The position numbers and the translations under genes are program-made. The notes under the pieces were generated by a model. It was not told where the DNA came from and did not search any database. It saw nothing but the letters and a program-made list of their open reading frames with translations. DNA of 64,000 bases from Bigelowiella natans CCMP2755 (taxonomy: Eukaryota; Protista; Cercozoa): positions 1-64,000 of the forward strand of contig ADNK01000631.1 in assembly GCA_000320545.1 (NCBI GenBank). The letters run 5' to 3'. Shown here piece after piece: positions 1 through 64,000 of this stretch (its first letter is position 1; each line of letters opens with the position of its first letter).

Positions 1-413
1 AATGGGGTGGGGTGGGTGGTGGCCAGGTGGCGCTGAATAAAATATGCGCCCTCAAGTCTCACCGGACTGCATCTCTGATGTGTGTGTCATAATATCATAC
101 ACGCTACTCTCGCGCTTCTGGGGGGGGGGGGCAACCAAGCAAATGAGAACGCTTATCTGACACATACACTGCCGCAACACTATAGTCGCAATGAATAATA
201 ATATAACACACACATCCTAGTGCCGTCCTGTGAGACTTGAAGGCCGTAAATTTGATTCACACCCACTTGCGAAGACAAACCATCCTCATTTGCGAGGTTA
301 GGGTTGCCTCCAGCAATGTTAATTACACGTTCGGTGTTGGGATCATACCGCTTTATACTTCCAATGGTCTAATCGAAAGAAATTCATAACGGCGTTGATA
401 CACACACACACAC

Positions 414-458
<45 letters not shown>

Positions 459-1310
459 AATGCGTGTGCGTGTGTGTAAATTAAAGCAACTGAGCAATAA
501 CGAGGATTGATTGTACATAGTCAGTTTGTACATTGTCAGTGTAGTAGATATGGTAGCTGGCCTCTGATGTGTGGTAAGCGATTCCCCAGGGACTTCCAAT
601 TGAAATCGAAGTTCCAAGGCCGTCTGCATTCTGTAAGCCTCTCGTACCAGTGCCCACAATAGTTGTCGACTTTGAACAACAAATGCAATATTTATTCATC
701 AACTCTGGAGGGTATGCTGTACTAGTTATTATGAGAGATGAATTGAATAAGATTACATTGTCTGGTGTGCCTTCGACACCCAGTATGACTTTCCGTATTC
801 TGTGCCCTTGCTGAAATACAGATGAATAATACTTAGATTTGAAATCTAATGATTATGGGTTTTCTGTAAGCGGACTACTCATCACTCTGAGGGCAGCATA
901 CCGTGTCTGCGATGAAGAACGCTGTCGCATCTCCATTTACAGCAAACGCCTTTGCTCTTGACATAGTGGCTACCCCACGTGCACCATCTACATAGGGCTC
1001 TCCGGCAACGAATTTTGTAATTAGTGTCGAGACAGTCAATCCCGGTCTCGGGCTATTGTACTCATATATGCCTTGGCCACTTTCAGATGATAAAACGAAG
1101 ATAGAGTCATTTTTGAATGGGTGCGGCGTGACATCGTATGCGGAGTAACTGTTAGTTCCAAAGCTGTAGACCAAAGAATTTGGTGAAGAATAATGGGCAA
1201 TGGCTACGCCCAATTGCAGAGCGAGGACATGGACTCGACGGCCCTGAAAGGAGGACGGCATCTCAAGCAGGCATAACAGTGATGATGATGAAGATGATCC
1301 TCGTGTCAGT
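1..1310 (-). CDS. NHL-repeat (beta-propeller) protein, multi-exon; probably runs off the window start; 5' exon(s) uncertain
   Basis: Splicing at 901/811 gives FFIADT|QGHRIRKV. Further exons give VGTGTRGLQNADGLGTSISIGSPWGIAYH and IKRYDPNTERVINIAGG, typical of NHL repeats. Confidence 0.65.
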
Positions 1311-1349
1311 TCTGAAACGTTATTTCACTTTTCATCGTGCGACAACACA

Positions 1350-3400
1350 TGATCATCCAAAGAACCGGAGATGGCCTGCGATTGTTCAAGTTCTGCAGTT
1401 CTCATGATGCTTGGTCTTGCACGGTTCGTTGATGGCGCTGCTGCAAGCACACGCCTGTCTCCCGTGTGGTTCTGGCGTGTAGGCGCATGTAGATTTGCAT
1501 CAATGCTTCATTCATTGTTCATTGTTCACAATTACCTCCGCACACTGCAAATGTCTTGCAACATTTTGGAAGTGTAGTTCATCATCATTGTTCATGATGC
1601 TCCTGCGGCTTCATTCACTCGTTCATCTGGTTCGATTGTGGCACTTTCTCTGAGATCTAGTTGATTGAGGAGGTCACAGGTGAGTCAGCATGGCTTGCGA
1701 TCGTTCAACTGCTCCTGTGAACCGCTTCGTTCGTCCTAGCTAGGCATTCATTCACGTGCCGCACCGTGGCCGGCGTGTTCACAGGCGGGTGGGAAACAAA
1801 CCCGCACATCAACTTTCTCTGGAGATTCTTCATTGAACAACAGACACAGCAATGTGACACACTTGTCACATGTCAATGTGACACACAGGTCACATTGCAT
1901 GTCTGTCATTTGAGAAGGTTACGGGAGAGTCGGCATGACCCGCGATCCTTTCAACCCCTCCTGCCAGCCTGTGGAACCACTTTGTTCAATCGTTCACGAG
2001 GGGGCAAAGTCAAGCAGGAGAGCACAGGTGCGATGGATTACTCGTGGAGCTCGAACAATGGACACAGCAATTTGACATGCGCCTGACGATCCTTCGTTTC
2101 GACTCATCCATTGAAAGCGCTCCGTTCACTCATCAACTCGCTCGAGTGAAAAGGTGAAAGGAAACGTGTGGGCCTCCGTGCTGGCGTGTCCTCGCGATGA
2201 ACTCAAATGCTCTCAAGCACTCTGAACTGCTAGACTAGAGCAGCACGACTCCTGCTCGTTCCCCCACAAAACCAACCGGACAGCACCGAAATCTGAACAA
2301 AATCCCTGCATCCCCCTGCAAGGAAGGCTAGAAGGGAAAAAGAGAGGCAGTCTAGCAGTGTCTGTGCAAGTCTCCTCGGAGTGGAGCAAGCAGAGAGCCT
2401 TGAAGTGAGCTAGTGATCAGCAGCAGATCACCACCGCAACACAACATTGCTGCGCTCATCACTGGATTCTGAACGATCTGACCTTTTCGGACAACACCGA
2501 ATCACGAAGCTGCTGTGCCTGCTGCGCACACGAGCGTTCATTGCGCACAACTTTTGAAACTCAGAGCAGCAACGAAGGTAGCACCTGGCTGACGTGCGCT
2601 TGTATGTACTTGAGAGCACAACAGGCATGTGTCTGTGATGTGTGTTTGCACGTTGGAGTGCAAAGCCTGCCCCACAAATCTGACTTCCAACAGTGTTCAC
2701 GTGTAAACTCACATGCACCAGCATGTGTCTGTCACACAGCTTGTTTGAGCACGCGCTATCCACAGTTGCCTGTGCTAGGTGCCACGCTAGCACGTGCAGC
2801 GCGCTCGCGGGTACGTTGAGCGCACGCACAATGCATGATGTTCAGGCAAATGAGACTGGCCAAAATTTGCCCCTCCTGTTGCACAGCTCGGTCAAACCTG
2901 CAACAAATTTGTGTTTTGGAAAGACAAAGCGTGAGCTTTTGAGAGCGCTAGAGCGATTTGCAGCTTCAGCGCGTTGTCAGTGAGAAAGTGAGAAATGTTC
3001 GCACGCAGCTGAGATTTTTCCAGTGCATGAAGTGAGCGTGTGCGCACGCGTTTGCGCATTCAAAACACTGCGGCAGCGCTGCATGTTGCTTGAAACTCTC
3101 ACACTTTTCGCAAAAATGGCGTTTTTGGCCTTCGAAAGTGACACGTTTTTGGTCGTTTCTCGGTCAAAATTGGATTTTGACGCTCGGCCAAGTCTGACTA
3201 TGTGTGATATATACTGTGTCTATTGTTCTGCACAAGCTGCAGGTGTGTTACGTTCTGTGATCACATTCATCACTGTGATGCGGTGCGCGCATGCGCACAA
3301 CTGAACTCGCTCATGCCTCTTGCGCTGCAGCCAAATGTTGCCGGGTAGTTATTTGACCGCGGGTTGTGAGCCTGCCTGCTAGCTGCGCTGCGCTCCATGC
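1350..3400. mobile_element. TpA-depleted degenerate repeat/transposon relic
   Basis: Strong loss of TpA with CA/TG excess; survivors mostly CTAG or GTAG. No recognisable coding domain. A terminus-like segment at 3120-3192 weakly resembles the right end of the 25-32 kb element. No matching left TIR found. Confidence 0.5.
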
Positions 3401-3893
3401 GAGCTAGCGAGGTAGCAACCTTTTTTTTTGGACTGTCGTCTGACGATATCATGACGAATTGGATTTTATCGTCCCAGCATGCTAGCATTATGCTAGTATG
3501 GCTTCAGCATCTTTGCATTGAGAGACCCAGAGACGTGCGAGGATTGGCAGCGCAGCGTTGCAGAAGTCCACATGGTCAATGATCGATCGTGCTCGCATCA
3601 TCGTCATCTGATTCGCGAGAGGGTGGTATGCTCTCTTCATTATTATGACCGAAAAAAATTGTACGGCAATATTGACAATTTTTAAGATGCACACATCATT
3701 TGCTCGATTGCGATTTGTTTGCAACGCACTCTGCAAACAAAGATTTTCCTTGTGATGACGCTGTTGTTTGCGTTTTTACATTTTGTGTTTTAGTTTTCAA
3801 CAGAATGGTTCATTATCATTTTCCCCGAAATTGCGATTCATGTCGTATTGTTGATCTTCTTGCCAGGAAGGCGATAGTGCTCACCACAACAAA

Positions 3894-4590
3894 TTACTGG
3901 TGCGGTTCAACAATCTCGTCGTAGACATCTATCAGAGAAAAAATTGCTTTTGTCCAAATATACGCCTCAAGAAAATATATATAGTGTATTCCAAAAATTC
4001 TGAATCTTCTCCCTATATGTTTCCCCCCTCTTAGACGAAGGACCAAGTGGAGCGTAGAATCTCGTTGAATGTTGTAGTCCAATAGACTCTGAGCTTCTTC
4101 TAATTGTTTCCCTCCAAAAATGAGACGCTGTTGGTCAACTGGAACACCCTCTTTCTCCTGGATCTTCTTCTTAACGCTTTCAATGGAGTCTCCAGGCTCG
4201 ACGTTGAGTGGAATGCTTCGACCAGAAAGTGACTTTATCATTATCTGCATACCACCCCGTATCCTCTCGAGGTTGGGCCGGTTGCGTTCTTTCATTCCGT
4301 ATAAATCTGAAATATAAATGCTGTGAGCGTTTAAATTTTCAGGCCATATTAAGGTCTCACCACGATTTTGCTGGGGATAGGTGCCCGTCGACTAGAAGAG
4401 GACAAAAAAGCATCAATCAAAACGTGCGTGCGCAGGGAAAGAGTCATAGTAAACAAACCAGATTCTGGCTGTGATTCGGAAGGCAATAGTTTATGAATAC
4501 GAATGCCATAAATAAAGCCAAGACTGAGGAACTCCTCCATATCCTTCTGTTTCTTATTTGGCGCGGTGCTACCCCCACCCAAGTAGCCAT
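3894..4590 (-). CDS. Divergent ubiquitin with N-terminal signal/transit-like leader (3 exons: 4590-4459, 4391-4361, 4306-3894)
   Basis: Ub domain MQIMIK...[10 protein letters not shown] has R72, so ubiquitin rather than NEDD8. In-phase GT-AG splicing joins [73 protein letters not shown] to it. A C-terminal extension follows LRGG. Confidence 0.8.
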
Positions 4591-4828
4591 TTTTACTACT
4601 ACAGCAAGGGTGCCTGTTACTTTTTGTCAGATCCCCTATAAATACTTTGTACGACAACATTTTTCTATAAGTCGCTTGGATGAAATTCTGGAAATCTTGT
4701 AAGAAATTCCGATTTACTAGCATCTGCAGAGTTTTATGTACGGCGCACATTGAAATTGGCCTGAATTTAAGTGCATACACGCCAATTTCGATACACTCGC
4801 GCGCCATCAGAAAGGAGCTTTGAGAAAG

Positions 4829-6817
4829 ATGAGTGAGGAGGATGAACAACCCTCGCAGTGTCCCGCCCCTACTACGCCGCTCAATGAAAGTCAAACGGGG
4901 GAGGAAAATCTTAACAATTCGGATGATAAGGAAAATGAGTTAAAGCGTGTTGATCCTCCAAAGAATGTGGAGATGCATCCGGACAAAGAGGAAGCAATAC
5001 ACAAAGAATCAGGTGCTCAATCAGTAGTGTACCTGACGTAGTACTATTGCAGCTGCAAACAATAATTCCATCCCCCCTTGTAATCATACAATCACTTAGA
5101 TCAGCCAAAAGAGAATATGGAAAATGAAGAAGATGATCAGCAGATGGAAGCAATAGAGAAACCAAAGCCCCTGCAGGAAAATAATAACGAGAACGGAGAG
5201 GGGGAAGAAGAGTTCATGGCCAAGCCGAAGCGCCCCATGTCTGCATATTTCTTTTTCTGTAACTCGAGAAGAGATAAATGCAAAGAGGAGCATCCCAACC
5301 TCAAAATGGTTGAGCGACAGAAGATTATGTCCAAAGAATGGGTAATTATCCGTGAATGTGTGCTATTCTCTAATTCTAGACTTAGAGTGCTTTGGCTTTA
5401 TCCTCCTTATGCGCAGTACTAATACTAATGCGGTTGCAGAACCAACTCTCTCCCGAGGCTAAGTCGGAATTTGAGACTGTAGCAAGCAAAGCGAAGGCAA
5501 AATTCAAAGTCGAAATGGAAAAGTACAATGCGTGGCTAGCAAAGCAGGTGACAATCAAACAGCTGTCGGACTAAGCTGGTGGTACATTTGTAACTTATTT
5601 ACGCATGGTAGGAGAAGTTAGATAAATCGGAAGAAACATCAACCGGGTCGATTCTTCGAAAGCCGAAGAGGCCTCTTTCAGCTTTCTTCCTGTTCCTAAA
5701 CGACCATCGTGCGGCCTGCAGGAAGGAAAACCCAGACGCAAAGATAGGAGAGATAACGAAAATCTTATCCCAGAAATGGGTAACGATTTGCTTTTTAAGT
5801 TGAATGCACGCAAACTGTCTTAATTATGGTTGTATTCTCTTTTATAGAAAGGGCTGAATGATGGAGAGAAGAAAAAGTATGAAGATAAAAATAAGGAAGA
5901 CAAAACACGCTACCAAAAAGAGCTGGCTGAGTATGAGAGGCGAAATAGGGTATGGCTGACAATTGTTTTAAGATCTTAGGAAATTCCTTTTTTTAACTTT
6001 CGTATCGATGCAGGGCCAAAAGCAAAAACAGAAACTAGAGGAAGTAGATCCGACGGAGCTAATTCTACCCGCGGCAAAGGTCAAGAAGATAATGTATTTG
6101 GATCGAAGCGTCAAGAGCAGAGTCAGCAAAGAAGGTATGGCTTTTCTTGACACTTTGAATATAGCGAGAGTTTCAATTGATGCCCCTTATTGTTTCATGT
6201 CTTTCTTGTGTTTCCGTAGCCCTATGGCTCATCACGAAGACGACCGAAGTGTTCATTGAAAATTTTTCATTGAAGGTATTAATTGTTTTGTTCATGGTTA
6301 GGCTACAACAAGCGTCGGCATGTCATGTGATCCTCATCTGATACTTTAGGTTCAGCAATACGTGTCGCGGGCAGGCAGAAAGACTATACTTCCAAAGTAA
6401 TGTGATGTTAATTTCTGTAACTCCCGGAAAAAACAAGGAGTTTTTGCATCAGATTAAATCTAGGTTATGTATTCATGTTTACAATTGAACTAGTACCAAT
6501 GATATTGGTGACATTTTCATTAAGATTTTCAACCTATAACGTTAATTATCTCTTCAGAGACTTTGACACACCCCTTCGTCAACAAGAGCCGCTTAGTTTT
6601 CTGCGGGCTAATTTTCATAAGTGGACCAAAGCGCTCGAGAAGGAAAACAAAGGAAGGATATCAGGGAACAAGCGAAAAACTGTGAATACAGGTGATTTGC
6701 ATTCCTTTAGAGGGTATTCTTTTTTTTGATGAAAATGCACGATTATTAGGAGCCAAAGATGATGGGAAGTACAAATCACGAAAAATTACGAGCATGTTCG
6801 CTCCTAAGGCGAAGTAA
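4829..6817 (+). CDS. Two HMG-box domains plus C-terminal NF-YC/DPB3-type histone fold, multi-exon
   Basis: KPKRPMSAYFFF...KEW and KPKRPLSAFFLF...QKW HMG boxes; LPAAKVKKIM...VSKEA...TTEVFIE...RKTI histone fold. Divergent from the ubiquitin gene across about 240 bp. Confidence 0.85.
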
Positions 6818-7560
6818 ATGAACTGTAGTCCAGCTGTAAAATTAATGCAACTCCTTGACCCAAATTGATACAATGCGAAATAAACGCATTTCATAGATCT
6901 ACGCGATAGGAATCAAGATGTATGTTGACGACTACGACGTGGTCAATTTACATTCCCGCCATCCCGTATATATTTGCTATTATGAAAGGAAGAAATCTAT
7001 TTGATCTGCGGGAGCAAGAAATAAAAAGTTATGTATTGTCATAGACATCGCCTCGTCCAGGCTCGCTAGAGATGCAGTGGTGTTAAAAGTGATCGTACAA
7101 TATACGATATATACAGCATATCTTCATGCAGCAACGCTGTAACGCCATACACACTAATTCTAGACTTATCTCTAGTCATATGTATGCTATATCTGAGACG
7201 GATATAATGAAATAATTACTAAATTTCAATAGTCATTCTAAGCCATCCTAATGTAGCTATGCGATGCAGAGTGGCGGCTGCATAGCGTGCTGTTTGTTGG
7301 AGATACACACATCCAGACATACACAAATGACATAACAGCAGCAGGGCTTCTCGCGCTAGCACGGCTGCATGAAGTGCGTGGGCGTCAACTACCAGAGTGT
7401 GCGTATCAATCCATGTGCATGTAGAATCTTAGAATATGAAAAAATGCACATCTACTAGATGTGTCTATGTACTATTATCATTTACATCATGTTCATTACC
7501 GTACTGACAATGGACAAATTGCGAGTATCAGAATCGCAACAGCAGCAAACCCAGCTTGAT

Positions 7561-8979
7561 TTATGGCGATGACACCGATTTGAGAATGTTCTCTCCTAAG
7601 ACCTCATGCAAAGTATGAATCGTAGTGCTAAGTCGTGTAGCCTTTCGAGCTAAATATCGAATTTGTTGATCACGCTGTTTCATAGCGAATCGCATCTGCT
7701 GCAAATCCATTTGCACATGTCTGAGATGCAGCATTTTTTCTAATTTTGCTTGGAGATTTTGGGATTCTCGCAAGAGGTTACCTTCTATAACCTTTGTGTC
7801 TCGCCAACGTGAAATCGTACTCCCGAGAATGGCATCGAATCGTGCCACATCATCATGAAGCAATTTGATTTCTTTGGCTTGGTTCTTAACTCTTGCTATT
7901 AAAACTTCTTCTCTCCCTCTGTACACTGACTGCAGCTCGATTAAATCAACTTTATATGCTTTTGCAAGTAGCCAAAACCTTGAATGCAGTACCGTCATTT
8001 CGGAAGACGCTTGGCTGATTTCTCTCTCCTCATAATTTGTATCGTAAGCAGTTGAGTCTTCCCATCGAGAATCATCTTGTTCTCGTTCTTTTGCATATGC
8101 TCCTGATGCTTGAGATCCCTTCTTACTTTGACGATTCCCTCTTAGACGGTGGCGCACGTAATGTCCAATTTCTCTGTTATGACCAAAACTAATGCTCAGA
8201 AAATGCAGGACACACACAGACACACGCACACACACGCACACACACACACACGCACGAATACAAATGTTTCTCACCTGAGAATCCAAACACACTCAGCGGC
8301 GAAAAGATCCAATTCCTTGAATGCCCGCATTCGCTGTCTCTTATTGCTCTTGTCTGCCATTGACGGAGGTGTCATTGGCACTTTGTCTCCTCGCTTGTCT
8401 CCCCCCCCGCCTCTGTTATTGAAATCAGCTGATACAGCTGCTGCAAAAGTTGTTCTAATTGAGTCCGTTACGGTCATGCAGCGTGCTATGAGTTTGTGTG
8501 ACGTTATTCCTAGTAGTATTTGTGTCTTCTTTTGTTCTTCGTCCTCGTCACCCTTTAGCTCCTCACTACTATCCTCGTGATTCCCGCCCCTTTGTTGACC
8601 CTCATCATTTAGATATTCATCTTTGCCGCGCTTCTGTTTTTGTAGCTTGTGTAACACACTCAAAATCCTCTTGACCGAGCTCCCATTAAAAACATTTGTC
8701 ATTCTGTCTTGCTGCCGTTGTTCTTGCCCCCTCTCCCTTCTTTTGAGCTCTGCTGGTTCATCATTGTGTGTGTGCGCTGTCCTTGGTCGTCGTCGTATCA
8801 ATCCTTCTTCATCGTCAGCAGGGCCAGTAGCTACCGTTTCCGTTGTGGGTTTATTAGCAGCATCATTACCACCATCTTCATCATCACTGCCACCACCATC
8901 ATTCTTAGTCTCGACTAAAATCATCCTCTCGTTACGACTACTGTCATAGAGTCGATTAGGAGTCAGAGCATGAACTAAC

Positions 8980-9014
<35 letters not shown>

Positions 9015-11008
9015 GTGGTGGTGGTGTTTTGCCTGTACTCCTACAGTAATAATATCTTCATCACCATCATCATTATTATTTTTATTATCTTTACTATCAT
9101 TTTCAAACGGCGTTCTTAATTGAGGCTTCTGGCTTTCCGATAACACTGCTGCAGTATCATCTTCTAAAGCTGCTCTCAATTCAACCTGCTTTTTCAATAC
9201 ATTCTGTTCTAATGTTCTTAGCTTGTCCTGCTTTTGGGACATGTTTTGCTCTAAAGCTCTTAGTTCAGCCTGCTTCATCACCACACGGGTACTTAAATCT
9301 GCAAGCTTCTCTGCATCACCCTGACGCTGTTTGAGTAGCCGATGTAACCATTGCTGCTCATGCAGCTGCAGTTGCCGTAACAGCGTCGAAGAAGATGACG
9401 ATACTGATGACGCATTCGTTTCACTTTCAGTAGCCTTTCTTTTCCTCCTGATGATATCAAGATTTAGGCTTTCCTCCTTTACTAAGTCCTGCAAGCGTTT
9501 CACTTCATACTCAAGCTGATGCTTTTCTTCCAATATATTAGAATTACTATGATCTTTGTCGTGATAATCTACTTGAAGGAGTTTACGGTCAACGTGTTCC
9601 TTTTTTCCTCCTCCTTCCTCTTGTGACGCTGGCAATGATGATGGTGAACAACTACGATGGGAACGTGTTTTGCCATCACCATTGCGAGCAGCAGTACTGG
9701 TAGTTGCGTCCTCCTCCTCACAAATTTTGCTATGCCCATTACTATTCTTTATCATCATATCTTCGTCTTCATCACGACTTTTGCTGCTGTCAGTAATCCG
9801 ATTACCTCCTTTCTTTCCACTGCTTCTTCTTCCCTGCTTTGAATCATTATGGCCATCTTCCTCCTTCTCCTCCTCACTTTTCTTTTCCGCAGAATCTTCT
9901 TTGCTTCCTCCTCCTCTTCCTCCTCCTTTACTCTTGTCGCTGTTGTCCTTTGCTGCAAATAGTGTCCTATTCTCTGCCATAGCACTCCTGATTTCATGCT
10001 CGATCTTCTTTTCCAAGCGTCGGCTCAGCATGTCAAAGGAGGTAGTGGAAGTGGGGGGGGGTGATGATGATGATGATGATAATGATGATGATGCAGCAGC
10101 TGCAGCACCAGCATCCTTCGTTGAGGGGGGGGAGGATGATGGCGATGATGAGGCTACTTGCGCCCTCCAACTCCTCCGTAATGACTTAACCTTATCCGTA
10201 AGTTGGTGAGCTACCTTTGCTTGGTTCTCTGCAATCTTACTCATCGACTCTGCTCGCAGCTTGGCCTCCTCTGCATGCTCGGTAGCTGTGGATCTGTCCA
10301 CCTCCAATTTTCGTAGCTCGCGTTTTGTGTTTCTTATCTTTTCTTTGAGTTGATCTAAAATGTTTTGCTGTGATCGTGTTTCTTCAGAAGCACTTCGCTT
10401 TTTCTCTTCCCGTCTGCCTTCTTCCATGGCAATCTCTACTCGTATCGTCTCAAGCTTAGATTTTAATTCAGTATTGCGCTTGAAATGGAGGTTTTCCTCT
10501 CGCCTAAGATTTTGAAGATTGTGCTTTGCTTCCTTAACTTGTTCCATAAGAAGATCTCGTTCATTTGCAGCCTCAATTGCACGTTCTTGAGCGATAGGAA
10601 TAGCTGCCTGCATCTGAGCCAATGTCGATCTCATCTTATCATGAGCTGTCACTAACGCCATTCTTCTCTGTGATAAACCAATACGATGCTCCTCCTCCTT
10701 CCGTATCTCGATTTTAATGGATTCATACTCTTTCTTTGCGTCTGAAAGCTGTTCTAGCAGCTTTGTGTCGCGTGCTATCACCTGCTCAAGTGTCTTCAGC
10801 TCTCCTCTCTGGGCTGCAATCTTGCTTTGAAGAGCCTCAGAATGCTTTTCTTCGGCGAGAAGTCGTATTCTAGTCTCTTGGAGCTGCAACACTTCCGCTT
10901 TAAAGACGATTGCCTCATTTTTATATTTTCTTATTTTCTGTAAGTAGCATATGATAATTGACGTTAATATAGATTATCATCATAATCTAGGTTCGACTCT
11001 AAACCGCT

Positions 11009-11046
<38 letters not shown>

Positions 11047-13868
11047 TTTAAAACGATTACAGCTGATAGTGATAGATGATGCCCCACTATAATAATCTGG
11101 ACGTTTCAGTCCCATAGTAATCGCACATACCATCATGCCTAGATTGATACTATATATCCATAAACACATGACAAATTAACATGCCTCTTCCGTTGTAGTA
11201 AGTTTTTCTTGTGAGTCATTCTTCGCTTTTTCTCGGATTTTGTCGGCTTCTTCCTCAGCAGTTCTTCGTGTTTCCTGAGCCTTATTGATCTCGCTCTGTA
11301 GCCTATTCTTCGCCTCGTCTCTCTTGTTCTTGATACTTTTTAACTCCCCCGTTATATCTGCCACCGACTTTAGCAGCTTTCGTATCTGCGCTTCAAGCTT
11401 TTGCTCGAGGCCCTTCATCTCTCTAACATGGGATTCCATTTGATGAAGTGCAGTCTTTTGCTTGCTTAATTGGCGTGTCAGCGCCTTAAATTCGTCTTTC
11501 TTTACTGAAAGATCCGCATTGAGCTTTGCCAATAGACCGCTGCTTTTCTTTTGGAATCGTTCTTCAACTTTGCGCATGTATGAGGAGGAGGGAGAAGAGG
11601 AGGAGGACAAAGAAGATGATGACGACAATAATGATGGGTTAGCAGTTATTTCCAGCGATGATTGCTTGACGTCGTAGTTTTGAACAACTGTAGGGAGGTT
11701 TTCATTATCATTGCCAGCACCATCGCCAATGCTTGAGTTTATGGCCCCTCTTCTTCCTCCTCCTCCTCCTCCTCCTCCACCATCACCACCACCACCACCA
11801 CCTATTCGCGCTGCTTCTACATGGTCCATAATCTGATCATTACGATCATTATCCTCGTATTTACTGTGTTGTTTTTTCGATCGCCGCAATCGTTGTCGTT
11901 CTTGTTCTCTTCTCCTTTCAGCCAATGATTTATGGGTAAGAAGGTAGGAGGAAATAGGGTCATCCTGATTCTTTCTGTTGTTGTCATCTCTTGCAATTAC
12001 TTCGACTTGTTTATTTTCCTTGGCTAATGCTTGTTGACGGTAAGTCTCGATGCTCTTTTCAAGGTTCTGAATCTCCCTATGGCGGTTTTTAAGTTTCTCC
12101 TCAGCTCTTCTAAGGTCATCCAGAGCTCTGGTTGCCTTCTCTTCTGCTATTGAAGCTTGCTCGGATCTACTCGAGATTTCCAGCTCTAGTTCTGCAACAC
12201 GTGCTTCCCCATTGGAGATCTGAGATTGGAATTCTCTCACCTGCTGCTGCCACATACCATGCCTCTTGGCTTCGTCCCGAGCAAGCTGCTCACGCCTCTC
12301 AACAAGTTGCTCAGTTGTCTTTTGTGTTTGTTCCTCAGCATGTCTAGCCCTGGCTTCAATCTGTAGTGCTCCATCATGCAGTCTCTGATTTGCTTCTAAC
12401 GAAGCTTTCAGCTTCGTTTCCAGGACTTTCATTTCGCCAATGAAGTGAGCGTTCTTTGTAGCATGTTCTTGTCTGAGTTGTTGAATCGTTCTTTCAAGCT
12501 CCTTGCATCGGTCGTCGGCAATATTCTGTGCCGCCTTTATCTTTGTGGCCTCCGACCTGATGTTGTCTATTACGCTACATGCCTTTGACACTGAGGAATC
12601 TAGAAGAGAAATGGCTTCAAAAAGCCGAGGAGGAGGAGGAGGAGGGGGAGACGGTTGCTGCAATTTGGATACTTGTTCTCCTTCTGCTGCTGCTGTGAAC
12701 GACGATGATGGCACCGACGAAGAAATATCTGACGAAATTCAATACCACAGTAAAGAAGAAGAAGAAGGGTGGAGAGGTATACAGAGGAGGAGGGGGCCAG
12801 AGGGAGGCGAGGAGATGTTTACACAGTATTGTAGTAAGTGTTGCTACTACTAAAATATCGTAATTGGAAATATTACATTTCTAGAAAAATATGGTAGTAA
12901 GTGTTGCTACTACTACCACAACTACGACTAGTAGTACTAACAACTACCGTAAGATGCGACATTAGTGGCGATCAGACATACAGTTAGGCGACAAATGACG
13001 ACAATGTTCTAGATGATCATGAAGCTCTGCGTAGTATTTCGACTTCCTATTTGTCCAAACACCACGAGTACTTATCTGTTGTTTGTGCATTACCTACTGC
13101 TGGTGGCGGTGGTGGAGGTGCATGTCGTCGTCCTTGCCCTATTTTGGACATCAACAAATCATTTCCTTTCAAAATACGGCCGACGGCGCTTTGGATTGAC
13201 GAGCATAGATCTTCGATAATTCGATCTTTTCGTATATAATCCATGCTTCTCCTCGTAGCCATAATCATCGTCTTCTTCTTCTTGTTCTTCTTCTCAGGAT
13301 CGTTGTGATTATCTGGGAGTTGACTTTCAAACATTTTGGTTTGCTCATCTTCTAAATGTTTGACAGTCTCCAATGCCTTCTTAAGCTCAAGATTTGAGCG
13401 AAGTAAGCGTCGATGTTGCGTTGTCCTCTCTTCTTCGATTTTAGATTTTAGCAACGTGATCGTTTCTTCTCTTGCTTTCACTTGTGCCTCAAGCTGCTGC
13501 TGTTTCTCCCGATCCAAGGCACTTTCAACAGTTTTCAAGTACGACTGCTCCGCCTTTTCAACCTGATGATGATTATAAGAATTATGAGGATAATGATGAT
13601 ATGAATGATGATGAAGATGATGATAATCAAAATAATTACGATCGCAATGAACAAGGGGGCGATGAATAAGCCAAGTACCACACTGAATCTATGCAGTATT
13701 GAACTGCTACTATTACTACTATCCGTTGTATGCACTCTCATAAATCAAATTGCTACGTGATTATTGTACACAGAGAATATATATTATAAGAGCACATTTC
13801 CAGAAATATTAGCCCCTTCCCTATACCGGCTCGTTGCTGAGTCCATATTTTCTACACTTTCTCTTTTG

Positions 13869-13911
<43 letters not shown>

Positions 13912-14252
13912 GTTATTGACTACAGTAACAGCACTGAGGTTTAGTATAACGAACCATCTCATCGATCATGCGCGCCTTGGCTGAAGATGAGTATTTTATG
14001 GACTCATCAACGGAAGTTGTTCCCACTGCTGCTAAATCGTTGGATAACGAAGGAGCAGATCTTTTAAATGTGGGTGATAGAGGTGATGATGATGATGATG
14101 GTGAATGCAGAGGGAATATAGAGGGAAAATTCCTTCCCGTGCTCATCGCCTCTGTTACTGCGCAAGAGAGAGCCAATTCGAGTCCCAACTCTATCAGAAT
14201 TTCCTACGACAATTTAAATATTTGTTTATGAGCGTAGTAACTGGTATTATTG

Positions 14253-14288
<36 letters not shown>

Positions 14289-16092
14289 TGTGTATGTGTT
14301 TGTGTGTGGCATCCATTAGAATGCTGAGGTACGTTAGAAGTCTTTGTTGTTGTATCAACGGAATTGCGTCGTCTCCCACCTTACTTACAAACTTCATTTC
14401 TTTGGGAGGAAGAACCATGGATTTTAAATCTTGCTCGCAGCCAGAGAACAAAATGCGCCGTCGCACACTTCCAACTGTTTTCAAGACAGTTTCTCTACGT
14501 TCTTTCACTGCTCTTATCTTGCTTTTTAAGACAGCTATTGCCCAATGAACGTGTTGAAGTTTCAGCTTCAGGTGATTGTTATACTTTTCGTCTTCCTCTT
14601 TTGCTGCATCTTTCTCCCCTTTTCGCTTCGAATGCTCAGTTGTTGGAATGTTTTCATGCATTTTTGTATTGCGGTTTATTTCTCCCCTTTTCTCCATGGG
14701 TGAAGGAGTATTTCTGATATTATTTTGGTCAATGGAGATCTTAGTTGCCTCGGATTGGGCGAGAAGCTCTCCAAGTTGATTTCGAAGTCCGTGCTCAAGC
14801 TTTCCAAGGAAAAAGTTTTGAAAGATTAAGCTGGCATCTCCTTCCGATACGATCTCATCCTCAGGATGATGACGAGGACCCCCCTTGGATTTTGACAGCA
14901 CGGAAGGGGGTGCGAAGGGAGTGGGATGGTCTTCCTCACGATTATAGGTGCTGTTGCGACGATTACCGCGATGACTCTGATGACGTCGGGAAGAAGAGGG
15001 GAGCTCGTCTTGATTACGAATAAAAGGAGTGGTGGCCGCAAATGGGTTACCTGTACGCACACTTGAGTCATTATTATGCACTCTTTCGAGGTAAATATGA
15101 TCAGATCTTATGCTGCCAGCATTACCTTCAGCAAGCCTGGGATGTGAGCCCGCAGCAGAAGCAGTAATATTCCACCAAGGATTGTCTATTTTGTATTCTG
15201 AGAAAAAATGCTTCATTTCTGCCACGTCTGCTATATATTTTTGCAGCTGCATCGATGTTTCACGGAGCTTCGCGTCGGCCAAACCTTTGCTTTCGCGAAG
15301 AGCTTTCATTTTCTGGCTTTGGTCGCTGAGTTTCTCCTGAAGCATCTGAATCTCCTTTTCAAGGCTGGTTGCATGCTTTTGTGCCTCTTTGTTTTTGGAA
15401 CCACCAATTTTAAGTTGCTCTTGAAGTTTTGAACATTCTTCTTGTAGTTCCTTCACGTTCCCTCTATGAAATTGGTCCTTTGCCATTTTGCGCTCATCCC
15501 ACTGTACGGCAACCCCGTCGAGAGAAAACAAGAATGGCATCCAATATATGCAAAACAGTCGGTAGTTATGCAGCTGGCATATTGGATTTCCAGAAAGTAT
15601 TAATGTTTGGAGATGAGGAATCTTCGCAATTCGTTTGACACTTTCCAAATTATTGATTCTATTGCAGGATAGATCCAAATGTCTCAGCTGTGAGCAGTCT
15701 TTTATGCACGAAGGAACTCGAGAGATATCGTTAAGGGACATCTTTAAAGACATCAAATTCTTCATTGAGGCTATTTTATCAATACTTGAGATCTTGTTCT
15801 TCGAGAGATTTAACTCTTTCAGGTGTCGGAGTACCTGCAATGCATTGATATCTCGAATTTCTGCTATTGCCTGTCCTGTCAGATTTAGCACCTCCAAACC
15901 AATGCATTCGTCTAAGCAGCCCTCCACCCGTCTTATTTTTCGATCTTCCTCAGGCCTAAACCGCAAATCTAAGGATTTTATCTGGCTGAGGTCCCTGATC
16001 CCAGCATGCTTTCGAATGACCTCCGTTGTGAGGTACCTTGTCCCGTACTGCCGCTCTAAACTGTTACCGACGGCGAGTTTACCTTCTTCCAT
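7561..16092 (-). CDS. Centriolin/CEP110-like protein: N-terminal LRRs with LRRcap, then long coiled coils; multi-exon
   Basis: YLTTEVIRKHAG..LSQIKSLDL..LEVLNL..LNLSKNKI..GNPICQLHNYRLFCIYWMPFLFSLDG resembles the centriolin N-terminus. Collinear coiled-coil ORFs at 13047-13538, 11176-12714, 8271-10892 and 7561-8292. Confidence 0.75.
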
Positions 16093-16371
16093 ATTTTGTA
16101 TTAATATATCTCCGGTAGATCTATGTGAAAGTTCTGCGTCGCTTATAGCTCTAGGGCAAGAGAGGAATCATCGAAAGGGTAAGTTAAGTGGTGGGGCAAA
16201 ACGAAGTGGTTCCCGCCATTTCTCCGCAGGGTGTGTGTTGTTATTGTTGCGATGCTGTTATGCTTTCTATGGGTTAAATCGTGGTTGAAATCCCATTCTT
16301 ACCCCGCTGATCCAGTTTTGAGGATTAGTTGGAGTTTTCACCACGATTTGACCTAAAAAAACAAAGCTATA

Positions 16372-16471
<100 letters not shown>

Positions 16472-16565
16472 CCTTACAGCCACACTCTTGGGAAGTGAAC
16501 ACAATGGCATCACTCACTCTGCATGGCTGCGGTGAATCAACGTAGCTGGGAAGAGAATAACTAAC

Positions 16566-16814
16566 ATGGCGCCTGCCATGCGCCATCTCGCCTTTTTACT
16601 GATCCTGTCCGCCTCCCCAGTCACATGCACGTACTTTCGTGACTGTGATGCACAGTTGGATAAGGAAAAAGGGCCATTTGGTAGCCCCACGTTTGTGAAT
16701 GAGACATGGGGGAAGACTTTGTTCTGGAGCCTCGTGCCACCTGGGGTATAATTCAGATTATTCTACGTGTATACGTACATGTGTATGCATTTTCTTTATT
16801 GTTTGTCAGTGTGT

Positions 16815-16857
<43 letters not shown>

Positions 16858-17930
16858 AACGTAGTCCGTGTTCGCTTGTGTCCTCCGCTCTAGAAAGTGT
16901 ATATGTGATCGTGTATATGCGTAATCTTTGAATCTGTTTGGATTTCCTTAAACTCTGAACCCTAGCATCATAGAATAAACGAATCTCCTTATATTCCAAT
17001 ATACTAACGGAGAAAGCAGTGGCTTACCGATCAACTAAATCATTTCACAATGATGTCTCAGAACGATACTTTACCTCTGATCGTCTTCATGCACGGCAGC
17101 ACAGGGCAATGGGAGTTTTACAACGAGAACCTTGAGTTGTATGCTAGCCACGGCGCAGTCGTGGTGTTTCCTTTCATAAAGTACGATTTCTAGATGATGA
17201 CATCTAACATTATCAACATGAACATTGTCATCGTCGTAATGATCATTTTCCTCGTTAATATCATCATCGCCACCAATACTGAAATCCAGGCTATTAGTAA
17301 GCATTTCCCAGAAACATGAGTTTAAATGATAATGTTGTTAGAAATCCTGAGGGTGATAAGAAACCCTTTACTCTTAACACTGATGGGAGGTATCTCGTCA
17401 AGGTAGCTCATAAGAAATAATGTGATGATTATGATGATGCTGAAGCTGTTGTTGTTGTTGCCGCTGCTGCTGCTGATGAACTGAAGGTGGTGATGATAAT
17501 GACGACGACGATGATGATTGGTGATGATAACGATGATAATTGTAATCATGATGATGATGATGATGATGATTATGACAGTAATGATGACGATAACAATAAT
17601 AATAATAATAAGAAGAATAAGGATGATTATGATGGTGATGATTATGATGATAATAATGATGATAATGGTTTATATGCTTAGACTCTTTCGAATTTTTACG
17701 CTGTTTTGTGTATTTTAAATTGATACATCAGGCTATCAATTATGCTCTAAACATGACAAAGAACGGGTCAAGTGCATTCTTCAATAGGGTTGATGCACAT
17801 AACATTGTTATAGCAGGTATGATATTTAGCACACAACATTCATATATCTTGATCAAAACACAGTCATGCATAGCACAATTTGAAATATATTCATGACAAC
17901 GCAATCTACACACATACACACACACACACA

Positions 17931-17977
<47 letters not shown>

Positions 17978-18612
17978 TAAGCGCAAGTCGAACTTCTAAT
18001 GTGACCATCATCATTAAAGTCAAACTAAGACGAATATCATTTCTTCAGGACATAGCATGGGAGCAACTTGCTCGATCGAAGCGTCAAAAACTCTATTAGA
18101 AGAAAAAGCAATCAAGCTCACAGTTGCTCAACACCCAGGCGTGTGTGGCCCATTCGGCCCCCCCCCCCTCCCATCAACATGGATGCCTACGGCATTGGCA
18201 AGTGTAGCAAAAGCCCATCCTGTCCTATTCACAACTGCAACGAATGATGGAGCTTTCTGGCCTGCTCCCCACACAGCCGAACACGAGTATGGATGTTTTA
18301 AAAAGGCAATGGGGGGCAACAAAAAGAATGACACCGCTGACATTACCCGGCAAGGCTGCTTTCATAGCGTTTAGTGCAGATGCCTGCAATCAGGACGGGG
18401 ATAGACAACCTATCATCAAGGATGGAGGGCACAACTGCCCTACAAAGTTCAAGAATGGAGGTGCGCCAGAGACTCCATGGGTGATGACCGCGTTTAAATT
18501 GTATGCACAGTTCGCAGGTTCGAAAGCCTCAAAGTGCTACAACATGCTGTGGGGTGATGACGCCGACAGTTTGAAGAATTCAAAGGATGCTGACGTGGTC
18601 GACTTGCGTTAG
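16566..18612 (+). CDS. Secreted alpha/beta hydrolase (chlorophyllase/cutinase-like), multi-exon
   Basis: Signal peptide MAPAMRHLAFLLILSASPVTC; LIVFMHG..YASHGAVVVFP; spliced nucleophile elbow IVIAG|HSMGA (GxSxG). Confidence 0.8.
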
Positions 18613-19220
18613 ATGTCGTTGTAGCACTCTCACTGATGTCAGATTTAACTAGTTAATCACACGACAATGCTAGTACACATTGCATACCATTGTTGTGACT
18701 CGTGCAACGCAAACAAGTAGTTTTGGCTCGCTACGCTGCCTGCGCATGGCTGTGGCATCACATCATCATTGACTACTGCTCTTAGTATGACAATGTGGAG
18801 GCTCTATAGTGCTAGCGTGCTAGCTGCTATCTATTTGTCTAGTCATCGGAATCGTGTTGCATGCTAACATGTGTGTTGCCTAATCATGACGTACAAATGA
18901 GTTGTTCCAGCATCTGTCTAAGATGAAATTATTGCCCTGATATATATACTAATGCATACATGTGCGCATCTGTTTCACTCACGACATGCTCATGCTGCAA
19001 CTACTGAACCCATTATCAATGTGTATGTATACATATAGTGTGAATTCTACGTACAGCATGCACTAGTATGGCTGCCCACACCATATTGTTCATCAAATTT
19101 TCCTGCATTAGGAATACCAACAAATTCTGCACTCTGATGCCCACGATCCTACTGTATGCACTCGTAATTCATTGTTAATGCCAGTACGTCTTCAAGACAA
19201 CAATTATCCATGTGGCTTGG

Positions 19221-19289
<69 letters not shown>

Positions 19290-19290
19290 T

Positions 19291-20336
19291 TCATAGTTTA
19301 CAAAGAGTGTCTACACGCTGCAACTGATCCTCTGTGAGGGATTTGCAAAGTCTTCTCGCCTCAGTTAATCCCTCCAATCTTTCGATCTTTCTCATCCCAA
19401 CAATATGAGCAATGCACGGCCAACGTCTGCACATGATGATTCCACATAAAAGTTGAGTATTATACGAGATTCTTTTGCGATAAGATCCTGGACTCAATTT
19501 TAATTATTATAGGAACATCGATCAAAAATATATTGAAAAAAATTTTCTTCTTACCGTCGCATCCACGCGAGAACGAGTGCATGCGGGCTGTTCGCTCCAA
19601 CAATCTTCGCAATCTCTTTTACTTCTGGAAAGTCTTCGGTGAAGCACCTCCTTCCATCACGCGCCTAAACATCATATTATTTAATGAAGATGCCTTCTCG
19701 TAGTGTCAGTGAGTGTGTAACTTAGTAGTATGCTGCTAAATGGGCAGTGGTTATTTGGTTATTCTCACACATCTATCTCCTATCATAATCCACTGTTCTA
19801 AAGCCCCCCTCCCTAACCCTTTCTCCCATTGACACCACCACGTATAAAAAGAGAGAGAGCTGTATGAGCTACTAGAAAGCAGAACAAGCTGCGATTAAAG
19901 CGATTGAGAAAAATCACCTTCAACCCTCCAAAGACTCCATGAGGAAGAAACAGCATACCTTCTGATTTGCAGAAATTTAACACACCACGGCGAGAAGAGA
20001 GAGGCTCCGAAGCTCTCATTTTCCTTCCTGCATTGATATCATACAAAGAGAAAGAGCACTGTGTACAGGCCAATCTACAACCAGACGCTGCAGATGCCAT
20101 CTTGATTTGAGAGACCGAGGCATTGCAAATTCCAAGATGTGAAATCTGATAAGAAAATAAAGAGATTATGGATGATGAGAAGAAGAGGTGTGTCGCGTCA
20201 GATGAGGCAGTGATGTACTATGTATAGTAATCATTTTCACGATCAGCGATTATGTAAGGATAGATAGCAAGCAATCGTTGTGGTTGCTGTTGTTGTTGCT
20301 GTTGATGTTGTAGTAGTGGTAGTAGTAGTAGTAGTT

Positions 20337-20367
<31 letters not shown>

Positions 20368-20776
20368 CAGCGACAACAAGTAACAAACATGTATCCCAGT
20401 ACTACCAGTCCTTCTCTTTTAAGCTTTGCGACTCTTTTGAATATAGCAGCTAGTTTTATCCCTGGTAGCACAACAGCAGTGTAAGAAATAGACACCGTCG
20501 TAGTAGGAGTAATAGTAGTAGTAGTAGTAGTAGTAGTAGTATATTAAATAGTAACTAACACCTACTTGTTCTACTCCTACTACTAGTACCATGTCTATCC
20601 TTAGATGGGGGATGATGCAGCATCCATATCGTAATAGGCCCAAAGGCATAGTGCCAATTTAGTGCTCTGTTTATATGCATGCTACCGTCATTTTTGTGAA
20701 TATGTCATTAACACGGTATCTCACATCACTCAATTCGCGGGTATATTAAGGGAACTACAAGCGACATAAGAACAAG

Positions 20777-20826
<50 letters not shown>

Positions 20827-22838
20827 TAGTAAAGAAGATGATAAAGATGATGATTGTCAGCATTATCACCTATCCGCAAATCATTTAATGCATCTTACTA
20901 GAAATCAGAAGCTTACTCGCTCCCTCCTCTCCCTCTCACTACTATTACCTGTAGCTGCCTCGAATGCAAGATTCAATGGCATTTGGTGTCATATCACCCT
21001 CTCTCCAACCAGTGGAAGTCTCATTAATACGACGGAATCCTCCCTGTCATACGATAGAAGTGTTATCATCACCGCTTTAATGATAGAAAATCTACTCATC
21101 ATCGAGTACATGGCCTTGTCCATCATCATCATCATCATCATTCTCCTCATCATCATCTTTACGCTCATGTTTCCTGCTCTATTCTCCTTCCTACACAACA
21201 AGCACTATTATTCTCCCACTGCCACCTTCGTAGCGACTACTACTCCAGAAAGAACGTTTTTTGCGTCGTTGCTAATGGAGAACTCATCGCAACTTTTATT
21301 GGGGATCTTATCGGCTACTGTTGATGATGTGCTGGCATTGAGCATGGAATATTCTGCAAATACCTGCATTTTGAAATGCATTTAACACGGCCTATCAGAT
21401 GACCATCATTGTTTGTTTGCACGTAGACTACCATATGTCTGAATATGTGTATGTGTGTGCGTTTAATGTATCACATGACGAGGAGTTCCGCTATGAATTG
21501 AGTTAATACCTCGGAAAGAAGCTCTTCGGTGTAGTGCAGCTGATGCGGGTTGGGCGAGTACGTGTCTGCAGTATCGAATAGTTGCACACCTTCCACCAAA
21601 GCTTTTCTGAGCAGTTTCTTCGCGGCTGTACGAGAGAGCGCTTTTGCCGGATCTGGGTATTTTACTGACATGGCCAGTGTTCCTACTCCGAACGAATCAA
21701 ACTTTGTCCATAGCTCATTTCTACAAGAGGAGGAGTGTAAAAACACATGGCATAGAGTGAGACTATATTTTAGATGACATATATTGCCCAAGATGGCGGA
21801 TGAGATGGAATGATTGGGAACGAAGACATCGAATGATAAGATAATGATGATGGTGATGGTGGTGGTGGTATATGGTAGTTGTAGTAATAGCCATAGTAAC
21901 AAATATCCTACTAGAACCACTGCTACCACCTTACGTTCTTTTGTCGTAATCTTGAAGAGGCAGTGGATGAGGTTTTTGCTGCTACTGCTGCTGCTGCTGC
22001 TTGAGTAGTTACTGTAGCAGTAGGTGGTAGGTAGGATGACGCAAAATCATTCTCAATTTTATTCCGCTTGATTTTTACAGTATTAGGCCCTTTCGAGTAA
22101 TCAGTACTTGTGTTTGTGGTCGTTGGGGATGCGGAGGAGGAAGAGGAAGAGTCAATAGCAAAAGTAGCTAAATTAAGGCGTTTTCTATGTTTCATGCTCT
22201 CTGAGATCCATTCAGGCGACACAACCGCTATTTTACTTCTATTTCTAAATTCGTATGCTGCAGCTGAAGAGCTTTTGTAAATCTTAGATCGAATTATAAC
22301 ATCCTGTACATTAATATATCCATTAGTCAAAATCTTCGATCCACAGCATTATATCGTATCGTATGGCCGTGTTGCGTATCATGGAAATATAACATCAATA
22401 ATAATCACAAATTTACTATAATATATTTACACTTACTGGTGGTGGTGTTGATAAGATAGTCGCAGGAGAAACAGAGGACGATGCACTTTCTATCCTCCGC
22501 CTCTTCTTCTTTTTCTTAACCCCCCTCCCCGGGAGCTCTACGATTTCCCCCCCCTCTCTTTTAATGATTGACTCGAGTATCAGAGCTCGGACTCTCGGCA
22601 GATCTATGCCTCCTGGAATTATGCCAATTCGTAAATCACTGAATAGCATCAGTTTCTTGCCGGTCCCTCCCGAGGAGACTAGAGTAGAAGAATCATTTGT
22701 TGTTCTTTTGCTCCTCCCTGCTTTGCCGCTGCTGCTAATTTGACAGCACAAGGCGGTGCTGGCCACAACATTCTTTTCTTGACACCGTCCTCCCTTTTCC
22801 ATCTTCTTCTGTTCGTTCTTTCCCCCTTTTAAACGCAT
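19291..22838 (-). CDS. BRCT domain fused to aldo-keto reductase, multi-exon
   Basis: BRCT: LFSDLRIGII..IIKREGGEIV..VVSPEWISESM. AKR: FGVGT..ALVEGVQLFDTADTY..EELL..VVVATK..LGICN..FCKSEGMLFLPHGVFGG..IVGMRKIERLE. Confidence 0.7.
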
Positions 22839-23215
22839 GGTCGTAGTCAGGGCAGGGACGGAAAATAGAGTCGGAGGAGGGAGGGGGTTCTTCGAAGAAC
22901 GTGTGCTCTAATTTCTTATTTTCCGATGGTATGCAGTTGTTGGTAGTGTTGGGAACTTATTTCTGCTGAAGTCATAATTATTCCCTGTAACATCGTAATT
23001 TAAAAATTGAGAGTTTTCCAAGGTCTATCGCTGGGTGCGACTGACTACTTGTGACACGTACCCTGCAGCCTGCAGCACTACCTTTAAAATCACAATTTCC
23101 CGTGGATGGATAGCTGCTGCACACCCACATGCTTTGACAAAGCACTATAGCTAGCAGACACTTAATGTACTACTGAGGTTTTTCGCACAGAAGTTTCTCT
23201 CACTTTTTGTTCGTG

Positions 23216-24526
23216 ATGGGAGCTTGTGCGTCTGGCGATTACAGCTACAAAGGATCGGATGCTGAGCGGGACCGAGACCGGCAACTGCAGAGAGAACTCA
23301 ATCGCTACAATCAACATCAGGAGGAAATTCATAAACTCTTACTTCTCGGTGCTGGACAGAGTGGCAAATCAACAATGTTCAAACAAGTGAAGCACAACTG
23401 TATCTTTCGCGCACTTTACCAATCTCACTTGCTATTTTACAGATGATGATACTTTATGGGGATGGATTCTCTGAAGCAGAACGAAAATCTTACGAACCAA
23501 TCATCTATGGAAATATTATTCAATCGATGCAGGTTTTGCTCGAACAAGCGGATTTATGGGCGCAGACAGACAGTAAATGCGAGGTTAGCAATAAGCTCAG
23601 TGAAGAGATGGATGAGATTGGAAATTTGCGACTGGATGAACCACTCGATGAGGTAACACTAAATTCTATTGATAAGGTTCAAATGATGGTGAATTTTGTA
23701 ATTAGAAATATGCTGGGATGGTTTGGAACTTGTGGAAAGATCCTGCTATTCAAGCCGTGTATGAAAGGAGAAACGAGTTTCAATTGAATGAATCTGCAGC
23801 GTACTACTTCGAAAATGTGAAACGTATCGGAGGAGAGGACTACGTTCCCAGTGAGGAAGATCTATTAAGATCCCGTGCTCGAACAACTGGAGTCATTGAG
23901 AACAACTTCACCATTGACGGAAATCGTTTCCAAATGTTCGATGTAGGCGGTCAGAGAAGTGAAAGGAAAAAGTGGATCCATTGTTTTGAGAATGTTTCTT
24001 GCGTGCTTTTTGTAGCTGCTATCAGTGCGTACAACCAGGTTATATAGCAATTATCTCATGTACTACTTCGGCACTAATAATTATCTCAGGTGTTATTTGA
24101 AGACAATCAAACAAACCGAATTGAGGAGGCTTTGGATCTTTTTGAAGAAGTTTCGAATTCTCGATGGTAGAATTATTTATTTAAGAAAAATACATCTTAT
24201 ATTTCCTAACTAAATACAGGTTTCAGAAAACTTCGATTGTATTGTTTTTGAACAAACGCGATGTTTTCATGGAAAAAATCAAGCACAGTCCCATCACAGT
24301 CTGTCCATCTCTGGAAGATTATTCTGGAGATCCCGAAGACCCCGAAGAATCTGCAGATTTCATTATCGACACATTTTTGGCTAAAAATACCACTGAGAAA
24401 ACGATACATCCGCACTTAACATGTGCAACAGATAGAACAAATGTGAATTTAGTCTTCGACAGTGTGAAGGAAACTGTGATGAAAAAATCATTGGAGGCTG
24501 CAGGTTTGACAACTGCTGCTTTTTAG
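23216..24526 (+). CDS. Heterotrimeric G-protein alpha subunit, multi-exon
   Basis: MGAC lipidation N-terminus; KLLLLGAGQSGKST, RARTTG, DVGGQRSERKKWIHCF, FLNKRD and TCAT motifs. Confidence 0.97.
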
Positions 24527-25041
24527 CTAGACACTTGCACTTCGTTGTGGTCGCGTGCGTATGTTAGAAGAAGCTCAGGCGTGAATCACCATTAGTATCA
24601 CCATTTCCTCATTTTGCTTTGAAGAACACCAATTCGGATTGTTTGCATGAAATGGGCACGCAAAGGTCCGTGGTAAAGACTGTTGAAGCACTTTCACATT
24701 GTGATGGCGCGATGCGCGTGACTAGGTGTGCGAGCAAATCCTAGAATCGGCGCGTTTTTCCTCTAGTTCTCATTCCAGCATTGTTGTGAGACTCAATTCA
24801 TTGCTAGGTTGCACTAGTGCAACAGCACACTCTAGCACTTCGCAAAAGAATCAACCAAAACATGATGTCTTTCACGCAATGTGCTGCTGCCCAGTCATTT
24901 TCTCGTGTGCAAAACTAGAAAAATGCATGCACACATGCTAGCATGCATGCACAACTAGAAAAATGCATGCACACATGCATGCACAATTCCTCACACAATG
25001 TCACTGATGTGAACTAGTGAATCACGGCATGCTTTCCACGG

Positions 25042-25068
25042 CTTGGTTGTCCACTTTGGAGACAAGAA
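25042..25068 (+). repeat. Left TIR (15 bp perfect, about 27 bp with transitions)
   Basis: CTTGGTTGTCCACTT-TGGAGACAAGAA versus reverse complement of the right end CTTGGTTGTCCACTT-CAAAGGCAAAAA. Confidence 0.85.
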
Positions 25069-25810
25069 CCACGCGCCGCGAGTTGCTGAACCCACGTGTG
25101 AAGGCCACAAACGCGCTTCGTTGCACAATCGCGATCACGATCGCCACACGTGCGTCGAAAGCAAATCAAAACTCCCACGCAAACGCGAGCTCAGATTGCA
25201 ATGTGTGTGAATGTGAAAACCATCTCGTGAAACATGACATGAGGAATGTGCGAAGTGCAATGACAACGGCGATGTTCTCTTCACAAAGCGGAAACGTGTG
25301 CACGCCACATGCGGTCATGCCATGTGTTCCATCTGAGCAAAGTTGTGCGCATGGCGTCGAGTGCCGAATGTGATTTGCATCATGTCAGAACAAACAGCAT
25401 TTGCAGCGTTCCACACTCGACATTGCAAGGCACAAATGATGCCTTTTCATGCCAATTCAGCCGCGTCAATGATGTGTTACGAACATGCCAGTGCATTCGT
25501 AACATTCAGCCGTGAACAGCGACATGCATGCGTCTCATCAATCTCCAGACAGGCTCACAAGGTCATGAGAGAATGCCACAAAATGAACACGTCTCCATGT
25601 GTGTGACTCATCCAATCAATCACAAAAACTACCATCATCATCATCACTAGAAGATGACATGAAAATGTCATCTCCACTGCTGTCATCCATTCCAACATCA
25701 GTGTTAGCATGAGGGTCGGCGCACATGGGTTTCGGTGCTTTGTCCAATCTCCTTGATTTGCGTGTTGGAACCTGATGGAAAAGATGGTTGATGTGTGAAA
25801 ATGAGCTGAT

Positions 25811-28487
25811 TCATGCATGCAACGTCACCGAGCTAGTGTGTGCATCTCGTGAAGTGTGTTCTTGGAGTCTTTGCCTTCTTGTTGCGCTGTGAACAATGCG
25901 CAAACATGCGCCAATTGATGCTGTGCTTGTTTCATCATCATCTTCATCGTGTTGCATCGCATCTTCACTTGAACTTGGTTCGTCGCTGTCATCGTGTTTG
26001 TGTTCACTCGTGTCGTCTGTGCCGGAACTGTCTGATTCATGCTCGGGGTGATGCCTAGCCACATTGCTTCGAAACCATTCTGGGCTAGAGTGAATCAGCT
26101 CAATGATTTGTTTCTCGAAAGAAGCGATGTGATGCTTGATGCGGGTTTTGTCCATGCAATTAGGTTGTTGGTTGAGTTTTGTTTTGCACATGTCAACATT
26201 GTTTGCAGTTGAACAGCATTTGTTGCAAGTGCATTTCACGTCATCGTCGTGCGATGATTTGTCTTTCACAACTTGAACAAGGTGTTTGATTCGCTCCATG
26301 AACCAATTGGATGTCTTTTGCAAGTTCGGAGTGTTGTTTCTGATTTCTGGTTGTTTCCGCTGAAGGTGTCCTTCTCCCATGGAAGTGCAAAATGTTTTGG
26401 TGCTGTTCCACATTGTTTTCATGATCTTGAAACATTCATTTGCATGTTTGATGTCTTCAGAATGGGTGTCCCGAATCATTTTGCGACCACAAATTGACAA
26501 CATGGATTCACCAGGCTCTTCATTGCCATGATTTGGACTTTCACTGAAGTTCAACCAGAAATCAGTGGAGGCATTTCGGTGCATCTCAAGAACAATGTGG
26601 TTCATGCATGTGTTCCTTCCACATTGCCTGTGTCCAAAATTGGCAAAAGCTGCTGTGACATTTTTGTGCAAACTGAAAAGCATTTGAAAGTCGTCGACTT
26701 TCAAAGCGATCATGTGATCACGTAGCAACGGTGTGCAAAACCGAAGCAAAGAGCGCCAAGAATCCAGTTCTTCCCTCTCTGGGATGTGTTGTCGATGAAC
26801 GCTGCAAGCTGGACACTTGTCAAACGATTCTTTGTTGTCAATGTTCCAGTTGGCATCCAAAATCTCGTCCATTTCACATTTTTTGCCAGAGTGTGTCACT
26901 CTCAAGAGTGAAAAAAAGTGCACAATGTGCGCGATGTGCTTTGGTTTCGATTTCCATTTCTGCCCAGGGTGCAGTTTTGCAAACAATGGCATGAAAATGT
27001 CTTCATGGCTTCTCCATGCGAGCATGGAAAGAAATTTGCAAGAGTGCCACCATCCCAAAACAGGCATGATCAAGTTCCTCACATCCAAAATGTGCAAACT
27101 TTTTGACCAAAATGCCTGAGCAATGACACACAAGGTTGCGAATGTGCCAGCACGTTCGCAACAAAGTGGAACATTGTGAATGACCTTCAAAATCCTTTCA
27201 CAAATGGCCACATCCGAAACCACAGTGATCATGCAATTTTGTGGAATGTTCTGTTTGCATGAGCTCAATGAAATCTTGAATGGTCCTTCATTTGCCGAGA
27301 CGTTGTGTTCGTTCATCTCGCAAGGTTGCACATGTGATGGAGCGTCGACCCGGTTTTTCACGGCCTTGATGTGTGCGTTCCTTTTCTTTTCATCTGCCAC
27401 ACATCTCATCACAGCATCCACTGTCACTTTGATGGGCACATGCCTGATGTCCCATTTCAAACACAAAGCAACACCGGACAAATTGAACTCAGCTTCGTCG
27501 ATGAAACGCATGAACCAATTGGATTTGTCACTGAACAATGAGGTGATGTCACATTGAGGATGTCCCTTCTCAATGTGCCAACATGGTTTCTTGACAAAAG
27601 GATGGATCACACTCGGATGCTTCTCAATGGCCACTGCACACCATTGACAGTTTTTGTGCACATTGTTTCCTCTTGGCATTTGAACTGCCAACGCTTTCCC
27701 GCAATTGTCAATCCACATCAAGCTCAGTTTTGATTCTCTGATTTCCATGCCATTCTCAATGCGGAGTTGTTTGCATCTCCTCAAGAATGAAGATTTTCCA
27801 CCACCAATCCCAATCTTGGACAAAAGTTTTGTGCCATTTGATGATGATCCTCTGAACCGTGGTGACATCAGCAAGTGTTTCCACTTGGATTGCAACCGCT
27901 TGTGTTCCACACTCAAAGCCAGCAGACCCATTGAAACAAAATGTCGGATGCATGTGTTGAGTTTCTTTTGTTTCAGTGCCCATTTCAATTGTGACAATGA
28001 AGACAAATGACCAAATTTGTCACATTCATTCTCATGGACGAAATGGGTGCAGAAAACCTCGAACAACTCGAAGCCAAAGAAACCTGTTTGACATTTGCAA
28101 TGTCACTTTCTGGTTGTGAATGTTGTGAAACAGACCTTCAGTTGGGAACAATCTGCTTCCGGCTTCAAAAACATCCAAATGAATGTCATCCATTTCGGAT
28201 TTCATTGAACTCCTCACCAGTTTGGACAATTTTGTCCTGAATCCTTTCCAGGAAAATCTTGACTGACGTCGTTCGTTTTTTCCACTGCTCACAAACATGC
28301 ATCATGATTTACGAATGCACTGGTACATTCGTAATGCAATTTCTTGAACATCATTTTTGCATTTTGAATCAAAATGAGATGTTGAGTTGAAAGTGGACCT
28401 CAAGATTGCATTTTCAATTGCACGTTGCTTGAAATGACGACAATGTGCTTTTTGCACAATGAGCCAAAAAAGAAGATACGAATGCAT
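25811..28487 (-). pseudogene. Putative DDE-type transposase (Academ/DUF6589-like motif order), mutationally degraded
   Basis: 751-aa ORF (25811-28066) plus probable upstream exons. Motifs WIDN (~27710), VVSDVAI (~27210), PVLGWWH (~27050), NEEPGE (~26515). No Tyr in 751 aa. Family assigned from motif recall, not from a search. Confidence 0.6.
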
Positions 28488-28559
28488 GCCGAAAAATTAA
28501 TTTTAAAACTTTAATTTTTCGGTCAGTGACGATTTTCGTAATTTCACCATGATCACAGA

Positions 28560-29351
28560 TGTGAGAGGAGATCATTCATTTGGCGCCTTGCAAGAGGGTG
28601 CTCCAGAGCATCACGGGCGCCGCAGCACATTTCGGAAACATTCGATTGCACACGCCCAACTACGCTCACTCACGAACCTCACAATGCCAACGCAAGGACA
28701 CGGCAAGCTCGACTGTGAATGTGAGGGATTCGGTTTTGGGAAGTGTTCAGAACGTGAGACGGGGCTCGGGTGACAGACTTGCACTTTCAATTGGAACTCG
28801 CAGCTCACATTGTTCACATCACTGACTACACCGTGTTCGCATCACCTTCTAGGAAAATGCACTGTTTTGGATTCTGTCTGGTGCCTCTCTGGCATGAAAG
28901 ATCCGAACAACCATTGGCAGCTGCACGTCAAACAGCCCGCCGAACAAGGCAAGCGGGCCCAATGGAAGAAGCATGACGTGCACGCGCTGAAGAACACCGA
29001 GCGCCGCCAAGTCGCGAACCAGAAAGTGCTGAACACACTCACCGCGTCGGTGTTTTCCCCGGATGATGGGAAAGAAACATTGGGTCTGAAACTTGATGAA
29101 TGGGTTGAAAACAAAACCATTGCAAGTCCAAGATCCAATGAATGCGCCAAGATGTCTCAACACAAAGCAAAACAAGGCATTTGACAGCAATTTCGCACAT
29201 TTCAAAACAAACTTCTCAATCGTCATTGTTGTCAGAGGTTGTCAAGGAGTTCAAGAAACACCTGAAGAATTTGAAGAAACTCCACCAGGAACTTGCAGAT
29301 CAAGACCAATCAGAATCGGTGTTGCAATTTCATCAATCAAAAATGCAATGA
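28560..29351 (+). pseudogene. Small transposon accessory gene of unknown function, probably intron-containing
   Basis: Protein-like ORF pieces 28580-28825, 28810-29184 and 29142-29351 separated by intron-like segments; the last piece is helical and charged. Confidence 0.35.
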
Positions 29352-29396
29352 CGAACACACTGGCACATTCGTGACATCAAAATTCTCATTGAACAG

Positions 29397-32168
29397 TCGT
29401 CATCATCTGTGGCGAAGACGAAGGACAAGACAACTCCGGGCAAAGATGCGCCAAGTCAACCAGACTTGAATCTCCAGGGTGTTCTTCCAGAAGGAATCAC
29501 CATTGAAGGTCATTTGGTTTTTTCACGTTCGTGCAAAACAATGTTGACTGTCTTTTGGTTCAGAACACGACAAGAATGTCAACGAAGGAGAGGACACCAA
29601 AGTCAAACTCGGAGCAGAAATGGAGGCATTTGTCGACAAGATCTTTCTGGGAACATGCGAACTGAAGCTGGACCAACTTGTCGGTCCGGAATGTGGAAAG
29701 ACAGCTTCTCGGAAACTGAGGCATGGGGAAGTGCGCAAGATTCGAGAGTCAATGATGAAGAACCGGTCTGTTCACATTGTGCTTGGCGCACTTGTTCGCC
29801 CCTCTGCGCCCGTGTGCAAAGAGAAGCAAACTTCTCTCAAATGTTCACGGGAAGATCCAAAGCAATGCGCAACGGAGAATGCACTCCAAGTTCAAGAAGG
29901 CTTCTGGGCTGAAGTGATTGACGGGAATCACCGCCGGGTCGCACTGCAAGAACTGCTGGCAATCTGCAAATCTGAACGTCACAACAAAGTTGCTTGCAAC
30001 GTTTTCTGCACAGATGACCCAGAGGACAACAAGATGATCCGCAAACATGGTCATCTTGTCAATGAAGCTGACAAAATCAGCATCAAGTCTGCAATGTGGG
30101 ATGCCATCGCCGAGGTGAAGACTTCCTACCTGGAAGCCAAGGCAATGGATTCCAGGACGGGTCCCACCAGGTTCACCAAAGAACACATTGGCGATTGGAA
30201 AGAGCTCACTAGCTCGTGTTCCAAAGGCGGTTGCGGTGCGACCTGCCTTGGATTGGTGGTTGGACTCGCAGAGTGGAGCGCATCCAGCTGGAACCTCTTG
30301 GAGGAATTTCACAATCCGGGACCCGACGCTGTGCATGACGCACCCAAGGACTTCAAATGGATCAGCAAGGTTCGCGGGATGGACGAGAAAGATTGCACGG
30401 CAGAGATCAAGAAAGTTGCAAGCATCAAAGAGCACACCATCAAGCAAATGATCGTCAATCTGCAAAAGAAACAATGTGAGTCGTCTTTTTTGTTTGCATC
30501 ACTGCAGCCTCAGTTCTGATGTCATCTGTGTTTCAGGGTCCAAGTGCCTCACAAGTCTTTTCATGAAAAAATGTGACCTGTCATCATGGGGGGCATTGTG
30601 CGAGAAGTTTCAAGTTCCCCGGAACGACAAGTGGCTCAGTTTCGCAATTGAGTTCCACCTTGTTGAAAACAAGATGGCTCCAGAGAAGAACAAGCGGGTC
30701 ATTCCAGATGTTGCATTGAACAGTTTCCAGAATCATGTTGACCAATGCAAAGCAAGACGCACGGTGGAGGATGCAGAAAGAATTCAACTCAAGGGAGATG
30801 CGATCGACCTCCAAATCCTCACCGGAGTCGTCGTCGATGAACCAGGGATCGTCATGCAATCGAAGGGCACATCAATGGGCATGTGTTTCTTTTTGAAGTT
30901 GCGAAAATGCCAGTGTGTTCGCAACTCTGTGTTTTTTGTTAGACCACGTCTTCGTTGACACTCTCATTGGAGCTTTCGACATCGGGCAATCTTTCGACGA
31001 CAATGCTCTCAACATCCACGTCAACAAGATCCACGCTGGCAAACAGCTGGACATGGATCGCCACATCACTGGCAACTTCACCCTCACCATTCGGTGTCTC
31101 CCTGAAAACTCCAAATCTTTCAGGGAGATCATCGACAATTTTGGGCATGACGACGTCGACGTGCTCCATGCATGCGAGCACGATCGACGTCCACAAAAGC
31201 CCAAGACCTCTTTTGCTCCGATGATTGACGCATGCATCATCGCGAAGAACGGGCGTTGCGCGCATGTGGACTTGGGGAAGAGCGAGAACCTCATCATCAC
31301 TTCGAGTCCAAAGGTCATCACCGTGGAAGGCAAGTCTTTCACAGTGGACAGAAAAGGCGATGTGATGGAACATCTGTGCTCCACTTTTTGCGAGGAGAGA
31401 TCTGCTGTCCTAATTGCCCATGGTGGACGAGGGTTCGACGCGTGTGCACTGTTGCACCACACACGCAAATGCATTCAGTTGAACCATCACCGGGTGATCA
31501 CCAACCACACCAAGGCCAAAGTCCAATCGATGATTGGAAAGGATGATCCATCTTCTCAGAAAGAGCTTTTCCAGACCAAGTTCAATGCCATCTTGACCAA
31601 GCACAGTGCCCTTCATCGTTTTGGAACTCACTGGCATGACCTTGGCCGTTCTGAAGAGAAGTCGCCCGATGATGCCGTCGACGACGACGAAATGCCTCTG
31701 ACCGAGCTCGTCAAGAAACAAGCCAGTCCAACCAAAGGCAAAGGTGAACAACTCATTTTGATTGTTGCTTGCATGCTGGCATGTTCGCAACCCACATGTT
31801 TCTCAGGTGAGAAACGCCCACACACTTTGCGTGCCAGAGTGTCTCCTGCGAAGAAGCCCAAGACCGCCAAGACTGTGGGCAAGTCCATCAAGCGCCGCAC
31901 GTCCGGTCCAGAGCACTGTCACTTTTGTGAGAGGCCCGTTTTGCCCAGAGAGCGTGCGGTGTGTGCTGAATGCAACTTGGTCGCCCACAAGGCTTGCATG
32001 CCCATCAAGAGCACCGCGTTCAAGTTGCGATTCTGTTCTGAAGACTGCGAAGAAGCGCATGAAAAGATTGCTCGCGATGCAGAAAATCTTCAGACAAAAT
32101 CAAAAAAAAAAAAAAGGTCTACAATGGCCCATCATGGCCCATTTCTGCATGTCTCATCGCTTTCCTGA
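29397..32168 (+). pseudogene. Transposon cargo gene: ParB/Srx-like domain + degenerate DNA methyltransferase-like domain + PHD finger, multi-exon
   Basis: EVIDGNHRRVALQEL (~29914); LKGDAIDL..DHVFVD..VMEHLCSTFCEERSAVLIAHGGRGFDACALLHHTRKCIQLN; CxxC..CxxC....HxxC..CxxxC PHD-type finger (~31917-32049). Intron-like segments join the ORFs, e.g. 30879-30942 in matching phase. Confidence 0.65.
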
Positions 32169-32509
32169 TGAGCAAACGCTCCATCTACAGTCTGTTTTTC
32201 CTTTTTTGGCCACATTGTTTCAATCTCAACTGCATGTATTTTTCAATGTAAAATCAATCAATGTCACATTCATGAACATAAATTCTCTTTCGTGCATTCC
32301 AAAACGCGCTTCATTTTGCAATTTGCTGACTTGCCTCCGTTTGCTCTCGCATCTGCCATGCACATGTTTGATTCGCTGCCCCATTTGCACGTGTTCATTC
32401 TCATGCTGCGCTGCGTTCGCGCTTTTTCCCCGCCATGTCATTTCGCGCAATCGCAACTTTGCCTTTTGACAGCGCTCTCAGGCATCACATTTTGCGTCGA
32501 TCGTGACCA

Positions 32510-32536
32510 TTTTTGCCTTTGAAGTGGACAACCAAG
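32510..32536 (-). repeat. Right TIR
   Basis: AAGTGGACAACCAAG immediately followed by the ACGG target duplication. Confidence 0.85.
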
Positions 32537-33271
32537 ACGGCCTTGTTCTAGTTGTTGGCATTGCGCTCGCTCTCTCTAGCTCTCTAGCTCTCATGGAAGT
32601 GTGCCCATGCAAGAACATTCCAATGAGAGCAGATCTAGAGATTCAGAACATGACTTTCTAGCTAGCTCTAGCTAGCTCTAGCTAGCTAGAGCTAGCTGTG
32701 TGACTTCATTTCAGTCGAGTTTTGCCATTGCATTGCCAGATTGTTTCTGCAGAAGTTGTCTTTGCGCACACTGGCAGAGACAAAGAGTGAACTAGTGAAA
32801 GTGCTCAGCATAGCAATTTAGTTCAGCAGGAGGACAATGAGGTCGTCAGTAGGCAAATTTTCATGTTGCCATTTCGCAATTTTTGCTACTGCCGATGTTA
32901 GGGAAATAAAATGTGGGGTATGCTAGTATCTAGAGTATGTTCCATGAGCAGCAGCGTGTTATGATGGACACCAGGTGATGCTATTGTTGTTGCATTTCTC
33001 ATTCATTACATGCGAATGGGCACATTGATTGGCGGCTGCCGCAATCATTTTCGCTTCGTGGAGCGGCAAGATTTTCAGTAGCTTTAACAGCCATGCAATG
33101 TTAAAGGATTAGTCAGACCAACTGTTAATTTCATCAATACGCACACACAATTGGGCATGCACACTACGCACACCTTATTCATTAGAAGCCTTCTAGCAAA
33201 TGTACAGCCATAGCAGGAGATCGTCGTCTATTCACCACGTGAGTAGGTTGGCTACCAGGCCTATCGTACCT

Positions 33272-34687
33272 TTAAGAAGATGCAAAATTTAATGAATGAT
33301 GAAGTTGCACAAAGCGGGTTGTGAAGAGGAATAGTTCAATGTCGAAAGAAGATCTCTGTATAGTTTGGATAAAAGCTGAATTTGGACGTGGGAAGGAGGT
33401 GAAACACACACACACACACACACTCTCACACACACACATACACATACACATACACAAACATAATTGAACTCATTAAAATGGGGAGGAAAAAGAGAGGGGG
33501 GGGGAAGGATCAGTTTAGTGTTATCCTTTAAATACTACTACCTAGTCCTACACCGATTCCAACAATGATCATTGGCCCCCTTTGTAAAGAGCAGATATTG
33601 TAGACGACGGCGAGGCGGTGGTGGTGGTGTTGGTGGTTGTGGTGGTTGGGAATGGTGACAAAGGAGGGGGACAAAGAGCTTAGTGAAGATGATGAAAAGA
33701 GACACCGCTGCTGCTGGTGCTTTTGATTAAGCAATGGGGAGGGAAGCAAGTTAGTAGCCGATGACGACGACGACGACGATGACAGTCCTAGTGAATAAGA
33801 AGTAGGAGGTAGTTGATTCCTTATTCTTGCGTTGCTGCTGCTGCTGCTGCTGTCGTGTACTGATGATTCAGCATGATTTGGATAACGAGGCAGATCAGCA
33901 TGAGGAGTAGGATGATGATGATGATGCTGATGATGATGACGATGATGTCGCAGATGACGACTACGTTTATTTGAGAAGGAGGAGGAGGAGGAGGAGAATG
34001 AGGTACCTGAGGTTTGCATCTTTGCTGCTTTCGTTTTGACCCTATTAGTCTTATAATCATCTTCCTGGTCATCATCATCATCATCGTCCTGATGCTGATG
34101 ATGCTGATGGTGATAATGAGCTTTGGTGTTGTTATTGTGCTGCTCGCTTGATGCAGCAGCTATCTCGCCAGTTGCAGCAGCATACCTAATCAGAGTGTGT
34201 TACCATCCCAACATCACCACACCAATACGATGATAAGGATAATAAGAATCATCATCATCATCGTCATCATTATAATCACCATTCACCATATTATCATCAT
34301 TATCAATGATACTCGGACAATCGTCATCATCATCATCATCGTCGTCGTGATTATCATCATCATCAACAAATAGTAGTTTCACTTCCTCACACTACGTAGT
34401 GCTACTACTACATTAGGCCAGGAAATACAAAGCTTAGCAATATGCCCACAGTACAGCCCTGAGAGGGGGGGGGGTAGGGAATGGTGAAGATAGTGATCAC
34501 GACGATGGTAGCTATAAATGTAACGGTGTTCTTATTCATGTTGATATTGTTAGATATGAGGACCAATATTGCCATGCATTTTGCCAAATCCTTCAGCCAA
34601 AGTGCGAATACGGTGCAGAGAACCAACAGCAGCGGCCATTCTATGATCCAACGCATAGCCTGTGGAACATCCCCAACCACATGTGCT

Positions 34688-34728
<41 letters not shown>

Positions 34729-34811
34729 CGAATATGGGAAGAAAGTCATGAGCACATTCTCTGTTTATATAATTGTGTGTACACACTCAGATAGATACAC
34801 ACACGCACGCA

Positions 34812-34858
<47 letters not shown>

Positions 34859-35362
34859 ATATGCGTGTATGTGCGGTGTTGTCTCTCGTTCTCCCTCTTT
34901 CTCGTTTTCTAGCTACTAGCACATCATAACCCTAATCACCATCACCATCACCATCACCATCACCATCACCATAATGACGCTACTGTATTGCTCATGTCCT
35001 ACTAAAAACGAGAGAGCAACCTTACAAAGCGTCCTGCCATTTAGAGCAGCTACGAATTTCAGTTTCGACAATGCCCCATCCCTCTCCTCCTCCTCGTAGC
35101 CATTCAAACGGCGGTATTGGGAGGTGGGAGAAGGGTAGTACGAGGAGTAGTAGTAGTAGTAGTAGTAGTAGTAACTACGAGGAAACATATCTCTTAAAAT
35201 TTGTGCAACAAGACCCTTCATCGTCAGAAACACGGATGGCACCTGTTCAGGAAAATTCGTGTTGATAAAAGCGTAATAAAGGCAGTCACAACATAAAGAA
35301 AGGGGGGGGGAGCATTGAGAAAGAAAGTAAATATTCACATTATCATCATGTACTACTACTAC

Positions 35363-35395
<33 letters not shown>

Positions 35396-35555
35396 CAGTA
35401 GTAGTAGGAGTGTATTGGACGAAGCACCTCTCCCAGCCCTGCAATAGCCAACCCTCCAGCAGCAATTTGTAGGAGGATGAAGGAGGGAGAAAGAGGAGGA
35501 GGCGACGAAGTAGACGAAGTAGAAGTCGTCATTGTAGGTGTGGAAGTACTCGATG

Positions 35556-35589
<34 letters not shown>

Positions 35590-38368
35590 GCTGTAGCTGC
35601 TGCTGCTGCTGCTGCTGCTGCTAGTCGGGAGAATGTATGAAAGGCTAAGTATTATATTTCCATGTATGGACCCTAATACGTGCTCTTTCGCGAATAAAGA
35701 GGAGGGAGCAGTCGTTGCAGTAGCAGAAGTAGGCGCAGGGGTAGTCGTTGACCACGCAGCAGAAAATAAGTGGGGCGGCTGCTGCTGATGCTGGTGGTGG
35801 CGGTGATGATTAATACTGCTGGCACTAAAAGTAGTATCTACATTATTCGTAGACGTTGCTGCTGCTGCTGCTGCTGCTACCGATAATACACCGAACATGA
35901 TTCCTAGTGCTGCTGTAGTGAAGAAGGCAGCATGAACTATCCATGGAAAAGCCCAACGTTTCTCTGAAGGAATGTGCTGGTAGCATCCTATGTTGATTCA
36001 CAACGACGGCAACGATGAGAAGAACCACAACAACAACAAGAAGAAGAAGGGAAAGAATCAAATATACAATGTTTGCCAACCAACCAACCAACCAACACCA
36101 AGCAATACATTGCCATGATTATTTGTGTAGTCTCTTCCAAGGCTGCTTTCCATGCAGCTTCTATTGTTATCACGTGCACAGTGGCTTATTACGATTGTTC
36201 ATCATCATCATCATCAATCACCACTATTATCCTAACCCTTATGCCTCTACCACCACCACCACCACCACTACTATTACTACTACAGCATACGACAACAACA
36301 ACCCAAAGCAGCTCTGTGATGACAAAGGAAGATGGAGATCCATATCGACGCAGATAGCCCTATCTTACTATTCAGGATTGTGTATATAAAGGAGGACGAG
36401 GACGGGGAGGAGGAGGAGGAGGAGGAGGAGGAGGAGGAGGAGGAGGAGGATGCTGATGACGACGATGGACTACTGTTACCACTCACATCACCATTTTTAA
36501 CATCATCATTCGGTCGTCCTTTGGAGAAAGGCTTTGATGATGATGATGATGATGATGATGCTGGTGGTGGTGATTTAGATGTTCCCTCGTTTGGTTTCGA
36601 GGAGGTTCCAGGGAAGAATAGCAGTTGGCTGCTGCCTTGTCTAACGCCTTCACTAATGATGGCACTGCTGGTACTACTTTGAGGATGATGATGTTGGTGT
36701 TGGGGCGGTGACATTGAGGGACTTTTTGCAAGAATTATTGAGATAAGGAGGAGGATCACGAAAAATGACGCTAGCTGCCGAGGAGGCCTAAAGCAATGTG
36801 TGTTCATATACATCATTCACACATTATTATGATATGTTTACGACGAACTTCCACAAAATAATAGCCACACTTTATGTTTTTATCAGCATAAGAAGAGTAT
36901 GCATTGTGAGAGCAGCAGAAGTTGTTGTGCTTACAAACGTAGTAGTAGTAGTAGTAGCAATACCCTTGATGATCAAAGAGCTGCTCAGTTGAGAGGGTTC
37001 TGCTACTATTTCTACTTCTTACAGTAGTTGTGGTGGTAGTAGTAGCAGTACGAGCCATTCCTCGTTTCTTGGTAGTCACCGTCGTTGCAGTCGAATACTT
37101 CAGAATGATGATGAGGGGAAATAGCATCATAGCACCCAAAACTAGTGTATATGACCACGAAATCCATCCTGAGAGCACCAAGGAAGAAGACCGAGCAATT
37201 AGTATTTTTATCGTGAGAATGTCAGATAATCTCATCACTATTTTGTTTCAGCAGCGAAAGGTAGTAGGAGGCGAGAACCATCGACGTCATCTTCATCAAC
37301 ATCATCCACATCACCATCATAATCTTCATTACTATTTTCCTCCGAGGCTGCTGGAGTATACAGCATCAGACTAGGAAACACGCCTAGAATGACGTCTGCA
37401 AAGATGATTAGCTGGGCGGCGATTGAGAGCAGATAAAATACCTTAAAACGTTGAAAGAGGGAGAAAGGTAATTGCATTGATGGGATGCTAATGACGATGA
37501 TGATAGTGGTGATTGTGGAAATGAATATGAGAATGTTTGTGGGGCTGCTGGATGCACTATGATATATCTCATCAAGAGTACCACTAACGCTGCCTGCACA
37601 ACCTTCTTAGCACGGTATCCTAATAGAATACACGGCACAGCAGCACTCAAGTTTATCACCATCATCCTTATTATCATCTCATAATGCTTGAAACCGACGG
37701 CGGCAATTACCTAAGAAATGTTGAACAAGCTCCTCGTAGCGAGAATGGCCACGCTGTTCCGCACACCGAATCAGCATGTGAAGCGAGATATCCATGAGGA
37801 AAGCTAGAAGGACAACAAGCACCTAAGTAGTATGATTCATTGAATAACGTATAATAGTAGAATATCTACATCATCCACAAAAGTGATGATGTTGTTTTTG
37901 ATGATGATGATGATGATGATGATGAGTTTCTGTTTTTGGTCGTCTCTTTCTCTTCCCTCTCTCTCTGCTCTTTTTCTTCTTCTTCCTGTCCTCTTCTGGC
38001 CCTCTCCCTCCTCTTAGTATTACGATCGATAGTCCGCCCCCTCCGACACTCGCTGCTGCAAAGGGACATGCAAGAAAACCACCACGTACCATCTGATGAC
38101 ACAGCAGAAGAAGCAGAGTTAGTGCGGTAGTAGCAGTAGTGACGGAGAAGCTTTGTATGTGATGGTGATGGTGATGGTGATGAGGATGATGGTGATGATC
38201 GACATTAACCGTGGGCAGGATTCCCAACGACAACGGTAAACAATGACCATGATGGCTGGCAGCGTACAACGAAGTAATATCACGAATGTGGTAGTACCGA
38301 GCAACACAAATTGAAGTAAGCATATAATATGCTCGTAGAAGACCCGGAAGATGCGATGAGACAGGCAT
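33272..38368 (-). CDS. Amino-acid transporter-like (Aa_trans/SLC38-like) membrane protein, many exons
   Basis: Exons VRGGFLACPFAAASVG, ISLHMLIRCAEQRGHSRYEELVQHFLG, LFPLIIILK, LGSIHGNIILSL, VFALWLKDLAK, GCTVGILLSFVFPGLM follow the family's TM order. Exact ends uncertain. Confidence 0.6.
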
Positions 38369-38746
38369 GTTTGCTGTTCCCAGCTCTCGTTTGCGGTTGC
38401 GTGGGATAGCTGTGTTGTGTTACTTGTTGTTGGATGAGAGACGTTGTTGTGATGGTGATGATGGAAGGATGGACGATGAGAGAGAGAGGGCGGTTATGAT
38501 AATAATAGGCAGTTGTTTACGAGTACACTGCACAGATACAATTTAAGAAGGGCCCAGACGATAGCCAATAGTAGCATGTGTGTATGTATTATCAATGTAG
38601 AAAGGGAAAAAGTAAGACTTCCATATCATCGAATAACTCTCTCCAGTCCAATGCAATAAAAGTGATGATGAAAACCTCCTTTGTTCGTATGTAGCAGCAA
38701 CTCGTATCATCAAAACAATGGGTATTTTAATTGAAGATGAAAATTA

Positions 38747-40720
38747 TTACGTGTAGTATTCCAGATGATCTACTTTTCCTCCTCCTCCTCCTCCTCCTCC
38801 TCCTCCTCCTCCTCCTCCTCCTCCTCCCCTCCCCTCATCTCCTCCTCCTCTAGTTCCTTCTCCTCCTCCTCTAGTTCCTTCTTCATGATCCAATACCGCC
38901 CCATAATTAGCCCCCAACCTTTGCACTGGATGAGCAGAAGTTTGGTGCTGTTTTCGCAACTGCAGCCCTAAGAGGGAATAAATGTTGGTTTATTGATATT
39001 AGACAACGTGGCTGAGAAAACTATAGGAGAACAACGAACGACTGCGAAACTAAATTGTAGGTGGAAAGAGTTAGTTGATGATACGATTCTTCTTGGGCAT
39101 CATCTTAGGATCCATTTTACTTGGAAACGTTTGGTGTGCCATTGTATGATTTTCTTGTTCTGCCATAGCCATTAGGTCAGCCGCAGATACATCCTCTTCC
39201 TCCTCATCCTTCTTCTCGGCTTCTTCCGCCTCTCCTCCTCCTTCTTCTCCTCGATTGCCAAGCTCAGTGTAAGCAGCCTCAAACTTGACGTACGTGTCGT
39301 CATTTTCCTCATCTGGTGATGAATACATAGGTAGGTGGGAATAATATTGGGGGTCAACAATGTCGAAGGTATTTATCTATCCCATCGTACTAGATAGCTA
39401 CGATGATATCAATAGGGATAACAACGGATGATGATTCCAGGTAGTAATAATGGTGTATTAGTAGTGTACTTCTGCCTCCTACTGGCGGTAGTACCCGACC
39501 TTCCTCTTTCTACTCAATCTCTGTTCGTAGTGATATTATGATTACAAAAGAAAAGAACGATACCTTGGACGCAAAAAGTCCCCGATCTGCGACAACCAAA
39601 TCCCGCGAAATTGCTTCTACTACCTGCTGGCTGGTGCTGCTGCACATAGAGCTTCATGTCGCTAAACGACCTCCTCATCAGATGATAATGATAATGATGA
39701 TGTTGAGCCTTCTCTCACAAATCCCCTGTTTCCACAGCCTCCTCTCTGTGGAAAAAGAACGAGTTGCGTGTGCCTTGTGTGCGTATTTGTGTGACTAGTG
39801 GAGGGCACGAGGGAGGGAATACGAAGAGAAGAACGTCTTCTTTTGCTTTGTACTGGAGCGTGGTAGCAGAGCCTAAATCAATGGGGAAACAGGAATACGA
39901 CAACCAATTTGCGCCTCTTCAGAACCGCCGGAAAACTTAAAATATATATATATTTCAGGTGAAATAAGTGCTGCGACAAGGAATACCCTGGATAGCAGGA
40001 ATTCTGGGGGTGACATCGTACATCAAACATCAGATATGTGTTGATACGTTCCACTTGACTATGAGGCTAAATAGAGGCGATTTTGCTTGACTTTCTCGTT
40101 GCATGATTGGAAGTATATCAATAACGGATGGAAAACGGCAACAAGAAGTACATGTAGTTGAGAATGGTATTCCCGTGTGCACGTGGTAACGTCTGTTTGC
40201 GACTATTTCGTGGAATCTATCATCATCATCATCATCACCATCGTCAGGTAGGGTAGTCCGCTGGCTGCCCCAAAACGAATTGTATCTTCGCAACAGTACG
40301 ATCCATCAAAGGCTAGATCTACACCAATTAACGTCGCAATAAGACATCTTATGGAAAAGTATGTCTAAATCGAAATACTTTTGGCTCTATTGCGCTTTCG
40401 TATGGGCCGTCACCATTGAGCCTACACGGTACATAACATCTGAATAAAATTCAACGCTGATTTAAAAGGGTAATTTGCTTTGTATTAGATGTGCGAATGT
40501 GAGAGTGCTAAACGTCTTCCTTCTGGATACACCAAATTCAACCTTTTCGATGGCCTCTACCGACTGCATCTCGCATGTAGTGGAAAAGAATGCGACCTTT
40601 GCCTCTGTCGCAACGAGTGCCTTTAACTCGGGCGTGTTTGTTAATAACTCCATGCTAACGATGTATGATGTGATCATTTTCCCTTCGATGGAGGCTCCGA
40701 TCTCTATTGGTGATGCATAC
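38747..40720 (-). CDS. Uncharacterised multi-exon protein
   Basis: Protein-like exon ORFs (40462-40677, 39715-39903, 39071-39328) bounded by GT/AG; no domain recognised with confidence. Confidence 0.4.
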
Positions 40721-40791
40721 TAACCACCAATAATATTGTAGCATAAAAAGTATCTATAATTTATCGCCAACTGATTAAGATGTCAAAATTC

Positions 40792-42079
40792 TATGGCTCT
40801 TTCTTTCATAAGAAACGATGCTGTTTTAATTTATGAACAGGATCCGAAGATAAGACACGTCTGCTTGAGTGGGTAGCTGCAGGTGGCACGCTGTTTCTGC
40901 TTGGAGATTGCCAAGGAAACTTCGCAACAGTTTACTCGACACTCTTCTCCCTCAAATCCATCACATTTCAAACTTGCCTACAAAATGGGCTTGCTACGCT
41001 GAGAACCGATGCATCTGCTGGTAAGTCAACCTCCTCAACTTAACTATCTTAGCCTGAAACACTCTGCATACAACATCTGATGAATCTTAGGGTCGAAATG
41101 GGAGGGGGTTCCAGACAGTGTTCACGTAGTTAACTCTTCAACTGTAGCGACAATAACAAAGGGCACTCAGACGTTTCAGGTGCTGGTTGGTGATTGTACC
41201 TTCCTCTATCATCTTCTTCTTTCTTTTCTTCATCTTTGTCCCTTCGACAAAGATATCAAAAGCTCAGATGAACTTATACTCTCTCTCTCTCTGTTTCTGT
41301 ATGTTTGTGTGTGTGTGTGTGTGTGTGTCTGCTCTTTTCTCACTGCTGGGCATTCTCGTGTACAAAAGGAGGGGGAGGCGTCTTCGGTTTACGCAAGTAC
41401 AAATGCCACCGGTTTCGAGCTAAGCTGGGTAACACATATAACAAGACATTATTTAGAGGCGAAGAGAGGCAGTTGCATGGCCCAAATAATCGGCTATTGT
41501 GCAATTGTGCATATTATTTAAATAATCATGGTCTTTATGTTTCTAACTCAAAGGTGACAGAGTTCGATGTGAATAATGGAATCGTCTTCATTTTCGGGAA
41601 CCCGTGAGTTGTAGAAATATCCATGAATGAGTGAACGCATGACATCAAAAGTGAAAATCTAAGTAGTAAATTTACCAGTTTGACGGAGATTATAGCTTCC
41701 TTTGAGGCATCCTATACCTAGCCCAAATTAACACATCAGAGCAACAGGGTTATAATACATGGTCTTTCGCACAAATACTAGGTATACGGTGTGCAATAGT
41801 GATGTGGGATGGAACTCAGTCCTGTCTGCGATTTTGGAACATCTCTATAGACAAAAATATGGTGGAGGAACATCTAAAGATGTGGTGATGGAGATTTACC
41901 TCTTTGTCGTTCCGGTAAGCCTTACCCTTCGTAAATACCACCAAAAAAAAATGCGCGGAAACAGTTACAACATGCACACAGTCACAGGCACAAACCTAAG
42001 CGCAATATAACAAGAATTGTCCAATTGAGTATGAATTGTAAATATTTCGACTAATATTGGCGTCAGAAAGAAAGAACAA

Positions 42080-42115
<36 letters not shown>

Positions 42116-42797
42116 GGGTGAAGAATAAAATCTTAATATTTACCATGGAAATGTATAGTTTCGCATGCACACGCAGCAGTCATGAACTGTGCATGTTCCC
42201 TCATGATAACCACATCTTTAATGAATATTTTGCAGGTGTACGCAGCGCTTTTATTGGTGCATTTCTACTTTTTATGTCGGAGGTTTGCCTGAAAAATAAC
42301 GGCAGATGATAGAGAGAATTCGTCGTTGTCTGTGTTCCTTGCACTAGGACCTCTACGCTGACACGATTGATGCTATTCTTCTCTCACTAACACATACTAC
42401 TATCTTAAATTAGCACGTCTACTGGCATTAAGTTCCACGTACTTCGCAGGATATTGATTATAAGTAGGAAAAAGACATGATAATGAGCTCTTCTTCTTTG
42501 GTTAAAACGTCATTATATCTTCGAGTGTTGACAGTTGCTGTTGTGGAGAAGGGGCGGGAAAACTCAGACCTCCCTCCTTCTCCTCCTCCTCCCCTCCTAA
42601 ATACATTTTGTAAACTATTATTCAGTACAATGCGTGGGTCGTATTGTGTCATTTCTACTTCTCTCCAAATATCTTGAGAGCTTTCAGATCTCACAACGAA
42701 GTAAGGATAATATAATATAAAATACATATGGAATGAATGTACCTAAGCATACACACGCACGCGCGCGCGCACACACGCACACACACACACACACACA

Positions 42798-42841
<44 letters not shown>

Positions 42842-42965
42842 TGTGTGTGTGTGTGTGTATGTGTGTGTGTGTGTGCGTGTGTATATATGTATGTACATAT
42901 TGTATAGTTACTTTTCTTGCTGTATAATTGTGGCCGGCACCGTTGTGATAATCACACAAGTTACC

Positions 42966-42996
<31 letters not shown>

Positions 42997-44077
42997 CACT
43001 ACTACCACCACTACTACATTTTTTAAAATTTGATTGGGGACAACGTTTCAGGTGAGATCTGGAAAGTGTTTATTATTTTTGCAATTCCACACCTTGCAAT
43101 GTGGGCTAACTACGGTAATACTTTCTCTTGCTCCGATTAATCATTAATGAAACGACGCCAACAAAGATTTGGTTCTGCTGTAATAGCCTTTTCCTTCTAC
43201 ATATTGGGGAGCAAAGAAGCCCTAAACATTTTATTTTCAAGTCAAATCATTCCTTAATCTACATGGCTGTACAGGACTGGGCCTTCATTATTGGATATTT
43301 CTCAACCCGCACATTGCTATCAATCGATGCGAGGTTGTTCTACATGAAGTTATTTTCCATTAATGTGACGCAACGGTGTTAGATACCTGGATTACCGCAT
43401 CTTCTATTTGAGTCATTTCGCCGAGAAATGTTTTTTCCTACAATGCCATCCTTTAATGCTTGGCATTCTTCAATTTCCAGGGAGTTTGGTGGATTCTTCC
43501 CGTGCTGGTAATGATGCTGTTAGAATGTTGATCAGCTTCTCTGTTCTTCCAAAAGTGAATGTATGTAACACATGTTCAAACTTGAAAGTGGTCGCAGAAA
43601 TATCGATGGAGAATGCCAGCCTTATCAATGAAAACTTTTACAACTGGAATAAGTTTTATTTGTTAGATATATTCTTCGTTGTGTGATTGTGGATGATTGT
43701 TCAGGTTGGTATTCCTGTGACGGTGATGGCAGTGTTGTCGTACTTGTACCTTGACCTGCTCTATTCATACAACACCAACGATGGTTATAATGGTTCTATT
43801 AACACGAAAATGCTCCTGGCCCTCATTCCTTCAGTTGCTACGGTAAGCAGGACAAGTATGTGTGTGTGTGGGTGGGTGTGGGTGGGTGGGTGTGACTGTT
43901 CTGTTCTCAGGTCTTCAGTGGGATGGTATCTCTCACTATTTACGTCATTTCGTGGATCACTTGCAACGGAATGGCATTCTTTGAAGAAAACACACATGTC
44001 AGCAATGACCAACATTGGAATATACGCACCCATATGCAGCAGAAATTCATCCTCCGTATGACACAAAGCACGCACAC

Positions 44078-44114
<37 letters not shown>

Positions 44115-46650
44115 AAAATTGAGCTGTATATGTGCCGATGCTAGTCAATCAAAATATCCCTAAGCACTCCCGTCGTACAGTATTTATTACGGGATTCAGC
44201 TTCATATTGGTATTTACTGGAAACATGCTTTGCGTGCAGCATAGGTTCATTGTTATTAGAAAGATTCTCAAGGTTTTATCAGCCTTGGTATGAATGTACA
44301 CATACACACATGCAGGAAGAGAAGGAGAGATAAAGAGAGAAAGAGAGAGAGAGGGGGGGGGGGAGGGAAATAGCACAGCGCTTAAATATTCTCTCGATTA
44401 CTTTCAAACTTTTCTAGCAATTTGCGTCGATATTCTCAGATTCTAGTGCAGAATATGTTCTGGGTGGTCGGAAGTGTTCTCTATGTTCAACGAGAAGATC
44501 TTTCCAGCAGCGAGCACATCATTACAGCCTCTTCAATCTGGGTGCTGCATACGAAAACGCGACAAAATTCTTTCTAGGCAAATAGCATAATCATGACTTT
44601 GAAAATGACAATACCATTCAGTTATAATGATATCAAATATGTTTTTTGGACGATGTAAGATGAGTTGAGGTTATGTACATGGTTTCGTATTGATCCCTCA
44701 TCATCACCATAACGATTGAATTGGGGAACGTACACATATCCTATATTTTCGCTGGTCAGATATTGGCTGCTGTGGGCATCGATGTCTTGGGTGAAAAGAA
44801 GCAGCGAAAAATGCATACATACATACTACGGCTGCTTGTCTTTTGAAATGATGAGAAATAAATAACAGAGGAAAAGAGGACATGGAAGAAAGGATGAATA
44901 ATGCGGGAGGAGAAGGGAAATTGAGAATAAGCACTAATGAATGAATGATAGTGTTTGTAACACAAGAGCAATTTCTAACATAAGCAGTGGAACACTGTCT
45001 CATATTTCTATGGTTGCTCTATTAGGTGCTCTGATACAAATTGACATCGCAGCTGGGTCAAAGTGTGTGGAATGTTTCGTTCTGCTAGGGGACACATCTA
45101 CCGTACAACTTGAGCTGTCAAGAATGGAAATACATTCGCGCATCAACAACAACAACAACACCACCACCAATAACAACAACAACAATTCCGATAACGAGAT
45201 TGACAAAAATCAAAACATCGTGCTCCCAGAATATCAGGTGCGTAGCACAATAACTATTCACAAAATAATTTGCGAGGAAACCCATATTGACGTGTTCGAA
45301 TCTGTAAAGACAGCAACAAACTCTCAACTGCTCCCAACCGTAAAATGTTAATGTGCATATGAGCGATTGTTTGTATTTGCTGCAGAGACGTGTTGTAAAA
45401 AGAGCTCGTCATTCGATGATAAGCCCTTCAAGTAAAATCACAGCCAGCGAGTAATGATGATAATAATTATATGTAAGTGGTGAGTATAAGGAGGAGGAAT
45501 TGTTTCATGAGGAGGGATTTCTTTTATGATCGCCGGTTTTAGATCTAATGTAATTAGAGTGCCTTATTATCACCCACTGTTTCTGTTTATTCTTCCCTAC
45601 CCACCCTCTCTCACTAAATGCTGCTCATTCGACGTTTCAGATCATTGCAGTCGCGTAGATTCGATCATTTTCGTGGCAAATCAGAGCGCCTAACCTGCAT
45701 TGAAAGTCAAGAGCAGGAAAGAGGGGGGGGGGATGCACCGGGGAGAGAGAGAACAACAGCAAAATTCAAAACTGTTGTAGATTATAAACATCAATCAAGT
45801 CATCATAATTGGCAGCAGCAGCAGCGGCAGCGGCATCACGCGTCACCAGAGTCTATTTCACGATGTTTGAATAGTAGTGAACGGACAAATTGCCCGACTG
45901 CTAATGGAAAAGAGAGCCCCCCTCCACCACCACCTCCTCCTCCTCCTCCTCCTCCTCCTCCTCCTCGTATTTGTCCGTTATCCTCTTTACATCGCGCTGA
46001 GAAGATGTCCAGTGGGAGAGACAAAAGAGACTTAGAAGAAAATTACTTTCCCAAACAACAACTAAGGCAGCAGCAACAACAGTTAAAGGGAAAGTTGCAG
46101 CATATATCCGAAAATGGAAAACCTCGGTTCGCCTTCAATTTCCTTCCTTCTTCATCACCTGCAAGCTAAATAGATTATCAATGCATTCGTTTAGATTGAC
46201 GCTTGGAAAGACTCTGAGTGGTATCAATAAGCTCCTGAGGTTTGGCAACAAAAACAACAACAGTAAAGGTGATTGTACATCAGCAGTGCATGTTCTCATC
46301 ACAATATATTAATGTTCGAAGTATTATCGAGGTAACAACAGCCATGATGCCCATGGGAATCTACGAGGAGTTGAAGAGGGGAGGGAAAGCTTAGAAATGC
46401 CACGGAAATGATAAGTAGAAGACTTAAGATAGTGCAATCTATGAAGTAAGGGTTGTGGAACAAAATCCAATTTTCAGAAGAACGAAAGAAGAGATACCAT
46501 GTACGGGATTTGAGCGCTGCTGCCAGGGATGGGCCGATGCCGTCAAAGCGTCAAGGAATGTTGACCAGAGGCAATGCATTCAATGCCAGCAAGGTTTCTG
46601 TCGGGAGAACTCCGGTTTCGACTCCTGTTGTATCCAGCAATTCTAGGTGA
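40792..46650 (+). CDS. Uncharacterised multi-pass membrane protein, many short exons
   Basis: Hydrophobic exons (IYLFVVP, SAFIGAFLLF, IFAIPHLAMWANY, VGIPVTVMAVLSYLY, FITGFSFILVF, MVALLGALIQ) followed by a low-complexity tail. Confidence 0.5.
42780..42858. repeat. Palindromic compound microsatellite (CA)n-(TA)n-(TG)n
   Basis: acacac..atgtac(at)n gtacat gtgtgt.. is self-complementary. Confidence 0.85.
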
Positions 46651-47299
46651 TGGTAGATAGATGGATTATCATCTTTTGCATACGATGATGATAATGAAGG
46701 CTTGTGAGCAACAGTAGGACATACATGAAATAAATTAGGCACTGGTAATAGTAGGAGTAGAAGTAGAGGCTGTATTAGTAGTGATGGTAGCAATGGCAAA
46801 GATGCAGCTGAATGCTGTTACAATGTTCATTTTTGCTGTGTATTATGCAAGGAGGAAGCCCAATAGCAGCAACAACCTCAAAGGTTTATAGCCTTTCTTC
46901 ATTATTTCATTTACGGTTGGGTGTTATGACGATGGTGACGGTGATGAGGAGGTCGATACCTCCTTGACGATCGGCAACAAATTATCTGTTTGGAAGTAGT
47001 TTACTCACCAGCCTCAATTCATTGCATGTGTTTAATTTTTATATGCACACACACCTCCCCCCACCCCTACGCCGCCCCCCCCCCCCACACACACACACTA
47101 TAGCGCGCGCGCGCGGCACGCTCCAAATGCAATTCAAGTATAGTTATTGACGCCCCTTGTTATTTTCTAAATAGAGGCGGATAAGAAGGAATTTGGTCAA
47201 AATTAGGCTCTACCACAACATACCCTGGGCGGAGAGTAATTATATTATAACATTAACACCGCTGTTTTATGAAAGTCTAACGCATTGCCGATGAAGAAT

Positions 47300-47620
47300 A
47301 ATTGCAAGGTTTTGCACATCATTCAGCAAGAAAAGACATGCCGCATGTTCCATGACCAAGACGCAGATGCAGCAGAGCCGTGTAACGTGTGACACCGCAC
47401 AAACAGCAAGAACAACAACAACACAACAAAAAGAACAAGGCAGCAACAACTTGTGCTTGTGCTGCACGTGCAGCTTTGCACATTTGCGACGTCAGAGTGT
47501 ATGTAGACCACAAACTGTGCCTAGCTAGCTAGATGTTGGTTCATGCTAGCATGTGCATGAGGTGCGGGATGCACGTGTGGATTAGATCATGTCCGCGCAG
47601 CCTGCGCTCATCTGCTCTCT
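47300..47620. other. Short TpA-depleted intergenic patch
   Basis: CA/TG-rich with several surviving CTAG (ctagctagctag at ~47521). Confidence 0.5.
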
Positions 47621-48299
47621 GCTAGTTATATAGTACTAGAGTATAAGGCGATAGGCGCGCACAGTGTCGCTGCAAATATGCTTTACTAATTGCTCATTCT
47701 GCTACAAGGTTGTCATACTGTCATATCTAGGCCGAGTGTGACTACACGCCATGTCTATGATACGCACGATGTACATAATTCAAATGAGGGCAGAGTAGTA
47801 TCGCTTACAAGGGTGGGTGGAAACGTTAATGTTTACAGTTGATCTTTAAGATTGTTGCGCTTTTCTTTTTTTATCTTCAGCACCATGATCATCACCATTC
47901 TCTGACTGTCCTAGCTCGTGCGTCCGGTCTGAAAGTTTTCATACGTTGCGTTGTAATACGATGCGATGCTGCTCTTGAAGATTACATTATTCTCCTATTT
48001 GCAGCAGTGATAGTGATGATAGTATAGTTTGCCAGGTAGCAGTATCTATTTATCCAAGCCGTTGGTGATCGCTCTCATCTCCCTCCTCATCTATATTAGT
48101 AGTACAGACATCACACGCTCTTGTCAAGGAAGGTACGTAATCATAATGGCGTAATAGCTATGCTATCAATGGTTTTCATAGAGGAAAGTGATCTGATACT
48201 GATGATAATGGCAATGCAACATCACCACTACCATCATAAGTAAATTGCTTAAGGGGGAAATGAGCGAGGGAAGGGGGGAGAGAGTTCCACATTGTCAGC

Positions 48300-48781
48300 A
48301 ATTATATTTTTCTATTTGTGAATAAACACCCATCATCATCACTCACCGTCCTTCCTAGAGGCATTTAGTCTTCGGGAAGGTCCCTTGTTATCATCATCAG
48401 CTTCATCATTGTCCTTGTCCCCCATTGGATTCTATATGCAGTAGTAAGTGATTAGGTCGTATTTTATCATAATTACTATAAAAAGTTATACTAGTAATGT
48501 GCGTGCGTTGTGTTCTTGGACTGGCTGCTAAATTGATAAAGATGACACCATAAAAATTCTCCAATATTATCATCTATCTTATCGTCAACTCTTCGTTGCT
48601 TTAATCCATCATCGTCGTCGTCGTCATCACATTGCTATTGCTGAATACAAGTGCTATCTTCAGTCGTCACTACCTCCGGATCATGATCGTCGTCTTTCTT
48701 GCTCATAGAAGCGGACATTGGAATATGAAGCGTGGCATGGAGGAGGATGGGTATGGTGCTGACAGATGGTGATGATGATGG

Positions 48782-48812
<31 letters not shown>

Positions 48813-50698
48813 AATGACGATGAACAGTATAGTAGCGATATTATGCGTAATATTATGAAATATGGTGTATGAAGAATCAGGCATTTGAGGGATTCTTAAT
48901 ATATTTCTTACAGGAACATACCTGAAAATCACGATCCAGAGCAGCACGTTACCTGCACATAGCAGTAGTACTATGGAGGATATGCTAGCCATTGCCCAAA
49001 GCTTGTACTTTTCGGCAAGAATCACCTGTTATGTATACATACTACTCAGCGTATTAGCTGGCATCATAACCTCGAATGACAACTATCATAGCGGATCTTC
49101 TTCTATTTATCGACGCTGCTACTTCTCAATCGGAGTTATTCGTTCTTATATCTATTCAGATGTGATGAGTGTGACTATCATTACGTCTCCGATCTTTATG
49201 TGTTTGAGTTGCAGGCCGTAGTACCAGCCAATGCATAGCACTAAATGATAGACCAACCCACGTCAAAATTGACGAAAAAATAGTCAGATAGGTTGAAGGA
49301 GAGAAAGGGTCGTCAATGAGAGAGACGGTGAATGTTAAGCAAGAACATAAACTCTTCCGAATATTTACCTAGAACGCACATGAGAGCCACAGAAGATCTA
49401 AATCTGATTACCATTACAACATAAACGATTAACCCACATATTTATTTCATGAAGAGCTGTTGGATGAATGAAGCAAAGGTTATACAACTACTCACATTCC
49501 ATATAAGAGGACAAGCAGTGCGAAGATGACGTCTGAAACATATGGTCAAAGCTGAGTGCTTATTCTTCGTGTCCATAGTAACATTAACGGTGTTGCTTAC
49601 AGTTAGATAAGAAGAATTGGAGATTCCTGAAGATACGGTGCTTGACCTCATCCATATGAGGCGGGATCTTGAAATTCGAAGGAACAAAGCATTGGTCGGG
49701 GCTCCTATAGAACGACAACACAAAGTACAACATTTCAAACCAATTTTCCAGCAAAATCTATGCAGTCGACTGCATCGGGCTATCACACGTGTTAATACAC
49801 GAGCAGCTATCAGAAAGCAAAGATCATCGAATACTGCTCTTTTCTTCAATGACGTCATATTCTCATTCCGCCTTGTATGATCGATGACCTTCTCTCGCTA
49901 TGCAGATTTTCATGTTTTATTCATTGAAAGGATTGAATCTATTTGGAAAACCAAAAGGAAGGTATTGCATAGAATGGAATCCCTCCGTACCACAACTAAC
50001 TAGCGACGACTCCGTTCTGCAACAACCTGATACTGCCGATCCAATCTCGTTTTCGCATGTAATGGCCAACAACCTTGACAACCTCATTGCCTTCCCCCAT
50101 TCTCCGATTCATTATGTCCACAATAGCCTGTTTGTGGCGCTCCCAGTTGTAGCTGTTAGAGTTGAGGCCGAGAGAGGTACTGGGAGATCCCTGTGAACTC
50201 ATTCCACTTATTCTCGTCGGCAGAAAATCACTAAAATAGACCTCTTATGCCAAATACGACAACAATTTTTATCATATTTTAGTAATATTTCTATAACGCT
50301 GGCTATTTTGCTTCCTCGTTTCAAACTTCCTCTTGTCGTTAATATGCAATACTAATCCCATCTGAAGCCACCTACGAGATTATTGATCCTGTCGAAGGAT
50401 GAGAACATGATGCATTTTGCCAAAGTGTGTTGTGAGAATTATTACCGTTGTACCTTCTATGAAAGGATTCGATGATATAAACTATCTACGACAAGAACCT
50501 TTTCATGTCGTTTTGCTTCTCCAAAGCATAAACATACACTTCGGTCGTACCTCCTATTTTTCCATTAGCTACTGGAGAACTCAAGTCGCACACATGTATT
50601 TCAAACTTTAACATTTTATGTTTTCTCGCGATCGCACTCTGTTGTCGCAAGTCTGAGCATAATATTGTCCAAATGCGCTGAGAGGGTGGTCGAACCAT
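48300..50698 (-). CDS. Uncharacterised multi-exon protein
   Basis: Collinear exon-like ORFs 50486-50698, 49996-50202, 49442-49858; no domain recognised. Confidence 0.35.
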
Positions 50699-51018
50699 TA
50701 TTAGAAAGAAAAATAAAAATGAATGCCATTTTGGATTGACATTTAGGTTGATTAACTACCGAACTAGAATCGCACGGCATTCTGTATCAGGGAAAAGAAA
50801 ACAGTCTGATTTTTGCAATGTAAAATGGATAATCCCTAGAACTTCAGCACTTATTTCCATTTTTAAATCTACATCGAAGGAGAAGGGCAGCCTAAATAGG
50901 ATATTAGAACTTCGCGAATATAACTCATAAGTCTTAAAATTACTCCCAGAAATTAGTTACTTTGACCATTCGTCGCACCCCTCTGGCAGTCAGCATCTAA
51001 CATTGAAACGGGATTAGG

Positions 51019-51957
51019 ATGTACAGGCGTCGACGAGGGAGGGTTCGTCGCATGAAAATATCCGCCCAGATCACAGTTGAAGTGGAGGAAGATGGGGAGA
51101 CATGCTCTGAATCAGGGCAGAAAACCACGAACAAGGACAAGTTGAACAAGTTGTCAAACATCATCGGTGGCTCCACTCCATCCCCGGAACCTTCCACGAG
51201 AAATTCTTCGTTGGAAACTAGCAAGTGTGATGACGATCTGAATGATGGGACCGAGGGAACTGTAGCTACACCAAAGATGCAACACCAAAAGCCGTGCAAG
51301 AATTGTCCCTTCTCTAAAGACTGCATGGTAGCAGGAGAGAAATTGAAGAAGATCATGAGTGTTCCAATAGAGAGCCCATATAATAGCGAGAGGATGGCGA
51401 TCGAGAACACAAAAAAGAACCTATCTCAAGATTTTCCTAGAGCAGCTACATCGAGTGATAAAAAACCAGGTTGGACTCAACAACAGTCCTGCCAGGAGGT
51501 CAAGGAGGGAAACACTCTCAAATTCAAGTGTCTCGAGTGCGAAACAATGGCCGAGACGTAAGAGAGATAAGATTAAACATCAATACTTGAAAATTCTAAT
51601 CTTGTGTTTTATTTCCTCATCAGGGGCTCAAAAATATACACAATGGAACATGTCGCTAAACACAACTCCGCTTCAAGCTGCTGGCTGGTAGCGCATGGTG
51701 TCGTATACGACGCCACACCATTTCTGACGTTACATCCTGCTGGGGACAGATCAATTTTAAGGAAGGGAGGTATTGTATTCGCTACATTTAGCCTACCTAC
51801 GTCGCACAATTTACAATATGTGTTCTCCATACTTTTTGTAGGTAAAATTTCGACAAGAGATTTTGATTTCCACTCTTCCGGTGCTCGGCGGAAGTGGGGA
51901 AAGTATAAAATTGGTCATTTGAAAGGCCAGTGTTCAAACCCTTGTGTTATCTCTTAA
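51019..51957 (+). CDS. Cytochrome b5 heme-binding domain protein with C-terminal CaaX (3 exons)
   Basis: YTMEHVAKHNSASSCWLVAHGVVYDATPFLTLHPAG..DFDFHS..YKIG; ends CVIS*. Confidence 0.9.
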
Positions 51958-52599
51958 ATTATAAGTCTCTAGTGATTAAGTATGCAATTGTATTGCCCAT
52001 TCCAGACAAAGGTAGAATTTGTCTTTTGTGGTCAAGACTAAAGAACTAGCAGTGCCTTGTTCGAAGAAAATGAGTGCAAGCATTTAAATCGGTTTTTAAG
52101 CCTTACGTGAAAATATCCATCTCACCTATCGCGTCGCGCATCCTCATCTAACCCTGTCCCAAGTCAATTATTGTTGAAGTCACATGTATAGTATTACGAC
52201 GATTTGTCGTACTGAACTTCCGAAAGATCCTGCTGATTTATTTAGCAATATTAAAACCTATTGAGTGAAATTCCAAGTTAATAATCAATTTAGTCCATGA
52301 AGTCTCTTGTCTAGTGCCGTTCACAATTTAATTTGTCTCATCAACGACACATTGTGCATTATTGGAGAACTATGTTAGCATTGTGTGGTTGCCAACCAAT
52401 GGTGCATCAATCAAGTGAATCTACATGCAGATCAGCATTGCGATGTGAAACTGTATTAGCCCGGCCCGTTGCGTCGGCTCTCGCCGCTATTGCTAGATTG
52501 TGGCTTGGATGGGCTGACTGAGACATTACGGACATGTAATATCACATACATGTAATAATGTCATATACATCTTACACATGCTATTCTAGTATTACTGTG

Positions 52600-54040
52600 T
52601 CCATTATGGACACATGCGTGCACGGACGGGGTCAGCGCAATGTAGCAATTCTGATGACTGTGTCTAGGTGTGAGCCTTGAGGGGTTTTCAGCTCCAAGTA
52701 AACTACTGGCCCTGCATGCCCCTATGCCCCTGTGCACGATGTGACACTCAGGGGAATTAGACATCATTCTAGCAGAAATTTGAGGGTGCAAAAAAAGCAG
52801 ACTCAGGGTTCAAGAGCAAACAAGATCAAAGCAAAATGCAGAAAATTGTTCGCGCGAGGGTGAAAATGTCATCGCTTCAGGGTGCACCCACACCTGGTCA
52901 AAACCCGGTCACACTTTCCGGCATCCGAAAAAGTGACCTGACTCAAAAAGTTTTGATCCAATTTCAATTTTTTTTGCAGATTCTGAAAGCTCTCTCATCG
53001 AGAGCTTTCAAGGGATCTCAACCATTTTTGTCAAAAAGAACGGGAAAGTTCTCAAATTTTGGAATGAATCTGGCTCGCGCTGACATGCTTTTGCAGTGAA
53101 AGTGCAAAACGTTCATGAGGTCTTTTGGTTCAGTTTTCGCGCGCGCAAACGTGCAAATTGCACAACGTCCAATGGCCACATCACGTGGAACAACAAAATC
53201 CATGCGCGCACACCTCGCCATTTTTCTTCAAACCAAACACATGCAAAACGGCAGCTAATCCAACAAAGTGAAAAATCTGTTTTTTTGCAAAAAAAATTGG
53301 AAATTTTCACAAGGCATGTGCATCCAGTTCAGCATGCTGGACACTTCAGCTTTTGCACTGGCTCAGCTCGATGACTCATTGCCCACTGCTACCATTGACA
53401 GGCATGTGGACTGTGGACTTCGTCGAAAGTCACGTTTCCTGCATGCTAGCATGTTCACCAGCATGTGACCGCCATGCACAGCTTGTTCAGTGCTGGAGCA
53501 CAGGAGTGCAATGGAACATCGTGAAGTGTCATCAATTTGTTGAACCGTTGTCGAAAGTGGACTCAAACACCAAACGCGTGCAACTGTGTTCACCCAATCT
53601 CACGTGCAAACGCGCTGCGCATCCTGGACAGACTTCGTGCATCGACCATTGCGGACACGTGGCATGTGCAAAAGTGCAAGCCGAAGCAAAGACAAAAACT
53701 GATTTGACCAAACTCTTCACACTCACTAAACGTGAAAGACACCACAATCTTCCAAAATGACTCCAAAAACGCCTTCGATTGGGTTTTGCACTCGAACACT
53801 TCCGAGCAATTTTTTTGCCTTCTGCCAGCAGTTAGTGCTCACGAATTCCGGAGCAGCTGGAAAATTAATGGCAGTGATTTGTCGACGAAAGAGCATGTCG
53901 CATTGTCACAATGACCTGTGTTTCCCTTGCAATAAAAGCTCCGTTCACCACAGCTCTAAGGGAGAATCTTTGTTCATTGTCCATTGTTCATTGTTCATGA
54001 TGGCGGATCAACAGCTGATTGTCACTGGTCTGGCTTCATC
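52600..54040. mobile_element. TpA-depleted region: probable non-autonomous element relic plus mutated flank
   Basis: Almost no TpA in about 52790-53930; 11 bp inverted repeat at 52984-53010; no TIR pair or TSD found. Confidence 0.45.
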
Positions 54041-56024
54041 GGAATTTTGTATGTTGTTACATTGTACTTACATTCTTGTTGCATTATCAGACTCTCTGAA
54101 GCTAATCATCACAGCCTTCCAGCAAGTGATCTCTCATGCAAATAAATTATTTCGTGGTGTTAACATTTGTTGCAATGCAGTTGTACAATGTTGGCCAACT
54201 GGCGTCCTCATCTCCGAATGTTACTCTACGGAAAATTCATTAGTCAGTTCCTTTTTGTATGACTCCCCTCGTCGCAAATTGTCCGCAAATTACGATTCCA
54301 ACCAGCTTAGATTCGCAATTTGTACTATTTGTACGCTATTGGCTAATGTCTAACAGTGCAAACACAGTTCTTGTTGCTGTGTGTTGGATCTTCTTTTTGG
54401 TAATGCAATTATGACATCCTATTATTTATCATGGATTCATTTCTCATAGCCGATGGATTTTACAAAGGGAAAGAGCGAACCTACATACTTCGGATGGATC
54501 GCCAGGGAAACGCTCATCAGCTACATTTTTGTAATTACTGCGAATGGAGAAGAATTTAATCCTACTAAATAAATTAGCAGCTGCTAACATGTACTCGTTA
54601 CATTTCTAGATTCACGTTGGATGCCAGATCTTCCACCTCACGTTTGTTTGCACCTTAAAGTTGTTTCGGATATGAAGCAGTAAATCTTGACTCTTCATTA
54701 GGTATTCGGCAATTTTTGCATTTTATTCAACGGCACATCTACGAGCGAAGCTGCCACCGAAATTGAAATATCTTTGCGGGCTGTACGCAGTAATTTACAT
54801 TCTGGGGCATGCCATCACAGTAATTTTTTTAAATCTAACTTTACTTCGTGAGCATACAATTTTATTAATTATACCATCTTCGTAAAAGACTATCGGATCT
54901 CTGGCAACAAATGATAACACGTGGGTTGCAATACAACAGTTCTTCAATTCGATCATAATTGTTTGCACACAATGCATCCTCTACAATTCTCTCCGAAGCT
55001 TGCGAGGCATCATCACCAACGAACTTGCAAAGAAAGCCAACTCTTCCTCCTTAAACACGAAGTCGTTTGAAACAACAGCTGTATCTAAGTCTTATGACTA
55101 CGTAGCTGTGAACCCTGTTAATTCGAAATCTCCGACACACCTTGGCGCCTCTGAGGACGATGAAATCATTGATCTCACAGTTCAACACCAATCTCGGAGC
55201 AGCGCAAGATCCTCAGACAGGAATAAATTCGGAAAGGGTGAGTACACACTATATTAATCATCGAACCAAGCTCATTGTGAACTTCAACTTTCAGGTAGCT
55301 CAATAGCTGCTAAACTAGGAGCATTTCGATTCTCATCATCACTTAACAAGCAATTCAAACCGTCACACAAGCAGTTTCGTACCGATTTAAAATCATCGGA
55401 AATAAAACTTATGAAGGTTTCAACGTCCCATCACGAAGGTATATTCCTATGCTAGAAATCTAGAAATTATATCTTAAACGCACCCTAACCAACTCTCAAT
55501 TTTCAGGGGTTAACGATAGTGTAAGCTCACTTAGCCGTACTTACCAATCAGAGACTAAGAACTCTAGATCATCTCGTTCACCAACTGCTAATGGAAGGAA
55601 TGCCAATCGTACAGTAACTGCTTTAAGAGATTCTAACTTAGGCACGAAAGCATTTGCTAAAAAAGCCAAAAATTCAAAAAGGGATAGCAGCTCTATTAAG
55701 GGAAACGGAACACTAAATGAAAGCTACCGTAAAATTGTCCGGAAGTTGAATATTTATATGTGTGTCTTTCCAACAATTGGTTTCTTCGGTGCCTTTGCAT
55801 TGTTGCTTAATGGTCTTACAATCTTATTAGAAAATGCAGCAGAATCTAGTGCGAATAACGAAAACGAGGAAGAGGGCACTGTAAGGGAAGAGGCTGACGC
55901 ATCTTCGACAGAATATCGTCCTATCAGTGATCTTGGTTTCTACATACTCATCCTAGCAATTTTCCTTTTTCAGTATTATGCCAGAGTAAAACTTGATTTT
56001 AAGAATTGGCGAAAAAATCGTTGA
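53997..56024 (+). CDS. Uncharacterised multi-exon membrane protein; 5' end uncertain and may lie in the TpA-depleted zone
   Basis: Final exon with two TM helices (IYMCVFPTIGFFGAFALLL, FYILILAIFLFQYY) after a Ser-rich loop; upstream GT-AG exons. Confidence 0.5.
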
Positions 56025-56129
56025 ACATTCGATGGGTGCAATCACAGTAGGCTCAATGAAAAACCAGTATTAGACTCTGGCGCATTTACGAAGTACAAAA
56101 GCTAACGACTTAATAGTCAATTATTTGAT

Positions 56130-56720
56130 GAGAGCTCGTACAGCATGCATCTCACCTCATGATTTACTGTTCTAGTGTAATTGCATGGTGCAAACACATT
56201 ATGATGCCATTTGCTAGTTTGCACTGCATATGCGTGCATGAAACTTCTAATTCATCACAGGACTTAGCAGGGCACACTGCTTGCTACGCATAAGAAGAAG
56301 CACAAAAAACGAGATCGTAGGCACTTTGCAATGCGGTGCAAAAAAGTAACATTGTAGAACTGTTCAACACACAAACACTTCATTTGTGTGCCATGGATCA
56401 CATATATGGCTATAGATGATATACACAGTGAGATAGCTAGATAGTCTGTTTAGCTGTGATGAAAAGTTCACACATGTGCATGTGGACACAATGTGAGCGC
56501 TTTAGCCGCAGCATTGCACAGCTAGACAGCTCTAGAGCTACATTACAATGAATATTAAAAAATGTAATATTTCATTATGTCCGTCTCACATGCATGTGCT
56601 GAGGTGGCCGATACTAGGATACAGCGTTAGAATGCTTGTGCATGTAGGCGCAAAAATGAGACGCATTTGTTTTTGGCCACTTCAAATTCTAATTTTTTGA
56701 CCATCACATAGATTGCATCT
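56130..56720. other. Partially TpA-depleted intergenic patch
   Basis: Excess tgca/catg/caca and frequent CTAG between convergent genes. Confidence 0.4.
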
Positions 56721-56767
56721 AGGCATATCCAACGTTCGGATCGTACTTGAAGTGGTGATCAATCGAC

Positions 56768-57527
56768 TCATCTGTATCTTGCGCATCTGTCTCTGATGAT
56801 GACAGCAACATACCTGATGATAAAGGTGCCTCTCCACTCAACCTGAAGTAATCGATTTGCACAATATATGTATATATATGTGTATGTATATACATATGTA
56901 CATGTACATGAAAAAATCAGAATCATCTTAATCCAACAATACAACTGTAGAAAGAGAAGAAAGATCATGTGTACATGTATCTACATGCTGCACATTTATT
57001 GGAGATTCTTTGTACATTCGAACCGTTGTTTTCGAGGAGCATCAGTCACAAATGATGATTTCATGTCGTACTGATTTGGCCATTCTTCATTCATTCCCGC
57101 AACTATGCACCAACTGTGCAGACAAGCTCGTTGCTAAATACTCCTAATACCACTACTACTACTACTACAACTAAAATTCATCATCATCATCACCTATTTC
57201 CAGGAGTCCTAAACTTGAGATAATCCTCTGTTTCGCGTCTATTCATATTTGCCAAATCTCCCATCTTGACCTTCTGCCATTCTCCCACCTCCTATTATAA
57301 GGTAGAGCCACTCGTCATCATTCAATCAATCTCCTTGGCTTGGGAGAAGCTCATCAGCTCTCAGCGGCGCTATTATTATCCATGTTGTTGTTTACATTGT
57401 GCCGGTTGCTGTTAATTGTCTGCTGTTTGTTTGTACTTCTTTATGTCGTTTCAGTGTACCTCATCACTTTCTACAACATAAGATGATTCCATCGTATCGT
57501 CGTCGAGCTGACACCAGTCCCTGAGTG

Positions 57528-57578
<51 letters not shown>

Positions 57579-57638
57579 GGTGGGAGAGAGGGAGGGGAGA
57601 GAGGGAGAACAGGAGAGATAGAGATAGAGAGAGAGAGG

Positions 57639-57684
<46 letters not shown>

Positions 57685-58634
57685 AGGTATGAGATGCACG
57701 CGTAGGAACGACAGCGCCACCACAACAAAAAAAAACTTATACAGAAACACATCGTTGATATAGAAAAAGAGAGGGAATCTAGGGTTGTTATTGCTTCTCT
57801 GGTTATCGATTTTATTGCAAATATTATGTGCAAGTTGGAAGACTCACTCCCATGTGTCGCCATCTTCTTGTTTAGTTTTCGTATGGAACTCAGGAAAATA
57901 TCCCGCCTTAGATATTATATAGAAAATTGATCAATGATTTACATCATAGAACAGTGCTTTCTCTCCGCCCCCTCCCTACACCCTCTTCTTTCTGCATAAA
58001 AATAGTGTGTCTTAACTCTTTTGTGTGCGACATATATGTTATGGATCATCATATTATTACATCTATCCATCGTTGAGCACGTTCCCTTTTCTGAGTGGTA
58101 GAAGTAGTAGTAGTAGTAGTAGTTGTTGTTGTAGTAGTTGTTTTCCAAGTTGCAATGATAAGATAGTAGCAGTAGTAGTGGTAGCAGTAGCAGTAGTAGG
58201 CTTGGAAAGAAGTTGGATGAACATCATCATCATCGTCGTCATCATCATCATAGCCTATCACACACTAACCCCACTACTCACATAATACCAAATCGTTTGT
58301 TGGTACGTTGATTGATTTTATACAAATATGTGCGGCATCATCCGATGCACTGCTACACGTGAGAGAAGAGGGGGGGGGGGAGCAAGAGCGGAAAATGAGA
58401 ATATTGTTGTGTGCCTTTTGTTCATATTTCGTAGATTTGGGCCCTGAGTATCCTTCAACGCCATACTTGGGCATGTTGTTCAAATCTCTATGCTCCTTCA
58501 ATCATGGTAAAACGTGTAATCATATCACCATCAACTGTCACTGCTGTATTGTCCGTTTTGGTTGCTTTTTTGGCTCATGTTTCTCTTTTTCTTCTCTCCT
58601 TCCTCTTCCTCTACTTCTTCTTCTTCTTCTTCCT

Positions 58635-58667
<33 letters not shown>

Positions 58668-58974
58668 ACTTGTTGATAGGCATCTTCGAATCTTTTCCTC
58701 TCCTTCTCGTCCTTGTATCTAAGATAACAACAATTGCGTTGCAGCACACAATCAACACAACAAATCAAGAGGCAGAATCCGTGCAAGTCAGGGCAGATTT
58801 CAATCTTTCCCGCATCATCGTCACTACTGCCTTCTTCCACGTTCATTCTAAACAAGCAGCACTCAATTCTTATCTTTACCTCCCAACCAGATCACGGAAA
58901 GTCTCCTCCTCCTGTTGTGACCAAGGTATATATTCACATCATGAAACACTGCATCATTTTCCTATTATCGATGG

Positions 58975-59005
<31 letters not shown>

Positions 59006-60147
59006 ACGGCACAAGAACACGCGAATGTATTTATGGAAGGATATGGTTTCTACTGCTGGTGCTACTACTACTCTTACTATTCGGTAGGTAGGACCTGCAG
59101 CTTCTCTCTGAGGCGTTTTTGCTCAGGAGTCAATGAGGACGGCGCCTGTGCAATAGCAGTACCAATGTGTTTATTAATACACTCACAAATCGGTGTTAAC
59201 AATGCTACTGTTACTACTGTTGGCACCACCACCACTACTACTATTACAACAACAACAACTACTACTACTACTACTACTACTAAAGTAGTGTAGTAATAGT
59301 ACCTTAAGAGGATTAAATCGTCGTTCAATCTTCACAGTAGTAATATCTCCTACCAATATCGCCCAGACCATGCACTTAACGGGAGGGTTGTCATATCAAC
59401 GTTGCTGCTGCTGCTCTTTCAAATGCCAAGAGTTCTTTCTCGTATATCTTGAATCGAGAGCACACACACACACGCACACACACACACACACACACACAAG
59501 CATACACACACACACAAGCATACACCGCAACGAAAACCCACCACCTCCACAATACATCTCCCTCCTCTTCAATAGCATTAGATTCATTAATCACACCTGT
59601 TGACCCCATCAGCGTGGTGTCAGGGGGTAGCGTCAGGATCTGTGATGCACAACACAAACAACAAACACAACTGGTTAATAATACCAAAAATCTAGGCAAG
59701 AACGACGAATGCAATGGCAATGAGACAGCTGTATTCTACGATTATTCGCATATGCATATGCCCAAAATTAATATATTATCTGTATCGCTCTGCACTAGAG
59801 TGTGAGGGCTATCTCATCAGGCATAAGAATATTAATGCCTACATCTGTGAGTAGCTGCTAATTATCGATGCTGTGGAAAAGAATACAAAAGTTACTCCTT
59901 ACTTTTTGTTGGATGGATTTCTTGAGAATCTTGGTGTCAGATATAGGCAGCTCGCACTTTGGGTACACCCCTTTACTTAGACATTCACTAATAATAGCTC
60001 CTATCAGCCATTGTTGGCTACTACTCTTAATCATCAGTGGATGGTGCGTGGAAACCATGATGCAGTGAGAAGGTAACAGCTGGATGCATGTGATATGTGC
60101 TACTACCCTACAAATGCGAAGTTGTAGTCCTTAAAGTACCTGGATTT

Positions 60148-60179
<32 letters not shown>

Positions 60180-60329
60180 GTTGCTGATGGTGAGGGTGAC
60201 AATGATGATGATGATGATGATGATGATAGAGCTACCACTCCCAAATCAGCAGCAGTAGCAGCAGCAGCACTTACAAGGTGTAGGATCCATTTGTAATGCC
60301 AGGCGTCCAGAGAGCAGTCCCCTTTTAAG

Positions 60330-60374
<45 letters not shown>

Positions 60375-60630
60375 TTTATACATATGCATATCACCCAACG
60401 ATGGAAATAACAACGTGATGAGAGTAGGTAGTACTACTCGTGTAGTAGGCGATGAAAGAAGGGTTTTATGTTTAATGACTGTAGTAGTAGTAGTAGTAGT
60501 AGTAGTAGTACGTTAAGTGCTGGTAGGGTATCTCCATCAGCCATCCAATGAGTAACAGGAGGGTAGTTCTGAGAAGGAGGATCATCTTAATCGTATAACA
60601 TCACCATATTAGTCAATTGTATACTTGTCA

Positions 60631-60688
<58 letters not shown>

Positions 60689-62237
60689 TCCAATGACAAG
60701 CAAGGCTGACTCAAATCTCCTTCCCCAGTTCCCCTTTTCTCCCGTGTGTGGTTTTTATGTGTGTGTGTGTGTGTTGTGTATACATCAAATCCGATTATAT
60801 CTGCCTCATTTAGCACTCCCAACTTTTCAGGTTGCTCCCAATACCGATGCTGAGCAATGTTGTGATCATGGAAATACGCAACATGTGTGTGTGTGAGTGT
60901 GAGTGTGCGTGTGCGTGTGTGTATGAGAGAATCATTTTGCGACTGTTAGAAACTATCATCAGCACAATCCGTATCACCACAATCATAATCTTAATCGATA
61001 TCATCATCGTATTCACTGCCATCAACGTCATCATGAATGTACTAACTTTCTGAATTCGTATACAAAGATGGGTTAAAGGCAATAAGATCGTGGTCTCCTT
61101 TATCGTCATCACACCGCACCTAACTTCCCTTGATAATAACCGCGTCTCTCGCTTACTATACGACTACGGTAGATCGATGATACTTACCCAAAGATTTCTC
61201 TCCTCCCTGCCCATGTAGATTGGAGGTCGTCCAAAGCTGAAATATCGATGATATAGTAGTAGTTTAAGGATATCATATTCAAGATGCCTCCTTTTTTTAT
61301 GTGTACCAAGTGTAGGGTGACAACGAGTGTGCATAAAGTAAGGGCTGCCTCATTATCATCATCATCATTATCATCATCATCATCATCTACCTCTCCCAAC
61401 AGTGTTTTAGATCCAGAGAGTGATAGAACAAACCTAGTAGGAGGAGGGTAGAAGAGAGGGAGGGAGGACCACACTACTATTGTTAATATGCACGATCGAA
61501 ATTCTATTTTCAAATGTGTGCGATCCGTAGAGGTTGCTGTTGCTGTAAGCAGCACTGCTATTGTATTATATCCACTACACGTAGAAGAACATCATTATTC
61601 CCTCTCCCTCTCGTGCACACACCGGTAGTCAGTACGATTGCCTTGACATTCATGTCGATCTGAGGAGGAGGAGGAGGAGGAGGAGGAGGAGGAGGAGGAG
61701 GAGAAGGAGTAGGAGGAAAGGGGGTCGGTTACGATGAACAACTCCCCATAAACGCACTTAGCACAACTTGCTCGTCCTCGTATCATTCGTCATCACCATC
61801 ATCATCATCATCATCGACGTCGCTTTCATAGTACGAAAGATCTCGAGGAATGAATGCTGTTTACTAAGAAGTCGTCTGAGGGCATTTTTAACAACAGTAT
61901 AGCCTGGTGCCCTGCTGAAGATATGAAAGCATGATCTCACACACACACCTGTCGCGCCATATGAACGATTTGTGGATAATCGCCGGCAGGGTTGATGAGC
62001 AGCCCGTCTCTGGTAGTTTATGCATCAGCAGCAGCAGCAGAAGAAAAAGAGGTAACGACAACAATCATCATCGATGAGGGAAACATATCAACAAATACTA
62101 GAGCAGCTGATGAAGATCATCTAACAACATCATAGTTTTTATCATCACCATCATCATCATCATCGCCATCACCATCATTATCATTATTCATTATTCATTA
62201 TAATATTGTTGGGGTTGGTGAGGACGTCCTAATACAC

Positions 62238-62273
<36 letters not shown>

Positions 62274-63228
62274 ACTGCTCACAGTACCTAGTGACTGGAT
62301 GTGCCATCAGCACTGTTCTCACGTTCAACGGGCCTTTTTCCTTTCATATCCGGAAGAAGGATAAACTTAATTCAAAGTAAATGGAGAGGAAGCGAGAGGG
62401 GAAGGGGGGAGACAAGATGGTAACAGTGACTAGTCACCAAATAGTGTCTAGTATTAATATTATACTACTTACATTTGCCCAAAGGAGAAAGTTTCGGGGC
62501 ATTGGAACGTACAACGGGGGCTTTTCCCTCTCTTCCTCTGCACGTGTGCTCTAACAACAATACGACGCATTCATTATGATTATCGAGATGTATAAGTATA
62601 CTACTATTACTGCGACTGCTACTACTGTTGCTACTACTGCTTCTACAGCTTGTCCCCGTACATTATCGAGGAAGTGAAATCTCCAGATATAAGGCCCAAC
62701 GATGCCGTCAGTGCGGTCTCTAGAGTAGTCCATGCTGGAGGGGGAGGGGGATGATGATGAGGATGATGTTGATTACGATGATAATGACGATGATGATGAT
62801 AATGATGATGATGATGATGATGAAGATAAGGGTAATTATGGCTTGGTCGTCACAATAAACAAGCAACTTCAATGCATGACAAAGGCAATACTGCACAATC
62901 AACGTTCTCTTAATTTTCACTCGTCGCAGTGCTCATCATTCGAATAAGAATCTTCAATTTCTCCTCCCTCCCCCTCTTCTTCCAAATCATAAATGTAAAA
63001 TTACGTCTCTAAATGGTTGAGATCGGGATCGCTAGGATCCTGCCACCATGAGGAATAGAAGAAGAAGAGGAAGAAGAAGCAGAAGAAGAAGAAGAAGAAG
63101 AAGAAGAAGAAGAAGATGAAGAACAACAGGAGGAGGAGGAGGAGGAAGCAAAAGGTCGACGAGGGGGAGAGGCAAGGACAGACAATACGGAGATGGTGAG
63201 TTATTTGTTGCTTGTAGTAGTTGTAGTT

Positions 63229-63269
<41 letters not shown>

Positions 63270-63546
63270 TGTAGTAGTAGCAGTAGTAGCACAATGTATA
63301 TCTCTAGAAGTAGTAGTACAAACCTCTAAATCGATGGTGTGCACAACAACTGAGTCCTCATCATTCATGCTACTCACCTCCCTGTGATGCTACTACTACT
63401 TACAATTATCCGCACCCTACATGGTTGAATCTACCTCCAGCAAGTCCGGTATCATAGGGCAGGGGTCAAATGAGACCCCCGTCTCCAAAGTGTAGTTCTG
63501 CGACCACGTTGCCAACAACACAGGAGGTATAGATAAACGCACATAT

Positions 63547-63581
<35 letters not shown>

Positions 63582-64000
63582 GCTTGTTTATATGATGTGT
63601 CTGTGTGTAATAATAAGGTGAGGATGGGGCAAACTAATAACGCATTATTACCGATTTACTTGTGATGAACGTCACATTCTTCTTGAGCGGAGGAGGTAGG
63701 AAGTAGCTATCGTCCATCTCAGGAACTAGGCAATGGTAGTAAGGGCAATAATTCGTAATAGTAGTAGTAGTATTAGTAGTAGTAGCAGCAGCAGCAAAGA
63801 GACATGTTGTGAATAGTGATACAAGATAATATGAGTAATGAAAAGATTTGTGTTGCATTATCATTATCATCATCGTCGTCATCATCGTTGTTATCATCTG
63901 ACATTCTCCATAAGCGTCTTGAACCGATTCAGGAGCAGGCCATTCCCTGTGGAACTACAGTTGACAAACACATACAAATACACACACACACACACACACA
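56768..64000 (-). CDS. Large uncharacterised multi-exon gene, begins beyond the window end
   Basis: Many short coding-like exons (e.g. QQWLIGAIISECLSKG, DISALDDLQSTWAGRREIFG, VVKNALRRLLSKQHSFLEIFR) separated by microsatellite-rich introns. Confidence 0.45.

Follow-up and report, generated by a model that had tools for sequence, protein, structure and literature searches.

We analyzed a window of 64,000 nucleotides, the whole stretch of Bigelowiella natans CCMP2755 DNA considered here (contig ADNK01000631.1, positions 1 to 64,000). It carries a multi-copy DNA transposon (the element) set between single-copy flanks, with the following features, strand being given where it was assigned:

24675 to 25041, no strand: left flank, single-copy, 367 bp, starting about 150 bp past the G-alpha stop codon; its 10 remaining TA all lie in CTAG
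25038 to 25041, plus strand: left copy of the target-site duplication, 4 bp, ACGG
25042 to 32536, no strand: cut-and-paste DNA transposon, multi-copy, 7495 bp, TpA-erased, 30 TA left
25042 to 25066, plus strand: left terminal inverted repeat, about 25 bp; this end is common to 11 other loci
25811 to 28066, minus strand: transposase ORF, JGI Bigna1|70429, 751 aa, no Tyr; DUF6589-like, predicted DDE/RNase H fold with a helical insertion
28810 to 32168, plus strand: divergent cargo region of several ORFs (probably spliced), with a weak ParB/DndB-like part, a possible N6/N4-methyltransferase-like part and a C1/PHD-like finger
32512 to 32536, minus strand: right terminal inverted repeat, matching the left one exactly over its first 15 bases and at 22/30 overall
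32537 to 32540, plus strand: right copy of the target-site duplication, 4 bp, ACGG
32537 to 32810, no strand: right flank, single-copy, 274 bp; its 13 remaining TA all lie in CTAG

A search of the B. natans genome with the element returned 2 copies of nearly full length, several sizeable partial ones and numerous fragments, with common ends equivalent to 25042 and 32536, and 4-bp target duplications were present at 5/5 two-ended insertions in that genome. The element therefore has the hallmarks of cut-and-paste DDE transposition (terminal inverted repeats, target duplication and dispersed copies) and is a cut-and-paste DNA transposon, not a virus. A previous reading, made from the sequence only, had drawn the affected span as 24700 to 32850; its core is the element, and the outer parts (24700 to 25041 and 32537 to 32850) are single-copy host flank that is itself TA-depleted except at CTAG.

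The 751 aa ORF is 100% identical to Bigna1|70429 and has 35 relatives, with the motifs WxDN, WHxxK and NEE. Pfam and PDB sequence searches gave no family name and Foldseek gave no match for the transposase; DUF6589 appeared at E 0.01 in one homologue, and Atlas clusters resembled DUF6589 at 0.92. The structure model of the window transposase is itself poor (Z 5.1), and its architecture was read from a model of P0037, an intact Amorphochlora homologue (34% identity), for which the best match was the P-element transposase (Z 9.3; rmsd 6.1 over 333 residues), in a tie with ISCth4 (Z 8.5) and integrases and little ahead of Hermes (8.2) and RAG1 (8.1). On this model the transposase has a predicted RNase H-fold DDE architecture. 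The element resembles DUF6589-like DDE transposases, whose fold is common to P element, hAT, MULE/IS256 and RAG1/Transib, in its inverted repeats, target duplication, predicted RNase H fold with helical insertion, and WHxxK motif; it departs from them in its 4-bp duplication and in the lack of a Pfam match above cut-off, and duplication length and Pfam domains assigned it to no named superfamily (P, hAT, MULE, Kolobok, Sola). Our literature search found no paper naming DUF6589. In the cargo, DndB (E 3e-5) and C1_1 (E 2.5e-4) fall below the cut-off and the methyltransferase-like match (0.88) is a lead only; the same layout is seen in Amorphochlora.

Within the element we counted 30 TpA against 530 expected (observed/expected, o/e, 0.057), together with a TG+CA o/e of 1.60, whereas TA o/e in the host DNA of the window was 0.82. 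The TA-free gaps span 26723 to 28310 (1587 bp), 28850 to 30127, 30210 to 30940 and 31411 to 32120, and AA was abundant (o/e 1.27). These counts bear out what the sequence-only reading had noticed, namely that TpA is nearly absent and wholly so from about 26730 to 28300, that AA runs persist and that host DNA is normal. In this window the loss follows the mobile DNA and its near flanks, TA recovering within about 400 bp of the element ends. CpG loss was rejected as an account, CpG o/e being unchanged (0.81 in the element, 0.75 in the host).

The consequences are visible in the encoded proteins. Tyr was counted 0, 1 and 0 times in the ORFs of 751, 299 and 417 aa, the single residue that had been remarked on earlier; homologous proteins contain about 2-6% Tyr in most cases. 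Opposite the Tyr columns of its homologues the window transposase carries His or Cys at 48/93 (52%, background 11%), in agreement with the suggestion that His and Cys had replaced Tyr. The lack of Tyr is not shared by the Amorphochlora homologues, which keep Tyr as well as TA (TA o/e 0.80 and 0.58, TG and CA near 1).

Comparison of individual copies showed that TA had been converted by mutation. The two closest copies, L002 and L005, differ at 170 of 4665 sites, and 161 of these differences are of the TA/TG/CA class, with just 2 transversions in 4665 bp. L002 retains 125 TA; 114 of its TA correspond in L005 to 49 TG, 44 CA and 21 unchanged sites, and to nothing else, in line with the earlier proposal of a DNA-level conversion of TA to TG or CA striking both strands. 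The reverse change from TG to TA was seen at 1/723. In addition, 302 sites were TG in one copy and CA in another (9-23 for most control pairs); since such discordance is a two-base difference, it is best explained by a common ancestral TA. At sites still TA in L002, opposite outcomes were nearly as frequent as same outcomes in the least related pairs (same:opposite, W/L003 49:45, L004/L005 42:41), and thus much of the mutation postdates copying.

Across six copies, TG and CA outcomes were equally frequent and unclustered. We rejected processive one-strand tracts, because the outcomes show no strand runs, and simultaneous two-strand conversion, because TA became CG at only 8/714 sites (1%) where no ApT overlaps. 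Tabulating changes by context over the copies, as had been proposed in the sequence-only reading, left A after A or G unmutated (RAV 0/1143, compared with TAN 91/133). Unclustered outcomes, rare TA to CG and untouched AA and GA are hard to reconcile with editing of RNA or cDNA or with a polymerase of the WA type. RNA editing ahead of retrotransposition was rejected: the element passes through no RNA stage, and its single-copy flanks were hit as well. The pattern would fit independent single-strand lesions at TA that are fixed at replication. None of the three findings that the sequence-only reading had named as refuting its proposal was encountered. Taken together, these comparisons leave us nearly certain that a TpA mutator acted on the element.

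Such a process has already been described in this species. Mettrop et al. reported TpA to TpG/CpA mutation at about 1000x background in two integrated viral regions of B. natans mutation-accumulation lines, with 230/231 de novo changes being A:T to G:C (bioRxiv 10.64898/2026.01.13.699255). The same work described TpA-poor transposon genes, proposed an ADAT-like deaminase and named an ADAT2 candidate, Bn78255; its low-TpA list (Table S6) includes Bigna1|70429 and 70430 (bioRxiv 10.64898/2026.01.13.699255). The system is therefore not undescribed, as had first been supposed, and even the 751 aa ORF is tabulated there. The label "repeat-targeted" was right in that mobile DNA is the target but too narrow, since the foremost target in the preprint is an integrated virus present in single copy, with the signature also on LTRs and other transposons (bioRxiv 10.64898/2026.01.13.699255). 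Species, change (on both strands) and proposed enzyme class are the same in the two studies; Mettrop et al. took their measurements on integrated viruses and deduced from composition that transposons are targeted, whereas here the process is followed copy by copy. In the parts of the main text and supplements available to us, we saw neither a comparison of individual copies nor a rule for CTAG/TAG; ApT as a target, spreading into flanks and evidence beyond the cultured strain did not appear there either. TpA hypermutation itself is thus known; what we add to those parts is the rule on sequence context, ApT as a target, the zone in the flanks and the signal from plankton.

Not all TA sites mutate equally. 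Sites in CTAG in L002 were kept in other copies at 16/26, compared with 37/340 for other TA (P-value 8e-9, the related copies being not fully independent). We mapped the preprint's de novo list to contig C3187 of the genome (scaffold_10 positions, one offset), which placed 164/168 changes on TA; the integrated algal-virus stretches were used for context counts only, piece by piece. On this list, no hit fell in CTAG where 6.2 were expected (P-value 0.002), G followed the edited A in 16 cases against 36 expected (P-value 2e-5), and C stood two bases 5' of it in 22 against 36 expected (P-value 0.005). Judged from these sequence counts, TAG and CTA contexts mutate more slowly and CTAG most slowly. 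A special protection of CTAG is not required: the two neighbour effects, multiplied, already lower the expectation to about 1.6 events, and 0 were seen.

A second target emerged in copies with few or no TA left, where A>G at ApT reached 115/326 in L004, 27/44 in L010, 22/41 in L012 and 16/72 in L007, compared with 1-7% at control adenines; in copies L002, L005 and L006 it was at most 1%. With an outgroup the direction was 81:1, outcomes at the same site differed between copies, and AAT and GAT were hit and CAV was not. The text of the preprint places all de novo hits on TpA (bioRxiv 10.64898/2026.01.13.699255). In its de novo list, all four events outside TpA were at ApT (4/4, P-value 0.004; scaffold_10 positions 402688, 416158, 431449 and 450385), 3 of which could be TpA in the parental strain; per adenine, this puts ApT at about 1.4% of the rate for TpA. 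ApT would thus come second among the contexts in which A>G occurs, being struck at about 1% of the TpA rate after the supply of TA has run out, and probably through a shared pathway. The ApT fraction may gauge dose in copies whose TA is exhausted. ApT loss also correlates with copy age.

TA loss reaches 270-370 bp into both single-copy flanks of the element. Over 23 element ends, non-CTAG TA per 150 bp climbed from 1.4 adjoining the end to 7-10 by 600-900 bp, and the nearby G-alpha exons hold 42 TA where the host rate would give 56. Within 150 bp of the element ends, CTAG stands at about 8x the host level, an excess for which sparing alone does not account. Being symmetric on both sides, the loss favours spreading after insertion; part of it could reflect insertion into stretches already erased. 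RIP, the repeat-directed mutation of fungi, likewise leaks into adjacent single-copy DNA (PMC3105345).

The signal appears to extend beyond the cultured strain. Seawater-metagenome contigs carry a relative (about 27% protein identity) that had no DNA match in the B. natans genome, an empty search being weak evidence. Its TA o/e is about 0.3 and its TG/CA 1.4-1.5, and 71-80% of the differences between near-identical versions are TA/TG/CA (19/25, 24/31, 28/35, 20/28), on contigs that may be collapsed multi-copy assemblies.

As to mechanism, we lean, by rather less than firm conviction, towards host-directed adenine deamination of silenced foreign DNA by an ADAT/TadA-like enzyme. After insertion, the transposon copy would undergo TpA-directed A:T to G:C hypermutation by the host, through a deaminase recruited to a chromatin domain over the foreign DNA. 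This enzyme would convert dA to dI, which would be fixed as G at replication, so that TG and CA would arise from TA equally often, with a single strand hit at each site and with the copies changing largely independently. The slow attack on ApT would follow, the zone of loss would extend a few hundred bp beyond the element ends, and Tyr codons and TA-containing signals would be gradually destroyed. TadA-type enzymes favour a 5' pyrimidine, and for them ApT is an unexpected second choice; here AAT and GAT are hit and CAV is not. The A to G change with a 5' T preference that is expected of ADAT/TadA-type deamination was found in the copies and in the de novo list, and TadA8e acting on genomic DNA prefers TA (PMC13225742). 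Long open frames are kept while Tyr is lost, which suggests that the process may serve in defence.

A route through a modified base is a less probable account, which we would put at rather unlikely: A (as 6mA) or T (as oxidised thymine) would be marked at TpA, and weakly at ApT, and then deaminated or mispaired, much as 5mC leads to C to T loss. It keeps its place because sequence does not reveal which base of the palindromic TpA and ApT was damaged; that base could equally be T. Both dinucleotides are palindromic in the manner of maintained methylation marks, the decay of TA loss along the flanks resembles a spreading mark, and the element may carry methyltransferase-like cargo, a lead only. 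ApT is the usual eukaryotic 6mA context, and the second target fits it. Against this route, our literature search found no modification data or methylome for B. natans, and the element's own cargo is ruled out as the general cause, since viruses, LTRs and other transposons bear the signature too. An MT-A70 search of the B. natans genome was empty, and its control was also without a match.

Error-prone synthesis recruited to silenced chromatin, the Pol eta-type candidate of the sequence-only reading, is improbable. Pol eta makes A>G changes at WA and favours TA; patch synthesis would reach into flanks, and the de novo list contains one pair, at positions 450383 and 450385, that lies 2 bp apart in the same line and strand. 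However, a WA polymerase should also strike AA, which is untouched, A after A or G being spared throughout (RAV 0/1143), and the near-lack of transversions between the closest copies, the missing strand runs and the almost uniform A:T to G:C direction of the de novo changes all speak against it. Finally, most DNA holds slightly less TpA than expected, and TA o/e varies from 0.3 to 0.8 among relatives. An intrinsic compositional bias, or selection against TpA in the element, can nevertheless be set aside with hardly any reservation, given the opposite outcomes at polymorphic sites, the change of Tyr to His/Cys in the transposase, the affected host flanks, the TA and Tyr kept in Amorphochlora, and mutation seen de novo without selection (bioRxiv 10.64898/2026.01.13.699255).

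Set beside known systems, the B. natans process has partial parallels. Fungal RIP similarly saturates mobile DNA with dinucleotide-specific transitions on both strands and leaks into single-copy DNA (PMC3105345), but it acts C to T and creates TpA, the opposite of the A:T to G:C change here, as the sequence-only reading had pointed out. RIP also requires duplication; the element is multi-copy, but the preprint's main target is single-copy, and, unlike RIP, the B. natans process is seen in clonal lines and leaves CpG unchanged. TadA, ADAT2-ADAT3 and the engineered TadA8e share A to G change with TA preference; their natural substrates are tRNA and the second context, ApT, belongs to the process here, making the link a candidate one. 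APOBEC3 and ADAR hypermutation of retroelements and viruses is alike as defence by context-specific editing; those enzymes work on RNA or cDNA, where their edits cluster in tracts on one strand, whereas here strands are mixed without runs, on a DNA transposon and its flanks.

A natural, locus-targeted A:T to G:C genomic mutator would be a new kind of eukaryotic defence, the credit for which belongs to the 2026 preprint. The element adds copy-level proof of transposon targeting, the flanks show signs of a spreading zone, and the metagenome signal suggests activity outside a single laboratory culture. The context code sets what a candidate enzyme has to show: TAH above TAG, CTAG slowest, ApT at about 1%, AA nil. 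More tentatively, and at somewhat less than even confidence, we propose that one host pathway may edit A:T in foreign-DNA chromatin by a two-tier palindromic code (TpA, slowed by neighbouring C/G, then ApT), spreading several hundred bp and operating also in uncultured marine plankton. If true, this would make the pathway a naturally occurring, targeted editor of adenine in DNA, with a specificity unlike any characterised deaminase, and the code would provide a direct biochemical assay for the enzyme.

The copy of the transposon in the window is a mosaic across 27600-32536: its left part is ~96% identical to the copies at loci L002, L003 and L006 of the B. natans genome, and in its right part transversions place the copy at L004 closer. 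This pattern of sequence similarity suggests recombination between subfamilies. At L002, a further fragment of the right end of the element, in inverted orientation (1174-1278), sits ~220 bp left of that copy's left end. Dense patches rich in CTAG, the TA context that mutates most slowly, adjoin the element ends at L005 (1-1500), L006 (1000-1500) and L007 (4000-5082), where they reach up to 38 CTAG per 500 bp. In the window, the nearby host gene is:

23443-24527, gene for a G-protein alpha subunit (Pfam match at E 3e-48)

This gene ends ~500 bp left of the element. Two other TA-poor islands were seen in the window: one at 1250-3250, in which many of the surviving TA sit within CTAG, and one at 52750-54000, which contains a 486-bp stretch without TA and looks like a small decayed element.

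The cargo at window 29409-32168 may encode a ParB-like, N6/N4-methyltransferase-like and PHD protein; catalytic motifs are not evident in this predicted protein, and the cargo layout is the same in Amorphochlora. A second, distant member of the family (29% identity) was found in the B. natans genome at G000:C1447:90161-91964. L050, the JGI metagenome sequence encoding the relative P0019, has an observed/expected ratio of 0.40 for TA and of 1.36 for TG/CA, though 2.6% Tyr is retained.

Within the element, a 28-bp near-palindromic motif is repeated at window 25476, 27135, 30898 and 31764, and its versions differ at TA/TG/CA positions. A further copy, at 28308-28335, sits between the divergent transposase and cargo ORFs, in a region with several TA retained. 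The non-CTAG TA left in the element are concentrated at 28310-28540, between these two genes, and at 32120-32280, near the right end; both clusters may represent protected or selected regulatory DNA.
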